From assembly GCA_958296135.2 (NCBI GenBank), contig CATQHZ020000001.1, positions 2,432,001 through 2,496,000 of the forward strand: a stretch of DNA of 64,000 bases, in the 5' to 3' direction. Shown here piece after piece: positions 1 through 64,000 of this stretch. Below the pieces are notes generated by a model. That model was not told where the DNA came from, searched no databases, and was given only the letters and a program-made list of their open reading frames with translations. How positions within the stretch are numbered: position 1 is the first letter of the stretch; each line of letters opens with the position of its first letter. Position numbers and translations under genes: made by a program. Origin of the DNA: an uncultured Poribacteria bacterium (lineage in GTDB: Bacteria > Poribacteria > WGA-4E > WGA-3G).

Positions 1-2
1 TA

Positions 3-368
3 CTCCACCGATTGCCTATCGCCACCGTGATGGCGGCCGCACTCTACCAACAGGCTAGTGAAAAACCGGCAGGAAACACTTTCATGCGGATATTAGGGCG
101 ACTGACTCCGCTGACAGCGGGACCGCTGGTAGGCGCAATCCTCGGAGAACAACTGCTCCACGGAATATTCAAAGAATTCACCGAATATCTGACCGCGTTC
201 GCCGCCGGCACCTTGCTGCACGTCGTGATGGACGCATTCCGAACGCGCAAGACTGCCGATGCCACGCGCGCAAACCGCGCCGCGAAAGTCGTGTTTATCA
301 TCGGATTTATCCTCACTTTTTGCGCTATCTACTTCTTTCAGGGGTTCGACCTTGAGCATCATCACTGA
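3..368 (+). CDS. ZIP-family metal transporter, C-terminal part (5'-truncated by window edge)
   Basis: Frame open from base 3 (LHRLPIA...). Hydrophobic helices, AFAAGTLLHV resembling a ZIP helix motif, ends HHH. Confidence 0.55.
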   Translation, partial: LHRLPIATVMAAALYQQASEKPAGNTFMRILGRLTPLTAGPLVGAILGEQLLHGIFKEFTEYLTAFAAGTLLHVVMDAFRTRKTADATRANRAAKVVFIIGFILTFCAIYFFQGFDLEHHH

Positions 369-2847
369 CATCAAGAATACCGGTGCTGTCCTCTTTTGCC
401 TATTGATACTCATCACACCCGTCCAAGGGGCTGACGTGCCACTCGTCGTAGCAGGGCAACCGCGTGCAACCTTGCAAATCGGATCCGATGCATCAGAACA
501 AGAACAGTTCGCCGCAGCCGAAATCCAAACCTTTATTGCACAATTCACCGAGGCTGAACTAGACATCCTCACGAATCGAGAACAGACAACAACACTGGCG
601 GTAATTGTGCTAGGCACACCTGAGTCAAATCCCACGGTCGCCGGGTTACAAGCAAACGCGGGCTTGACGTTAGCCGAAACCCTCGGTGACGAGGGATACC
701 GGCTGAAGACGATTGAATTCGGAACAGAAATCCTTTTCGTTATCACGGCGCACACGCCGCGCGGCGTGCTTTACGGCGCATACGGCTTCATTGAAGCGTG
801 CATCACTGCACTTACAGGGTTATCCCCTGTGCATTCGGAGGTGTCTGTCCCTCGTTCGCCCGCGTTACTCGTGCCGTTTTTGGATGAGACATCGCAACCT
901 TTCTATCCCGTGCGTGCTGTGCTAGAGATAGCCGAACCCAATTGGCTCGCGCGGCACCGGGTCAATATGAGCGGCGGCGAAGGTGTCTGGACCGGCACCG
1001 GAATCGAAGACGGATTTGGCACAGCGTTCAAATATGTGGACACCCCCGCGTTTGAAGCGTTGCAAGATGAACCGCGCGCGCAAAGGTTAGAACGCATCGA
1101 AACGCTACAAAATCGGTTCAAGGCACTCAAACAGCGCGGCATTGATGCATATCTGTTTATGTATGTCACCGGGGAACCGACAGAAGCACTCATTCGACAA
1201 AGACCGGAGGTGCTAGGCCCCGCCGTGCTTTACGGCTCAGCACGGAACGAGGTCTCATATCGGCCCTTCTGCTGGACAAAACCAGAATTCCATGTCCTCG
1301 CGAGGCAGTTAATTCAAGAGATTGTGAGAACCTATCCCGCGCTAGCAGGCTTCCACCTCCGTTCATGGGGACATGAAACACGCGCCTGCCATTGCCCCGA
1401 TTGCGGAGATCGGACAGAGCAGGGACAGGCGAAGTTGTGGCAGGTTTACTTTACAATCATTAACGCCGCACGGGAGGTGAGACCGGATTTCAAATTCTAC
1501 ATTTCGGGATACGATAGCAGCTGGCTGAAGGATGCCGCCGGAGTTTATGCGCAGCAACTGCCGAAAGGCACGATTTTCTCCCGAAAGTGGGGCGCGGACG
1601 GCGAACCGGTCGCCGATGCCGGCGTGCCGATTCCCCTGATGAACGCCCTCGGCGAAATGGGACACCGCTTCATCGTCCTCTCCCATGATGTCGAAGAGGT
1701 GATGCCGTTTTGGATGCTGGAGAGTGATCTGTTTGTGCAAGGCGTGCGGCAACTTGCCAACAACCCGAATGCCATCGGTTTAAGCGGGTTCACCGTGCAA
1801 GGCGCAACGCAGGGGTTAGGATACCTCGACAGACTCGTCAGCGCACGACTGAATTGGGATATTGAACTTGATCACTTTCAACTCCTCCGCAACGAACTGG
1901 TGGCGAGATACGGGACCGAAGCGGCCCCCCTTATTCTGAACGCGCTGCGCGTCAATGGCTGGAACATGGCGAGTTACTTTTCAGACTACGCAGGTTCACT
2001 CACCGTGGGAGGCACTTATGGCAGCGGTTCCGCAGCATTTGCAACGCGATTTTGGGCCCTCATCGGACCGCGGGTTGTAGAGGATACCCTCGCAATGCCG
2101 GACTTGGAGACAGCGAAAACTTCGGTGAACCGATTCACGTCACTCTTGGCACCGCAACAGCAGGCGGCAAACGAGATGCGCGCCGCAAGTGAGGTGGCAA
2201 ACTCGTTCAACCAGGAAGCCGCGGAAGATTTGCAAGACGCGGTTCACTTGATGGAATTGTGGGTGCAATTTTTTGAAAGCCGCGCGAAACTGGTCGAAGC
2301 AATAGCCCTCGGCTACGAGCCCGGCACCGACAGTGCTATCCGTGCTAAACTGACAAGCGCGCTTGAATTCTCAAAATCAATACAGCCGCACATCAGAGGA
2401 ATTAAGGAGTTTATACCGCTGTTCGGATATTCGCATCGGACCATTGAGGCAGAATTGCTGAGCACCTTAAACAGCGAAGCCGCGTGGCTGACCAGTTTTG
2501 ATTACCAGGTCTTGCGGAAGCACGAGGATAGTTTCTCACCGGAGGAAACGCCGCTCCGCCTATCGGCAGTGCATAACTATCCGAACCCCATGAAGCGGAA
2601 GACTACTTTCACTTATCAGTTGTCGGTGGACGCAGCCCAGGTTTCCATCGCCATCTACACCACATCGGGACGCAGAGTCGCTGTTTTGACCGGACTTCCT
2701 GTCAACGAAGGTTACAATGAGTTTTTGTGGGACGCACGAGATGCGGACGGCATGCCGCTTGCCAACGGTGTCTATTTCTACCGAATCCGCGCCCGCACCG
2801 AGGAAGAGCGAGTGGAGGCACTTCGCAGACTAGCGGTGTTAAGATAA
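352..2847 (+). CDS. Secreted glycoside-hydrolase-like protein with C-terminal NYPNP (FlgD/T9SS type A-like) domain
   Basis: ORF 259-2847; likely TTG start at 352 gives a signal peptide (...LLILITPVQGA). GH20/GH67-like N-domain (EGYRL...TPRGVLYGAYGF), CHCPDC motif, tail HNYPNP...WDARD...LANGVYFYRI. Confidence 0.7.
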   Translation: MSIITDIKNTGAVLFCLLILITPVQGADVPLVVAGQPRATLQIGSDASEQEQFAAAEIQTFIAQFTEAELDILTNREQTTTLAVIVLGTPESNPTVAGLQANAGLTLAETLGDEGYRLKTIEFGTEILFVITAHTPRGVLYGAYGFIEACITALTGLSPVHSEVSVPRSPALLVPFLDETSQPFYPVRAVLEIAEPNWLARHRVNMSGGEGVWTGTGIEDGFGTAFKYVDTPAFEALQDEPRAQRLERIETLQNRFKALKQRGIDAYLFMYVTGEPTEALIRQRPEVLGPAVLYGSARNEVSYRPFCWTKPEFHVLARQLIQEIVRTYPALAGFHLRSWGHETRACHCPDCGDRTEQGQAKLWQVYFTIINAAREVRPDFKFYISGYDSSWLKDAAGVYAQQLPKGTIFSRKWGADGEPVADAGVPIPLMNALGEMGHRFIVLSHDVEEVMPFWMLESDLFVQGVRQLANNPNAIGLSGFTVQGATQGLGYLDRLVSARLNWDIELDHFQLLRNELVARYGTEAAPLILNALRVNGWNMASYFSDYAGSLTVGGTYGSGSAAFATRFWALIGPRVVEDTLAMPDLETAKTSVNRFTSLLAPQQQAANEMRAASEVANSFNQEAAEDLQDAVHLMELWVQFFESRAKLVEAIALGYEPGTDSAIRAKLTSALEFSKSIQPHIRGIKEFIPLFGYSHRTIEAELLSTLNSEAAWLTSFDYQVLRKHEDSFSPEETPLRLSAVHNYPNPMKRKTTFTYQLSVDAAQVSIAIYTTSGRRVAVLTGLPVNEGYNEFLWDARDADGMPLANGVYFYRIRARTEEERVEALRRLAVLR

Positions 2848-2989
2848 CTGTTATTCAGATGCCTTCCGGCAGTTCGTAGATCAAGCAAACAGGTAGGAAT
2901 CGGGCGAGCCCTACCTACGAAGACAGGGAAACTGTAAGGGCGGATTGCTATATCCACCCGTAGAACCAAAAACAGAAGAACTCATAACA

Positions 2990-3214
2990 ATGGAACACCA
3001 AATCACGCTTGATATTCCACACGCTATTTACCAACGCGCTGAGCACCTTGCCAAGACGCAAGGGATACCGATTGAAAATGTCCTTGTCAATGTGTTGAAT
3101 GCACACTTGCCTATTGAAGATGAGGACAGACTTGCCTGTGTCACCGCAAGCGTTGAATCAACAACATGGTGGGATACCGAAGGCGATAAGGAGTGGGATG
3201 AATGGACCCCTTAA
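2990..3214 (+). CDS. Putative type II antitoxin (RHH/CopG-like)
   Basis: MEHQITLDIPHAIYQRAEHLAK N-terminus, acidic WWDTEGDKEWDEW tail, overlaps the downstream toxin remnant. Confidence 0.6.
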   Translation: MEHQITLDIPHAIYQRAEHLAKTQGIPIENVLVNVLNAHLPIEDEDRLACVTASVESTTWWDTEGDKEWDEWTP

Positions 3215-3475
3215 AACCGGCGGATGTGGTTATCGTCTGAAGATGCGATCCTCGGTGCAGTGACAACTAACCTGAGTCTTGCAACCACTCCCACGGATTA
3301 TTTGCTTGTCAATTGGAGAGCAGCCGGACTCCGACGGCCAAGCGCGTTTAGGGCTTTCCTTGTGACACTCCCACAACGGGAAATACGGGCAGTTATCGGA
3401 CACTTATCGGATGCAGGCCGCGAAGCAGTGGAAGAATGCGTCCGAAAAGCGATTGCCGTAACGCCTAGAAACTAG
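3202..3475 (+). pseudogene. PemK/MazF-family toxin with internal deletion and frameshift
   Basis: ATG 3202 MDPLKPADVVIV-stop; another frame continues DAILGAVTTN...TDYLLVNWRAAGLRRPSAFR...IGHLS. The KRRPAVV segment is absent. Confidence 0.7.
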
Positions 3476-3494
3476 CACTTAAAGGAGGCTAACA

Positions 3495-4598
3495 ATGCAC
3501 CGCGCATATCTATTCCTCATGCTATCACTCTTCCTCATCGGTTGTCAATCGCAAACGTTACAGGAACACCTCTTAGAACCGCCCCCGCCGCTTATCAATT
3601 TCGCCTTGAGCCGCAACGGCGCAACCGCGGTCGCCTCACAATCCGTATCCAATCATCGGCCGGAGGAGGTAATCGATGGCGACACCAATTCCGAGACATG
3701 GGACGAAGGCAGCGGCTGGGGATGCAGCTTGGCACATCTCCGCACCTCAGATCTGAACAAGCGTCCTTATGTGTTAGTGGAACTCGCTAAACCCGTTGAC
3801 ATCCGCCGCATCGTCGTCTGGACGATTGATGCGGAGCAATACCCGGCGACGCAGTTCGGGTTGAAAGACTACCGCATCGAGTATTGGCATGGCACCGGGT
3901 GGGGGTTAATTCCGTCCGGCGATACGAAAGATAAGCAGTATACGGCACGGAATAACACCAAAGGCACGCGCGTTCATGAAATTCAGCAACGTCTCATCGC
4001 ACAGAAGGTGCGGCTTGTCCCGGTTTCTTCAAACGATACCGTCCGCAATTATCAGCACATGGCGGGCAAACGTCCCGTTTACGAGGTGGAAGGCACTGCG
4101 CGGGTAATGGAACTAGAGATTTGGGGGTATGCCGCGCCGATAGTGCATACCCTCAGACAAATCGCGCAAGGCACGCCGCCAGAGGCCATCGGACAATCTG
4201 TGCCGATGGAAGAAGCGCGCGCGGGACAACAAACCGGCGAACCGACGATTGAGGATGCGATCCGCAGCGTGCTAAACCGATACGAATTCGGATATGATTC
4301 CGCAGACCTTGCGCAGGTGATGTCCTGTTTCTCGAATACGTATCTGTCCAATGGACGCACGTATCAGGATGTTCAAGCCAAGGCATCGCACTTTTTTGAG
4401 GCGCATCACCAGATCGACATGACGCTGTCAAACCTCGACATCCACCCCAATATCGCCGATGACACGGCAATCGTGACCGGCATTTACACATTGCAGCGCA
4501 CCCCGAAAGCGAACGGACAGGTTGAACAGACATCGGGGAAATTGACGTTAGTCTTGGCAAATGAGGATGAGACGTGGCGGATTATTCGCGCGGAGTAG
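3495..4598 (+). CDS. Lipoprotein with discoidin (F5/8 type C)-like and SnoaL/NTF2-like domains
   Basis: Lipobox LIGC; INFAL...GATAVAS...VIDGD discoidin-like start; C-terminal NTF2-like fold ending WRII. Confidence 0.7.
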   Translation: MHRAYLFLMLSLFLIGCQSQTLQEHLLEPPPPLINFALSRNGATAVASQSVSNHRPEEVIDGDTNSETWDEGSGWGCSLAHLRTSDLNKRPYVLVELAKPVDIRRIVVWTIDAEQYPATQFGLKDYRIEYWHGTGWGLIPSGDTKDKQYTARNNTKGTRVHEIQQRLIAQKVRLVPVSSNDTVRNYQHMAGKRPVYEVEGTARVMELEIWGYAAPIVHTLRQIAQGTPPEAIGQSVPMEEARAGQQTGEPTIEDAIRSVLNRYEFGYDSADLAQVMSCFSNTYLSNGRTYQDVQAKASHFFEAHHQIDMTLSNLDIHPNIADDTAIVTGIYTLQRTPKANGQVEQTSGKLTLVLANEDETWRIIRAE

Positions 4599-4637
4599 AG
4601 ACAAGGTTTGAGAGTGTGAAAGGCTGTCGTTTGCACC

Positions 4638-5167
4638 GTAGCGCGGGGGCCCGGCGAGCACGAATCGCCGAGGGTTACCCCCGCGAGCTTTCAACGACAC
4701 GGAAAACGCCCCTTTTACCGTAGCGCGAGGGCCGTCACGCCGAAACGCTATCATCTCTGCCGCCTCGCTGCAGAGATGTCCACTGTCCCTCGCGATCCCC
4801 CGACCGAAACCAAAACCGTCCGGGCCCTGGGCTTCGGCTGTTTTTTGATGCGACCGGTGCATGGCGAGGCACAAGACCGCGCCCTACGGTTTGAGCGGCA
4901 TTTTTAGTCCCCGTAGCGCGGGGGCCCGGCGATCACTAATCGCCGAGGGTTCCCCTCGCGATCCCCCGACCGACACGAAAACCGTCCGCAGCCCCGAGGC
5001 CGCGAACGTTTTTTGATGCGATCGGTGCATGGCGAGGCACAGGACCGCGCCCTACGGGCTGTGGGGCCGATTTGCTTCCGCTCATCGACACGAAAACCGT
5101 CCGGGCCCTGGGCTTCGGCTGTTTTTTGATGCGATCGAGCACGGCGAGGCACAGGACCGCGCCCTAC
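4638..5167. repeat. Array of GTAG...CTAC REPIN-like composite palindromic elements
   Basis: Repeated GTAGCGCGRGGGCC... and ...GGCGAGGCACARGACCGCGCCCTAC ends, homologous to 7955-8471. Confidence 0.85.
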
Positions 5168-5185
5168 GGGCCGCGGGGCGTTTTC

Positions 5186-7723
5186 CTATTTCCGAATTAC
5201 CATCTTCCGCGTCCCCGAGAAATCACCCGCGGACAGCGTGTAGAAATAGACACCGCTCGCCACGGGCTCTCCCTGCGCATTCCGGCCACCCCAATACGCG
5301 GCGCGGGCCTGAGCCTGATACACACCTGCAGGCATCTGTCCTAACGCCAGCGTGCAGACTAACTTTCCATCTGCCGCGTAGATGGAGAGCGTCACTTCCG
5401 CAGCCTTCGCCAACTGATACGGTATCCACGTTTCTGGGTTAAACGGATTCGGATAGTTGGCAAGCAACGCGGTTTGTTTCGGGACAGGGATGTCCCTCCT
5501 ATTGAGCGTGGCCAACAGCCGCTCCAGCACGGCGATGCCGCGTTGATACGCAGGGTTTGCGCGGTCCAGCCGTTGCGCCTGCCCGAGCCACTGTTGCACA
5601 TCCGCCGCCCGTAGGAGAGACCTCCCGGTCTCGATGCTCCCGGTCCCGATATGCCCCCGTGCGAACGCCGGCGCGCCGGCAGCCTCCCCAAACGCCGCTG
5701 CCACCAACACCAGATCCTGAATGTTGACAACGCCATCGCCGTTGACATCGGCCGGATTGTCTTCACTTGTCTGTCCGAACTGCGCGGCGACGCGCGTTAA
5801 ATCCAGAATGTCCACCACGCCATCGCCATTGAGATCTTCGGCGATGTGTTCCGGTGTGGGTGCAGACGGTGCGATGTCCCAGAGGAGCACGGTACCATCC
5901 CTACCCCCACTGGCAAGGGTGGTGCCATCCGGGCTAAACGCAATGCTAAAGACATAGCCGGTATGCCCGGCGAGGGTGTGCCGTGTCTCGCCGGTAGCAA
6001 CATCCCACAGACGGAGTGTGCCGTCCTCACTCCCACTGACAAGAGTGTGTCCATCCGGGCTGAACGCAACGCTAAAGACATAGCCGGTATGCCCAGCGAG
6101 GGTGCTTTGAAGTTCGCTGGTGGCGACATCCCACAGACGGAGTGTGCCGTCCTCACTCCCACTGACGAGGGTGGTGCCATCCGGGCTGAAAGCAAAACTC
6201 CTGGCAGCATTGAGGTCGGTGAGAGTGTTTTTGAGCGTGCCGGTGGCAACATCCCACAGACGGATGGTTTTGTCACCCAAACCCCCACCACTGGCGAGGG
6301 TGGTGCCATCCGGGTTGAACGCAACGCTATTGACACCGCTGGTATGCCCGGTGAGGGTGTGGCGTGTCTCGCCGGTGACGACATCCCACAGACGGATGGT
6401 TTTGTCATAACTCCCACTGGCGAGAGTGTGTCCCTCGGGGCTGAACGCAACGCTAGAGACACGCTCGGTATGCCCAGTGAGGGTGTGGCGTGTCTCGCCG
6501 GTGACGACATCCCACAAGCGGATTTCTGCCCAACTCCCACTGGCGAGGGTGGTGCCATCCGGGTTGAACGCAACGCTATAGACAGCACTGGTATGCCCGG
6601 TGAGGGTGTGGCGTGTCTCGCCGGTGGCGACATCCCACAAGCGGATGGTTTTGTCCCAACTCCCACTGGCGAGGGTGGTGCCATCCGGGCTGAAAGCAAC
6701 GCTCTCGACATCGACGGTATGCCCGGAGAAGGTGTGGTGTGTCTCGCCGGTGGCAACATCCCACAGACGGATGGTCCCGTCCCCCCAACTCTCACTGGCG
6801 AGGGTGCGGCCATCCGGGCTGAACGCAACGCTAAAGACCCAGTCGGTATGGCCGGTGAGGGTGTGGCGTGTGTCGCCGGTGGCGACATCCCACAAGCGGA
6901 TGGTTTTGTCCCCACTTCCACTGGCGAGGGTGCGGCCATCCGGGCTGAAAGCAACGCTAAAGACATCGCGGGTATGGCCGGTGAGGGTGTGGCGTGTGTC
7001 GCCGGTGGCGACATCCCACAGCCTGATGATGCCATCCCCACTTCCACTAGCGAGGGTGCGGCCATCCGGGCTGAAAGCAACGCTCCAGACCCAGCGGGTA
7101 TGGCCGGTGAGGGTGTGGCGTGTGTCGCCGGTGGCGACATCCCACAGCCTGATGATGCCATCTCCACTTCCACTGGCGAGGGTGGTGCCATCCGGGCTGA
7201 AAGCAACGCTAGAGACACCGCGGATATGTCCAGTGAGGATGTTTAGTGTGTCGCCGGTGGCGACATCCCACAGACGGAGGGTGTCATCCCGACTCCCACT
7301 GGCGAGGGTGCGGCCATCCGGGCTGAACGCAACGCTAAAGACATCGACGGTATGCCCAGTGAGGGTGTTTTTGAGCGTGCCGGTGTTGACATCCCACAGC
7401 CTGATGATGCCGCCCCAACTCCCACTGGCGAGGGTGGTGCCATCCGGGTTGAACGCAACGCTCCTGACAGAGCCGGTATGCCCAGTGAGCAGTGCCATTT
7501 CTTGGTAAGTTGCAGTATCGTAGAGCCAAATCCCGATGGAACTTGCAACCGCAAGCAGGGTGCCATCGGGAGAATACGCAATCTCATTAATGTAGCCTTT
7601 GCCGAGGCGCATTGTGGCACCTTCGGGTAATTCCCACCGCTGGTAATCTTGGGCGGTGGCGGGTGTCAACGCCATCGTGGCAGTTAATAATAGGGTTAAG
7701 GTTAAAAGCGTTAGTGTTTTCAT
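5186..7723 (-). CDS. Secreted WD40-repeat protein (about 14 blades) with dockerin-like EF-hand pair and NYPNPFNPETW C-terminal domain
   Basis: Signal peptide; repeats GHT..V.SVAFSPDG.TLASGS.D.TIRLWD; DLNGDGVVDILDL and DVNGDGVVNIQDL; ANYPNPFNPETWIPYQL...ASGVYFYTL. Confidence 0.92.
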   Translation of the reverse strand: MKTLTLLTLTLLLTATMALTPATAQDYQRWELPEGATMRLGKGYINEIAYSPDGTLLAVASSIGIWLYDTATYQEMALLTGHTGSVRSVAFNPDGTTLASGSWGGIIRLWDVNTGTLKNTLTGHTVDVFSVAFSPDGRTLASGSRDDTLRLWDVATGDTLNILTGHIRGVSSVAFSPDGTTLASGSGDGIIRLWDVATGDTRHTLTGHTRWVWSVAFSPDGRTLASGSGDGIIRLWDVATGDTRHTLTGHTRDVFSVAFSPDGRTLASGSGDKTIRLWDVATGDTRHTLTGHTDWVFSVAFSPDGRTLASESWGDGTIRLWDVATGETHHTFSGHTVDVESVAFSPDGTTLASGSWDKTIRLWDVATGETRHTLTGHTSAVYSVAFNPDGTTLASGSWAEIRLWDVVTGETRHTLTGHTERVSSVAFSPEGHTLASGSYDKTIRLWDVVTGETRHTLTGHTSGVNSVAFNPDGTTLASGGGLGDKTIRLWDVATGTLKNTLTDLNAARSFAFSPDGTTLVSGSEDGTLRLWDVATSELQSTLAGHTGYVFSVAFSPDGHTLVSGSEDGTLRLWDVATGETRHTLAGHTGYVFSIAFSPDGTTLASGGRDGTVLLWDIAPSAPTPEHIAEDLNGDGVVDILDLTRVAAQFGQTSEDNPADVNGDGVVNIQDLVLVAAAFGEAAGAPAFARGHIGTGSIETGRSLLRAADVQQWLGQAQRLDRANPAYQRGIAVLERLLATLNRRDIPVPKQTALLANYPNPFNPETWIPYQLAKAAEVTLSIYAADGKLVCTLALGQMPAGVYQAQARAAYWGGRNAQGEPVASGVYFYTLSAGDFSGTRKMVIRK

Positions 7724-7740
7724 CGGAATTCTCCTGTTGC

Positions 7741-7836
7741 GTATCGGGATAGGGATGTTCCTCGTACTGAAGAGTATCGGGACAGGGATGTCCCTCCTAC
7801 TGAAGAGTATCGGGACAGGGATGTCCCTCCTACTGA
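7741..7836. repeat. 33-bp tandem repeat x3 of a REP-like palindrome in the WD40 gene leader
   Basis: GTATCGGGACAGGGATGTCCCTCCTACTGAAGA units at 7741, 7774 and 7807 (first copy slightly diverged). Confidence 0.9.
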
Positions 7837-7887
7837 GTTGTGGGCGGGCTTGTGTGTCTGTCCGTGTGTTCGTCTCATATTAGAAAT

Positions 7888-7916
7888 ATTGTAGCAAATG
7901 CCGCGTTCTCTGTCAA
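7888..7916 (-). promoter_or_regulatory. sigma70-type promoter for the WD40 gene
   Basis: TTGACA-17nt-TACAAT on the minus strand. Confidence 0.7.
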
Positions 7917-7954
7917 CGTATTTTCCAGAAAAATCGAAAACCGCCACTTCCACC

Positions 7955-8471
7955 GTAGCGCGAGGGCCCGGCGAGCGCGAATCGCCGAGCGTTCCCCTCG
8001 CGATCTCCCAACCTGAACGGAAAACCCCCGCAACCCCGAGGCCGCGAACGCTTTCTGATGCGATCGATGCCCGGCGAGGGACAGGACCGCGCCCTACGGG
8101 CCGCGGAACCGATTTGCCTCTCACTACCGTAGCGCGAGGGAAAACCCGGCGAGCGCGAATCGCCGAGCGTTCCCCTCGCGATCTCCCAACGAAACGAAAA
8201 ACAGCCGCAACCCAGAAGCCGCGAACGCTTTCTGATGCGATCGATGCCCGGCGAGGGACAGGACCGCGCCCTACGGGCCGCGGGGCCGATTTGCCACTTA
8301 TTACCGTAGCGCGGGGGCCGTTACGGTCACGTCTACAGCAAACGTGCGTGTGTCGCCTCGCGAAAGCACGCTACCTTACTTTAACTTTGTCATCTCTGAA
8401 GCCTCGCTGCAGAGATGTCCACTGTCCCCCGCGATCGACCCAACTCGGCGAGGCACAAGACCGCGCCCTAC
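7955..8471. repeat. Three tandem GTAG...CTAC REPIN-like elements (7955-8097, 8129-8274, 8306-8471)
   Basis: Each begins GTAGCGCG and ends GACCGCGCCCTAC; the first two share near-identical interiors. Confidence 0.88.
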
Positions 8472-8507
8472 GGTAAGGGAAAGCAATATCGGAAAAAATC
8501 AAACGGT

Positions 8508-8536
8508 TTGACAACATTTCCACAATCGGCTATAAT
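8508..8536 (+). promoter_or_regulatory. Consensus sigma70 promoter
   Basis: TTGACA-17nt-TATAAT, 35 nt upstream of ATG 8572. Confidence 0.8.
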
Positions 8537-8571
8537 TCTGCATACCATAACGCCTGAAAGGAAAGTGAGCG

Positions 8572-9399
8572 ATGCAAACCCACGAACACCCAAACCCCTG
8601 GGTCCAATCATACATCAACAACGGCTACCTGATGCTACCAGATATCGTCACACCCGAAGAATGTGACGAACTTAAGGCAGAAATGCTGAAGATTTTTCGC
8701 GGCGACTACGCATGCGAAGCGATTCCGCCAATGCCAGAAACCGCCAGCGAAACCCAAGTCCTCGACAGGATTATGTGCGTCGGCGAACCGCACGCGTTCA
8801 GCCCCCTCGTGCGCAGTTACGTTGAGCACCCTAAAATTTGTGAGGTGCTCCGAGAAATCGTCGGCGCGCACATCCCGTTCTGGGACAGCGGCGTGAAGTG
8901 CATGCAATCGATGATGCTCAGCAAAGTGCCGGGACACACCGGCAACCCATGGCATCAAGACGAACACCCCATCCCGACACGCGACCGGTCACTCATCGGG
9001 GTCTGGATTACGCTGGACGATGCCACGCTCGAGAACGGCTGCCTCTGGGTGCTACCGAATAGCCATCGCGCCGGGATAATTTACGACCGGTTCCCGCACA
9101 ACAAACGCGACGAATTTGATAGTTGTCACGAGGCTCGCGGTTTCGATGACAGCCCCGAGATTCCAATTGAGATGAAGGCAGGAAGTGTCCTCTTCTTCAA
9201 CGGCTACCTTTTACACAGGTCCAAAAAGAATCGGAGCAACACATTTCGCCGTATTCTGGTGAGCCATTACTGCTCAACGGCCTCGTGGTTAGGATGGAAG
9301 GGGCAGCGGAATTATCGCGGTATCGTCACCGTCGCGGGCGAAGATCCGTATGCGGACGAGGGAACTGTTACGCCGAACGTTTGGGCACGCTGGGAGTGA
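8572..9399 (+). CDS. Phytanoyl-CoA dioxygenase (PhyH) family Fe(II)/2OG oxygenase
   Basis: PWHQD, WITLDDATLENGCLWVLPNSH, LLHRS motifs. Confidence 0.9.
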   Translation: MQTHEHPNPWVQSYINNGYLMLPDIVTPEECDELKAEMLKIFRGDYACEAIPPMPETASETQVLDRIMCVGEPHAFSPLVRSYVEHPKICEVLREIVGAHIPFWDSGVKCMQSMMLSKVPGHTGNPWHQDEHPIPTRDRSLIGVWITLDDATLENGCLWVLPNSHRAGIIYDRFPHNKRDEFDSCHEARGFDDSPEIPIEMKAGSVLFFNGYLLHRSKKNRSNTFRRILVSHYCSTASWLGWKGQRNYRGIVTVAGEDPYADEGTVTPNVWARWE

Positions 9400-9444
9400 G
9401 GAAGATGAGGTCGAGCTCGGGCGAGCTCGACCTACGTAACCTGA

Positions 9445-12237
9445 CTACTTCAAAATCACCATGCGGCGCGTGGTTTGGAAATCGCCAGCGGTAAAGGTGT
9501 AAAAATAGATACCGCTCGCGACGCGGTTCCCGGATTCATCTTTGCCATCCCAATAGGCCGCCTTCTCGCGGCTCCGATAGCTGCCCGGCACCTGTAACCC
9601 GATATCCAAGTGGCGCACCAGCCGCCCATGAACATCGTAGATATGCACCGTCACCGCCGCCGGTTCTGCCAAATGGTAGGGGAGCCACGTTTCAGGGTTG
9701 AAAGGATTCGGATAATTTTGGAAAATGGTAGTCTGTTTGATGCGGCCGAGGGTGGTGAGCGTCCGATCGGCGGCATCGACAGAAAAAGGAATCTCCTCGG
9801 AACGGAACCCGAGGTCGATCGGGTTATAGATGAAGGCGGAACCAGCATTATCGCCCGCGCTATCGTTGCCAGCAGAACCAACGATAGCAAACGCGCCGCG
9901 GATAGCGACCGAGGCACCGAACCGATCTGACCGGTGCGTCCCACTCGCAACGATGCGCCGTTTCTGCACCCACGACAAGTCTTCCCGTAAAAAGGAGTAA
10001 GCGGAGCCTTTGTCAACCTCAACACTCGGGTCAATCCCTTCGCCAAGTGGATGGTCATCCTTCCACGCGCCGACAAGGGCGGTGCCTTCATGAATGGCAA
10101 CAGCGGAGCCGAATTCATCCCCCGCTTCGCCATCAACCGCGGCAAGTTTCGCCTGTTGCACCCACGTGGTGTTCGTTTTGACAAAAATGTAGGCGGCACC
10201 CATGTCCTCTTCACGCCGGTCCTCTTTGGGAGCACCGATGATGGCGGCATCTTCTGTCAAAGCCACCGCATAGCCGAATGCATCGCCGACACCAATATCG
10301 TTTGGAATGAGGACGAGCTCTTCTCCCCATGAATTGCCGCTGCGGGTAAAGAGATACACCACGCCGGAATCGGGGCCCGTCGCATCGCTCAAAGGCACGC
10401 CGGCGAGGACGGTATCGCCATGGACAGCAACAGAGAAACCAAACAGGTCACCTTGCAAGGCATTTCGATGCGTCAGTTTCGCCTGTTGCGCCCAGTTCGT
10501 GCCGTTTCGGACAAAAACGTAGACAGCACCGGCATCAGGACCCGCATCACCTTTCCCATACGCGCCAATGACGACGGTGTTTTCATGCACGGCGACGCTT
10601 GAACCGAACCGGTCGAAAATGCCGATATCTGCGCCGATTAACTTTGCTTGTTGAATCCACTCGTCGCCCGCGCGGACGAAAACGTAGGCTGCACCAGCAT
10701 CCGGGCCTGCATCATCAACACCGATGGCACCGATAACGACGGTGTCCGCATCAAGCGCGATGGCACTCCCAAACAGATCCCCCGGCTGCGCATCGTCAGC
10801 GGTGAGTTTCGCGCGTTGGAGCCACAGCGAACTGCTCCGCTCAAAAACATAAGCAGCCCCAGCGTTCGGCGCGACATCGTCATCTTGCTGCGCCCCAGAA
10901 ATGGCGATATTGCCGCTGATTGCAACAGCTATCCCAAACTGGTCTTCGGAGGCAGTTTCGCCATCGCTCAACTTAGTCGTTTCTACCCACGCCGCGTCCT
11001 CCCGCTGTTGAAAAATATAGGCAGCACCGGAGGCGAGGCCCCCCGCGCTGTGCTTCGGCGCGCCTGTGATGACTTCGCCACCACTAATGGCTACCGAAAA
11101 TCCCACCTGGTCGCCAGCACGTCTATCACCAACGGTGAGTTTCGTGTGTTGGTTCCAAAACGGAGGCGCATTGCGCGTGAAGATGTAGGCTGCACCGACC
11201 GGTTCCTCGCCGACAATGCCGCCGGTCGCACCGATGACAACTACCTCCCCCTCAATCGCAACGGAAGCACCGAAGCCGGTCGCGCCTTCCGGATCGATGG
11301 GAATCATGCGGATGCGGACGTTGTTTCTCTGCTGCACCCATCGCTCCCCATTGCGCTGAAAAATATAAACCGCACCGCTACTTTGAAAGCCCCGACTCTT
11401 ATTATACGGCGAACTCACAATCACAAAATCGCCATCAACGTCCACTGCATATCCGAACCTATCATCCTCTCTGGTATTGTTGCCGATGAGTTTTGCTTGG
11501 TGTATCCACCCGAATCCAGTCCGAATAAAAACGTGGGCGGCACCTGCATCGATGCCCTCCTCTTTATCACGAATCGCCCCGACGATGGCCGTATCAGCAT
11601 CTAGCCCAACAGAAAAGCCGAAGAATAAGAAATGGGCTGCATCAGGGGCAGTGAGTTTCGCTGTCTGATTCCAGACAGCACCGGTGCGTTCAAAAACGTA
11701 GACAGCACCGGAATCGGCAAACTTCGCAGAATTCGCGCGATGCGCACCGACGAGGACGGTATTATCATCTATCGCGACAGAGATACCAAAATAGTCACCG
11801 CGCGTCTCATCGGATGCGAGGAGCTTCGCCTGCTCCACCCACTCCGTGCCTTGACGGACAAAAATGTAGACAGCACCGGAACGTCTCCCAACTCCCGATT
11901 TCTTCGGAGCACCTACGACAGCGTAATTGCGACTCATCGAAAGAGTCGCGCCAAATTCATCGTTATCCAACGCATCACTGGCATGCAGTTTCTGATGCTG
12001 CACCCACCCAGTCTCGCTTCGGAAGAAGACTTGGACTGAACCCGCGTTTCTGCCGTTATCGGTATCATCTTTCGGCACGCCGACAAGCGCGTAATCGCCG
12101 CTGATACCGACGCTCGCGCCGAGATTGTCGTGGATGACAGCCGCGCTAGTGTTGAGTTGCACCCGGTCCGCGCCGCTGTGCGTCGCGAAACCGATGCCTA
12201 AAAAAACGATAAGTATCGCCGTTTGCAGTCTATTCAC
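9445..12237 (-). CDS. Secreted FG-GAP repeat protein with NYPNPFNPETW C-terminal domain
   Basis: GTG 12237 after a GGAGG RBS, signal peptide, many FG.SVA...VGA...GAAYVF repeats, QNYPNPFNPETWLPY tail. Confidence 0.9.
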   Translation of the reverse strand: MNRLQTAILIVFLGIGFATHSGADRVQLNTSAAVIHDNLGASVGISGDYALVGVPKDDTDNGRNAGSVQVFFRSETGWVQHQKLHASDALDNDEFGATLSMSRNYAVVGAPKKSGVGRRSGAVYIFVRQGTEWVEQAKLLASDETRGDYFGISVAIDDNTVLVGAHRANSAKFADSGAVYVFERTGAVWNQTAKLTAPDAAHFLFFGFSVGLDADTAIVGAIRDKEEGIDAGAAHVFIRTGFGWIHQAKLIGNNTREDDRFGYAVDVDGDFVIVSSPYNKSRGFQSSGAVYIFQRNGERWVQQRNNVRIRMIPIDPEGATGFGASVAIEGEVVVIGATGGIVGEEPVGAAYIFTRNAPPFWNQHTKLTVGDRRAGDQVGFSVAISGGEVITGAPKHSAGGLASGAAYIFQQREDAAWVETTKLSDGETASEDQFGIAVAISGNIAISGAQQDDDVAPNAGAAYVFERSSSLWLQRAKLTADDAQPGDLFGSAIALDADTVVIGAIGVDDAGPDAGAAYVFVRAGDEWIQQAKLIGADIGIFDRFGSSVAVHENTVVIGAYGKGDAGPDAGAVYVFVRNGTNWAQQAKLTHRNALQGDLFGFSVAVHGDTVLAGVPLSDATGPDSGVVYLFTRSGNSWGEELVLIPNDIGVGDAFGYAVALTEDAAIIGAPKEDRREEDMGAAYIFVKTNTTWVQQAKLAAVDGEAGDEFGSAVAIHEGTALVGAWKDDHPLGEGIDPSVEVDKGSAYSFLREDLSWVQKRRIVASGTHRSDRFGASVAIRGAFAIVGSAGNDSAGDNAGSAFIYNPIDLGFRSEEIPFSVDAADRTLTTLGRIKQTTIFQNYPNPFNPETWLPYHLAEPAAVTVHIYDVHGRLVRHLDIGLQVPGSYRSREKAAYWDGKDESGNRVASGIYFYTFTAGDFQTTRRMVILK

Positions 12238-12859
12238 GTTCGCCTCCTGCCGTGAGTTGACAAATCTTCTGTCCCTTATCATCGCCATACCACAAGTGGG
12301 TGCCATCCCATGTGAGCCCGTGCGGTTCAGTAGGACAGGAGACTGCGTCCAAAACTTCGCCGGTATCCGGATGGACGCGGTAAATTGCCCAATCATTGGT
12401 ATCCACGTTCCAGAGTGCTTCGCCATCCCAAGCGAGGCCATGCGCGCGGCCACCGGGGGTCGCGAGTTCCGCGAGGATTTCTCCGGTTTTTGGACACTGC
12501 TTCACGAAACGGCTCGTGTTCATGTCCACACTCCAAAGATGCTCGCCATCCCACGCTAATCCGTGCGGCCCCTCCCCAGGCGATGGAAAGGTGGTGACGA
12601 CTTCTAAGGCCGGCACCGATAATTTGTAAAAAGTCTGTTGCCAGATGCTATTATACCAGAGATGTTCACCATCCGATTCCAACCCCGAACTGCCCGGATA
12701 CGGCGGCGTAAGCGTCAGTAAAACTTCCCCGGTTTCCGGTTCGATTTTGTGGATGGGGCCAACTCCCTCAACACTCCATAGGACTTCCCCTTGCCATGCG
12801 AGCCCGTTAGTGCCGGCACCGGGAGCAGCAAATTGATGTGCAACGATTCCTTTCCGCAT
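12230..12859 (-). CDS. Beta-propeller protein (glutaminyl cyclase/YncE-like repeats)
   Basis: Five (H)GL(A/T)WDGxxLW-type repeats. Confidence 0.7.
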   Translation of the reverse strand: MRKGIVAHQFAAPGAGTNGLAWQGEVLWSVEGVGPIHKIEPETGEVLLTLTPPYPGSSGLESDGEHLWYNSIWQQTFYKLSVPALEVVTTFPSPGEGPHGLAWDGEHLWSVDMNTSRFVKQCPKTGEILAELATPGGRAHGLAWDGEALWNVDTNDWAIYRVHPDTGEVLDAVSCPTEPHGLTWDGTHLWYGDDKGQKICQLTAGGERE

Positions 12860-12877
12860 TTTTTTATCCTCCGCGTC

Positions 12878-14098
12878 CTATAAACGAGCCAATGCCTCCT
12901 GAATTTCCGTGATAACCCCCGGTTCGTCTTCAACGGCTAACCGAGTCTTTAATAGCCGCACGGCAGTCTCACCACCAATCTGCCCGACTGCCCACGCTGC
13001 GTGCCCTCGAATGAGGGGTTCATCGTCAGCTAACGCTATTTTAAGTGCAGGCAGCGCGGCACGCGCACCCCAATTGCCGATAGCCACCAGCACATTCCGC
13101 AGAAATCCCCGGCGCTTGGCACGCTTGATAGGACTCCCCTTAAACCGACTGCTGAACTCCACCTGTGTCATGTTGACAAGCGAAAGCAGCTCCGGCGCGA
13201 GATTACCCGCGCGCGGATAAAACGCCTGTTCAGTTGTAGGCATCGCCTTGCTGTTCCACGGGCAAACCTCTTGGCAGATGTCGCATCCAAAAATGAGGTT
13301 GCCCATCTTCGGGCGAAGTTCCATCGGGACGCTCTCCTTCAGTTCTATCGTAAGATAGGAGATGCACAACCGTGAATCCAAGACGTTCGGTGCAACAATA
13401 GCGTCTGTCGGGCAGGCCTCGATGCATCGCGTGCAGGTACCGCAGCTGCCTCGTGGCAGCGTGGCATGGCGAGGCACAGTCCCTCGCCCTACGGGAAAAT
13501 CGGGTACCTCTGTCGATTCTAACGGGACATTGACAAGCACCTCCGCGAGGAAATACCATGAACCGGAACGCCAATTGATAAGATTCGTATTCTTGCCTAT
13601 CCAACCGAGCCCAGCTTTTTGTGCGTATTCTCTCTCCAGAATCGGGGCAGTATCCACGCAAACCCGCGATGTGTATCCCGTTTCAGACAGCGTGCATCTC
13701 ATAAATTCGACAAGGTGTCGAAGGCGTTCCCGGATAACGTCGTGATAGTCGTCGCCCCATGCATAGCGTGAAATTTGCCCGCACCCCGGGTCTGTCGCGA
13801 GGGACTCGGGGGTATCCAGCGTGTAATAGTTCATCGCGAGACTAATGACAGACTTCGCCTCTGCGAGGAGCCGCCTCGGGTCTTCCTTGAGCGGCAAATG
13901 CTTTTCAAGGTAGTCCATTTTTCCGGCGTATCCGTTTTCAATCCAATCGCGATAACGCTGGAGCGTTTGACTTTGTGCCGCCGGTGTAACTCCGACGAGT
14001 GCGAAACCGAGTTCGTGGGCGCGCGTCTGGATCTGTTGAGTCAACGAGATTTTTTGTTGCAATCTGATTTCCCCCAGCTTTTTGTGCAACTGCAACAT
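12878..14098 (-). CDS. queG: tRNA epoxyqueuosine(34) reductase
   Basis: ISRYAWGDDYH, VDTAPILER, GWIGKN, CGTCTRCIEACPT, GCDICQEVCPWN, HEAT-like tail. Exact start uncertain. Confidence 0.93.
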   Translation of the reverse strand: MLQLHKKLGEIRLQQKISLTQQIQTRAHELGFALVGVTPAAQSQTLQRYRDWIENGYAGKMDYLEKHLPLKEDPRRLLAEAKSVISLAMNYYTLDTPESLATDPGCGQISRYAWGDDYHDVIRERLRHLVEFMRCTLSETGYTSRVCVDTAPILEREYAQKAGLGWIGKNTNLINWRSGSWYFLAEVLVNVPLESTEVPDFPVGRGTVPRHATLPRGSCGTCTRCIEACPTDAIVAPNVLDSRLCISYLTIELKESVPMELRPKMGNLIFGCDICQEVCPWNSKAMPTTEQAFYPRAGNLAPELLSLVNMTQVEFSSRFKGSPIKRAKRRGFLRNVLVAIGNWGARAALPALKIALADDEPLIRGHAAWAVGQIGGETAVRLLKTRLAVEDEPGVITEIQEALARL

Positions 14099-14121
14099 GG
14101 CGAGGGGGGCAGGCCCTCACC

Positions 14122-15222
14122 CTACGAACCACGGAAAGAACCGCGCGGATATGAACCCAGAATCTTGACACTCCGACACAAACCTTCAAGTTGCTCTAAT
14201 GCGGAGCAGACCTTTGGCTCGGCGACATGTCCATCCATCTCCACAAAGAAAATATACTCCCACGGTTCGGCGCGCGAAGGCAAAGACGCTAGGTAACTCA
14301 TATTGAGTCCATGTTTCTTTAAAATGCCGAGGACCTGATACAGCGCGCCGACTTTATCGCGAATCGCGAAGAAGAGCGATGTCCGGTCTGCCCCGCTTGG
14401 CTGCGCCTCACACTCGCCGATAACGAAGAACCGGGTGGTATTGTTCGGCTCATCCATGATGGAATCGGCGACGATTGGCACCTGATAAATGTCGCTAGCC
14501 AGGCTGCTGGCGATGGCACCCGCCATCGGTTCCGCCGCCGCACGCTGCGCCGCCACAGAAGTGCTGACAACCTCTACCTGCTCCACCGCTGTCATAAACC
14601 GGTTTAACCAGATGCGGCATTGCGCGAACGGCTGCCGATGCGAGTAAAGCCGCCGGATTTCCGCCAACGGTGACATGGAAAGCAGATGCTGTTTGACCGG
14701 TTGATAAACCTCGGCGCAAATTTTCAACGGAGTGCGTTGGAAACGTTCCAACACATCGCGCACCGTGCCCTGAACGGAGTTTTCAATCGCCACTACGCCA
14801 AAGTCCGCACGCCCAGCTTCGACCTCGGTGAAGATGTCGGCTTGCGGCTGCACCGGTATGAGCGCAACCGAGGAACCGAAATGGCATAAACTCGCGAGAT
14901 GTCCAAAACTACCGACGGGGCCAAGGAACGCCACCCGTTCCGGTGCTTGCAGCGCACGTGAAGCGGACAAAATCTCTGTCCAGACTGCCTCCACCGCGGC
15001 ATCTGAAAATGTCCCGTGGGCACCGTGGCTTCGGTTGCGCGCTTTCAAGCGTTCAATTACTTCCCGGTGGCGATGGGGGACGTAGACATTTGACGTACCG
15101 GTTTCTGTTTTAAAGGCACCTACCTGCTTAGAAATCTCCGCGCGTTTTTGCAACAGAGATAAAATCCGGTCGTCGATGTCGTTAATTGCATCGCGATAAT
15201 TTTCGAGTTCGGAATTTTTCAT
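14122..15222 (-). CDS. pheA: Chorismate mutase / prephenate dehydratase (P-protein)
   Basis: N-terminal CM_2 domain, VAFLGP.GSF, IENS, NTTRF, ACT domain with WEYIFFVE and ILGSYP. Confidence 0.93.
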   Translation of the reverse strand: MKNSELENYRDAINDIDDRILSLLQKRAEISKQVGAFKTETGTSNVYVPHRHREVIERLKARNRSHGAHGTFSDAAVEAVWTEILSASRALQAPERVAFLGPVGSFGHLASLCHFGSSVALIPVQPQADIFTEVEAGRADFGVVAIENSVQGTVRDVLERFQRTPLKICAEVYQPVKQHLLSMSPLAEIRRLYSHRQPFAQCRIWLNRFMTAVEQVEVVSTSVAAQRAAAEPMAGAIASSLASDIYQVPIVADSIMDEPNNTTRFFVIGECEAQPSGADRTSLFFAIRDKVGALYQVLGILKKHGLNMSYLASLPSRAEPWEYIFFVEMDGHVAEPKVCSALEQLEGLCRSVKILGSYPRGSFRGS

Positions 15223-15340
15223 CGTGCTCGCAGTATGACGAGGGACAACTTCCCCTCGCCCAACGATTCAGTGCGGCACGGCGAGGGACAGGTGCTCCCT
15301 CGCCCTACCGATAACAGGCGGATATGAACGACATCCACCT

Positions 15341-15586
15341 CTACGAGTTGAGTTGCCGCATAGCGGCAATCATCTCATCGTCTGAGGGGTTGTTTTGCAC
15401 CATATCAACGAACGCCTCAGCAGTTAACTTGTGTTCCTCCAGGAACATCTTGTCCTGTGGTCACGGGTAGATATAATCGCCGATGATGCCCTGCAGCCTG
15501 GCGTTGGCTTTATCGGCGATTCGGGCTAACCACGGGATGTTCCCGATGATCATATCCCGGTGCCTCGGTTTCCAATCAAGTGCCAT
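15341..15586 (-). CDS. Putative selenoprotein, DUF5069-like (81 aa, Sec at codon 42)
   Basis: Not in the ORF track. AGGAGG RBS then MALDWKPRHRDMIIGNIPWLARIADKANARLQGIIGDYIYP-(TGA 15463-15461)-PQDKMFLEEHKLTAEAFVDMVQNNPSDDEMIAAMRQLNS-TAG. The TGA sits at the Cys of the recalled GEYIYPCP.D motif. Confidence 0.82.
15432..15447 (-). promoter_or_regulatory. Bacterial SECIS-like hairpin
   Basis: UGUUCC-UGGA-GGAACA, starts 13 nt after the UGA, G at loop position 2. Confidence 0.7.
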
Positions 15587-15695
15587 AGTTTGCACCTCCT
15601 ATAAGGTAGGCGGATTATAGACTCTGCCTACCGGGTATTCCGTAGGCGCGGTTTCCAACCGCGCACGGATAACTCAGAAATTCCATAAGCGTGGT

Positions 15696-18600
15696 TTATT
15701 GTGCGTTTTCCTCAAGCCGCCTCAAAGTTTGCTCTAAAAGCCTGAGGTAGCGGCCGTATTCTGCCCACTTCCCGGCCCGCTGCGCGGTTTGCGCCTGCTT
15801 CAAATAGGTATTCGCCTGCTCAACGAGGCCACGCGCAGACGTTTCGCCAATAGGCTCTCCGGCACCCTCTGCCGCAGGCAGCATCGCGTCGGAAGCAGCC
15901 GGGGTATCCACGCCGAACATCTTGATGAGTGCCGCGTCAAAACTTTCACCCCAGACAACATTCTCTTTGTAACCGACAACAACGCGCCGCAACTCAGGAA
16001 TCGCTGTCTTCTCATCTTCCGACTGGATATAGATGGGTTCGACGTAAAGGAGCGAGTTGTTCATCGGCAGAATCAGCAGATTGCCGCGGAGAACACGTGA
16101 ACCTTGCGTATTCCATAGGCTGATCTGCTGCGAGATGTCGGGCTCCTGGCTAATGAAGTTTTCCACCTGCATCGGCCCCGGCACCAATTTCCCTTTCGGA
16201 AAGCGGTAGACAAGAAGCTGCCCGTATTGCGGCAGATCGCACCGCGCCGCCAACCATGCAGTCAGGTTCGGTTTGTTCCGCGGCGTAAACGGCAACATCA
16301 ACATGAATTCCGCCTTCTCCTGCCCTGGCAGCCGGATAACCACATAGTAGGGTTCAACGTCCTGAACGTTTGAGGGTGAACTTTGAACCACCGGGCGTTG
16401 CGGCGCAAACGGACCCGCTTGCTGCTGCGGCGCAATTTGCCGAGATTGCGAATCAGTGTTGTCATACAACTCTCTACCGATTTCCCACTGGTCCTCGCCC
16501 GCATAGAACGTGACCGGGTCTTTCATGTGGTAGTCTCGATAGACGTTGGCCTGGATAAGGAACATCCCCATCGGATAACGGATATGCGCTTTTAACTCCG
16601 AAGGCATTTCCTCAAACGATTTGAATAGATTCGGAAAGATTCTGTCGTAGCATGCCGCAATCGGGTCCTGCTCCTGCTCAACCCGGTAAAAATCAACCGT
16701 GCCATCATACGCATCAACGACGACTTTCACCGAATTTCGGATGTAGTTCCCCCACGGCTCACCGTCCCGCCGTGTCGGCGGCACAGGCCCTACAGTCCGC
16801 CGACGCGGCGTAAGTTCTCTCATCGAGAGCGAATAGGGATACCGGTGCGTGACAGTGTAGGCATCAATCATCCAAACCAGCCTGCCATTGTGTAGAATGA
16901 TATAAGGGTCTCCATCATAGCGTAAGAAGGGCGCGATTTTATGGACGCGCCTCTTGATATGCCGTTCATAGAGAACCCGACTCGTCGGCGTAATCTCGCC
17001 CGGCAGGATAAAGTTGATCTGCGTATCAAACTTCAACATGTAGACGAATTTGCGCCAGAACGACGTGAGCGGCACGCCGCCTTTGCCCTGATACGCGTTC
17101 ATGGCGTATCGCTGTCCCTCTTGCGGGTAATCAAATTCTAATGCCTCCGCCCGGTCCGGATGCACGATGACATACCGGTCGGTGCGTTCACCGTAGTAGA
17201 TACGCGGACCGGGCTCATCGTTGAAGCGGTGCGGCCAGTCCGGTGCATAGTCAATCGGCGGCAAGCCTTGAATGGACATGTTCGGTTTGCCGTTATCGAT
17301 CTCATTGACAGGACTCAAGACCGCGCCATACCCATGCGTATAGGTGTAAGTCTGCTTATACCAATCATTTCTTATCTCCGTAGGGAGTTCGTTGATGTTG
17401 AGCTCGCGCGCAGACAACATCACCTGCCGAATTTCATCGTCAATAGGATACCGGTCGATATCCACATCGTAGAAGTCATACTGCGAACGTAACTCTTGCA
17501 ACTGCCGGAAGGTTCTGCGCAACGGCCGCCAATCCCAAAGGCGAATGCTGTTAATAACCGGGGCGTTCTCAGGGCCCGTGATGTCGCTATAAGCGAGCTC
17601 CTCTGTGAGCGGATATTCCTTTTCGGTTACGGTGCTCCCCTCTAAGCCGTAAGCTTGGAGCGTCGCCTTGATGTTATAGTTGATAAACTCGGGCTCCAAC
17701 TCCTGTTTTCTCGGTTCAACCTGCCATGTCTGGACAAGCGTCGGGTAGAGCTGGCCGAGGACACCCGCAACGATAAAGACAGCAAACGCGCCGAAGGCAA
17801 CCCTGGTCCGCCGCAAGAAGATGCTAATGAAGAACACCAAGGCGCACAGCACTGTGAGCCCAAGCAACAGGTATAAAATCGGCAGGCGCGCGTGCATCGC
17901 CGCATATCCACCACCGGCACGCACCACATCGTTTGACGTATAGAGCAGATCGAACATGGCGAAGCGGTAGTTCCAGGCGCGAAATAGCAGCGTGACAGCA
18001 ACAAGGACGAACAGATGCGCTTTCACCGCAGGCGGCGGACGAAACCGGAGTTGGTTCGTATCGCCGGTGATGAGCCCGTGGAAAAAGTAGATGACGACAG
18101 AAAATATCGTCACTAACAAAAACATCCCGAAGAACGTCCCGCAAATGTACCGCTCCAACGGCATTTTAAAGACGTAGTAGGCGACATCCTTGTTGAAAAT
18201 CGGGTCGCGAGCGACTGACGTGAACGATGCTTCTTGCCCGGCCTCTACCTGGATAGTCGTATTCAGACGGAGCCCGTTTTCTAGCAACGCTTCCACGCGC
18301 GCTGTCTGGTTGTTTCCATCAACTCGAACGTTGATTTCATCGCCGACCTGGAGGTTCTTCGCTTGTAGTTCCAGTGGAGCAACTGGCACCTCAGCGGAAT
18401 TGAGAGAATCGGGTCCAGAGCTCCCCCCTACAAGGATAGGTGTAGCTGTTTGGAACTCAAGTCCATCGGCGTTCCGATAACGCAGCCAGAGCTCCCACCG
18501 GTCGCTGGCGGCATAACCCATGAAGATACTGAAGAGAACGGCGAGTAGTGCCAGCCCGCCGTAAATGAGTTTGCGCGTGTCGCCTCCACTTCCAAGCGAA

Positions 18601-18881
18601 CCGCCGGTGAATTCTGTGCCGCCCATAAAAGCGGGGCTCAGATGCGCCGGTGTGAACCGATAGAGGAGCGCGAGGTTCACCAACAGAATTATCGCATAGA
18701 CAAGCCCGACAAGCACCCCCATGCCGATTTGAGTCCACAGAATTTTGGCGTAAACCTCAAAGTAGTTCACCATCTCAAACCAGAGGAAATCGGGATAGAT
18801 GTTAATCCACGCGGCGAGACTACCGACGAGCACCGCGAGAATAATGATTGTGATAAAAGAACGTTTCATGCGTGAGTCCAT
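15696..18881 (-). CDS. UPF0182 family membrane protein
   Basis: DFLWF, DPIFNKDVAYYVF, IRLWDWRP, YTHGYG, NYIRNSVKVVVDAYDG, LLYVEPIY, IPELRRV. Confidence 0.93.
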   Translation of the reverse strand: MDSRMKRSFITIIILAVLVGSLAAWINIYPDFLWFEMVNYFEVYAKILWTQIGMGVLVGLVYAIILLVNLALLYRFTPAHLSPAFMGGTEFTGGSLGSGGDTRKLIYGGLALLAVLFSIFMGYAASDRWELWLRYRNADGLEFQTATPILVGGSSGPDSLNSAEVPVAPLELQAKNLQVGDEINVRVDGNNQTARVEALLENGLRLNTTIQVEAGQEASFTSVARDPIFNKDVAYYVFKMPLERYICGTFFGMFLLVTIFSVVIYFFHGLITGDTNQLRFRPPPAVKAHLFVLVAVTLLFRAWNYRFAMFDLLYTSNDVVRAGGGYAAMHARLPILYLLLGLTVLCALVFFISIFLRRTRVAFGAFAVFIVAGVLGQLYPTLVQTWQVEPRKQELEPEFINYNIKATLQAYGLEGSTVTEKEYPLTEELAYSDITGPENAPVINSIRLWDWRPLRRTFRQLQELRSQYDFYDVDIDRYPIDDEIRQVMLSARELNINELPTEIRNDWYKQTYTYTHGYGAVLSPVNEIDNGKPNMSIQGLPPIDYAPDWPHRFNDEPGPRIYYGERTDRYVIVHPDRAEALEFDYPQEGQRYAMNAYQGKGGVPLTSFWRKFVYMLKFDTQINFILPGEITPTSRVLYERHIKRRVHKIAPFLRYDGDPYIILHNGRLVWMIDAYTVTHRYPYSLSMRELTPRRRTVGPVPPTRRDGEPWGNYIRNSVKVVVDAYDGTVDFYRVEQEQDPIAACYDRIFPNLFKSFEEMPSELKAHIRYPMGMFLIQANVYRDYHMKDPVTFYAGEDQWEIGRELYDNTDSQSRQIAPQQQAGPFAPQRPVVQSSPSNVQDVEPYYVVIRLPGQEKAEFMLMLPFTPRNKPNLTAWLAARCDLPQYGQLLVYRFPKGKLVPGPMQVENFISQEPDISQQISLWNTQGSRVLRGNLLILPMNNSLLYVEPIYIQSEDEKTAIPELRRVVVGYKENVVWGESFDAALIKMFGVDTPAASDAMLPAAEGAGEPIGETSARGLVEQANTYLKQAQTAQRAGKWAEYGRYLRLLEQTLRRLEENAQ

Positions 18882-19018
18882 ATTTCTCCTATAAGCATTT
18901 TTAACACAGACGCAGAACGAACCCGGTAGGTGCGGCTTGCAACCGCGCAGGCTTCAGGCAAGCACGCAGACAACGCGCGCCTACCGGCACTTATGCATCT
19001 TGCCTCTGCCTCCTGCAT

Positions 19019-22003
19019 TCAAAAAGCTTGCCCTAACCCTAAATGGTATTTAAAACCGGGCTCCAAGCCCGTTAAATCGGTGTTTCGCGCCGCGGCGAAG
19101 TCAATGGAAAACAGCCCAAGCTGCAGGCGAAGCCCGAAGCCAATCGACGCTTTCACATCGTCAAGCCGGATGCGGTTGTTCTCCCAATGAAAAATGTCAA
19201 ACGGATTCTCAGGTCCGAATTGCGAATCCGACCAGGCACCGCCGACATCGGCGAAGACAATCCCTCGGATGCCCCCAATCGTCCACTGGACGGGCCATCC
19301 AAAATGGAGAATGTCTATAAACGGGATGCGCACTTCGGCGTTGAGTAAACCGATGCGTGTGCCGACAAACTCTTCATACCGATAGCCGCGAATCGTATCA
19401 ATACCGCCGAGGTAGAAGTAGGACTTCGCCTCGCCGAAGCTGCCGCCGAATAACAGCCGCAACGCGACGGTGGAGCGTCGTCCGAGGCTGAAATAGCGGC
19501 GCGCGTCAAAAACGACGTTCGTGAACGATAACTCGCTGCCGAGTGTCGTGAAAGACCTCTCCAATTCCAACCGATAGCGCGCGCCAGTATACGGATAGAA
19601 CTCGCGCCACATCGTCGTATCCCCAACGAACGCCACTGAACCTACGGAAAGCAACCCTCTGTTGTCGTAGGGATCGAGCGGTTCGTTCGTCTGGAAGTTG
19701 AACAGAAACGGCTTCGTAAACATGGAGAACCCAAAGTCGATCCGACGATACCGGTTAAACGGATAGGAGAGATAGCCGCCCATCCCGGTAATACGTTGTA
19801 AAATGCCGCGCCGGCTCCGAATCGCGCCCAAGACATGGTACTCATGATAGTTGTAGACACTCGCGCCCAGATCGGCACGGTGTGTCAAGAATCCGTAATG
19901 CGCGATAAAATTCGGCGCGAGATAGGCGGACTGATTCATCACCTGAACGCCGATGCGATGGTTACCCAACATATCGCTCCCGATGATTTGCACGGTACTT
20001 CGCAGAAGGCCGTCTGCGCCGAAACTAAAATCCGGAAAGATGGCATCTAAAGCGAAGGAGGACTTTGTGCTATATTTCCGCTTGGAAACCCGATAGATAG
20101 GTTCTTCGTCGCGTGCAATCACCTCCGTTACAGGCATCTGCACCTCAACCTTTTCATCAACAGCTTTCGACATCTCCATCACACAGACATCGTATTTGCC
20201 AGCCTGATATGCAGTAAACAGCAGGGACTTGCCATCAGGCGACAGACTCGGATTGAAACACCCGGTCATCAGATTCGTGAGCCGCTTGAGATGGTGCCCA
20301 CCGTCCGAAAGTGCCAACTCATAGACATCGTAAACGCCCTGCCGGTCTGAGCAGTAGAGGAGCGCGTCGCCGCCATGAGCCCAGGTCGGACTGATAGCGT
20401 TGAATTTACCGTCGGTTAGCAACCGTTCGGTGCTACGAACCGGGGACTCGGTAACATCGATCAGAACAAGCCGATTTTTTGGCCCGCGCTCGGAGGCATA
20501 GACGACCTGGGCATTTTCCGGATGCCATGACGGATGCGTATCGTTAAACACGTCGTCCGTCAGCGGCGCGACCGCCCCGGTGGCCAAGTCAATAATAAAA
20601 AGGTCGGTTTGTCCCTCTTTCAAGGCGGAAAAGACAATCCGTTCGCCTGCCCCATCGTAATCCGGCGAAGAAATGCTATCAAACGCCACATTCTCATAGG
20701 CAAGTTTGAAATAGTGAGTCATCTCCTGCGTCAGAATGTTGACCTCAATCAAATAATTAGCGTGGTGATGCTTCGCGACAAAGGCGATTCTGTCACCATC
20801 GGGCGCCCACGCGAGGCTCCTGCCGAACCCACTGAAATCAGTCCGGATTTCCTCGTATTTACTGCGGAAAAACTTCTTGGTTATCCGATGCAGCCGTTCT
20901 CCCGTTTTCGCGGACATCAGAACAATCTCAAGAAAACCGTCGTTGCCCGTGACGTAAGCGATGATGTCGCCGCTCGGGGACCAGACCGGCTTGATATTAT
21001 GCGAATATTTCGCCTCTTCTGTCAAATTCTTCGCGACAAGATCCGGCAACTCCCGGTCTTGGATGAGGGGCCAATAGCGTTTGCGCACCGTCTGCCGCCA
21101 CGCCTTATCAAAATCTTCAAGAGAAATACCGAGAACTTCCCGGAAAACCCGGTCCAAGTTTTTCGTGCGGCTTTGGCGAAGCCCCTGCAAGATATCGGCG
21201 ATTTTCTCGCGACCGTATGTCTCACACAGATACGCAACCGCCAATTGCCCAAGTTTATACCCAACGAAAGGGGAACGGAGACGATTAAAATTGTGCAGCT
21301 GCGGCAGCGGAACGATGTTGTTATTAATGCTAGCATCCCGAAGCACCATTTCACCGATTGCGTCGTTATCCTCGGCGAAGTAGTCCGCCATTCCCTCGAT
21401 AAACCAGACCGGCGCGGAGTAGAGGAACTCGCCGCTATAGATACGCATGTGCGGCTTCTGATAGATAATATCGTATTGAAAGACATGGATGAGCTCGTGA
21501 AAAATCACCTCGCGAAAAGCCGCTATCGAACCGGTAAACGGGATAACAACACGGTGTTTGAAGAGTTCGGCAAACCCACCAATGCCTTCGTGGAGCTCCT
21601 GCAGGATGATATTTGTCTCCTGAAAATCCTTATGCGATTTGTAAAGGATGAGCGGTGTCCTGTCCTGCAACTCGTGGTCAAAATCTTCGCTGTGTTTTTC
21701 GTAAGCCTCCTCGGCGATGGCAGCCATGAGCGGGACCAGCTTCGCTTCACTCGGATAGTAGTGGATATCAAAGTGCTCGGTGCGGTGGACGTGCCAATCG
21801 AAGCGTTGCCCGGTAATCTTGTTTTTGCCGAAGCCTTGGCCCCACACCGTAGCCGCCTGCATCAGGATTAACAGCCCGAAAATCAGGCCGGGGAGGCACG
21901 CTTTCCACGCGCGCACCTCGTGACAGGCGCGGCTGCAAAACGCGCCTACGGGGCCCGTGCTGCGTCCGACCTCGGCGTGTTGCGTTCTCATCAAATGTTT
22001 CAT
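19019..22003 (-). CDS. Omp85/BamA-family protein with N-terminal gluzincin peptidase and PD40/TolB-like propeller
   Basis: FGKNK N-terminus, HELIH plus WFIEGMA zinc motif, PD40 repeats (PVWSPSGD), YLGGIDTIRGY Omp85 motif, C-terminal F. Confidence 0.85.
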   Translation of the reverse strand: MKHLMRTQHAEVGRSTGPVGAFCSRACHEVRAWKACLPGLIFGLLILMQAATVWGQGFGKNKITGQRFDWHVHRTEHFDIHYYPSEAKLVPLMAAIAEEAYEKHSEDFDHELQDRTPLILYKSHKDFQETNIILQELHEGIGGFAELFKHRVVIPFTGSIAAFREVIFHELIHVFQYDIIYQKPHMRIYSGEFLYSAPVWFIEGMADYFAEDNDAIGEMVLRDASINNNIVPLPQLHNFNRLRSPFVGYKLGQLAVAYLCETYGREKIADILQGLRQSRTKNLDRVFREVLGISLEDFDKAWRQTVRKRYWPLIQDRELPDLVAKNLTEEAKYSHNIKPVWSPSGDIIAYVTGNDGFLEIVLMSAKTGERLHRITKKFFRSKYEEIRTDFSGFGRSLAWAPDGDRIAFVAKHHHANYLIEVNILTQEMTHYFKLAYENVAFDSISSPDYDGAGERIVFSALKEGQTDLFIIDLATGAVAPLTDDVFNDTHPSWHPENAQVVYASERGPKNRLVLIDVTESPVRSTERLLTDGKFNAISPTWAHGGDALLYCSDRQGVYDVYELALSDGGHHLKRLTNLMTGCFNPSLSPDGKSLLFTAYQAGKYDVCVMEMSKAVDEKVEVQMPVTEVIARDEEPIYRVSKRKYSTKSSFALDAIFPDFSFGADGLLRSTVQIIGSDMLGNHRIGVQVMNQSAYLAPNFIAHYGFLTHRADLGASVYNYHEYHVLGAIRSRRGILQRITGMGGYLSYPFNRYRRIDFGFSMFTKPFLFNFQTNEPLDPYDNRGLLSVGSVAFVGDTTMWREFYPYTGARYRLELERSFTTLGSELSFTNVVFDARRYFSLGRRSTVALRLLFGGSFGEAKSYFYLGGIDTIRGYRYEEFVGTRIGLLNAEVRIPFIDILHFGWPVQWTIGGIRGIVFADVGGAWSDSQFGPENPFDIFHWENNRIRLDDVKASIGFGLRLQLGLFSIDFAAARNTDLTGLEPGFKYHLGLGQAF

Positions 22004-22779
22004 TGGACTAGATACCTATCTTCGCGTTCATAATGCGGCGAAATTCTGCGTGTAAATTCAGCAATTGCACGCCGACTGAGCTCTCTCAAGGTGTTCTCCT
22101 GTGGGCCCGCCTGTGAAAAGATGAACGAACCGAGGGTATGCGCCTCCGCCGTGCTGCGCCGATACGATTCATCCCAAATAACCTGTTCGTTCTCCACATC
22201 AATAATCAGAACACGAAGCGTCAAAAAATAGGTTTTCTGCATATAGTCCTGATAATTCATCACATACCGTTGCCGTTGGATGGAATAGCGTTCCCCATAA
22301 TAGCGTCTCGGGCGGCTATCGGTGTCAAACCGGTAGTTCCCGACGATAACTGCCTTTACGTCAAAATAGCTGCCGAGTTCGCTGAGGTGTTCAATGTCGG
22401 TGAGCCACTCTTCGGCGACAGTTTCGCCGGTGAGAATGCGCGATGTCTCCTGCGTGCTAACGACATCAAAGTGCTTTTGGCGCGCGAGCCCTCGGCGGAG
22501 GATAGAAGCGATCTCCTCGCCGACACGCTGCGGCATTGCCTCGTCACGCGAAGAGCGTTTTTCACGCGCAAAAGGCAAAACGGCGAAGTTGGAATATCGG
22601 TTAATATCGATTTCGGATTGCACCTTCACTGGAATAGAGACGCGCGTAGCTGCGCGACCGCACCCACATAAAGTCAGTGCAGCAAAGACTATTCCGAGCG
22701 CGCTTACCGGGAAGGTTTCACTCCAACCGTTCCTCTGCTTGAACATCTTCATCTTCGGTAGCCCCTTTTCGGCGGACAT
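22000..22779 (-). CDS. Lipoprotein (CsgG/LpoB-like fold)
   Basis: Lipobox LCGC, FAVLPF, LRVLIIDVENEQVIW; stop overlaps the next ATG. Confidence 0.6.
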   Translation of the reverse strand: MSAEKGLPKMKMFKQRNGWSETFPVSALGIVFAALTLCGCGRAATRVSIPVKVQSEIDINRYSNFAVLPFAREKRSSRDEAMPQRVGEEIASILRRGLARQKHFDVVSTQETSRILTGETVAEEWLTDIEHLSELGSYFDVKAVIVGNYRFDTDSRPRRYYGERYSIQRQRYVMNYQDYMQKTYFLTLRVLIIDVENEQVIWDESYRRSTAEAHTLGSFIFSQAGPQENTLRELSRRAIAEFTRRISPHYEREDRYLVQ

Positions 22780-23116
22780 GTATACGGCACCGCCGGTAGT
22801 TCAGGCGATAGTATTTATTATCGGGCGCGAGTGCCGTTGCGCGCTCATAGGCGGCAATCGCCTCATCGGTTTTGCCGAGGGCTTCATAAGCCACACCGAG
22901 GTTGTTGAGGGCCTTGGCGTTACCCGGCTCCATCGCAACAACCTGCCGCCAGCGGAAGATTGCCTCGTTCCATAATTCCGCCTGCGCGGCTTTTACCGCA
23001 AACTGGTTGTAGTCTGAGACGCGCACGGTATCGCGCGCTGTCGCGCAACCAAGCAACGTCAGCAATGTGAAGGCAGATATGAGCACAGATACGTTCTGTT
23101 TTAACAATTTTATCAC
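22718..23116 (-). CDS. TPR lipoprotein
   Basis: Lipobox LLGC; ALNNLGVAYEALGKTDEAIAAYERA TPR. Confidence 0.85.
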   Translation of the reverse strand: MIKLLKQNVSVLISAFTLLTLLGCATARDTVRVSDYNQFAVKAAQAELWNEAIFRWRQVVAMEPGNAKALNNLGVAYEALGKTDEAIAAYERATALAPDNKYYRLNYRRCRIHVRRKGATEDEDVQAEERLE

Positions 23117-23127
23117 CTCATAAAGAT

Positions 23128-23157
23128 ATTTTACACGAAAATCACGTTTTTTGTCAA
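23128..23157 (-). promoter_or_regulatory. sigma70-type promoter for the TPR/Omp85 operon
   Basis: TTGACA-18nt-TAAAAT. Confidence 0.55.
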
Positions 23158-23615
23158 GAAAAATGATTTTTCATTTTTCACTGGAATCATCTGATACCAA
23201 ATTGACTTGACGCGAGAATAACAAGGACAGAGGTATTTCCCAGCACATCAACGGAAAACACCGCAGCGCCACAGAGTCTGTTCCTCTGTAGTAACGCGGT
23301 GTTTCTTGAAAGCACTGAGCTCAGGGGAGCCTGAACGCTGGTGATTTGATTGATATCCTATCAAAACAGTGGACATCGATTCAGGAAGACGGAAGAGCTG
23401 TTCCATATCTGTAGTTTGAGCTCGCCTGAACTCAAACAGGACAGGACTGGGCGAATCCCCACCTACAAGGAGGGGGCCCGTTGTTGACTTTTACGGAGAA
23501 TATCAAAAACGGAAAACTGAATGCCCAGACTCGGTGGTTTTTTTGCCTGCCAAGAAAAATGTTTTTATGCTAAAATTATCCCAAAGCGCAAGTCACATCT
23601 AAGGAGCACACAACA

Positions 23616-24716
23616 ATGTCGAACACAACACCAGTTCGCACCGTGATTGTCGGCTGTGGTATGATTGCCGCGGGCGGCTATCAGCCCCGGTGCCGGGCGT
23701 ATCCGCACCGCATCGAACTCGTTGGCTACTATGACCAGGATGAAGCGCGGGCCTCAGCTTTGGCAGAGAAAAACGGCGGCCGCGTCTACAAATCCTTTGA
23801 AGAAGTGCTGAACGATGCAAACGTAGAGGCAATTGTCAACCTGACTATCCACATAGCCCATTATCCGGTCACTTTGGCGGCACTCAAAGCCGGCAAACAT
23901 GTCTATTCCGAGAAACCCATTTCTATCCGAACCGACGAAGCGAACGAGCTCGTCGAAACTGCGGAGGCCATGGGATTAAAACTCGCGTGCGCACCATCGG
24001 CGATTCTGGGTTACGTGCAGCAGAACGTCTGGAAACGGGTTCGCGAAGGCGAGATTGGCGAAGTAATTTCTGCCATCGGTAACTTCGGCGGGCCGCTGGA
24101 GCATTGGCACCCGAACGCGGACGCGTTTCTGATGCACGCCGGGCCCTTCCGCGATGTCGCACCGTATCCCTTAACGGCGATGACGACGATGATTGCACCT
24201 ATCAAAACCGTTCACGGATTCGCCAGAGTCGCTGTGCCAAAGCGGATGTTGCACCAAGGCCCACGCAAAGGCACCGAGTTTGAGGTAACCGAGAAGGACC
24301 ACGGCTTCGCCGTGCTGGAATTTGAAAACGGCGCACACGGACTCATCTATCATAGCTTCACCGTCGCTTCGGGGATTCCGCCTTATGAAATCCACGGCAC
24401 AGCAGGTGGGTTCTCCCTTCAGGCACACGATGACGGCCGCGGCATCCAAAAATTCACGCCGGAAAATCGGTGGACAGCCGAGGACTCGCCGCCAAAAGCA
24501 TACACAGGGCTGGACTGGGGCAAAGGTGTCGCCGATTTCGCCGATGCAATTCGGCACGACCGCGCACCACGGTGCAACGGCGCGCAAGCTCGCCACGCCC
24601 TAGAAATATGCGAACGAGTCATCGAATCCTCCGATTTAGGCAGACCGGTTGATATTGTCAGCCGTTTTCCTAAACCTCCTCCAGTCAACGAAGTCGCGCC
24701 GTGGGATGAGAGTTAG
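23616..24716 (+). CDS. Gfo/Idh/MocA family oxidoreductase
   Basis: IVGCGMIA Rossmann motif, GKHVYSEKP. Confidence 0.9.
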   Translation: MSNTTPVRTVIVGCGMIAAGGYQPRCRAYPHRIELVGYYDQDEARASALAEKNGGRVYKSFEEVLNDANVEAIVNLTIHIAHYPVTLAALKAGKHVYSEKPISIRTDEANELVETAEAMGLKLACAPSAILGYVQQNVWKRVREGEIGEVISAIGNFGGPLEHWHPNADAFLMHAGPFRDVAPYPLTAMTTMIAPIKTVHGFARVAVPKRMLHQGPRKGTEFEVTEKDHGFAVLEFENGAHGLIYHSFTVASGIPPYEIHGTAGGFSLQAHDDGRGIQKFTPENRWTAEDSPPKAYTGLDWGKGVADFADAIRHDRAPRCNGAQARHALEICERVIESSDLGRPVDIVSRFPKPPPVNEVAPWDES

Positions 24717-24803
24717 AAAGGATGCTTGCACCTCCCGCCCCGGTCGGGCTCGCCCGAGCCCGACCGGCTTGTTATCAACACCTTCGCGACCGGAAGGGCG
24801 CGC

Positions 24804-27500
24804 CTACCGCGCTGTCTTCCCCAGACTCACTAGGTTAAGGAACAGACAATACGCGCCTGCCACACCCGCCGGCAACTGCCGATAAAAAGCATACGCAGCA
24901 TAGGTGTAAGTGCCTTGGCCGTATCGCGCATGGAGCAGACCGCCGCGCTGCGGCTCCTGCCCCCGGTCGTTGCATGAGAGGAGTGCCTGATAGTTTGCAT
25001 CCCACTCGGTTAAGAATTTTGAACCGCGCTCCTCTACCCACCCTTCAAAATCGGCTTCCGTAATCCGATGGGGAGCCCGAAATATCTGATGTCCCGGTTC
25101 CAAGATTCGCACCGGCGCATCCTCTTCCGAGACCTCCTCTGGCCGCCTCCCCATCGTATAAGGATAAGGACCGAAGGGTGCCGCGTCGAATTCCGGTGTC
25201 TGATACTGGACGATAAGATTGCCGCCGTTCTGCACGTAATCAAGGAGCCGGCCGTTATAGGCACCGAGGTCTCGGCGTACGGCATACGCCCGAATGCCGA
25301 CGAGAATCGTATCAAATCGGCTCAAATCGCCGGTGCGGAGTTCATCCCGGTCCAGCAGCTGCACGTCAACCCCGAGTTGTTGCAGTGCCCCCGGCACCTT
25401 ATCTCCCACCCCCATGATGTATCCGACGCGCAAATCTTCTGGGACGACAACGTCAACGGCATGGAGCGTCATTGTGGCAGGCCGATAGAGGTGGCGCGGT
25501 GCTAAGTCCCGATGCGCGATCGCCTGATAGCCAGTGGTATATTCCTTACCGTTGCACGTGGCAACAGCCTGAATTGCGTGACTTTTGCCTGCCGCCACCT
25601 GCTGCGCCGCGACGCGGAACGTAAATGTCTGGCTCGCGCCTTCGTGCGTAAAAGCGAAAGGCATGGAGGCTGGTTCGGCACTCCATCCCGCCGGCAGCTT
25701 CAGCGTGACAACCCCTTCTGCCTCGCCTTTGACGTTATTGAGCACCTCCACTTCCACAGGTATTTGTAAGGGCGAGTTTCCAGAGATGTCTGCCGGCATA
25801 ACGCCGATGCGCGGCGACACCGACACGCTAATCGCCGGCGCAACCGTTAGTAACCGCCTCTTCTCGCCCCAGGGTCTGTCAATGGAGACTGTCTGTGCAG
25901 GTTGCCACAATTCAAATGCCACACCATCCACGCGATAGGTTAAGACTCCATAAACTTCGGGCGGCGCGAAGGGTAAAAAGCGGAATTCTGGGTTCTCAAG
26001 CGTGTAGACAGCGTCGTGATATTCAGAAGCGCGCGTCCAATAAGGCCGCGTATAGGCAGCATCCTGAGGCACTTCCACCTCAAATCGGACAGAGACTACC
26101 TCGTTCTGTGGGAGGGACATCGCGTTCAGAGGCTCGTTTCTACGGAATTGCCAGCCTTCAGGCACGCGGAGGGAGGCGTTGATAGTCCCAGGGTCGACCG
26201 CGGTAGGATTCACCATCCGCATCGCAATGTCAAATGTTTGTCCCGGAATAGCAACGGCGAAGGTCTCGGGGGAACTGTAAGGCCGTTGCTCTGTACCTGC
26301 CTGATGCGGTTGAACCAGCACTTCCAACGAGAGCCCTAGTGCGGCGTTTGCTGCTGTCATAAATTCTAACTGCTTGTTGAAAAGGAGGAACTGCAGATGC
26401 GAACGCGCCGCCTCATCAATATTATCTGCCGCTCCGACACTGTCCATTAAACTGCGCGTCGTTTTTAACCCCTTTGCAAGATGCGGGACAACTTTCCACG
26501 GCGCGCGTGCATCGAACGCCTTCAGCGCGGTATCCACACTCTCATGAAGTCGCGCAAAATCAGCGGCCAACTCCGGCAGGTGGGCAATCTCCGCCATACC
26601 TATAAGCGTCGTATCCAGGCCATCAAAGAGCCCTTGTTCGGCTGGCGGGGTTTGCACTCCCGCCGCTGTCTCCACTAAGCGCAATTCCGAGATGGATGCC
26701 CCTTTAGATGCAAGCGTCTGGCCCGCGCCTTGTGAACGTTGATAACTCAGTCCTTTGCGCGCGATTTGATAGTAGGAGAGCCCAAGCAACGGGTTGTATT
26801 CTCCCGTATCAATTTTGAGGAGCGGCGTATCCGCATCTTCAGTTTCGCTGCGCCGCCATCTCGAACGCGTGACGTAGAGTTTCTTCGGTTGCCACGGACG
26901 CAAACCTGCCTCAAAGTGCTCAGGAAACCGATTTGCATCGCCCGCCGCATGAAACGCCTCCAACGTGACAACCCCGGAAGCCTGATGGTGCCCGTGTCCA
27001 TCTTGGCGGTTCCCCTGAAACCGAGCGATGATGACATCAGGACGGTATTGCCGAATGAGCCGCACCATATCCTCCAGCAACATCTCCTTATCCCACTTTT
27101 CCAACGTCTCGTCTAACCGTTTGGAATAGCCGAAGTCTACGGCACTGCTGTAAAAGAGCTCAACCCCGTAATAGCGCGCCGAGGTGAGATGTTCTTCGGT
27201 GCGGACAATCCCTAACGCGTCGAACAACTCCGAACCGATGAGGTTCGCACCGCCTTCTCCGCGCGTCGTGGAATATAACCCCGTTCTGACTCCCTGACCG
27301 CGGCTGAGCCATGTCAACAACGCGCCATTTTCATCGTCTGGGTGCGCGACGGTGTGAAGGACGGTGGCAGTCGTCTGTAAGCGTTGCAACGCGCGCCAGA
27401 CTTCCGCGGCGTTCGTCATCCCAACCATTTCGCCGGTGTCTGCCATTGCTAAAGTGCCCCCTATTGCGAACGTTAAGATTAAGATAGTGATGTATTTCAT
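24804..27500 (-). CDS. Secreted PIG-L/LmbE family deacetylase with NEW3-like and class I GATase-like domains
   Basis: Likely start MKYITIL at 27500; AHPDDE, TRGEGGAN, DFGYSK, HGHHQ, YVQNGGNLIVQY. Confidence 0.88.
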   Translation of the reverse strand: MKYITILILTFAIGGTLAMADTGEMVGMTNAAEVWRALQRLQTTATVLHTVAHPDDENGALLTWLSRGQGVRTGLYSTTRGEGGANLIGSELFDALGIVRTEEHLTSARYYGVELFYSSAVDFGYSKRLDETLEKWDKEMLLEDMVRLIRQYRPDVIIARFQGNRQDGHGHHQASGVVTLEAFHAAGDANRFPEHFEAGLRPWQPKKLYVTRSRWRRSETEDADTPLLKIDTGEYNPLLGLSYYQIARKGLSYQRSQGAGQTLASKGASISELRLVETAAGVQTPPAEQGLFDGLDTTLIGMAEIAHLPELAADFARLHESVDTALKAFDARAPWKVVPHLAKGLKTTRSLMDSVGAADNIDEAARSHLQFLLFNKQLEFMTAANAALGLSLEVLVQPHQAGTEQRPYSSPETFAVAIPGQTFDIAMRMVNPTAVDPGTINASLRVPEGWQFRRNEPLNAMSLPQNEVVSVRFEVEVPQDAAYTRPYWTRASEYHDAVYTLENPEFRFLPFAPPEVYGVLTYRVDGVAFELWQPAQTVSIDRPWGEKRRLLTVAPAISVSVSPRIGVMPADISGNSPLQIPVEVEVLNNVKGEAEGVVTLKLPAGWSAEPASMPFAFTHEGASQTFTFRVAAQQVAAGKSHAIQAVATCNGKEYTTGYQAIAHRDLAPRHLYRPATMTLHAVDVVVPEDLRVGYIMGVGDKVPGALQQLGVDVQLLDRDELRTGDLSRFDTILVGIRAYAVRRDLGAYNGRLLDYVQNGGNLIVQYQTPEFDAAPFGPYPYTMGRRPEEVSEEDAPVRILEPGHQIFRAPHRITEADFEGWVEERGSKFLTEWDANYQALLSCNDRGQEPQRGGLLHARYGQGTYTYAAYAFYRQLPAGVAGAYCLFLNLVSLGKTAR

Positions 27501-27519
27501 GTGTCGTCTTCCTTTTCCC

Positions 27520-27700
27520 CTATAGGAGAACCCTCCCAGTCTCAACACCTTGTAGGAGAGACCTCCCGGTCTCGATGCACCGGCGGAGAACCCTCCCAGT
27601 CTTAACACCCAGTAGGAGAGACCTCCTGGTCTCGATGCTGCCTTGTAGGAGAGACCTCCCGGTCTTGATGCACCGGCGGAGAACCCTCCCAGTCTCGATT
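27520..27700. repeat. Tandem REP-like repeats (GTAGGAGAGACCTCCCGGTCTCGA family)
   Basis: About six copies of GGAGA(G/A)(A)CC(C)TCC(C/T)(G/A)GTCT(C/T). Confidence 0.85.
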
Positions 27701-27734
27701 TTTCCACGCCTCCGAACCAGCAGAGGTTTTACCA

Positions 27735-28703
27735 TTATCCGAGCACGCCACGGAGCATCTCCACGCTTTGTGGCACTCCCGTGTACGCATCCGCCTTCCC
27801 TTCAAATTCAATGGATACATACCCCTGAAATCCTACCGACTTCAGAATCTGCCCAATTTTCGCATAATCCAGCTCCAATGTATACCATTCCCCGCCGCCG
27901 TAATAGGTCTTGGCGTGGACCAGCACCGCTTCAGGGGCGATCTGCGCTAGCTTTTCATACGGAACAGTAGGAGAGACCTCTAGTCCCGATGCACCCGTAG
28001 GAGAGACCTCCCGGTCTCGACTCCCTATAGGAGCAACCTCTAGTCCCGATGCACCCGTAGGAGAGACCTCCCGGTCTCGACTCCCTATAGGAGAAATCTC
28101 TGCGCTTGAATGCGAGAGAAAATTCCCACAATCCATCGTCACTTTCAACCACTCCGAGTCAATGGCAGACACGATGCGGTTCACACCTTCCGGCGTGCAT
28201 GTCAACCCCCAGTGGTTCTCCAAAGCGAGGATGACACCGTATTTCTCTGCATCCGGCAGGCACTCCTCAATAGCGGCGATGACCCAGGTGAACGCCTCAT
28301 CCTCGGTGTGCCCGGGGAGCGTCGGTTCCTGTCCCTCCATTTCCATCAATTCATCAAAAGAGCCAGTGGTGCCCCATCGCCCAGAATTGAGCCGAATCGC
28401 GGGGATGCCGAGTTCGTGCGCGAGTCGGATGCAGTGAACCGTGTGGTTGATGTTTTTTTGCCGTGTCTCCGCATCCGGCGAAACGAAGCCTTGATGAATG
28501 GAGAGCGCGTAGAGATCGAGCCCGTGAATGAAGGCGACCCGCTTCAGTTTCTGCAGATACGGATTCGCCTCAGATGCCATCTGTTGATGGAGGATTTCAA
28601 CGCCATCTAATTCCAGACGCGCGGCCTCCTCAATGACATGCTCAATCGGGACGCGCTCCGGGGTAAAATGCCAATATGAATACGTGGATACGCCGAGTTT
28701 CAT
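27735..28703 (-). CDS. Sugar phosphate isomerase/epimerase (TIM barrel) with an in-frame REP tandem insertion
   Basis: LALENHWG, MDCGNF, VHAK, YVSIEFEG; insert SPIGSRDREVSPTGASGLEV repeated. Confidence 0.88.
   Translation of the reverse strand: MKLGVSTYSYWHFTPERVPIEHVIEEAARLELDGVEILHQQMASEANPYLQKLKRVAFIHGLDLYALSIHQGFVSPDAETRQKNINHTVHCIRLAHELGIPAIRLNSGRWGTTGSFDELMEMEGQEPTLPGHTEDEAFTWVIAAIEECLPDAEKYGVILALENHWGLTCTPEGVNRIVSAIDSEWLKVTMDCGNFLSHSSAEISPIGSRDREVSPTGASGLEVAPIGSRDREVSPTGASGLEVSPTVPYEKLAQIAPEAVLVHAKTYYGGGEWYTLELDYAKIGQILKSVGFQGYVSIEFEGKADAYTGVPQSVEMLRGVLG
27967..28106. repeat. 30-bp REP monomers x4.5 inside a CDS
   Basis: (G/A)TAGGAG starts at 27967, 27997, 28027, 28057 and 28087. Confidence 0.9.
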
Positions 28704-28916
28704 CGATCACCTCTGATTGGTTATTGACATTATGATAACATAATTCGCGTTATGAAATCCACAGTTTTTTAGCACGTCCCATTTCCAAACAACCTCTCCG
28801 CACACCGTAGGGCGCGGGAACTTCCCTTCGTTTGGCCCTCGCCGTGCCCCGATTTCATAAAGAAAACCGCCGCGTGCCTCTATGACACACAGCGGTTTGG
28901 GAAAATAAATTGATTT

Positions 28917-29180
28917 CTACCTACCCTTTCTCTTCTTCCGTTTTTTTCGTTCCGATTGCTGAGTTTCTGCCTCTAGTTCCAATTCCCTGATTTCCTTTTT
29001 TGTCGCTAGTTCTAATTTTCTGATTTCACGCTTAAAGTGCCAGCCAAAACCAATACAAAATATGCCAAGTATCACTAAACCAATAAACACAACATTAAAG
29101 TCTGCCTTTTCAACAATTTTCAGCATTGCTAATGCTGTTCCAAGAAGCCTTTTTTTTGAAACCATTTTTCTAAAGTTCAT
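28917..29180 (-). CDS. Small AT-rich membrane protein with charged coiled-coil tail
   Basis: AGGAG RBS, one TM (VVFIGLVILGIFCIGFGW), duplicated EIRxLEL, basic tail. Confidence 0.6.
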   Translation of the reverse strand: MNFRKMVSKKRLLGTALAMLKIVEKADFNVVFIGLVILGIFCIGFGWHFKREIRKLELATKKEIRELELEAETQQSERKKRKKRKGR

Positions 29181-29301
29181 AATTTCTCCTTTTATTTTTT
29201 CTTATGTAGAGCCGAGTCTGCGCCTTGTCACTATTTATAATAAATTCTAAAGTTGTTTTAAACTTGCTGGTATGAAGTCCGTAGACTTTAATGTCAATCA
29301 T
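29170..29301 (-). CDS. Small ORF, 43 aa
   Basis: AGGAGG RBS then MIDIKVYGLHTSKFKTTLEFIINSDKAQTRLYIRKNKRRNYEL; overlaps the next start; below the ORF-track cutoff. Confidence 0.4.
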   Translation of the reverse strand: MIDIKVYGLHTSKFKTTLEFIINSDKAQTRLYIRKNKRRNYEL

Positions 29302-29685
29302 CGTAAATCCTCCTGATTACGTTATGCCAACTCTAATTTTGATACTATCTATGCATAGTGCTATGGAAAGAACGTCTTTTTAACATGTTTGACGAAAAAA
29401 GCGCGGATTAGTTTAAAGTTTTCATGAAATTCCCTCTTTTTTTCTCAGTAATACCAAATTATGTTGATTTATATCGTCTTTGTTATGTCCAATCCTCCTG
29501 CGTCAGTTATTTCGGAGGCGCGTCCAACCCCAATCGGTGCCCGAGCATTTTTCTTTTCACTTCAGGAAGGGACAGATATTGAAAGCTGTCCTTACGAACC
29601 GAAGAAACGCGACTTGCAGCGCGCCTACCGGCATTTTAAAAGAAAAAGGGCGGATATGGACATCCGCCCTTACACCATTCAAATC

Positions 29686-31164
29686 TTACTCAAAACCGCC
29701 AACCTTGGCAGCTTCAGGCGCCCGCGTCGGCAGCTCCTTCTTCGCTAATGTGTCTTCAGGCACATAGCCGGAGTAGTCTGAAATCTTGCCGTGCGTCAAC
29801 GCATACACAACAACGTTTGTCATGAAACGATACACACCCGGCGAATAGTGCACACTCCGCGTCGGAAGACTCACCGACTCCATCGCGCACATATAGTCAC
29901 GACGGACGACGATGACAGACAACTTCTCGCCGACAGAGATACCTTCAAGGTAGTTCCGTTTCGGCGGACGCGTCCCCCACCAGAAGATGTCAAAGCCTAC
30001 CGGCGGGCCACCCATTTCGTAGAAATTGTCGTAGACCTCGTGCTCATTGTCAATCCGCTCGATCTGGAATTCGGGCATGACGTAACGCATCTGTGCGAGG
30101 AAGAGACGAATCATCGCCTGCGCAGGCGCGTTCACCCCGCAGTCGTCAAAGACGAGGAATCCGCCTTTTTCAACGAGGTAGCGGCGCATGCCAGAGGCTT
30201 CAGTTTCGGTGAGACGGCTATCCATCTTACCACCGCCATACTGTCTGCCGAGCAGGTTACGGGACCGGACGAGTGAAGGATCGTGCCCTGTCATGAAGAC
30301 GAAGGGTGTTTTGAAGAGGTTCGCATCGGTGAGTTTCAATGCACCGCCTTCAACGTTCATGTCTGTCTTAATCTTCGTCCGCTCGTTGAGCCATTTCGTC
30401 AAGGCGTTCAGCGAGGATGCATCAGCCCACCAGTCAGAGAGGCTGTGACGGATGCGTGTGAACCGGAAGACACCACGAATGTCGCGGCCTTTACCGATGA
30501 CGCGGCCACCGGGTTCGCCTCTGGGCAGCGGCGGCACTTCAACGTTACCGAGGGTGATGTTTTCAACGACATCGCCGAGGGCATCGCGCGCCGCACCAAC
30601 GTGTTCAACCATCGCGAGGCCGGGCGGCCGTTCAAACGCCACCTTCACCTGCACTGCACCGCCTGCCACGCCGCGGCCGATGTTCGCCGGGCCAGCGGAA
30701 GGTGCTGTTGCAACGGGTGCAGAAAATGCCAGCGCGCCGGGCGCATCGGATACCGGCAGGTCTGTGTGTGTAACCACCTGCGGCACAGGCGCGTTCGGCG
30801 TGACAACCTTCGGCACGTTCGGGTTAATCGGCGCATCTACCTTCACCGCTTGGTTGGAAAATTCCAACACCGTCTGCGGTTGGAAGTTGGACTTTGCAAC
30901 AAACGCAGTAGTCACACGCGGCTGCACTTGGACTTGTTCAACGACAACAGTGTTCTGCGTCGGAACGGTCGGTTTGATAACAGGCTTGACAACGGGCTTA
31001 CGTACCTTCGGCTTCGGCGGTTCCTTCGGCTGAAGGACTTCGGCACCAACGAGGTCTTTGAATTGTTCCGTCTGGGTAACGAGATAGATACCCGCGATGA
31101 AAGCGATGACCACGTGTAGCACGACCGAAGTCATGAAGGCACCGGAAGTTCTTTTGGCACTCAT
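29686..31164 (-). CDS. DUF4159-domain protein with TonB-like TM anchor and Pro-rich linker
   Basis: SVVLH TM, EPPKPKVRKP linker, PFVFMTGH, GGFLVFDD, NVVVYALTH. Confidence 0.8.
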   Translation of the reverse strand: MSAKRTSGAFMTSVVLHVVIAFIAGIYLVTQTEQFKDLVGAEVLQPKEPPKPKVRKPVVKPVIKPTVPTQNTVVVEQVQVQPRVTTAFVAKSNFQPQTVLEFSNQAVKVDAPINPNVPKVVTPNAPVPQVVTHTDLPVSDAPGALAFSAPVATAPSAGPANIGRGVAGGAVQVKVAFERPPGLAMVEHVGAARDALGDVVENITLGNVEVPPLPRGEPGGRVIGKGRDIRGVFRFTRIRHSLSDWWADASSLNALTKWLNERTKIKTDMNVEGGALKLTDANLFKTPFVFMTGHDPSLVRSRNLLGRQYGGGKMDSRLTETEASGMRRYLVEKGGFLVFDDCGVNAPAQAMIRLFLAQMRYVMPEFQIERIDNEHEVYDNFYEMGGPPVGFDIFWWGTRPPKRNYLEGISVGEKLSVIVVRRDYMCAMESVSLPTRSVHYSPGVYRFMTNVVVYALTHGKISDYSGYVPEDTLAKKELPTRAPEAAKVGGFE

Positions 31165-31315
31165 GTTTTTACCTCCAAGGGATAGTGGTTTCGCGGAACG
31201 TATCCGTGTAGGCGTGCTTTATAGGAGCGCGCCTGCCGCAACGCGCACTCAGCGCGCCTACGGGAGTCCGCGGAAATCCTTACACAAAAAATAAAATTGT
31301 TGATGCAAAGAGACT

Positions 31316-31331
31316 TGCAATTTCTATGCCA
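31316..31331 (-). promoter_or_regulatory. sigma54 (-24/-12) promoter
   Basis: TGGCATAGAAATTGCA = GG-N10-GC, about 150 nt upstream of ATG 31164. Confidence 0.7.
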
Positions 31332-31370
31332 ATCAATATGCAGGTATCGTGGCATCAAAACGGACAAAAT

Positions 31371-31419
31371 TGCACGAAAAGGGGCAATTCTCTCTCCATG
31401 CTGCACAAAAAGGGGCAAT
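31371..31419. promoter_or_regulatory. Tandem enhancer-like sites for a sigma54 activator
   Basis: TGCACGAAAAGGGGCAAT (31371) and TGCACAAAAAGGGGCAAT (31402), 31 bp apart, imperfect TGC...GCA dyads. Confidence 0.55.
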
Positions 31420-31514
31420 GCCCGATTTATCCAGCAGTCGGCAGATGCCCTGGACAGCAGACCGCGGCGCGTCGGGGTGGATAAATCCACCCTGACGAAA
31501 CACCGAGAAGGCTG

Positions 31515-32159
31515 TTACGGCGCCTTATCCGCCGATGTGGAGAAGAATTTATCGATACGCGGCTTCTGTTTCTTCCAGCTGAAGATAGTCAGATTGTTCT
31601 GCGTGGCGCTATCTAGTTGCTGAATCAACCACTCATCGCCTTTCTTCACCAGATAGAGGTGCGTCTCGCCCGGATACGCGCCTTTGTAGCAGTTGTAGCC
31701 GACTGCGCTAGCCTCCTTCCGGCGAATCCAGAAGTCGGTTAACTGGGGGGACGTGCCCCATTTGGCACCTTTCGTCCCGATACCAATCCACAATCCTTCG
31801 ATACCGATTTTGACATCGTTCCAGCCTTCAGCAACGGGAACCGGTTCGTTTCCCGCGAAGATAGTGCCGAAAACAATGGAACCGGTATCAAAAGTCTCGG
31901 CGATTGCCCTAATGTCGTTATCGTTAAATGCCTCATAGAAGGCAGTGAAAACCTTTTGAATCGCGGCTTTCTCCACCTCAAAATCGATAGGCCTACTCGC
32001 CACGACGACCGGTTCATCGGAACTGGTGGCCGCGGTCGCTGCCGGTTTCTCGGCGGTTTCTTCTGCATCGTCGCTTCCACAGCCGACAATGCCAACGCTC
32101 ACGATGCCCATCGCAAACAGGGCAAGCAGGAGCGATGTGAACATGAATCGCAATTGCAT
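31515..32159 (-). CDS. Lipoprotein with SnoaL/NTF2-like domain
   Basis: AGGAGG RBS, lipobox IVGC, AIQKVFTAFYEAFNDND, LVKKGDEWLI. Confidence 0.7.
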   Translation of the reverse strand: MQLRFMFTSLLLALFAMGIVSVGIVGCGSDDAEETAEKPAATAATSSDEPVVVASRPIDFEVEKAAIQKVFTAFYEAFNDNDIRAIAETFDTGSIVFGTIFAGNEPVPVAEGWNDVKIGIEGLWIGIGTKGAKWGTSPQLTDFWIRRKEASAVGYNCYKGAYPGETHLYLVKKGDEWLIQQLDSATQNNLTIFSWKKQKPRIDKFFSTSADKAP

Positions 32160-32218
32160 TTTTGCAATTCCTCCTATTAAATTCACTTAGCGCATCTAAA
32201 AAGATGCAGTTTAAGACT

Positions 32219-32247
32219 ATTATAATTTATTTCCAAAAAAATGTCAA
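32219..32247 (-). promoter_or_regulatory. Consensus sigma70 promoter
   Basis: TTGACA-17nt-TATAAT. Confidence 0.8.
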
Positions 32248-32346
32248 GTTAATTTTTATCCCCAACCCGTCAGGGGGGAGATTGCAGTGGGCGGATATAG
32301 AAATCGGCCTTACAATGCGATGCGCGAAGGATACCGAAATCCACCG

Positions 32347-33492
32347 CTACAACGCAATTGCCTGAATCACATCCTCAACCTGAATCTCCGACATGCATCC
32401 CTCCCCGCCGAAGCGACACGAGGTCCCGAGGCAAGGCGGACAGTCCCTTTTCCGGCGGAGTGTCTGACACTGCGCGCCGACCGGTCCAAACCGCCCCGGG
32501 TCGCCGGGCCCGTAAAGTCCAATCGTAGGAATCCCAACAGCGGCGGCGAGGTGCATCGGCCCGCTATCGTTACCAATGAACAACTGACATACGTGCAAGA
32601 TTGATGCCAGCTGCGTTAGGCTAGTCTCGCCCGCGATATTCGTTGACCTCCCTCGCATCAACGCTTGAATTTCCGCAATTATCGGCATTTCAGCGTGGAT
32701 ACCGACGAAAATAATTTTTGCACGTTTTTGTGCAACTAACCAATCGGCGAGTTTCGCGTAGCGTTCGGGCCGCCACCTCTTAAGTGCAATCGGGGAGCCC
32801 GGGTGGATAGCAACCAGCGATTGCACCGTAGAGCGAGAAGACTTTCCTTCACCTGGCCCTTGCCGTGCAGCGTTAATTCCTCGCGCCGCAAGGAAATCTG
32901 CCGCCCATTTTTCATCATCCGCCGTTATCGGGAACATCGGCGTTTGCACCGGCGTTGGAATGCCCGCACGCCTGAGGACATCAAGGTTACGCACGGTTTC
33001 GTGTGTGCCGCTAAATCGGGGAAATCCCAACTTATTGGCAACCTGCAGGGATGCACGTCCGATCTGTTTCGGTGCAACTCTTAAGAACGCGAAGCAAACG
33101 ATTCGCCAATCGCCGCGGAGCTCCACCACCAACTCATACTTTTGGCGGTGCAAATGCCGATAAAGCCGAACAGCCTCTGACAGTCGCGTCGGTTGTTCTC
33201 CTGCGCGGCAAAAGAACGGCGAATTATATTCAATTACCTCATCTACCGCCGGTTGATTCTCCAAGACGACGCGGCTCCATCTGCCAGCGAGCGCGTGCAG
33301 TTCGGCATTCGGATACGCCTGACGCAAGTTAGCAAACACCGGTGTCGCGAGAAGCACATCTCCGACGTGGTCCAGTTTGACCACGAGGATGCGCTTAGGT
33401 GAGCTGTTTCTCGGCACACCCTGGCGATAGCAGAGCCACTGCACGGCGGCGGCGGCAATCAGTGTGAGGATTTCAAGCACATTCCGAAGCAT
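32347..33492 (-). CDS. Glycosyltransferase family 9 (LPS heptosyltransferase-like)
   Basis: VKLDHVGDVLLATP, HPGS...KRW, GNDSGPMHLAAA, GLYGP. Confidence 0.9.
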   Translation of the reverse strand: MLRNVLEILTLIAAAAVQWLCYRQGVPRNSSPKRILVVKLDHVGDVLLATPVFANLRQAYPNAELHALAGRWSRVVLENQPAVDEVIEYNSPFFCRAGEQPTRLSEAVRLYRHLHRQKYELVVELRGDWRIVCFAFLRVAPKQIGRASLQVANKLGFPRFSGTHETVRNLDVLRRAGIPTPVQTPMFPITADDEKWAADFLAARGINAARQGPGEGKSSRSTVQSLVAIHPGSPIALKRWRPERYAKLADWLVAQKRAKIIFVGIHAEMPIIAEIQALMRGRSTNIAGETSLTQLASILHVCQLFIGNDSGPMHLAAAVGIPTIGLYGPGDPGRFGPVGAQCQTLRRKRDCPPCLGTSCRFGGEGCMSEIQVEDVIQAIAL

Positions 33493-33517
33493 CGTTTATT
33501 TTGGAGAGATGCCACTC

Positions 33518-34123
33518 TCATCCCTCCTGTTTCACCATGCCGGCAAGAATACCGAGGATTCTGTCGCACCGCTCCAGCGTGTAGATTCTCATATCAATGT
33601 GGAGCGTCTTCCCCGCCAATTTGAGGAACAGCCAATCAGTGCCGGACGTGATAGCACCATAGACACGGGCAATGCTATTCCCTTGTTCGGCGTTAAAGCA
33701 TTGGGCGGCTACCATCTCGGCAGCACACTGCGCGACTCCCAATTTCACGTCCGCATTTTTGGCCTCAACCAGCGCGATGACAGGTGCTTCCAACTCAAAT
33801 GCCTCTGGCGACAGGCTCACCAGAAAACCACACACGCCTGTCAATTCTTTTCTTGCATCAACGTTAAAATCAATGCCAGAAAAAAGGCTAACGCGATTGT
33901 CAAAGTGTAGGCAAAGTTCAACGAGAACTTCGGAGATAATCAGTTCGGATTTCGCCTTCTCCGTGCCCATCGCGAGAGCGAAAGGCATATTTCGCTCTAA
34001 CACCGCGGTGAGCAAGGCACTCGGTTCGACCGGTTCAATGTCAGCAAAGATGCCCCACTGCCGAACCGTTTCAAGTTCAAATGCTCTCCGAATTTTTCCT
34101 AAGGTAAAGTTGCTATATGCCAT
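33518..34123 (-). CDS. Conserved hypothetical protein, PD-(D/E)xK nuclease-like
   Basis: MAYSNFTL, TEKAKSE, LVEAK, QCAAEMVAAQ, YGAITSGTDWLFLKL. Confidence 0.7.
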   Translation of the reverse strand: MAYSNFTLGKIRRAFELETVRQWGIFADIEPVEPSALLTAVLERNMPFALAMGTEKAKSELIISEVLVELCLHFDNRVSLFSGIDFNVDARKELTGVCGFLVSLSPEAFELEAPVIALVEAKNADVKLGVAQCAAEMVAAQCFNAEQGNSIARVYGAITSGTDWLFLKLAGKTLHIDMRIYTLERCDRILGILAGMVKQEG

Positions 34124-34228
34124 GATGAGAAACCCGCCTTTAACGCACACAGACACGTCAAGACAGTCTGGGAAGACAACGTCAATCGCACAGAAAGGCT
34201 AAACACCGCCTGGCGAAGACAAAAAACC

Positions 34229-34833
34229 TCACGCCCGCTGCGCCACCATACTCGCGAGAATGCCGAAGACTTTGTCGCACAGCTCAATTGAATAGGCAGT
34301 GATGTCAATAGAGAGTTTCCGCCCCTCCAACTTGAGGAACAGCCACTCTGTGCCGGATGTGGTGGCACCGTAAATGCGCGGAATGTCATTCCCGGCTTCC
34401 GCATTAAAGCGTTGGGCGGCCACCATCTCCGCAACACATTGCCCAAGCCCATCCGTGAGACTGTCCCTTTTTGCCTCAACAAGGATAATAACAGGTGCCT
34501 CCAAATCAAATCGCTCGGGTGACAGACTCACCAAAAAATCACACACTCCAACCAATTTCGCATCGGCATCAACGTTAAAGTCAATTCCCGAAAAAAGACT
34601 GACGCGGTTGTCAAAGTGGACGCAAAGTTCAATGAGAACGTCCGCGATAATCATTTCGGACTTCGCCTTTTCGGTGCCGATAGCGATGGCGAAGGGGAGA
34701 TTTCGCTCCACACAGAGGTAAGATGCTCACTCGGTGCCACCGGTTCAATATAGGCAAAGATACCTCGCTCCTCAACCGCTTCAAGTTGAAACGCTCTTCG
34801 GACTGTGCCAAGGGTAAAGTTGCTATATGCCAT
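34229..34833 (-). pseudogene. Frameshifted tandem paralogue of 33518-34123
   Basis: MAYSNFTLGTVRRAF...HLTSV then a 1-nt deletion near 34710 (GTG TGG AGC versus paralogue GTG TTA GAG); resumes ERNLPFAIAIGTEKAKSE. Confidence 0.75.
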
Positions 34834-34956
34834 GCTGAGAAACCCTCCTCTCATGTTCTTTCCTCTCTCAGTGCAGACGAGCGCGATTCTTCTCATACGT
34901 AATTATACCAGATTCGCGTTTGGAAATCAAGACATTTTTTGAATGCGAAAATCCAC

Positions 34957-34985
34957 TTGCATCCGCACCCAAAATCTGCTATACT
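34957..34985 (+). promoter_or_regulatory. sigma70-type promoter (possibly leaderless transcript)
   Basis: TTGCAT-17nt-TATACT, with ATG 6 nt after the -10 box. Confidence 0.55.
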
Positions 34986-34991
34986 ATTTTC

Positions 34992-37610
34992 ATGCGGAAA
35001 CGAAATATGCAGTTCATCAAACACTTTTCAGAAATCGAGGACGATGCCCTTCCCCAGGTCGGCGGAAAGGGGTTGAATCTCGGAAAATTGACGAGAGCGG
35101 GTTTTGCTATACCAAAAGGGTTCTGTGTGACAACGGATGCCTACCGGTTCTCCATGCAAGGCACCGGGAAGGCGCACCTACAAGACATCGTGTTAGCACC
35201 AGAACTCGTCGCCGCAATTCAGGAAGCGCGCGCGCGTTTGCAGACAGATACCGTCGCAGTACGTTCCAGTGCAACCGCCGAAGATTTGCCCGATGCAAGC
35301 TTCGCCGGGCAACAAGACACGTTCCTGAACGTCACCGCCGAGACGCTTTTAGATGCGGTGAAGGCGTGTTGGGCCTCCCTCTGGGCTTCACGTGCTATCG
35401 CCTATCGGCAGACGCAAGGCATCTCCGATGAAGACTTGGCAATGGCGGTTGTCGTGCAAGAAATGTGCCCCGCCGAGGTTTCCGGCGTGCTGTTTACGGT
35501 AAGTCCATTTGACGAAAATGTCTGCATCATCGAATCCAATTGGGGACTCGGCGAATCGGTTGTCTCCGGAGAAATCACGCCGGACAACTTTCAGGTATCG
35601 CGGGAAACGGGTGAGGTTGTCAAAAAGGCTATCGCCCAAAAAACGGAGATGGTCAGCGCGTTTGAAAAGCGAGCCCATGGCGAGACTCCCAACTTGGGAG
35701 GCGCGCATTGGAAGCGCGCACCAGTCCCTCTTGCGAAACAGAATATGCCCAGCCTCACAGACGCGCAACTGGAATCCCTCGCAAAACTGGGCACGCAGGT
35801 TGAGAAATTCTACGGACAACCTATGGATGTTGAGTGGGCCCTCGCTGACAGCGAATTTGTCTTGCTGCAGGCGAGACCTATCACCGGACAACTGCCTATT
35901 CAAACCGTAAGGACGGATGTCTCTATCCGCCCACCGATAGATACTGAAAAACTACGTCAAGAGGAAATCCATCGCCTCAAAAAGTGTGCAGATAAACACG
36001 GCACCGTTTGGTGTCATCACAACATCGCCGAAGTTTTGCCCGCGCCGTTACCGATGACATGGAAGCTCATCCAAGAATTTATGTCTGGTGCCGGTGGCTT
36101 AGGCACTGCGTATCGCAATTTAGGCTACTATCCGAGCGCGCGTGTCAATAAAATAGGCATCCTCGACCTGGTTTGTGGCCGCATCTATGTTAACCTAAAC
36201 CGCGAAACAGAGCTCTACTTTGATGGCTACCCGCTCGCGCACGATTTTGAGGCCCTGAAGCAAAAACCGCAAAAGGCGATGTATGCACAAGCCGCTCCGA
36301 ATATCAGCCATAGTTCTGCCTCGTTTTGGTTCAAACTCCCGCTGCACATCGCGCGGATGAGCAAAGCTGAATTACGCCTGCGTAAACACCGGCTCGATTT
36401 CGACCGGCAGTTGACAGAACAGGTGTTCCCACAGTTCCAAGCGATAACAAAAGCGGAGTGGGACATTTCTTATGCAACTCTATCAGATGCGGAAGTGGTG
36501 GCAAAATTTCAAGAATGGCGCGATAAAACCTTGCGCGAATTTGCACCTAAAGCACTGACAGCGACGCTCCTCGCCGGATTCTCTCTGCAGCGGCTGAAGG
36601 CAGGACTCGCAAAATGTCTCGATGAAGCAGAAGCAAAGGTTCTCACGCAACGACTCATCGGCGGCTTGTCGGGCAACCTCACCGTTGAAACCAACGAAAA
36701 GTTGGGGCAGGTAGCGGCGGGGCATCTCTCTCTCGACAATTTCTTGGCAGAAGCGGGGCATCGAGCCGTCGGCGAATTTGAGTTGGCACAACCGCGCTGG
36801 CGCGAGGATACCGCCTATCTTGAGCAGGTTATTGCCTCTTTTAAAGCCCGCTTGAAAAGCGCGCCTACGGCAGATGAGCAGGGAAGCGCACCTATCGAAA
36901 ACAGCACGCGACAACGCGAAGAAGCTGAAACCTATCTCGCAGAACTGCTGAAAAATAAGAAGCACTTGCGGAAACAGATAGCGGAAGAACTCGCGTTCAC
37001 GCGCCGCTATATGCCGTTCCGCGAAACGGCGAAATTTTATCTGATGCTCGGTTATGAACAGATTCGACGCGCTTTGACAGAACTCGACCGGCGGTATCAA
37101 CTCAACGGCGGCATCTTCTATTTACAACCCGATGAATTACCACGTTTCATCAACGGAGAAGCCGTCGGCACCACCATAGCAGAACGCAAGGCACGGCGAG
37201 AAGCATTGCTACAGATTGAGCTCCCTGATGTCCTCTTCAGCGATTCACTAGATAAGTTATCATCCGAGACGAAACTGCAAATCTCGCCTACCCATTCGGA
37301 CACCGGAGTGGGAGTCTCCGCGGGCGTGGCAACGGGGCCCGCGCGGGTGCTTTTACGTCCAACCGATGTACAACCGACAGACCAGGGCTATATCCTGGTG
37401 TGTCCCTCCACCGACCCGGCGTGGACACCGCTTTTTCTCCATGCAGCGGGGTTAGTGATGGAGCGCGGCGGCATGCTATCGCACGGCGCGGTAGTGGCAC
37501 GAGAATACGGCATTCCCGCAGTCGTCAACATCCCGAACGCAACCCGAAACATCACCGATGGACAAAAACTTCAGATTGATGGCAATCGCGGCACTGTTGC
37601 CACTGTTTAG
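34992..37610 (+). CDS. PEP/pyruvate-binding plus PEP-utilizer mobile-domain phosphotransferase (rifampin phosphotransferase-like architecture)
   Basis: GGKGLNL, VAVRSSATAEDLPDASFAGQQDT, DVEWA, LLQARPIT, TDPAWTPLF, GGMLSHGAVVAREYGIPAV. Confidence 0.88.
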   Translation: MRKRNMQFIKHFSEIEDDALPQVGGKGLNLGKLTRAGFAIPKGFCVTTDAYRFSMQGTGKAHLQDIVLAPELVAAIQEARARLQTDTVAVRSSATAEDLPDASFAGQQDTFLNVTAETLLDAVKACWASLWASRAIAYRQTQGISDEDLAMAVVVQEMCPAEVSGVLFTVSPFDENVCIIESNWGLGESVVSGEITPDNFQVSRETGEVVKKAIAQKTEMVSAFEKRAHGETPNLGGAHWKRAPVPLAKQNMPSLTDAQLESLAKLGTQVEKFYGQPMDVEWALADSEFVLLQARPITGQLPIQTVRTDVSIRPPIDTEKLRQEEIHRLKKCADKHGTVWCHHNIAEVLPAPLPMTWKLIQEFMSGAGGLGTAYRNLGYYPSARVNKIGILDLVCGRIYVNLNRETELYFDGYPLAHDFEALKQKPQKAMYAQAAPNISHSSASFWFKLPLHIARMSKAELRLRKHRLDFDRQLTEQVFPQFQAITKAEWDISYATLSDAEVVAKFQEWRDKTLREFAPKALTATLLAGFSLQRLKAGLAKCLDEAEAKVLTQRLIGGLSGNLTVETNEKLGQVAAGHLSLDNFLAEAGHRAVGEFELAQPRWREDTAYLEQVIASFKARLKSAPTADEQGSAPIENSTRQREEAETYLAELLKNKKHLRKQIAEELAFTRRYMPFRETAKFYLMLGYEQIRRALTELDRRYQLNGGIFYLQPDELPRFINGEAVGTTIAERKARREALLQIELPDVLFSDSLDKLSSETKLQISPTHSDTGVGVSAGVATGPARVLLRPTDVQPTDQGYILVCPSTDPAWTPLFLHAAGLVMERGGMLSHGAVVAREYGIPAVVNIPNATRNITDGQKLQIDGNRGTVATV

Positions 37611-37730
37611 CATCTCCCGTAGCGCGAAGCCTATTCCTTGTAAACAAGGCATGGTGGGGGACAGGCCCCCACCCGACGGCGAACATAGCGCGAGAGCCTG
37701 TCCCTCGCAAACTGCCGACAGATAGAAATC

Positions 37731-38852
37731 ATGCACATAAAACACAGCGAATTTGTTGCAAACTGGAGCCGATATTCTCGTTATGCCGTTGAAACTTACA
37801 CCCACAAACGCCAAAGCATTCGGCAAAAGATGCGGAAATCGTTCCTTATCTCCCTGACTATCCATGCCCTCGCGCTCGGAATGCTGAGCCTCGGCTACAT
37901 CCGGTGGTATCAACCGGTGCCGCCTTCCGAACCGATTGTCTCCGAGGCAATCGCGGTGACCAATATCCCGCGTTTTCACGTTACGAATCGTCAGAAACGT
38001 TCACTGCCTGCGGCGAGGCGTTCCACGCCTACCTTACCGGCCGTGACTGCAGGCACGGATGCGCCTCTGCGGCCGACGCTCGCCGCGCGCAACACACAGA
38101 TGCTGATGCTAGGGACAGACGCGCGGTTACCGATGGCAGAAACATCGCTGAGCACACACGCGACAAAAACGCCGGAGTGGACATCGATTGGGACAACCCC
38201 CGCGCAAGTCCCTACCGTCCCACGCAACCCTGTCCATCGGCGCGGGCAACAGCGCGCAACCGCCACCGCCGAACCCACGAGCGCAGCAGAACCCGTTAAC
38301 CGGGATGCTCGGATGGGTGAGGCCCTGGAAGGCATCGCCGAAAGCGTGGCGGATGGCGACAGAGAACCTGTTTCCGTTGACATCGTTTTTTTGCTTGACA
38401 TTAGTGGCAGTATGATAGATAATATCCGTGCCGTCGGCAGACAACTCAGCCGGATGGTGGCAGTATTCGAGCAGAAAAAGGTCGATTTCACACTCGGCAT
38501 CGTGATTTTCAGATACCTTGAAGACGATACTATCATCCACCCGCAAACGCGGGATGTGGAGAGATACAAGCGGCTGTTGACTTCGCACGTCGTTGCGGCG
38601 GCGGGGGATGAACGCGCGCACAATGCCATCATCAAAACAATTCGCCGCGTGGATTTCCGCGAAGGCGCAAACCGCCGATTCGTCCTCGTCACCGATGAAG
38701 CAAGCAAAGGTTCTTACTCGCTATCCGAAGTGCTAGTGCAGTGCTTGCAACAGAAAATCGCCGTGGATGTCATCGGCATTAATCATACAACGCATAAGGC
38801 GTTAACCGTTAAAACTGGGGGACTCTGGTTCCCCATTCCAAAACAATTGTAG
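37731..38852 (+). CDS. VWA-domain protein with TonB-like TM anchor and extended linker
   Basis: SLTIH TM (alternative start 37830), Pro/Thr-rich linker, DIVFLLDISGSM MIDAS, LVTDE. Confidence 0.8.
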   Translation: MHIKHSEFVANWSRYSRYAVETYTHKRQSIRQKMRKSFLISLTIHALALGMLSLGYIRWYQPVPPSEPIVSEAIAVTNIPRFHVTNRQKRSLPAARRSTPTLPAVTAGTDAPLRPTLAARNTQMLMLGTDARLPMAETSLSTHATKTPEWTSIGTTPAQVPTVPRNPVHRRGQQRATATAEPTSAAEPVNRDARMGEALEGIAESVADGDREPVSVDIVFLLDISGSMIDNIRAVGRQLSRMVAVFEQKKVDFTLGIVIFRYLEDDTIIHPQTRDVERYKRLLTSHVVAAAGDERAHNAIIKTIRRVDFREGANRRFVLVTDEASKGSYSLSEVLVQCLQQKIAVDVIGINHTTHKALTVKTGGLWFPIPKQL

Positions 38853-39011
38853 CCGGGCTCTCATGAAGTTTTCGTCTGAAATCGGATAATGTTCGGAACG
38901 CGTGCACGCGCGGTGACTGTAAGAGCAGATTTCTATATCCGCCCATCTCCTGCGAGAAAATTACCCGTTTATTTCTTGAATCTTCATCCAGCCCCAAAGA
39001 GGTACCATCAA

Positions 39012-39779
39012 ATGAAATGGGCATTGAATACGTATCAAACATGCCAAGATTGGGAACTTGAACGGATACTCGAAACCGCAGAAGCCACCGGTTATCATGG
39101 CGTTGAATTCTTAATGGATTACAAACAGAAACACTGCTTCGAGTGGCATACGCCGCGGGCAGAATGGGGTAGGTTGAAGGCACATGTCGATGCTAGCGGC
39201 GTGGTTATCTCATCGTTGACGAGCTGCCAGAATTTCCACGCAGACGAGGCGGAAGACCGGGCAGAGAGCGTCCGCCGCATCACGCGCGTGATTGATATGG
39301 CGGCATTTATGGGCTGTAACCACGTCCGCGTGCTCGGCGATAGGTATACCGATGAAACGAAAGAAGCCATCATCGGCTATGTTACCGAAGGCTTGAAGGA
39401 ACTCGGTAACTACGCAAAACCGAAGGACATTACCGTCTCCATGGAGATGCACGGCTCTTTCACCGACCCGGATTCGGCGATGCGTGTCATCGAAGCCGTA
39501 AATCTGCCGAACGTCGGCTTCGTCTTCAATTCGCAATTTGTCGGATGCGATGCAGGGAGTATTGAACCGCTGTTTTCGCGCGTCGCACCGCATATCACCG
39601 CCGTGCATACACACAGAGTGGAAGAACCAGAAACGTTTGAGCTCTATCGGCAGATGTTTGAATGGCTCAATCGCATCGGTTTTTCGGGTTATATTTCCAA
39701 TGAATGCGCGTATACGGGCCCAGATCCGGAGAAGGTGCTCGCGCTCTATGTCGGACTTTTTAAAGCGTTTGTTGAATAG
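39012..39779 (+). CDS. Sugar phosphate isomerase/epimerase (TIM barrel)
   Basis: GYHGVEF, SMEMHG, GFSGYISNE. Confidence 0.85.
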   Translation: MKWALNTYQTCQDWELERILETAEATGYHGVEFLMDYKQKHCFEWHTPRAEWGRLKAHVDASGVVISSLTSCQNFHADEAEDRAESVRRITRVIDMAAFMGCNHVRVLGDRYTDETKEAIIGYVTEGLKELGNYAKPKDITVSMEMHGSFTDPDSAMRVIEAVNLPNVGFVFNSQFVGCDAGSIEPLFSRVAPHITAVHTHRVEEPETFELYRQMFEWLNRIGFSGYISNECAYTGPDPEKVLALYVGLFKAFVE

Positions 39780-39873
39780 GGACTACCGGTAGGCGAGGAC
39801 CTGTCCCTCGCAAGCCTGTTATCGCACGGGAGCGCGAGGGAAAACCTGTCCCTTGCACACTCGCTATCTAACA

Positions 39874-41253
39874 ATGAAACATCCACAATCCGCATACCTC
39901 TATCAACGCGTCGCAATTCCAGAGGCGTTCCTGAACGAAACGTGGGGCGGCGATATCCGCATCGGCGATTTAACCGGCGATGGCAACGTCGATTTTCTCG
40001 TTTACAAATCACTCGGCGGCATCCATCCCTGTTTCCTCGGCGCGTTCACGCTGGAAGGGACACCACTCTGGGCCCGCGGCGATAAGCACCTTACTAGCCG
40101 AGAGGAAGCGGAGTTACAACCCCCACCTACGGAAGGGAATTTGGAAACGCTCCCACCCGACCGGCCGGGTCCCGTCGTAATTTACGATATTGATGCCGAC
40201 GGACACGCCGAGGTCATCTGTTTTTGGGTGGATGCTATAGGCCCGGCTGCCCGGTCGCGAGGAGTAAGCAAATGGAATCTGTCCGCCATCCGCCTGATGA
40301 TACTAGACGGCGCAACCGGCGAGGTGAAACGCACCGCCGCACCCGATGAACTCCGCCAGTGCGATGCCTACGCCGAAGGCGAACTGCACATTCCCAATTA
40401 CGTCCATCAGCGGTTGATGATTGCCAATCTCTCCGGAAACACGCAGCCGCAGGACTTCATCGTCAAAATCGGCGTGAATGTGCTTGCATTCAACCACAAA
40501 CTTGAACTGCTGTGGCAATATACCGACAGATGGTTCCGTTATCCCAAGCATTCGGCGTATATCCCCGCCATCGGTGACCTTAACGGTGATGGGCTCGATG
40601 AAGTCAACGGTGGCAACTTCGGACTCGCCGCCGATGGAACAGTCCTGTGGGACAAATACCTCGGCGATAACATGGACTCCGTTTTGGTAGAGGAATGGCA
40701 TGGCGAAAAAGCGGCCATCCTCTCCGGCGGAGGACAGGTGCTGGATAACACTGGCACGCCGATGCTCTCACTCGGCCTAGAAACGGTGCCGCATGGCCAA
40801 GAGATTCGGTGCGGCAACCTTCTCCCAGATTCACCGGGCCGAGAACTCGTCATCCGCTACAATGGCCATCAGCCAGACTTGATGGTGGTGGACAACAGCG
40901 GACAGATTCGGAGCCGGTTCCGCGTTGATGAATCGCCGAACAATACCGGGGTAGAGGTTATCCGCTGGCACGGCTTTGGTAACGCCGAACTGATTTATAG
41001 TCCCGCCGCGCTCTACGATGGGAACGGAAATAAGGTGGTGACGTTCCCTGAACTTCCGCCGCCAAGCGGCGGCAAGATGGGATGGTATCACTGCTTCCCA
41101 GCCGATGTCTGCGGCGATGAACGCGAAGAAGTCATCCTCTATGAGCCCTATAGCGATGCAGTTTATATTTACACGCCGGCACCCTTTGACCCGAGTCTAT
41201 TTCGCGGCTATACGCACACAGCACGGCAATACAACGCACGGCTAATGGATTAA
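39874..41253 (+). CDS. Rhamnogalacturonan lyase (PL11)-like / FG-GAP beta-propeller protein
   Basis: GDLTGDGNVDF, YDIDADGHAEV, GDLNGDGLDEV, ADVCGDEREEVIL Ca-binding blades. Confidence 0.65.
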   Translation: MKHPQSAYLYQRVAIPEAFLNETWGGDIRIGDLTGDGNVDFLVYKSLGGIHPCFLGAFTLEGTPLWARGDKHLTSREEAELQPPPTEGNLETLPPDRPGPVVIYDIDADGHAEVICFWVDAIGPAARSRGVSKWNLSAIRLMILDGATGEVKRTAAPDELRQCDAYAEGELHIPNYVHQRLMIANLSGNTQPQDFIVKIGVNVLAFNHKLELLWQYTDRWFRYPKHSAYIPAIGDLNGDGLDEVNGGNFGLAADGTVLWDKYLGDNMDSVLVEEWHGEKAAILSGGGQVLDNTGTPMLSLGLETVPHGQEIRCGNLLPDSPGRELVIRYNGHQPDLMVVDNSGQIRSRFRVDESPNNTGVEVIRWHGFGNAELIYSPAALYDGNGNKVVTFPELPPPSGGKMGWYHCFPADVCGDEREEVILYEPYSDAVYIYTPAPFDPSLFRGYTHTARQYNARLMD

Positions 41254-41365
41254 AAGAGTCGTCTGGGAAGATCTTTGTATCCGCCTAATCGCGATTTGTA
41301 AATGCGGATTTCTATCGTTTCCGCCCGACTCCCTACAAACCCACTGAATCTGGAATAAAAACAGC

Positions 41366-42631
41366 ATGGAAACCTCAATCATCAATAAATTCCTACTCAT
41401 CTCAATCGATTGTTGGCGGTTTGACGCGCTCAGCCGCACCAATCCGTTCTTCAATACGCCCAAGTTCGATCTGCTGACGAAAGACTTCTCCCTCGCCGAA
41501 AAGTTCTTCGTCACCGCCCCCGCGACGCGCCCATCGCATACCTCTTACTTCACCGGGCTCTATCCGTTTGAGCACGGCGTTTACGGGCAAACTTACCTGA
41601 AGATGTTCAAAGGCATCCCGAACCTATTTCAACTGTTTGCCGATGCAGGGTATCAGATTACCGGGCGTTCGGAACGGCCGGAGGTGTTCCGCTTCCTCGA
41701 TTTTGAGCCGTTCATCACACCGCTCGACCCGGGCACCAAGGCGCAGCACCTCGGTTCGCTTGAGGATTGCATCCAGTGCCTCGCGCAGCCCGCGGATACA
41801 CCGCAGTTCTGTTTCCTCCATTTTTGGTATACGCACGGCGGCTACGGCATGTCAGGCATCCCGTCCGCACCGAACTTCAGGACGCTTGTGGAGAACGGCA
41901 GAACCGATGAAGCACTGCGCTTCTACTACGCCGCTGTGACGCACGTGCTGGAGTTCAAACTGGTTGAAATTCTGAAACACCTGCGACTTTCGGAGTGGGC
42001 AGTCTTCATCTTCGGCGACCACGGTGAAGGCATCTGTGAAGAAATCATCGCACACGGCGACACCCTCAATCAGAACGTGCTACACGTCCCGCTGTTGGCA
42101 CATATACCGGGCGTTGGAAAATTGGAATTTCCGAACGCGCCGCTGTCTTCCTTAGATATCTTTCCGACAATTATCAACCTCGCCGACACCAAGGTAGATT
42201 ACCACGGCTATGGACAAGATTTGCTAGCGCAAGAGGCACTTGACGAAAACCGATTGGTGCTATCGGAGTTAGACAGTCTATACGGCACCGGGTTTCTGAG
42301 TCGGAACAATTTAGAGATGCCGCATCACCGCGTAACTTCTCGGACATCGGTTGACAACGTAGAGATTAATCGGTATGCCGAAGGCGTTCGGCTCTGGTCC
42401 CTCGCCGATGGCGAGCATCTCTATCGCGAAGATGAGCAAACGGGTGAGTTTGTCTACCGAGAGGTGTTAAGCGGCAAAGATTTGCCGTGCGATGAACCGG
42501 AGCGTTTCCGCGCGGCTTATGACGACATCTTGATGAATTCCCACTACCAGCATCTCCAATTTCAAGAGACAACTGCGGAAGAGACAGAGATTCTGGAAGG
42601 GCGGTTGCGCGATTTGGGGTATGTGGAGTAG
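41366..42631 (+). CDS. Sulfatase-like hydrolase/transferase (alkaline phosphatase superfamily)
   Basis: LLISIDCWRFD, TRPSHTSYFTGLYP, GDHGE, HVPL, LRDLGYVE. Confidence 0.85.
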   Translation: METSIINKFLLISIDCWRFDALSRTNPFFNTPKFDLLTKDFSLAEKFFVTAPATRPSHTSYFTGLYPFEHGVYGQTYLKMFKGIPNLFQLFADAGYQITGRSERPEVFRFLDFEPFITPLDPGTKAQHLGSLEDCIQCLAQPADTPQFCFLHFWYTHGGYGMSGIPSAPNFRTLVENGRTDEALRFYYAAVTHVLEFKLVEILKHLRLSEWAVFIFGDHGEGICEEIIAHGDTLNQNVLHVPLLAHIPGVGKLEFPNAPLSSLDIFPTIINLADTKVDYHGYGQDLLAQEALDENRLVLSELDSLYGTGFLSRNNLEMPHHRVTSRTSVDNVEINRYAEGVRLWSLADGEHLYREDEQTGEFVYREVLSGKDLPCDEPERFRAAYDDILMNSHYQHLQFQETTAEETEILEGRLRDLGYVE

Positions 42632-42641
42632 AGCTTTGCTG

Positions 42642-43769
42642 CTAATTCCTAAAGAGAGCCAGATACTTCTCCAGCACAAAAAGTCGATTGCGGGAAAACC
42701 CAGTAATTTCCTTTAACACCCCAAGTTCTGTCAAGGACTTCAGGAGGCGGTTCGCGCTTGCGAAACTCATCTCCAGTTCTCTCTCAACCTCGCTGACGCT
42801 CACAATCGGTTTGGCATACATAAAACGCAGCAATTTTTGCGCATTTTTCGCCGGACGAGAACCAAGTTTCGAGATGCTTTCGTCATACTCCTCGCGGAGC
42901 GAAATAATCGCTTTGAACGTCTTAATGCCATGCCACGCGGTTTCAGCGATGCCGTTTAAGAAAAACGCTATCCACTGCTCTAAGTCGTTCGATTCGCGAA
43001 CTGCAGAAAGCGAGTCATAGTATGAACTCCGATGCTTCTCAAAAAAGGAGGACATATAGAGCACCGGCTTTTTCAGCATCTGCGCGTCAATGAGTTGTAA
43101 AACAATCAAGAGCCTCCCACACCTACCGTTCCCATCCAAAAAAGGATGGATAGTTTCAAACTGATAATGCGTGATAGCAATTTTAATCAGCGTCGGAACT
43201 TGTAGCGTTCTGTTGTGCCAGAATTTTTCCAAGTCACTTAAAAGTTCCGGCACCTCCTCAGCGGAGGGCGGCACAAAAAGCGCGTCCGAAAGCGATGAAC
43301 CGCCAATCCAATTTTGACTCCTGCGAATCTCGCCAGGGGCCCGGTGTCTTCCGCGAACACCGGAGAGCAATATTTTATGCGCATCCCTCAGCAGTCGCGT
43401 AGAAAGCGGTAATTCCGGAAGCTTGGCTATTGCAAAATTCATCGCTCGAATATAATTCTGAACCTCATGCCAATCATCCCGACGTTCCGGAGCAACCTCA
43501 TCTTGCGACAGCACGGCTTCATCAAGCTCGGTTTTTGTGCCTTCAATCCGATTGGAATTCACGGCTTCTTTTGCTACACTCATCGGAATCGAGAAATCGA
43601 CATCTGGAACAAGGACCGCGTAGGCGTTGAACTCCCCCAAAAGTCTCGCTGTCTGTTCGATCTGGATATTTATCTGTGGGTTTTCCCAGGCAAAATGAGA
43701 GACAAAGGAAGGCGTGAAACTCCTATATCCGCGATGTTGTTTGTATTTGCCCGCTACGAACGTTTTCAT
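42642..43769 (-). CDS. Fic family protein with C-terminal winged HTH
   Basis: SNRIEGT, HYQFETIHPFLDGNGRCGR, LKEITGFSRNRLF. Confidence 0.92.
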   Translation of the reverse strand: MKTFVAGKYKQHRGYRSFTPSFVSHFAWENPQINIQIEQTARLLGEFNAYAVLVPDVDFSIPMSVAKEAVNSNRIEGTKTELDEAVLSQDEVAPERRDDWHEVQNYIRAMNFAIAKLPELPLSTRLLRDAHKILLSGVRGRHRAPGEIRRSQNWIGGSSLSDALFVPPSAEEVPELLSDLEKFWHNRTLQVPTLIKIAITHYQFETIHPFLDGNGRCGRLLIVLQLIDAQMLKKPVLYMSSFFEKHRSSYYDSLSAVRESNDLEQWIAFFLNGIAETAWHGIKTFKAIISLREEYDESISKLGSRPAKNAQKLLRFMYAKPIVSVSEVERELEMSFASANRLLKSLTELGVLKEITGFSRNRLFVLEKYLALFRN

Positions 43770-43800
43770 GTAACGAACCACCCGATTTTGACAATATAGA

Positions 43801-43880
43801 ATTCCTTATTATCATTTTGCGCTATTTTTGATAACCATAAATTCCATATTATCATTTTGCGCTATTTTTGATAATCACAA
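43801..43880. repeat. 40-bp direct repeat x2, each containing TTATCA-N14-TGATAA (operator-like)
   Basis: ATTCC(T/A)TATTATCATTTTGCGCTATTTTTGATAA at 43801 and 43841. Confidence 0.8.
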
Positions 43881-43955
43881 AATTGCAAGGGCGGATATAG
43901 ACAGCCGCCCTTGCAATTAAGTGAGAAATGCGAATATCAAACAAAATTCGCCCCA

Positions 43956-44438
43956 CTACAATTCATGAATCGTCGCCTCTAGCGAATCCAACGCCACAAT
44001 CGCGACGGTGGATTTCCCAGTCGTCCAGCCACCTGTTTCGCCCGGATTGAGCAGGAGAGACTTCTCCTCCCGGATGTCAACCTTATGGGTGTGGCCGTAG
44101 ACGACGATGTCATATTCACCGCTTTTGGCGATGGGAATGGCGAGCTCTGGGTAGTGCATCACGGCGATGTTCCTACCGCCGACAGAAACGTTCGCCAAAT
44201 TCGGGTGAACCTCGCCGACAGCTTCAAACCGCTGCGCGAGGATAACGCGTTCGCCATCGTTGTTACCGAACACGCCAACAACCCGGCATTTCAAATCGGC
44301 AAGGGGTGCGATTGCAAACGGCGAGATAAAATCGCCCGCGTGGACTACCAACTCTACGCCGCTGTCGTTGAAAAGGGCGACAGCGCATTCAATCTGAGGA
44401 ATGTTATCGTGACTATCAGACATTACGCCAAGTTTCAT
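43956..44438 (-). CDS. YfcE/MJ0936-type metallophosphoesterase
   Basis: SDSHD, HAGD, GNND, GHTH, LNPG. Confidence 0.9.
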   Translation of the reverse strand: MKLGVMSDSHDNIPQIECAVALFNDSGVELVVHAGDFISPFAIAPLADLKCRVVGVFGNNDGERVILAQRFEAVGEVHPNLANVSVGGRNIAVMHYPELAIPIAKSGEYDIVVYGHTHKVDIREEKSLLLNPGETGGWTTGKSTVAIVALDSLEATIHEL

Positions 44439-44454
44439 GAACAGGCCTCCTTCT

Positions 44455-45330
44455 TCAGAATTCAGACAATTTGTCAAGCAATGCCACGTCGGGTTCCCCT
44501 TGATAGAGGACAACAAAATACCGCAGCCTCAACACATCATCGGGCGAGAGATGGAGCGGCTCATAATAAACAAGCGAGGGATGGATAAGGCAATAGTTCT
44601 CCCGATTGCGCACCCACCACGTCGTCGGATAGCGCGGATTCTTAACGTTATCGACGATAGCAGCACCGTAAACCTTGCTATCAGCAGGATGCCGAGACGT
44701 GAAACTGCACCACCGACTCTGCTTTCCAAAGATGTCCATCGCTTCCGTGCGGCCGTCTGCATCCAACAGATTACCCGGCGTGAGGACATTGGCAAATCGG
44801 ATAGCCAGGCCGCTGTAAAACCGGCCGTCTGCCCCGGGTTCGCCACGACGTAAATCTAAAACCACCTCGCGTTCATTGGGACGAAACTCAAGTTCTACGA
44901 GAATGCGTATCGCGTCTTTGAAGTTTTCTTTGCCCGTTTCCGGTGCGCCGAGGGTTAGCTGCCGACGCTCCGTGAGATGCGTTACGCCTTGCCAATCGCT
45001 CCACGCGTTTTCAGCGATGATTCGCGCCCATCCACTCCCCGCGGTTTGTTCAACGAGCTGCAGTGGGACGATTTTCCCAAAACCAGTGGCATCCTCTCCG
45101 GGCGAAGGCTGTTCCCAGAAATTAACACCGTTGACTTTCTTCCACGCCACCCACATCCCCTGATGATGCACGTGGTCGCCGGGTTCGTTCATCGTGAGCG
45201 GCGGCCCGCCGGGCAGGCGCAGCGGGTGACAATAAGGACGGTTACCATCCTCAGGAAAATGGTAACCTAAAACCTCTTGGCCGTCCCAATTGACGGTTAA
45301 ACTGTGTTGTGTTCGTGATATGGAAAACAT
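44455..45330 (-). CDS. DUF6807/PmoA-like beta-sandwich protein
   Basis: RPYCHPL, PGDHVHHQGMW, VNGVNFWE, YSGLAIRF, NPRYPTTW. Confidence 0.75.
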   Translation of the reverse strand: MFSISRTQHSLTVNWDGQEVLGYHFPEDGNRPYCHPLRLPGGPPLTMNEPGDHVHHQGMWVAWKKVNGVNFWEQPSPGEDATGFGKIVPLQLVEQTAGSGWARIIAENAWSDWQGVTHLTERRQLTLGAPETGKENFKDAIRILVELEFRPNEREVVLDLRRGEPGADGRFYSGLAIRFANVLTPGNLLDADGRTEAMDIFGKQSRWCSFTSRHPADSKVYGAAIVDNVKNPRYPTTWWVRNRENYCLIHPSLVYYEPLHLSPDDVLRLRYFVVLYQGEPDVALLDKLSEF

Positions 45331-45373
45331 TGTCCTCTCCGTTGCAGGAGCGATTTCGCTGCGGATTTCAGCC

Positions 45374-46198
45374 TTAGTTGAGATACGGATTCACAACTTC
45401 GCGCTCCAATGACAAACCTTCCCACTCATCGTCGCCGGGGCCGTCGTAGATAAGGGTGTGCGGCCCAGAAAAACCCACCGCTCGGGTGAGCTCTAGGCAG
45501 CGGACGTAATCGTCCCGCTCCATTTCGCGAGGGGCAGTGAAATGTGCTTTCGTATGACACGATTCTGCCCAAGAGGCGATTGCACCAAGGTCATCGTATT
45601 TCGTATCGCCGCGCCAATTGCCAAAGTCAAGACAGAGCCCGACTCTGCCATCTAACGCGCCTAAAATGGCCTTGACATTATCAGGCGTGGAGAAGACGGA
45701 GAACCAGTTCTCGCTCATCAAGCGGATGCCGGCGGTTTCCGCGCGTTCAGCGAGCTTGGCGAGGATGTTCCGGCTCTGCGCGAGGGCGGCCTCAGACGGG
45801 TTTGCTTTGCCGCCGATGACACGCGCACATTGCGCACCGAGCTCTCCCGCGATATCCATCCATTTTTCTATCCACGCGATATCGCGCTCCGCTTCGGACG
45901 GATGCGTGATATCGCCATCGTCAATTAGCAGAGAGAAAAGCTCAACGTCGGCAGCCGCGATGGCTGCGCGGAGCTCCGATAGGTATGCCTTCTCCACAGA
46001 AGGTAAATGAAAGTGGCAGAGCTCTAAGGTGTGGATACCAAATTCGGCGATGCGCCCTGGCAACTCCAGCAGGGAGATGGGGCCGTTATTATGCGTTTCA
46101 ACGGGGATGTGCATCCCATGCGCGGGACCGGTAAAGCCCGGTTTCCCAAGTTGCCGGTGCAAACTCCACGTTGAAACCGAAAGACGAGGGGATGACAT
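45374..46198 (-). CDS. Sugar phosphate isomerase/epimerase (TIM barrel)
   Basis: STWSLHR, SENW, LDFGNW, CHTKA. Confidence 0.82.
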   Translation of the reverse strand: MSSPRLSVSTWSLHRQLGKPGFTGPAHGMHIPVETHNNGPISLLELPGRIAEFGIHTLELCHFHLPSVEKAYLSELRAAIAAADVELFSLLIDDGDITHPSEAERDIAWIEKWMDIAGELGAQCARVIGGKANPSEAALAQSRNILAKLAERAETAGIRLMSENWFSVFSTPDNVKAILGALDGRVGLCLDFGNWRGDTKYDDLGAIASWAESCHTKAHFTAPREMERDDYVRCLELTRAVGFSGPHTLIYDGPGDDEWEGLSLEREVVNPYLN

Positions 46199-46232
46199 AG
46201 TTTTTAATCCTCCAAACAATAGAATGCGAGTT

Positions 46233-46337
46233 GTAATTCTGAACCAACCAAGCAATTAAGGAAATATCAGTGGCAATCGCAATCGCGAAGATGACTTTGA
46301 ACCAACCGATTTCTTCCTTGAGTTTATCACTTCTCCC
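46233..46337 (-). pseudogene. Remnant of a small membrane-protein gene
   Basis: GRSDKLKEEIGWFKVIFAIAIATDISLIAWLVQNY with no start codon and an in-frame TAG five codons upstream. Confidence 0.45.
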
Positions 46338-46526
46338 GCGAGGCGTGCCCTACGGGGACGATGTTCCTTGTTCCATTCCGCAAGGGAACACCTCGATAAA
46401 TTAGACCCGAGAACACGAGTTCGCGCAAAAATCGCGTGATACCAAATCAACAGCCGTAGTTCGGAGAGTGGATCCGCGCAAGACACTACCTATCCCCCAA
46501 CACAGCAAAGTTCATCAAAACTCCCC

Positions 46527-47285
46527 TCATTCGTCCAATTCGTTCAGGTGCCGGTCCAACCACTTGACGACATCCGCTGCCATACGCAGGACAGATTCAC
46601 CTGAAAAAACGTGATCGGCATTCATGAGCTGAACGAGCTCTGCGCCTTCGTTGGCATGCCGCAGGATGTCAAGGCTATCCTGAAGCGGAACAACATCGTC
46701 TTCAGAGCCGTGAACTAATAGCCACGGCACGGTAAACTCACTCGCGTGTTGGACGACGCTGTCAATTCCCCCCAGGTCATCCATGTAGGCTTGGGAGAGC
46801 GGACAGTCAGGTTCGTCCCACATGAAGCCTTCGTCCGGTGTGACATCGCCGAATTCGCGTTGCGCGAACGCTTTCGTATGCACCATCCCTGCTAACGAGA
46901 CAAGGAACCGGATGCGTTCATCAGAGGCGGCGCGCAACACACCGACGGCACCACCCATGCTATGCCCAACATACGCGACGGTATACCCCTCAAGCGCATC
47001 AAGAACGCATCCCAAGTCCGCCACCTCTTTAGTGATAGTCGAGTCGGTGAATTTCCCTTCTGATTCTCCGTTGCCAGAGAAAGAGAAGCGCAGCACAGAG
47101 ATGCCTGCCTCGGCAAGACTCTCTGCTAAGTGAACGAGGAAAGGTCTGTCTTTATTCCCGGTAACGCCGTGCCCGATGACGACGATTTGGTTCCCTTCGG
47201 CTTCGTTGCCGGTATATTCCAGCTCGCCTTCGTGGAAGGAATAGTCAAGGCGTTCCCCGTGTTCGTTTCTAATTTCGCCAAACAT
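46527..47285 (-). CDS. Alpha/beta hydrolase
   Basis: HG, FSGNGESEG, GHSMGG nucleophile elbow, HGSEDDVV, ADHVF. Confidence 0.9.
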   Translation of the reverse strand: MFGEIRNEHGERLDYSFHEGELEYTGNEAEGNQIVVIGHGVTGNKDRPFLVHLAESLAEAGISVLRFSFSGNGESEGKFTDSTITKEVADLGCVLDALEGYTVAYVGHSMGGAVGVLRAASDERIRFLVSLAGMVHTKAFAQREFGDVTPDEGFMWDEPDCPLSQAYMDDLGGIDSVVQHASEFTVPWLLVHGSEDDVVPLQDSLDILRHANEGAELVQLMNADHVFSGESVLRMAADVVKWLDRHLNELDE

Positions 47286-47366
47286 AATTTTATTTTCCAA
47301 ATGAGACAGATGGAACAGCCCAAGGGCCGTCCCATCCATTGGTAGGAGCGGTTCGCGAGCGAGAAA

Positions 47367-49664
47367 CTAATGTCCGTTGCGCTGCAGCGCAGTCACAACC
47401 TTTTCCGGTTTGATCGGCAGCTCGTTAATCCGAATGCCGACAGCATCTCGGACAGCGTTTGCCATCGTCGCCAACGTCGGCGTAATCGGCGGCTCCCCGA
47501 CACCCTTGGCACCATAGGGGCCATTCGGCGCGGGCACCTCAACAATGACAGACTCCACCGTCGGCAGATCGGCGGAGGTGGGGACACGGTAATCGACAAA
47601 GCCGGGGTTGACGTTGCCGCTCTCGTTATACTGCATCTCCTCCATCATTGCCCAAGCATAGCCTTGCACCACGCCGCCCTCAATCTGCCCCTCAACCGTC
47701 ATCGGATTAATCGCGAACCCGACATCTTGAGAAGCAATCAGTTTCAGAACTCGCGTGCGGCCAGTTTCCGGATCTACCTCAACTTTCGCAATCTGGGCAG
47801 CAAGTGCAGGAGTACTCGGTTGCCGTGCAAAGGAACCCTTCCCAACAATCGGACCGCCGGTGGTGGACAGACTGTAGGCTGCCAACTCGCCCAACGAAAT
47901 GGACTTCGGCGGATCGGCGGTGATAATATGCACAGCCCCTTCACGAAGTTCCAAGTTATCCACGTTGGTATTGAGCCGCTCCGAGGCGAGTTCCAGAATC
48001 CGCCGATGCGTATCTTCCGCCGCCAATTTCGCAGTGTTGCCCATCGTGAACGTCACGACGCTCCCGCCGGAACCGGTGGAATACGGCGCGGAGTCAGTAT
48101 CGCCGCGCGTAATCGTCACATTCTCGTAAGGCACCGTCAAAATCTCGGCGATAATCTGCGAGATCGAGGTATCCGTACCCGTGATATCCATAGAACCATG
48201 GAAAATTCGGACGCTGCCATCTTCGTGGACAGAGATGTATACACCGCCGGGGCCGCAACCGTTCGTCCAATCGCCGACAGCGACACCCCAGCCTTGGTTT
48301 TCGTCAGTTTCGCGTTCCCACCAGCCGGCGGCATCCGCGACAGCCTGCAAAGTCTCCTTGTAACCCACTTTCGGTTCACTGCCGCCGGCGGGAACTGCGT
48401 CGCCTTCTTCGCGCATGTTCATGAGCCGAAATTCAACCGCATCCATGCCGATGCGTTCCGCAATCTCGTCAAGTTGAGATTCGCCGGCGAAGATGGCTTG
48501 CGGCGCACCCGGTGCCCGATAAGCAGCCGTCCCAGATTTGTTCGTGTGAACGCCGTAAGCATCTACCTTGAGGTTCGGAATCTTATAGACACCGCGCACC
48601 CGAATCGTGCTACCGATGGAAGCACCAGAGACAGAACCTGAATCCCAGAAGGCAAGAGCCTGCCGCGCAAGAATGCGGCCGTCCTTCGTCGCACCCGTTT
48701 TCAACTTGATAACGCAACCGGGAGCCGGTCTGCCATCGAGGAATTCCTCTTCGCGTGTCATCTGAACCCGCACCGGACGGCCCGTCTTCTGCGAGAGCAA
48801 CACGGCCGGAACATGCGTAATGATGACACCAAAACGTCCCCCGAAACCGCCCCCCATCGTGGTGCCGATAACGTTCACCTGTGTGAGCGGAATGCCGAGG
48901 GTACCGGCAATACCGGAACGGATAGCGAACGGTCCTTGCGTAGATGCCCACACCGTCACCTTCCCAGATGAATCCGCACTCGCCACAGAGACATGCGGCT
49001 CCATGTAGGTTTGATGGACACGCGGGATGACGTAAGTATCCTCAACGACTACGTCGGAATCGGCGAATCCCTGCTCAACATCGCCCGCCTCGGTGTGGCT
49101 TTCCGCAGAAATGTTGTAGTAGACCTCATCGGGATACTTCTCTAATTCCGCCTCCAGCGAGCGGATTTCATCCCCGTGGTCATTCTCTTTATCACGAGCG
49201 AGTTTCCGAAGCTGCGTGCTAATGCCGCGGCGATTCGGTCCGTCCTTCGTCGCATCGCCATGCAAACGCGGTGCTGACGGCTTAATCGCTTCCATGACAT
49301 CCTGCACGACCGGCAGGACTTCGTATTCAATGTGAACGAGCTCGGCGGCCTCTTCAGCGATATCCGGATCGGTGGCGGCGACAGCGGCAAGCGGTTCACC
49401 CAGGTAAAGCACCTTATCCGTCGCGAAGACGCGGCGGCCGCTCAGCACGTCTGCCTGTGTGATGATTGCCCTGACACCGGAAAGTTTCTCCGCCTCGCTG
49501 GTATCAATACGAATGATATTGGCGTGGGCATGCTTACTACGGATAATCTTGCCGTAGAGCATCCCCGCGGGGTGGACATCCGCGCCGTAGTGAGCGGCAC
49601 CTGTCACCTTCTCAATAGCATCGACCCGAGGCACTTTTTGGCCGACAACAGTATAATCTGACAT
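47367..49664 (-). CDS. Xanthine dehydrogenase family molybdopterin-binding subunit
   Basis: PRVDAIEKVTG, HQTYMEP, MGGGFGG, AYRAPG, GQIEGG, GAKGVGEPP. Confidence 0.93.
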   Translation of the reverse strand: MSDYTVVGQKVPRVDAIEKVTGAAHYGADVHPAGMLYGKIIRSKHAHANIIRIDTSEAEKLSGVRAIITQADVLSGRRVFATDKVLYLGEPLAAVAATDPDIAEEAAELVHIEYEVLPVVQDVMEAIKPSAPRLHGDATKDGPNRRGISTQLRKLARDKENDHGDEIRSLEAELEKYPDEVYYNISAESHTEAGDVEQGFADSDVVVEDTYVIPRVHQTYMEPHVSVASADSSGKVTVWASTQGPFAIRSGIAGTLGIPLTQVNVIGTTMGGGFGGRFGVIITHVPAVLLSQKTGRPVRVQMTREEEFLDGRPAPGCVIKLKTGATKDGRILARQALAFWDSGSVSGASIGSTIRVRGVYKIPNLKVDAYGVHTNKSGTAAYRAPGAPQAIFAGESQLDEIAERIGMDAVEFRLMNMREEGDAVPAGGSEPKVGYKETLQAVADAAGWWERETDENQGWGVAVGDWTNGCGPGGVYISVHEDGSVRIFHGSMDITGTDTSISQIIAEILTVPYENVTITRGDTDSAPYSTGSGGSVVTFTMGNTAKLAAEDTHRRILELASERLNTNVDNLELREGAVHIITADPPKSISLGELAAYSLSTTGGPIVGKGSFARQPSTPALAAQIAKVEVDPETGRTRVLKLIASQDVGFAINPMTVEGQIEGGVVQGYAWAMMEEMQYNESGNVNPGFVDYRVPTSADLPTVESVIVEVPAPNGPYGAKGVGEPPITPTLATMANAVRDAVGIRINELPIKPEKVVTALQRNGH

Positions 49665-49778
49665 GCATTTCTCCTATCAACCGCAGTCTGTCAGACTGCG
49701 GGAAGTGCACCAGTAGGAGAGACCTCTAGGCCCGAGGCGCGCAAGCATCGCGACCGGGAGGTCCCGCCTACCCACAAC

Positions 49779-50009
49779 CTATGTGCTTGCGACGAGGTGA
49801 TGGAGTTTACCGCGCCCGATAGCCGTGTTGCATCGTTTGCAAACGTTCACGGTATCTTCACCAACTTCTCGGCTATAAAGCACTTTCACGCCGGTGCGCC
49901 CACAGACAGGGCAAGTCCCCCGGCCGTTGTTATATTGGCCGGCGTGGATGTTGCCGTTCAAATCGACGTAGAGATGCTTTATGCCTTTTCCACGATGTGT
50001 TTTCGCCAT
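49779..50009 (-). CDS. Small basic Zn-ribbon protein (76 aa), possibly bL38-like
   Basis: MAKTHRGKGIK...GRGTCPVCGRTGVKVLY...VCKRC: CX2C-X20-CX2C; AGGA RBS. Confidence 0.7.
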   Translation of the reverse strand: MAKTHRGKGIKHLYVDLNGNIHAGQYNNGRGTCPVCGRTGVKVLYSREVGEDTVNVCKRCNTAIGRGKLHHLVAST

Positions 50010-50234
50010 TTTTGTTGTTCCTAACAGTTGTTCGGCTGCGTCTAGGCAAGCCGAGATTGACTGAGCAGCCTGTCTTGACGTTTTCAAGACTTGCTGTTCT
50101 GAGTTATAACTTGTAGAACCGACGCGAACATCTCCCATAGGCGCGGTTACAAACCTCGCTTGTGGGGGCCTGCCGTTTTTTTCCGTCTGTCCTATTTATG
50201 AAGCGGCGTAGCGAGGGACAGGTTTTCCCTTCTC

Positions 50235-50714
50235 CTACGCAGTCGTCCGGATTTCTTCGGCGGCTTGCATCACCGCTTCCAGAATCTTGGTATAGCCAGT
50301 GCATCGGCAGATGTTCCCACCAAGGGCGTGACGGAACTCCTCCTCGGTCCGAGCCGGATTTTCATCAAGCAACGCCTTCGATGCCATGATGAAACCGGGT
50401 GTGCAGAACCCGCACTGGTAGCCACCGGTATCAATAAACGCTTGCTGCACCGGATGAAGTTCGCCATCGGCGGCAAGCCCTTCAATCGTCATAATCGCTT
50501 TGTCCGCGGCAGTGACACCGAGCACCATGCAGGACGTGACAGCTCTGCCATCAACGATGACGGTGCATGCACCGCAGTCACCCGTGCTACACCCCTCCTT
50601 GGTGCCTGTCAAACCGATCGTATCGCGAAGCACAGCAAGCAGCGTTTTGCGCGGTTCAATAAGTAAATCGTACCCGTCGCCGTTGACGGTGAGCGTGACA
50701 GGAAGTTTTGCCAT
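50235..50714 (-). CDS. Xanthine dehydrogenase family (2Fe-2S) subunit
   Basis: GTKEGCSTGDCGACTV, QCGFCTPG, GNICRCTGY. Confidence 0.95.
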   Translation of the reverse strand: MAKLPVTLTVNGDGYDLLIEPRKTLLAVLRDTIGLTGTKEGCSTGDCGACTVIVDGRAVTSCMVLGVTAADKAIMTIEGLAADGELHPVQQAFIDTGGYQCGFCTPGFIMASKALLDENPARTEEEFRHALGGNICRCTGYTKILEAVMQAAEEIRTTA

Positions 50715-50796
50715 ATTTTTCTCCTATAAAAAACGTTTTTAGGCGTGTCCCGGTTAAAGAAGCACCGCTGAGACACAAGGTTTTGCCCTACAGTGC

Positions 50797-51651
50797 CTAG
50801 GCGTGTGCTCTAGCGACAGCCTCTCGCACCGTGCGTCTCGTGAGGACATCAACCATCTCTCTGCGGTGTTCCGCGGAGCAGCGTAAATCGGATATCGGAC
50901 TGCAGGCGGCAGCGGCGGCTTCACCCGCCTCGGCGAGAATCGCGTCAGTGAGTGACTTGCCCGCCAACAATTCCTCCGCCTCCGTCGCGCGAATCGGTGT
51001 CGGTGCAACAGCGGCAAGGCCAATCCGCGCCCCGGTAATCGTGCCGTTATCCATATCCACAGCTGCGGCAACGCCGATGAACGCCAAATCCATCACTTCC
51101 CGGATCTTATGCTTAATGTAGTGCGAACCAGAAGCCGGACTCGGCAACCGAAACCGCGTCATAATCTCACCCGCCGTTAAGATAGTCTGCCCCGGTCCCG
51201 TGAAAAGGGCATGAATCGGCACGGAACGTTCACCGTCGGCACTGGCGATATCCACTTGTGCGTCAAGCGCGAGCAGGGCTGCCACCGTGTCAGCGGCGGG
51301 AGAAGCGTGCGCGATGTTCCCGCCGAGAGTCGCCAAATTGCGAATCTGGATAGAACCGATTTCGGCGGCACCTTCCGCCAGCGCAGTGTAACCGTTCCGA
51401 ATTTCCTCGGACAATTCAACATCCCGCACCCTCGTCATCACACCGATGGATACACCGCCATCAGCATCAGTAGTGATACCGGCCAGCCCCGCAATCTTTT
51501 GTAAACTGATGACAGATTGCGGCGTTTCGGTTAGTGCCTTCATGCCGATAACCAGGTCTGTCCCACCGGCGAGCAGTTGTGCATGCTCCTGCGCGAACAG
51601 GCGCGATGCCTCCGCAAGCGTGGTGGGTTCAAAAAACTCAAAACTTCTCAC
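50797..51651 (-). CDS. Xanthine dehydrogenase family FAD-binding subunit
   Basis: LAGGTDL, QIRNLATLGGNIAHASPAAD, PISDLRCS. Confidence 0.93.
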   Translation of the reverse strand: MRSFEFFEPTTLAEASRLFAQEHAQLLAGGTDLVIGMKALTETPQSVISLQKIAGLAGITTDADGGVSIGVMTRVRDVELSEEIRNGYTALAEGAAEIGSIQIRNLATLGGNIAHASPAADTVAALLALDAQVDIASADGERSVPIHALFTGPGQTILTAGEIMTRFRLPSPASGSHYIKHKIREVMDLAFIGVAAAVDMDNGTITGARIGLAAVAPTPIRATEAEELLAGKSLTDAILAEAGEAAAAACSPISDLRCSAEHRREMVDVLTRRTVREAVARAHA

Positions 51652-51845
51652 ATTTAATCCTCCGTTTCATTTAATTCGGCGAAGCCCGCCGGGCTGCGCG
51701 GCTTTCCCGCCCAATAAAAGGATACCCTATTCGCGGGTGTTTGTCAACCTTAATTGAGAGCCACGGCGTTTCTCAATGACTCTGCCGCATACCGGCGCAT
51801 CGGGACAAGGATGTCCCTTCTACCGCTACAAGGCGATTATCTACA

Positions 51846-53090
51846 TTACGGAATCGGCCATCCCGGTGTCGGTTCCGCGCGGAGTGCCTCAAGTTCATAC
51901 AACTCATCGACGGTAATTTCGCGGCCGAGTTTTGCGGACAATAGCGCGCCGCTCATAATCTCCGTGACTTTCAAACCGACATCGCCGTTGCTGACAGGTT
52001 GCGCCTCGCTGTTACAAGCATTGAGGAAATCGAGGAACTTGTCCGGAAAATCCTTATCCGGCAGTTCCAACGGCGTTTCCACGAGTTCGCCCTGATAACG
52101 GCGGCGATTCCCCTGCGCATTAGTACCCCACGTCCCCTTTTCAAGGAAGAGGGCATCGTTGCTGAACGCACCCTTGGAACCGAAGATAAAGATACCTTGC
52201 GGCTGCCCGCTCATATTGCTAGCCCAGCCGTTTTCATACGTAAACGACATGCCGTTGGTAAAACGGACAAACACCGAGGCGTGCTCCTCAACATCGTTAA
52301 TCTCCTCACCGGTGTACTCTGGTAACATGCCGCGATAGGCGACACCGCTAATCGTGGCAGGCTGCGGCGAACCGAGCAGATAAATGGAACGGTTGATGAG
52401 GTAGACACCCGTGTCATAGATGGTGCCGCCGCCGCTGTAAACCGAATTGAGAAACCATCTGCCGAACCCAAACATATCTACATTTGGGCGGCCGCGCGTG
52501 CGGTAACTAGTCAGTCTGCCGTAGTAGACATCGCCAAGTTTGCCGCTAGTAATGTAGTCCCTGATAGCGTAACTCCCCGGGTCGAGGCAGGTACCACCGC
52601 TCTGGTAAGCAAGTTTCACGCCTGCCTTATCGCACGCGTCGCGCATGTTCCTCGCCTCTGTCGCCGTGCGCGCCATCGGTTTCTCGCAGAAAACATGCTT
52701 ACCGGCATTTGCCGCCGCTACAGTGGCAGGTTCGTGGACAAACGGCGGCGCGGCGATGCTGATAGCATCAAGCTCACAGTCCCGCAACATCTCGTTGTAG
52801 TCACTGAAGATTTTGACACCGTTGTCCTGATATTCAGCCAAGCGCGCACTTCGTGCAGTGAGCTGCGCACGTGCTTCGGCGGTATCCGCCTTTTCTACCG
52901 CCTCTTTTGCGGATGCAGCGCGTGCCGCCGCACTAGAAAGCACCTCTGCATGCCGGCGTTGCGCGTTCGCATCCACCGTATCACAGACAGCGACGATTTC
53001 CGCGTGCTCAGGATGCGCGAGGTAGCCGTTGATATGTGAACCGGATATCATGCCGCACCCAATCAGTCCGATCTTGATGCGTTTCGCCAT
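51846..53090 (-). CDS. Gfo/Idh/MocA family oxidoreductase
   Basis: IGCGMIS, GKHVFCEKP, GGGTIYDTGVY. Confidence 0.9.
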   Translation of the reverse strand: MAKRIKIGLIGCGMISGSHINGYLAHPEHAEIVAVCDTVDANAQRRHAEVLSSAAARAASAKEAVEKADTAEARAQLTARSARLAEYQDNGVKIFSDYNEMLRDCELDAISIAAPPFVHEPATVAAANAGKHVFCEKPMARTATEARNMRDACDKAGVKLAYQSGGTCLDPGSYAIRDYITSGKLGDVYYGRLTSYRTRGRPNVDMFGFGRWFLNSVYSGGGTIYDTGVYLINRSIYLLGSPQPATISGVAYRGMLPEYTGEEINDVEEHASVFVRFTNGMSFTYENGWASNMSGQPQGIFIFGSKGAFSNDALFLEKGTWGTNAQGNRRRYQGELVETPLELPDKDFPDKFLDFLNACNSEAQPVSNGDVGLKVTEIMSGALLSAKLGREITVDELYELEALRAEPTPGWPIP

Positions 53091-53146
53091 GGTAATGCTC
53101 CTATTGTCATTGAACTCCGATGGAGTTCAGATGATTCGCCCCCGTT

Positions 53147-53812
53147 TTACAGATGCCCGGTTGGGGTACGTCCCACCCCCACTTTAACGTGGGTATCTGC
53201 CAACTGCGCTTGAACGTGTTCAATGCACTCCTGGAGATTCTTGAACGGCGAGCGCGGATAGGACTCGATGCTGAAACCCAGGTCATTCTCGCCGAAGGTT
53301 ACCATATCCACGCCCGGTTTTGCCAACTTGCGAACGTTAATGACAGCATCCACCGACTCGATTTGCAAAATGAGGATACCGTTATTGTTCCACCACTCGG
53401 CGTATTCCAAGCGGCCCATGCCGCGCTGAATGCCACAGCCGTTGCTCGGCCCCCAACTTCGTTTGCCGATTTGCGGATAGTAGAAAGCATCGACTGCCTC
53501 ATCCACCGTTTCCACTCTCTCCACTTGCGGAACGACAATCGCGAGCGGCCCTAAATCCAGCAGATTGCCGATGAGATACGCGTGGCGCGTATGTTTAATC
53601 CGGAGCTGCACGCCAACACCGAGGGCCGCCGCCATCTTGCAGTACTCCACGAGCTGCACCTCGTCCGCGGCCGCATGCTGATGGTCTGCCCCGATAAGCG
53701 CGTAGTCATCTCCGCTGAGAACGGCCGCCATCTCGTCTTGAGTGCAACCGAACGGAACACCGCCGGCGATTTTGATTGCCTCTTTATTGCGAATTCGCTG
53801 TTTCAAAGACAT
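53147..53812 (-). CDS. HpcH/HpaI aldolase family protein
   Basis: Likely start MSLKQRI at 53812; LDLGP...VPQVE, YPQIGKRSWG, QIES, FGENDL. Confidence 0.85.
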   Translation of the reverse strand: MSLKQRIRNKEAIKIAGGVPFGCTQDEMAAVLSGDDYALIGADHQHAAADEVQLVEYCKMAAALGVGVQLRIKHTRHAYLIGNLLDLGPLAIVVPQVERVETVDEAVDAFYYPQIGKRSWGPSNGCGIQRGMGRLEYAEWWNNNGILILQIESVDAVINVRKLAKPGVDMVTFGENDLGFSIESYPRSPFKNLQECIEHVQAQLADTHVKVGVGRTPTGHL

Positions 53813-53843
53813 CGGGCTCTCCTCCAGAATTGATATGACATTT

Positions 53844-53871
53844 ATTATAGCGATTTTTGGTTTTTTGTCAA
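53844..53871 (-). promoter_or_regulatory. sigma70-type promoter
   Basis: TTGACA-16nt-TATAAT upstream of 53812. Confidence 0.65.
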
Positions 53872-53920
53872 GTTTTTTAACTATTCGCATATTTTGCACC
53901 AAAGGAGGCACCCCTCTCCC

Positions 53921-54097
53921 CGGTAGGAAAGCCCTCCCGGTCTCGATGCAGGAGAAACTCTCCCCGGTAGGAAAGCCCTCCCGCGTCTCGATGCAGGAGA
54001 AACTCTCCCCGGTAGGAAAGCCCTCCCGCGTCTCGATGCAGGAAAGCCCTCCCAGTCTCAATGCCCCCCGTATCGGGACAAGGATGTCCCTCCTACC
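53921..54097. repeat. About 45-bp tandem REP repeats x3 plus an inverted REP
   Basis: GGTAGGAAAGCCCTCCCG(C)GTCTCGATGCAGGA units, then ATCGGGACAAGGATGTCCCTCCTAC. Confidence 0.85.
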
Positions 54098-54148
54098 GAC
54101 GGATCCCAAAAGGGACAACTAAATCGTCCTGAAAAACCAACCCAACGC

Positions 54149-54177
54149 TTGAAAATTTTCCGAAATTTTGATATACT
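54149..54177 (+). promoter_or_regulatory. sigma70-type promoter
   Basis: TTGAAA-17nt-TATACT upstream of ATG 54212. Confidence 0.55.
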
Positions 54178-54211
54178 ATATAACAATCACGACGGTAGGG
54201 GAAAAGAACGC

Positions 54212-55039
54212 ATGCACACTATCCATTCCACTTTGACAGAGGAGGAAAAGTGGTATTTCGATTTACACGGCTTTCTCGTCTTGCGGGCTGTCATTCCGAA
54301 AGACGAAGTCGCGGAGATGTTAAAAGTGCTTCGGCACTGGCTAACAATTGACGAGGCAGTCCTCCCGCCGCCGTTAAAACGGAGCCGACAGGAGCCGTGT
54401 AAAACACACATCGATCACGTCCAATACGGACATCCATTGTTTGAAAAACTCGCGATGCATCCTGACATCATGCGGGTTGTGGCGGGGTTAACGATGAACG
54501 CGCCGCGCTTATTCCACTGCAATTTCACGATGATGACGAAGCACGATTCACCGCAGCACTTCCATCGCGATGACAGCGGGTTTAAATTCCCACCGGGCTT
54601 CCGCAATCCGCACAACGATTATCAGGCCGCCGCGGGGCATATCTACTGTAGCCACATCGCAACGTGGGTTGCACTCGTAGATGTGCCGCCGGGCACCGGC
54701 TTTTGTCTTGTCCCCGGCAGTCATAAATCCCAGTTTCCGACACCGGCGGACTTGCCCGTGAAACACGCGCCGCCGACATCCATAACGCTGCCGATGAACG
54801 CAGGCGATGTCGCAATCTTCTCAACGAACCTGCTCCACGATGCAAGCCCGTGGACAGAAAACTCCCCGCGCATGAATATCTTTCAACGCTACCAACTGAG
54901 TGCCTATTTCAATGAGACAGGCAAGAGCGGCTATCCGCTTGACGAGCATCGCGATAAAATCTCGGCGGCACAATATGAGTTGGAATCGCTCTCGAAAGAG
55001 GTGAAAGTAGCGGTAAAACGCATTTTGCCAGAACCGTAA
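54212..55039 (+). CDS. PhyH family dioxygenase
   Basis: FDLHGFLVL, HRD, LVPGSHKS, AGDVAIF...LLH. Confidence 0.85.
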   Translation: MHTIHSTLTEEEKWYFDLHGFLVLRAVIPKDEVAEMLKVLRHWLTIDEAVLPPPLKRSRQEPCKTHIDHVQYGHPLFEKLAMHPDIMRVVAGLTMNAPRLFHCNFTMMTKHDSPQHFHRDDSGFKFPPGFRNPHNDYQAAAGHIYCSHIATWVALVDVPPGTGFCLVPGSHKSQFPTPADLPVKHAPPTSITLPMNAGDVAIFSTNLLHDASPWTENSPRMNIFQRYQLSAYFNETGKSGYPLDEHRDKISAAQYELESLSKEVKVAVKRILPEP

Positions 55040-55054
55040 AAACCGGAGGTAGAC

Positions 55055-55819
55055 ATGAGCTTAAACGAACACGTATGTATTATCACAGGCGGCGGCAGCG
55101 GCATCGGCCGCGGTGCCGCCATCAGACTGGCACAAGACGGTGCCACCGTTGCCATTGCAGGCAGAACAGCAGCGAAGTTAGATGCTGTCACAGCTGAAAT
55201 CGAGGCAGCAGGCGGCACCGCCGCAGCCTATACCCTCGATGTGGCAGACCACGCCGCTGTGCAAAAAATGGTAAACGATGTGCTTGAGAAATTCGGCCGC
55301 ATCGATGTATTGGTAAACAACGCCGGGCACAGTTCGCTGCATCGGCGGCTCCTCAATACCACACCCGAAGAGGTACGCTCGGTCATCGATTCAAACCTCA
55401 TCGGCACATTTTTCTGCACACAGGCAGTCGTGCCAGCGATGCTGAAAGCGAAAGCGGGAACAATCATCAACATCTCATCGCTCGCGGCGGTTACGCCGGG
55501 GCCGTTTAGCGGGTTTCCGTATGGCGCAGCGAAGGCGGCGGTTATCAACTTCACAGAATATCTCAACACCGATTTGAGAAACACCGGCATCCGCGCGAGC
55601 GTCATCATCCCGGGCGAAGTAGCCACGCCGATTCTGGACAATCGCCCAGTCCCGCCGGGTGCGGAAGCACGCAAACTGATGGTAGATGTCGACGAAACAT
55701 CCGCGGCGATTCACCTCATCGCGTCGCTACCGCAGCGGAGCAACATCCCCGAACTGGTTATTCGTCCGACGATGCACCGGAGCACGGAAGGCGAACTCGT
55801 TCAGTCTAATGAACCTTAG
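55055..55819 (+). CDS. SDR family oxidoreductase
   Basis: TGGGSGIG, NNAG, YGAAK. Confidence 0.93.
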   Translation: MSLNEHVCIITGGGSGIGRGAAIRLAQDGATVAIAGRTAAKLDAVTAEIEAAGGTAAAYTLDVADHAAVQKMVNDVLEKFGRIDVLVNNAGHSSLHRRLLNTTPEEVRSVIDSNLIGTFFCTQAVVPAMLKAKAGTIINISSLAAVTPGPFSGFPYGAAKAAVINFTEYLNTDLRNTGIRASVIIPGEVATPILDNRPVPPGAEARKLMVDVDETSAAIHLIASLPQRSNIPELVIRPTMHRSTEGELVQSNEP

Positions 55820-55879
55820 GGCATCGCCATCAGGATAGCGTATCATGCCCAGAACGTCGCGCCTACTGAGACATCGCGC

Positions 55880-56884
55880 CTATCGGTAAATCGACGTTTC
55901 AGGGTGATACCTTGCCCAAGCAAACCAATAAATATTGACAGCGGGCAAACGCCCCAAACGCTCGCCGCTGCGTTTGCCCACCATCGCTTCACCGGTGATG
56001 AGATTCCATTGCGCCCCGGAGCCATCTTGGGCAAAATAACCGTTTTCATCCGCACCTTTTTGCATCTCAAAGGTTAGGACAGCATCGCCCACGCTCCGCG
56101 CGAAGACAGCCGTCGCAAATGAGGTTTTGTCGTGAAAGATGAGGAGCGGCACACCGCCAACGTTGTCGTTGATTAACGAGGTGTCCGCGAACAGCGTGAG
56201 AGGATAGGCGCGATAATGTTTATCCGCGACCTGAACGCCGATGACGAGTGACTTGTTGGGAAGCCTATCATCGGTGTAGGCCATGCCGCTCACGCCCGCG
56301 CGTTGACTCGCGTGGTAGTCTGCGTACACATCTCGAATTTTCCCTTCCTTTGAGCGGACAGAAAGTACGCGCGTTTCCGGATAGTTTGTCTTCCATGTCT
56401 TCCACGCAATCTGTGGCATGGAGGCGAGCATCTTTAACCGCTTGCCTTTGAGAGGCCCCCGAATCGCCTCCCCCGTAATGTGCGACCAGAGGGAACGGGT
56501 GCCGTGGTCATACATTAAGAGCGCGTCTCGCCACAACTTGCCGCTAACCCCGAAAATGTAGGTTTTTCCATCAAGTTCTCGACTATACACGATAGCCGTT
56601 TTGCAAAGCGGTCACCATGTCGTAGCAATTTTCTTTCCACCGACAACATCGTTGACAATTTCGTGCCCGTTGAGCAGATAGAGCGAATAGGCGCGGCTTT
56701 CGCCGTTAACTGCCACACCGATGACAGGTGCATCGGATGCCAACTTCGCTTCATCGGCAGACACAAATTGCGGCTCGGTGATGGCGGGAATGGCATCGAA
56801 GGGGAGCAGCGTCCGAACCGGGTCTTCGGCATCAGCAACGGCCGCAAAAAGTAGCAATGAGAGGATAAGAAGGTAATTTTTCAT
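55880..56884 (-). CDS. DUF3179-like putative selenoprotein (UxxC motif), exported
   Basis: ORFs 56612-56884 and 55880-56590 share one frame joined by a single TGA: HEIVNDVVGGKKIATTW-U-PLCKTAIVY...FGVSGKLW...MYD...SLWS. Signal peptide present. Confidence 0.88.
56580..56598 (-). promoter_or_regulatory. Bacterial SECIS-like hairpin
   Basis: CGGCUAU-CGUGU-AUAGUCG, starts 13 nt after the UGA, G at loop position 2. Confidence 0.7.
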
Positions 56885-57205
56885 GATTAGACGAATGCCA
56901 ACTGTAGGCTATCTCCTTTATCTATCTGTTTTGCTGCAGCGGGTGGCGGCTCGAAATTAGTGACGAGTGCCTCTAACATCGGCTTTCTATTCAATTTATG
57001 AGCAGGACGGCAACACCCAAATGCTAGCAGACTCCATGCAAAATGTGGTAGAAGCGCAAGGCAATATCGGAGAACTTGCAAAGCAGGCCCTGGATGTCCT
57101 CTCAGAACTAGGCGGGCATCCCCGCTTGGTGCCCTCCGTTGCCGATGACTACATCAACTCATACACGGCTGACATGCTTTCGATAGAACTTGTGAAGAGC
57201 GCGGT

Positions 57206-59836
57206 TTAAACCTCATCCGCCGAGGCCACGACGCGATAATCCACGTCAAGCGCATCGCGGAAATGGCGTTCGCCACATCGGATTTTTCGCGACTCATCGA
57301 GACGGAGTTGCGATGCATCTGCTGTCCCCTTCGTCTCGCGCACCAAGTAAAGCTTCTCACCGCTGGGAACACCGAACGCATCGCGCTCCTCCTTCACGAT
57401 AGCCCAATCCGGATTGTAGTCCCCGATGGGTGTCGGTACAATGAAAAAAGCGGGCAACTTGAGATAGCACCTGATGTCCTCGCGCTGCTCTAAGCCTTCA
57501 ACGAATACCCGTTCAACCTCCGAATCGTATATCACCGCATCATAGACGGAACGCGAAGCAGGCACCATGCAGTCCTTCCAACTCTCCAACTCGCAGTCTA
57601 ATTGGCGCATTTCATACACTTCGCCAATTTGCTCGTATGTTATGCCATCAATGAGCTGCTGCGTAATCTTCTCCCTGATAAACCCAACCGCAACTTTGGC
57701 AAATTCGGAAGGGGTGTCTATTGCTGCCTGCTGATTTCGGGTGCGTTTCAGAATCTGCAGCAGGGTGCGCCGCGTCAATCTCATCGCCGGAGTCGTATGC
57801 GTCAACCGATGCTCCATGTAACCGACGACGTTTGCACCCCCAGGCACCCGATACGTAAAACTTCCCTCCCCAGTGTGCTGAACAGAGAAGCTATCCTCTT
57901 CATCTGCGACTACGCGGCCCCTGCCGATGCTGATCTGCGGCAGTTCGATCTTGGCATTATCCAACGCCGCCACAACCTCGGAGATGAGTGCCTCTGTGTC
58001 AACCTCCACCTTATATCGCGTCTTGTGTTTGATCCGTTCCCAGAGTTCCTTGAACGCCGGCGTGAGCAGCATCTCCTTGTTCGGCCGCACAACACCGCGT
58101 TCGCGGGCATTCTGCGGTTTCAGCGCATTAACTGCACTCCCGAATTCCTCCGCGACCTCGGTTTGCAACTGCCTGACGTAACTGGCGTAACTATCGTTGG
58201 CAACGACGGTGAGCAAATTAAGCTGCCCATCATGCACCCGTTTTCCATCCTGATTAACAGCAAGGCGCACGCCCCGGCCAATCTCCTGCCGTTTCTTCAT
58301 CTCCGAAGCAGTCTGGTTGAGCGTGCAGAGCTGGAAAACGTTCGGACTATCCCACCCCTCGCGAAGCGCAGAATGCGAGAAGATAAAGCACGTCGGTTCG
58401 TCAAAGGACAACAGCCGCTCCTTGTCTTTCATGATCAGTTGATACGCCTCCGCGTCGCGCTGCGCCTCCCCCGTTTTGCTATCCTCGTAGACAGCCTTGC
58501 CACCCTTCTTGCTTTGGGCGAAGTAGGCGGCTTGCACATCCGCCGAGCGTTTGTCCCGCCACGCCGCATAGCGCGCCTCCTGCTTCAACTCGTTGAAACA
58601 TTTGTCAAACAACACGCGGATAACCCCATCTTCATCGGCGTAGTTGCTGACTTTATCAATGAAAAAGAGAGATAACACCTTGATACCGTGCGGCTTGAGG
58701 CGCGCCTGTTTCCGAAAATGTTCCTCTATCGTATAGCGGATTTGCGCCTCAAACATCGCGGTTTTGTCGGCACCGCGCGATTCTCCCTCCTTTATTTCCA
58801 CGCCGTTTTCAAAAGTGACAACGCCCCAACCCAGTTCAATCTCCCTGACGCGGTAGCCTTCATACGCCAGCAGATTGGTTTTCACAGACAAATCGTCACC
58901 CGGCTTGACGGTAAGCGTGGTGGGCTTTACCGTGCCGCTCTTCTGCAGCTTATGCACGGCGAGTCTCGCTGTCACGCTGCTTTTTCGGCTTTGGAGGCTT
59001 TTCACCTCAACGAAAGCGCGACTCGCCTCCGCGCTCGCCTCAAAACCAGCCACCTCTATCTGTTTTACCAATCCCTGCCGATATGCATCGTAAGGCGTTA
59101 AACGGTAAACGCGGTTGTAAGCCTTCCGATGCGTGGCACTATACCGCAAGGCGAATAGGGGTGATAAGGACGAGAGAGACTCAACACTCAAATCGCTTTC
59201 CATCCGCTGCGGTTCGTCTAAGATGAGAATCGGGCGCGCCGCTTGGATAAGGTGAATCGGCGTCTCCCCTTGCAACCGGTCGGTGCTTTGACGAATGACG
59301 TTGGATGCCTTGTTGAACGAGGCAAGCGTCATCACCATAATCTCCACGCTGCCAGACAAGGCAAATTGCCGGACCTGGGAGAGATTTGCGGAATCGTAAA
59401 CGCAATAGCGGTAGGGCAAATTCTGATACAAGTTCCTGAAATGCGCCTCCGTCATCTGGAGGGTTTTCAGCACACCTTCCCGAATCGCCACTGACGGCAC
59501 AACAACGATGAACTTCCGCATCCCATACTGCTGAAAGAGCTCCAGCACGGTGCGCAGATAGATGTAGGTTTTCCCAGTGCCGGTTTCCATCTCTACAGAA
59601 AAGTTTAGAAACCCAGTAGGCGCGACCTCCCGGTCGCGATTATCTACTACAACCTGTGCAAGGTTACGGTAAATCTGTTCATCGCCCAGGTCCAGCCGAT
59701 TGGGAATAGCAGCGAAGTTGGTATCGCCGCTGAATTGGAGGTTCGCCTGCACGCGGCTTTGTCCTTCAAACAGTTTGACAACGGCATCGATCGCATCGCG
59801 TTGATATGCCTGATTCGCATCAAATTCAAATCGCAT
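57206..59836 (-). CDS. res: Type III restriction enzyme Res subunit
   Basis: Start MRFEFDANQAYQ at 59836; METGTGKT, DEPQ, RYSATH, LREGWD, QEIGRGVR, YNPDWA...ETKG. Confidence 0.92.
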   Translation of the reverse strand: MRFEFDANQAYQRDAIDAVVKLFEGQSRVQANLQFSGDTNFAAIPNRLDLGDEQIYRNLAQVVVDNRDREVAPTGFLNFSVEMETGTGKTYIYLRTVLELFQQYGMRKFIVVVPSVAIREGVLKTLQMTEAHFRNLYQNLPYRYCVYDSANLSQVRQFALSGSVEIMVMTLASFNKASNVIRQSTDRLQGETPIHLIQAARPILILDEPQRMESDLSVESLSSLSPLFALRYSATHRKAYNRVYRLTPYDAYRQGLVKQIEVAGFEASAEASRAFVEVKSLQSRKSSVTARLAVHKLQKSGTVKPTTLTVKPGDDLSVKTNLLAYEGYRVREIELGWGVVTFENGVEIKEGESRGADKTAMFEAQIRYTIEEHFRKQARLKPHGIKVLSLFFIDKVSNYADEDGVIRVLFDKCFNELKQEARYAAWRDKRSADVQAAYFAQSKKGGKAVYEDSKTGEAQRDAEAYQLIMKDKERLLSFDEPTCFIFSHSALREGWDSPNVFQLCTLNQTASEMKKRQEIGRGVRLAVNQDGKRVHDGQLNLLTVVANDSYASYVRQLQTEVAEEFGSAVNALKPQNARERGVVRPNKEMLLTPAFKELWERIKHKTRYKVEVDTEALISEVVAALDNAKIELPQISIGRGRVVADEEDSFSVQHTGEGSFTYRVPGGANVVGYMEHRLTHTTPAMRLTRRTLLQILKRTRNQQAAIDTPSEFAKVAVGFIREKITQQLIDGITYEQIGEVYEMRQLDCELESWKDCMVPASRSVYDAVIYDSEVERVFVEGLEQREDIRCYLKLPAFFIVPTPIGDYNPDWAIVKEERDAFGVPSGEKLYLVRETKGTADASQLRLDESRKIRCGERHFRDALDVDYRVVASADEV

Positions 59837-59928
59837 TGGTTTTCCTTTGCTGACGCGCCCTTGGAACGTAGCGCGGGGGCCTGTCCCCCGCGATTGTGGC
59901 ACGACGAGGGACAGCCCCTCGCGCGCCC

Positions 59929-61757
59929 TCAAATCGTTTTGAGTCTGCATTGCAACGCAAGGTTCGCCGCAAGCGTATCGGTTAACGCAATATCCCGACA
60001 GATAAACACAGAATCCTTCGACAGCCCGAGGCACTCTACATCCCCCGGCACAAGTTCCGCATCCAAACAGACATAGAACATCTGCGAACCATCGGGCGCA
60101 GCGATGCGAAAAACCGTATTCGTCGCAAGGCCCGCAACGCGCGCAATTGTGCTATCAAGCGGGTATCCCTCTTTAAGCGCAACTTCATAAAGGACATCCT
60201 CTTCGCACCAACCCTCTCGGAGCGGATCGACGGTGCTTTCCAAGTGTGTGATATACGTTTGCGCGTCTTCGGCGAGGACATTGTCTTCTGTCCGATAGTT
60301 GGACTCGGCAAGTTTGAAGACGCGGAAGCCAGCGTTTTCCCGCTGACACACGCGACGGATTCGCTCCTTACCAATCTCGGCAATCGTCTCAAATCCCGCT
60401 TTGCGCGCATCCGACTTTTCCGGAGTAGGCTCTGGCAATTGCACCATGATAAATTGCCGCTCGCCTGAATCCTCCCGATTGAGTTCCAACACTGCCTCTG
60501 CTGTCGTGCAAGAGCCCGCGAAGAAATCCAAAATAATGGAATCTGCGGCAGTGCTGAACTGCAGGAGGTGTTTAATTAAACCCACCGGTTTGGGAAAATC
60601 AAAGATAAAAACATCGTCTCTCTCAAAAAGTTTACGAAGTTGTGCTGTGCCGTGGCTTGTTTGTTCCATATCCGTTAGCAAACTTCGCATCACTCTCGCA
60701 GAAGAATTCAGATAGTGCTTGTATTCTACCTGCCACTCTCCGTTGGAATTCCGCTTGAAAACAATCTTATTTTCCGCTTTCCATTGCCGAAAACGCGCCT
60801 CCGACCAGGCCCAGTATTTCACAACCTTCGACCCGTCCGGACACTCAATCTCATACCGACGACTTTCACGCTGATGCCGGAGCGGTGCCTCAAGACGGAA
60901 TGTTTTGTAGGGACCCAGCGTCGTGTAATACGCATCTCTCCCTTTGTATGCCGCCTGCTCTTTTTCCGTTAGTGGCCGCCTAAGTCTGCCCACTTCGTCT
61001 CGGCTTTTGGCATACATGAGGATATACTCATGATTCGTCGCGAGGTGCTTCATGTTATTCCCGCCGCCGCTATTCCTTTTCCAAATCAACTGTTGCATGA
61101 AATTCTCTTCGCCGAAAATCTCGTTCATCAGGAAGCGAAGATTATGCACCTCGCGGTCATCGATACTGACGAAGATCATGCCATCATCGGTAAGCAGCTG
61201 CCGCGCGAGGAAGAGACGCGGATACATCATGGATAACCACGCCGAGTGGTAGCGGCCACTACTCTCCGGATTGCTCGTCTGCAGATTGCCCTCGGCATCG
61301 ATCTGGCCCGACAATTGAAGGTAGGCATCCAACGGTTTCGCGTAGTCATCGGGGTAGACAAAGTCGCTGCCGGTGTTGTAAGGCGGATCGATGTAAACCG
61401 CCTTCACCCTACCGAAATAGGGTTTGTAAAGGAGTTTCAGCACCTCAAGGTTATCACCTTCAATGAAGAGGTTCGAGGGGCTGTCAAAACGGAGCGACTC
61501 GTCCCAGCACGGCTTGAGAGTAGCATCGGTGGGAACGCTGAGCAGGCGGATGGCATCGCGCTTGCCTGCCCAGTTGAAGTGGTACCTATCATTCGCGTTT
61601 ACCCCCCCCCTTCACCATCACAAATGTATAGTATATTCGCAAGTTTCCCCAGGTCCACTTCGCCTTCGGTGAGGCATTCTGGAAAGAGTTGCTTAAGTTT
61701 TCGGAGCCGCTCCTCGTTTGGAGAGGGTGTCGTTTTCGGAGTTTTATTAGTTTTCAT
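59929..61757 (-). CDS. mod: Type III R-M methyltransferase Mod, frameshifted at a G9 tract (phase OFF)
   Basis: MKTNK...LKQLFPECLTEGEVD...GEGGG-TAA; shifted frame VNANDRYHFNWAGK...IEGDNLEVLK, IDPPYNTG, WLSMMYPRL, FPKP, LDFFAGS. Confidence 0.88.
61602..61610 (-). repeat. G9 homopolymer at the mod frameshift
   Basis: Nine C on the plus strand; G10 or G7 restores the frame. Confidence 0.9.
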
Positions 61758-62275
61758 TGGCATTCTTCTCCAAGCCAACTTTCGTGTGCTTCGTCAAGCG
61801 AAGCGTTCAGTTCGCGCAATTTCGCGATAACCGGGGTCATTACGCCGTGCGGATCGGATTTGTTCCACGCCAGATAGGTGACGAGTGCATCAAGGCATAT
61901 CTGGGTTAACGGACACCCGACATTCGGATCCGGCTCGGTGAAACTTAAATCCGGCACATAACAGTCCCCGTTCTGGATGAGATGATGCCCCCGGATATCC
62001 TGCCATTCACTTGATGGACACAGCAGTTCCTTCGTTTTGTGTTCCATTTCCCGGAGCATCTCTAATTTTGAAAGAATCTCAACGACTGTTCCGACTTCTC
62101 CGCGCCTCAGATTATATTCAGGGATGTCCCGCGTCAGCGCGACGATATCAAGGAGTTCGATTTTCTTTTCGACACTTTCTCGTCCCGGACTGTATTGAGG
62201 CAATCCGTCCAGACACGCAACGTCACCGAAAAATTCGATGGGAGCAAGAGCTGGCTTGCAAGATGCTGCTTTCAC
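61754..62275 (-). CDS. Chimeric ORF containing a DUF4926-like fragment
   Basis: IELLDIVALTRDIPEYNLRRGEVGTVVEIL followed by unrelated sequence; stop overlaps the mod ATG (ATGA). Confidence 0.45.
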   Translation of the reverse strand: MKAASCKPALAPIEFFGDVACLDGLPQYSPGRESVEKKIELLDIVALTRDIPEYNLRRGEVGTVVEILSKLEMLREMEHKTKELLCPSSEWQDIRGHHLIQNGDCYVPDLSFTEPDPNVGCPLTQICLDALVTYLAWNKSDPHGVMTPVIAKLRELNASLDEAHESWLGEECQ

Positions 62276-62287
62276 AACCTATTTCCT

Positions 62288-62665
62288 TTATATCTGAACC
62301 CAGTTGCCCCCGCGGCCCTTCGCGTCACGGGGCATTGAAACGTTGACATCTAAGCCACTGCGCCCGATGTACAAACTGGGGCCTTTGACAACGTAGTCAG
62401 TCACGTGCCCGCGGAGTCCAGCTGCCTCAGATTCATTCCACGATTTGGGCCGGGCGAAGGGCAAAATTTTGCGTAAAAACGGTTCAATCCGGGTGAGCAA
62501 CAAAATGTAGGCAACTCCGGAAAAAAGCACCGTAGTGAGGGTTGCTACCGTAGCGGAACATCCAAGGAAGTAGAGTATCGGATAACACGCCATCACCGGG
62601 ATGAGACACAGTAACAACCCAATTAGACGGAGCGTTTTCCGTTTAAGGATTTCTATCATGTTCAT
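62288..62665 (-). CDS. Hypothetical 2-TM membrane protein
   Basis: AGGAG RBS, two hydrophobic helices, overlaps the upstream gene. Confidence 0.6.
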   Translation of the reverse strand: MNMIEILKRKTLRLIGLLLCLIPVMACYPILYFLGCSATVATLTTVLFSGVAYILLLTRIEPFLRKILPFARPKSWNESEAAGLRGHVTDYVVKGPSLYIGRSGLDVNVSMPRDAKGRGGNWVQI

Positions 62666-62918
62666 CTTTTAACTCCTTTTTCACTTTTTGGTAAGTCCGC
62701 GCTGCTATTGTTATGACAAATTGGAGTGTTCCAAGCGCGCCAACCCCAAGCAAAGCACCGTGTCTAATGGTCTCCGCAATGCCGGTCCATTTTTCGCCGA
62801 TAGTATGCTTGACAAGAAGCGACAGGCCGTAAGCGCAAACAACGAAAGCAGCAACGTAAATCGCCTCAAGAATGAGATCGACTAACGAATCAAGGAAAAG
62901 TAAAAACTTCTGTTTCAA
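62643..62918 (-). CDS. Hypothetical 2-TM membrane protein
   Basis: GAGGAG RBS, TTG start, two hydrophobic helices. Confidence 0.6.
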   Translation of the reverse strand: MKQKFLLFLDSLVDLILEAIYVAAFVVCAYGLSLLVKHTIGEKWTGIAETIRHGALLGVGALGTLQFVITIAARTYQKVKKELKDEHDRNP

Positions 62919-63001
62919 AATGCTCCTCGGCTGCGGATGAGTTCGCGGCTAAAAGGGAGAAACTTGCGGTTTATCCCCAAAAGCGAGCCGACAAAACTCT
63001 A

Positions 63002-63472
63002 CTAGTGGTTTTCTCGGCTTAACGTGGCTATACGAGAGCCGGTTAATTCCGGAACCGTCAAGGTTTCTCCGTCTTGGAGGCGCAAAACAACGAACGCTAT
63101 GCTTTTCAGAATCTGCTCATTGACGGCCTTGTTGTCCTTGTTGATTCCCAATGCCTTCGCCATGGGAAGAACAAACCGTTGCCGTATCTCTGGAAAGATA
63201 GGATGTGTGCTGCGAGTCAAGAGCTGCAGCAGCAACGCAGCTCTATCAATCAATGTTTTGGTATCATCCGGATGGATAGGTGGTTTTTCCTCAAGGCCCC
63301 GTTGAATGACGTATCCAACGCTCCACCACATTGGTGCCATAAATTTAACGGAGTCCTCAGCGGAAACAACATCAAAATGGGGTTCGCATTGTTCCGTGAG
63401 GTATCGTTCAAAATCGGCGATGTGCTCTGTGGCCCATTCGTAGTTCGCATCCTGCATGTCTGCTTGTGCCAT
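63002..63472 (-). CDS. Hypothetical protein
   Basis: GAGGAGGAG RBS, consensus promoter upstream, 156 aa. Confidence 0.7.
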   Translation of the reverse strand: MAQADMQDANYEWATEHIADFERYLTEQCEPHFDVVSAEDSVKFMAPMWWSVGYVIQRGLEEKPPIHPDDTKTLIDRAALLLQLLTRSTHPIFPEIRQRFVLPMAKALGINKDNKAVNEQILKSIAFVVLRLQDGETLTVPELTGSRIATLSRENH

Positions 63473-63514
63473 GAGTTCTCCTCCTCAGATCCCAATTTTA
63501 ATGAGGTTTAATTT

Positions 63515-63543
63515 ATTATACCCTATCTTCCGGTATTTGTCAA
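63515..63543 (-). promoter_or_regulatory. Consensus sigma70 promoter heading the R-M-containing gene string
   Basis: TTGACA-17nt-TATAAT. Confidence 0.8.
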
Positions 63544-63562
63544 TTTTTTTTCGCCGAAAAAT

Positions 63563-63591
63563 TTGACACAAAATAGCATCCGTGCTACAAT
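63563..63591 (+). promoter_or_regulatory. sigma70 promoter for the M42 peptidase
   Basis: TTGACA-17nt-TACAAT, back to back with the minus-strand promoter. Confidence 0.75.
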
Positions 63592-63634
63592 ACTCCTAAA
63601 TGATAACACACTTGCCGCAAGGAATACAAAACAG

Positions 63635-64000
63635 ATGACGCAAAAATCGATAGAACTCCTCACATCGCTGACGCAAGCCGATGGAGTCCCCGGCCACGAA
63701 GCCGAAGTCCGAGAGATTTTTCGCGCGGAATTGAAAGGCATCGGCACCATCGGGACAGATAGACTCGGCAGCATCTTCTGCACGCACGTCGGCAGCGCGG
63801 CATCCCCACGCATCCTGCTCGATTCGCACCTGGACGAAGTTGGGTTCATCGTGCAACGCGTGACCGAGGCAGGATATGTCAAGTTTTTACCGCTCGGCGG
63901 GTGGTGGGCACATACCCTCTTGGCGCAGCGCGTGACGATTTCAACGAAAATCGGCAAGGTGCCAGGCATCATCGGCTCGGTCCCACCACATCTGCTCGGC
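63635..64000 (+). CDS. M42 family aminopeptidase (3'-truncated by window edge)
   Basis: MTQKSIELL...GVPGHEAEVR, DRLGS, SHLDEVGFIV, PLGGWW, GSVPPH. Confidence 0.9.
   Translation, partial: MTQKSIELLTSLTQADGVPGHEAEVREIFRAELKGIGTIGTDRLGSIFCTHVGSAASPRILLDSHLDEVGFIVQRVTEAGYVKFLPLGGWWAHTLLAQRVTISTKIGKVPGIIGSVPPHLLG

Follow-up and report, generated by a model that had tools for sequence, protein, structure and literature searches.

The recoding of UGA by SelB and a SECIS element in bacteria is exemplified by Escherichia coli fdhF, and selenocysteine (Sec) nearly always occupies a catalytic position in the proteins that contain it. In fdhF, as in the selD gene of the genome considered here, a short stem that contains G+C, topped by a small, G-rich apical loop, follows the UGA within ~12-14 nt, and the element described below is laid out likewise. 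In PMC13188914, bacterial SECIS elements (bSECIS) are defined by a loop of 3-9 nt, an upper stem of 4-16 bp, a G among the loop's first two positions, a distance of 16-37 nt between the UGA and the loop, and a minimum free energy (MFE) of -7.5 kcal/mol or lower. Selenoproteins are mostly regarded as redox proteins, according to the same article, and its Table 1 (May 2026) has 119 prokaryotic selenoprotein families and subfamilies, in which DUF523, DUF166, DUF1573, DUF3179 and DUF1858 are computationally predicted (PMC13188914). These DUF-based families rest on the kind of evidence that we present here, namely a Sec/Cys pair, orthologs that contain a TGA, and a hairpin resembling a SECIS. In most of the 119 families there is a two-residue motif (UxxC, CxxU or similar), whereas the Sec of the protein described here stands alone, in Y-P-U-P-x-D, and the protein lacks Cys.

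We analyzed a window of 64,000 nucleotides (the whole stretch of DNA under study) from an uncultured Poribacteria bacterium. We regard the minus-strand interval 15341-15586, with a probability of roughly 0.9, as a genuine, unannotated selenoprotein gene, in which a UGA is predicted from the sequence to be recoded via a downstream hairpin, yielding a Sec-containing DUF5069 protein (Sec-DUF5069). The ribosome would start at the ATG behind the AGGAGG; at the UGA of codon 42, the hairpin GUUCC-UGGA-GGAAC would recruit SelB carrying Sec-tRNA(Sec), Sec would be inserted, and translation would run on to the TAG, giving a product of 81 residues. We infer that SelB reads this hairpin.

The Pfam family DUF5069 (PF16798) is found neither among the domain identifiers of the 119 families nor elsewhere in PMC13188914. 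At E <= 1 the protein matches none of the NCBIfam models, so that the NF and TIGR entries of that table are excluded, and its cd and PTHR entries were set apart by name (thioredoxin-like, CopZ-like, BtuF, Fe-S oxidoreductase). No description of Sec-DUF5069 was found in the available portions of PMC12013277 and PMC13326102, nor did the literature searches give one; BSepDB Table S2 or deep-Sep Table S2 might list it under another name. The supposition of the initial annotation that this is not a described selenoprotein family, which was to be checked against the NCBIfam selenoprotein models, is thus upheld by NCBIfam and by the table of 119 families.

The frame and its genomic setting

The apparent gap between the UPF0182 gene and pheA had been proposed to hold a Shine-Dalgarno sequence, an ATG and an 82-codon frame broken only by a TGA at codon 42. 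All of these elements are in place (Table 1), and the TGA is the sole interruption of 81 codons before the TAG. It had also been pointed out that both halves fall below 60 aa in ORF calling, and the standard ORF list indeed gives two halves only, of 44 and 35 aa. Upstream of the orthologs, the in-frame translation reads ...KEVKQM, which indicates that the AGGAGG-containing stretch is conserved.

Table 1. Positions of the predicted selenoprotein gene, its recoding signals and its neighbors in the window
Feature	Position	Strand	Details
Predicted Sec-containing short-form DUF5069 CDS, 81 residues	15341..15586	minus	ATG 15584-15586, TAG stop 15341-15343; translated with TGA = U
In-frame TGA, codon 42, predicted selenocysteine	15461..15463	minus	context ...GDYIYP-U-PQDKMFLEEH...
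SECIS-like hairpin UGUUCC-UGGA-GGAACA	15432..15447	minus	conserved 5-bp core GUUCC-UGGA-GGAAC at 15433-15446
Shine-Dalgarno AGGAGG	15595..15600	minus	8 nt before ATG; read from sequence
pheA, downstream neighbor, context only	14122..15222	minus	Pfam CM_2 + PDT + ACT (chorismate mutase / prephenate dehydratase / ACT)
UPF0182 family gene, upstream neighbor, context only	15696..18881	minus	Pfam PF03699, 805.7 bits

Adjacency to pheA is found in 108 of the 124 ortholog loci. Divergent metagenome lineages that carry the TGA form have other neighbors (an RsmD-like methyltransferase; a response regulator; an FAD oxidoreductase with an integrase), so the pairing with pheA is lineage synteny only. We therefore rejected gene context as a guide to function, and found no gene neighbor conserved across lineages when the orthologs of the window gene were compared with these divergent ones. 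A promoter and terminator scan gave no match on the strand of the selenoprotein gene, and an Rfam scan of positions 14000-17000 gave no known RNA family at the TGA/hairpin site. The sole match of the Rfam scan was a weak, fluoride-riboswitch-like one away from the hairpin site.

The genome encodes the machinery for Sec insertion, and selA, selB, selC and selD, the presence of which had been put forward as a check, were all found. The scores were 317 bits for selB, 596 bits for selA, 350 bits for selD and 78 bits for tRNA-Sec, all above the curated cut-offs, so that absence of the machinery, which had been named as evidence against a selenoprotein, is not the case. The selD gene of this genome is itself interrupted by a TGA where its Sec is known to lie (KCAGU), with a SECIS in which the UGA is followed by 12 nt and then GCUCC-GGG-GGAGC. 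We also found selB in all five further TGA-form genomes that were searched.

The TGA codon and the conserved cysteine of DUF5069

Searched against Pfam, as the initial annotation had suggested, the read-through protein matched DUF5069 at E = 9.9e-13 and 48.8 bits (gathering cut-off 27), and this was its only significant Pfam match. The initial description of an 81-aa, DUF5069-like gene is borne out by this score, but the match spans only positions 4-74 of the 133 in the profile and does not cover the whole domain. Since the profile is half covered, and since many relatives of 85-100 aa share the short form, the sequence is best taken as that of a short-form subfamily of DUF5069, and not of a full-length member. 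The motif that had been given for the family, LAR.IDKARA ... GEYIYPCP.D, agrees with the alignment consensus.

Structure prediction points the same way. The AF2 model of the protein (mean pLDDT 91.7) matched PDB entry 3omd in Foldseek with a TM score of 0.86 (query-length normalised), an rmsd of 1.1 A over 74 columns and a probability of 1.00, and the profile match to 3omd had E = 2.7e-35; there was no other structural analogue among the PDB fold matches with E <= 0.001. In alignments with 3omd and with the DUF5069 profile, the half of the protein downstream of the TGA falls within one continuous domain. The predicted fold is a beta-hairpin plus four helices, like 3omd, and in the model Sec42 directly precedes helix 43-51. 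3omd, the one solved DUF5069 member (Leptospirillum rubarum, "Uncharacterized protein"), shares the motif R22, K26, C/U42 and D45 with the window protein but has Cys where the latter has Sec, and is longer (145 vs 81 residues). A literature search for DUF5069 found no paper, and one for 3OMD found no paper on the structure, only an unrelated abbreviation. Relatives occur as fusions with an AI-2E transporter, a methyltransferase, DUF2249 or a CO-dehydrogenase flavoprotein C-terminal domain; these partners are too varied for one function, and we rejected domain fusions as a source of functional assignment.

Reactive Cys and Sec residues usually stand directly before a helix. The Trx, Grx, Prx and GPx-like selenoproteins are small and place their Sec in this way, as does the model of the window protein. 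It differs from these thioredoxin-fold proteins in that it has no thioredoxin-like fold match at E <= 0.001, and neither a CxxU/UxxC motif nor a resolving Cys: all 109 of the 109 TGA-form orthologs have one Sec and zero Cys.

The position of the TGA is that of the single conserved Cys of the family, which Sec replaces in the motif G-[DE]-Y-x-Y-P-[C/U]-P-x-D. Among 144 homologous domains that span the site, 112 have Cys, 19 have Ser and 13 have other residues. (In alignment A3, which was built from matches with Cys at the site, an invariant C42 is true by construction.) The counts over the 144 domains, together with 3omd, confirm the Cys that had been stated for this position, and the contrary outcome, a TGA that does not align with a conserved Cys, is not the case.

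The TGA is retained in near and distant relatives alike. It is present in 109 of 110 distinct orthologous coding sequences, with TGC in the remaining one; this set came from the 122 parsed of 124 loci, and the two loci missed by the pattern, L135 and L136, were read separately and both have the TGA and the hairpin core. At the level of the order, 61/61 genomes have exactly one TGA, at protein identities of 63-99%, so that a sense codon in close relatives, which had been named as a possible refutation, is not found. Across the phylum there is an ortholog in 168 of 176 genomes, or ~95% of the Poribacteria species genomes examined, and among the 150 of 169 phylum matches listed, 142 have one TGA and eight have none. 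These eight stop-free matches, among those listed, form one family-level clade (f8) that carries Cys. With P0010, P0013 and L123, the eight genomes of this clade make up the Cys orthologs, in which the codon is TGC or TGT. The alternation of TGA with a Cys codon that had been proposed as a check across relatives is thus found inside one phylum, where the Cys forms alternate with forms that have both the TGA and the hairpin. The TGA is also kept in metagenome lineages 49-58% identical to the window protein, and the best 80 loci of a scan of genome contigs are from Poribacteria or MAGs. Because selB is present in 5/5 genomes of the Cys-form clade, the split between Sec and Cys does not track the Sec trait, and we rejected loss of the trait as its cause.

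Selection on the protein is evident on both sides of the codon, with a pN/pS of 0.147 before the TGA and 0.195 after it; the low value after the TGA indicates that the downstream half is translated.

The SECIS-like hairpin

The initial annotation described a perfect 6-bp hairpin 13 nt downstream of the UGA. Such a hairpin is present in the window, but the conserved stem is one of 5 bp, as the outermost (sixth) U-A pair is found in 70 of 95 distinct sequences. The full hairpin lies 13 nt after the UGA, the 5-bp core 14 nt after it, and the apical loop starts at 19 nt. In alignment A2 (95 of the 96 distinct segments, with L123, a Cys form, excluded on purpose, and L137, which contains an N, dropped earlier), the core pairs are standard in 95/95 sequences, and the variants, one A-U and two wobble, keep the pairing. 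The covariation within the core, for which a check had been proposed, is thin, at these three variants among 95. Two outer pairs are unpaired in 23/95 and 50/95. A conserved lower stem was suggested by RNAfold on the window but not by RNAalifold on the 95 sequences, and was rejected; compared with the canonical SelB/SECIS elements, the hairpin thus has 5 conserved bp only, no conserved lower stem found in this alignment, and the loop UGGA.

The geometry of the window hairpin falls within the bSECIS ranges given above: the 4-nt loop has a G at position 2 with another G after it, the stem has 5-6 bp, and the spacing is 19 nt. The energy threshold is passed by a 45-nt fold containing the hairpin (-9.0 kcal/mol), the consensus 5-bp stem by itself having -5.68 kcal/mol, and the MFE folds of 58 and 63 nt of the window sequence do not include the hairpin. 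MFE z-scores against shuffles were insignificant for 6/6 sequences folded (+0.14 for the 58-nt fold of the window), and we accordingly rejected thermodynamic support for the hairpin. Taken alone, the hairpin in the window is no more than expected by chance; the comparative data, on the TGA as well as on the hairpin codons, raise the case far above it.

The conservation is visible in the codons that encode the hairpin. At codons 48-51, TTC, CTG and GAG are each found in 104/104 sequences and GAA in 103/104 (104 of the 109 TGA forms; four have an insertion of one codon and one has an N, and these five were left out), while at other positions of the gene these amino acids are split roughly evenly among their codons. 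Synonymous divergence at these codons is correspondingly low, with a pS of 0.009 vs ~0.6 elsewhere. The hairpin occurs in 0/8 Cys forms vs 5/5 TGA forms from other families, and the peptide of the Cys forms at the hairpin site varies (FLEK, WLQK, FLQR, FLER and others). It is the RNA element, rather than the protein, that dictates the conserved "FLEE" peptide. In a metagenome scan that was blind to the hairpin, the 24 TGA-form genes with enough downstream sequence comprised 19 with the exact core, one wobble variant and four with different hairpins. These four divergent metagenome lineages have replaced the sequence and kept a hairpin, 18-21 nt after the UGA; in one of them, L170, the loop is CUUGA, neither of whose two leading positions is a G.

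Alternative readings and implications

By computation, the locus has the recoding signals, the alternation of Sec with Cys and the family membership of a Sec-containing DUF5069 protein, and we weighed four other accounts of it. The UGA might be recoded to something other than Sec, either because a tRNA for Trp, Cys, Arg or Gly reads it as a near-cognate or suppressor or through lineage-wide reassignment of TGA. Ten public database entries do give W at the site, but most of them come from short contigs of 530-896 bases, which fits gene callers choosing a code with TGA = W, and in alignments the site corresponds to Cys rather than Trp. TGA also ends 565 of 2476 long frames in the genome, and in one clade the terminal stop of this very gene is a second TGA. 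Given, in addition, a full Sec machinery in the genome and a SECIS-type hairpin that accompanies the TGA and is absent in the Cys forms, we consider such recoding improbable. Still less probable is that the TGA is a true stop, with a 41-residue peptide as the only product, or with two separate small genes and some other cause for the downstream conservation. The two halves given by standard ORF calling would suit this account, as would the N-terminal fragments ending in YIYP and the C-terminal fragments from MFLEE held in databases. It is at odds with the in-frame purifying selection downstream, with the continuity of the downstream half with the DUF5069 profile and 3omd, and with the uninterrupted Cys orthologs. 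Furthermore, M47, the would-be start, gives way to K, L, V, R or S in many of the orthologs, and this lack of conservation argues against a separate downstream start.

A pseudogene with a nonsense mutation, whether strain-specific or recently fixed, has the lowest standing with us, for all that the frame has a single in-frame stop and the gene is unannotated. The TGA is kept in every genome of the order, in 142 of the 150 phylum matches listed and in the distant metagenome lineages, pN/pS is low on both sides of it, and the 110 distinct coding sequences show that the orthologs are not assembly copies of one sequence. The 14-nt core might, finally, be frozen for a reason unrelated to Sec, as a DNA inverted repeat for protein binding or a translational pause site that happens to lie at this position; it is a near-palindrome in DNA, and its folding energy is unremarkable. 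However, the element goes with the TGA in every TGA form examined that has enough sequence and with none of the eight Cys forms, the four divergent lineages keep the hairpin and not the sequence, and its geometry is that published for bSECIS elements. It is also built like the SECIS of selD in this genome, and the 14-mer core occurs only once in the genome; we judge a coincidental position very unlikely.

The Cys alignment, the conserved TGA, the hairpin and the Sec machinery thus support the initial proposal of a Sec-containing DUF5069 protein. It is reasonable to suppose that Sec marks the active residue of DUF5069, and we infer that it acts as a nucleophilic or redox-active center without an internal resolving thiol. 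Sec might be joined to an external thiol or partner in a selenenylsulfide, or serve as a chalcogen carrier or a metal ligand; the 19 domains of 144 with Ser indicate that Cys is not universal, which weakens a strictly redox reading. A bolder and tentative proposal, which we think rather less likely to be right than wrong, is that Sec-DUF5069 is an unrecognized core selenoprotein of the sponge-associated Poribacteria, also present in other marine lineages, and that its lone Sec is the active site of a new single-chalcogen class of enzyme or carrier. Candidate chemistries would be those of a 1-Sec peroxidase or reductase working with an external thiol, or of a sulfur/selenium relay protein.

Sec-DUF5069 adds a well-supported candidate family to the prokaryotic selenoproteins, from a phylum known from metagenomes only. 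The gene is in nearly every Poribacteria genome, yet it is absent from public annotation or mistranslated there, the database entries being truncated fragments, some with false N-terminal extensions, or translations with TGA = W. The presence, in one phylum, of TGA with a hairpin and of TGC or TGT without one amounts to a natural experiment on SECIS evolution, and the "FLEE" peptide offers a lesson on peptide conservation, in that an RNA element can underlie a conserved peptide. For DUF5069, of which a solved structure (3omd) exists, Sec gives a functional lead: because Sec is usually catalytic, the conserved Cys of the family is the residue to mutate and assay. If the single-chalcogen reading is true, the whole DUF5069 family would gain its first testable chemistry.

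A short DUF5069 gene with one in-frame TGA

Upstream of the gene is one for a UPF0182 protein; downstream come pheA, with chorismate mutase, prephenate dehydratase and ACT domains, and then a QueG-like gene, all on the same strand. The initial annotation was accurate in describing an AGGAGG motif, an ATG, a frame broken by a single TGA and a hairpin, all of which are present on the minus strand. A standard ORF list breaks this frame into halves that measure 44 and 35 aa.

Features in and near the gene, in window coordinates
Feature	Position	Strand	Basis or remark
Shine-Dalgarno-type AGGAGG	15595-15600	minus	8 nt before the ATG, read from sequence
Start ATG	15584-15586	minus	read from sequence
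Codons 4 and 6 (D4, K6)	15569-15577	minus	nearly frozen synonymous sites
TGA, codon 42	15461-15463	minus	sole break in the frame, by translation
Hairpin UGUUCC-UGGA-GGAACA	15432-15447	minus	thirteen bases past the TGA
Codon 56 (A56)	15419-15421	minus	nearly frozen synonymous site
Stop TAG	15341-15343	minus	end of the open frame
Fluoride-riboswitch-like match	14500-14583	plus	weak Rfam match

When the TGA is read through, the 81-residue product passes the Pfam check for DUF5069 (PF16798; E = 9.9e-13, 48.8 bits, cut-off 27), and aligns to no more than positions 4-74 out of 133 in the profile. No NCBIfam model matched it at E <= 1. A profile built from 54 relatives found PDB entry 3omd (E = 2.7e-35), a Leptospirillum rubarum 'Uncharacterized protein' of 145 aa with a Cys aligned to codon 42. 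The AlphaFold2 model of the product (mean pLDDT 91.7), a small beta-hairpin with four helices, likewise superimposes on 3omd in Foldseek (TM 0.86, rmsd 1.1 Å), which returned no other structure at E <= 0.001.

Longer members of the family were also seen. Relatives from the representative protein search show fusions of DUF5069 to an AI-2E family transporter, a class I methyltransferase, DUF2249 and a CO-dehydrogenase flavoprotein C-terminal domain (P0106, P0043, P0100 and P0166). The same genome encodes a 422-aa paralog with three tandem DUF5069-like repeats (L150:611-1879, minus strand; G000:C1 about 3927610-3928878), with the motif Y-x-Y-G-[ED]-x-S and no Cys at the Sec/Cys position, and most genomes of the order have comparable frames without a stop, about 390-510 aa long, in which one to three stretches match. 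Separately, the fluoride-riboswitch-like match has 17.5 bits (gathering score 34, E = 0.15), lies antisense within pheA and most likely arose by chance.

Conservation of the TGA and its exchange with Cys

The search of 1.84 billion representative proteins gave 152 matches at E <= 0.001, and among the 144 aligned domains spanning the site the residue is Cys in 112, Ser in 19 and another in 13; as in 3omd, the TGA thus aligns with a conserved Cys, as initially proposed. Twelve further entries are fragments that stop exactly at residue 41. Relatives with a sense codon in place of the TGA were looked for across the order, and the TGA was found to be kept: all 61 genomes (4 families, 13 genera) have an ortholog bearing exactly one TGA, at 63-99% identity. 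Among 110 distinct coding sequences (from 122 parsed of 124 fetched loci), the codon is TGA in 109 and TGC in one (L123); the two loci outside the 122 also have TGA. When the phylum was queried with a natural Cys-form protein (P0010), orthologs were found in 168 of 176 genomes, and the 150 listed of 169 matches comprise 142 with one TGA and 8 stop-free Cys forms, the alternation that the initial reading led one to look for. All eight fall in one family-level clade (f8). In another clade (L095, L097, L105-L109 and L112), the protein has a Lys/Ser-rich C-terminal extension (...KPSKKRKSK.RK.) and the gene ends in a second TGA, such that one mRNA would carry a recoded UGA with a hairpin and then a terminating UGA without one.

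The Sec machinery is complete as far as it was sought: selA (596 bits), selB (317 bits), selD (350 bits) and tRNA-Sec (78 bits) all score above curated cut-offs in the same genome. The selB and tRNA-Sec genes are minus-strand neighbors (G000:C1:2394175-2396223) and precede the window by about 36-38 kb.

Other explanations of these patterns can be weighed against this background. TGA is otherwise an ordinary stop in this genome, closing 565 of the 2476 frames that run from stop to stop over at least 300 codons. The half downstream of the TGA is, judging from its conservation, translated, with pN/pS of 0.147 over codons 2-41 and 0.195 over codons 43-80; M47 is not a separate start, since many orthologs have K, L, V, R or S in its place. 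Loss of the Sec trait could be invoked for the split between Sec and Cys forms; this is ruled out, since selB is present in 5/5 genomes of the Cys clade.

A conserved but weak hairpin

Synonymous choice within the hairpin is frozen. Across 104 in-register orthologs, codons 48-51 read TTC, CTG and GAG in 104/104 each and GAA in 103/104, while the same amino acids vary elsewhere (F59, 56 TTC versus 48 TTT; E61, 42 GAG versus 44 GAA; 5 or 6 codons at each of four other Leu positions). Synonymous divergence is 0.009 here versus 0.60-0.67 in the remaining gene. Three other sites in these orthologs are nearly frozen, D4 (GAT in 103), K6 (AAA in 103) and A56 (GCT in 98); the former two may be under constraint from translation initiation at the 5´ end, and A56 may extend the SECIS context.

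The pairing proposed in the initial annotation stood in part: all five core pairs are standard in each of 95 distinct 66-nt segments, but covariation within the core is thin, with variants in three sequences only (one A-U, one G-U and one U-G). Outer pair 23-38 is U-A in 70, A-U in 2 and unpaired in 23, and pair 22-39 forms in 45 but not in the other 50. The exact 14-mer core is kept in five TGA forms that belong to other families within the class and is absent from 8/8 Cys forms (7 TGC, 1 TGT), where the peptide at its place varies (FLEK, WLQK, FLQR, FLER, FLKQ, WLRK).

Metagenomes scanned with a pattern that stops at the TGA, and is therefore blind to the hairpin, yielded 33 hits, 6 of them chance matches and 27 family members. 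The exact core occurs in 19 members, a wobble variant in 1 and a different sequence in 4 (49-58% identity to the window protein), and 3 are cut off by the contig end. In three of the four, a hairpin forms at the corresponding position: L173 (8-bp stem, GGA loop starting 20 nt past the UGA), L196 (GCUC-GGC-GAGC on a lower stem, loop at 21 nt) and L170 (6-bp stem, CUUGA loop at 18 nt, lacking the early loop G). The minimum-energy fold computed for L181 differs; by hand pairing, a stem resembling that of L173 could be drawn for it, with a UGGAU loop.

The hairpin is a weak one. Its 5-bp consensus has -5.68 kcal/mol, the energy in the window is indistinguishable from that of shuffled sequence (z = +0.14), and longer folds favor other pairings. 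[quoted passage not shown] For its part, the window element carries a UGGA loop of 4 nt on a stem of 5-6 bp, with a spacing of 19 nt; its 45-nt fold has -9.0 kcal/mol. It is built like the SECIS of selD, itself a selenoprotein gene in this genome (G000:C1:2864299-2865270), where the TGA at the KCAGU site is followed after 12 nt by GCUCC-GGG-GGAGC.

Novelty and possible function of the probable Sec-DUF5069

Cys alignment, TGA conservation, Sec machinery and hairpin all support the initial reading as a Sec-containing DUF5069, and we put the probability that this predicted gene genuinely encodes Sec at roughly 0.9. SelB/SECIS recoding of UGA 42, of the ordinary type, is the best-supported mechanism.

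Public databases carry the gene as translations with W at the TGA (P0002-P0009, P0011 and P0012, on short contigs), as N-terminal fragments ending at YIYP (P0014-P0017) and as C-terminal fragments starting at MFLEE (P0019, P0020). Several N-terminal fragments have false upstream extensions. Two entries from NCBI records are N-terminal fragments ending at YIYP, and the gene is therefore not annotated as a selenoprotein there. No prior description was found in NCBIfam, among the nine new families of the deep-Sep text, in the main text of BSepDB, or in Table 1 of a May 2026 review (PMC13188914), where 119 families and subfamilies with domain IDs include neither PF16798 nor any model matched by the window protein. 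'DUF5069' drew no mention in the literature searched. The family has thus quite probably gone undescribed, with the reservation that supplementary family lists may hold it under another name.

A consistent functional hint was sought in neighbors, domain fusions and fold comparison, and none was found there. Because each TGA-form ortholog has a single Sec and lacks Cys (109/109), R22, K26 and D45 are invariant (in an alignment selected for Cys at the site), and residue 42 immediately precedes helix 43-51 in the AlphaFold2 model, we suggest a reactive Sec that would act without an internal resolving thiol. This Sec may have a basic patch close by, where an anionic substrate or partner could be held. 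Ser in 13% of homologous domains advises caution against a purely redox reading. Sec-DUF5069 would use a standard mechanism and adds to a list already at 119 entries; as a nearly phylum-wide predicted selenoprotein, it gives a concrete handle on a protein family of unknown function.
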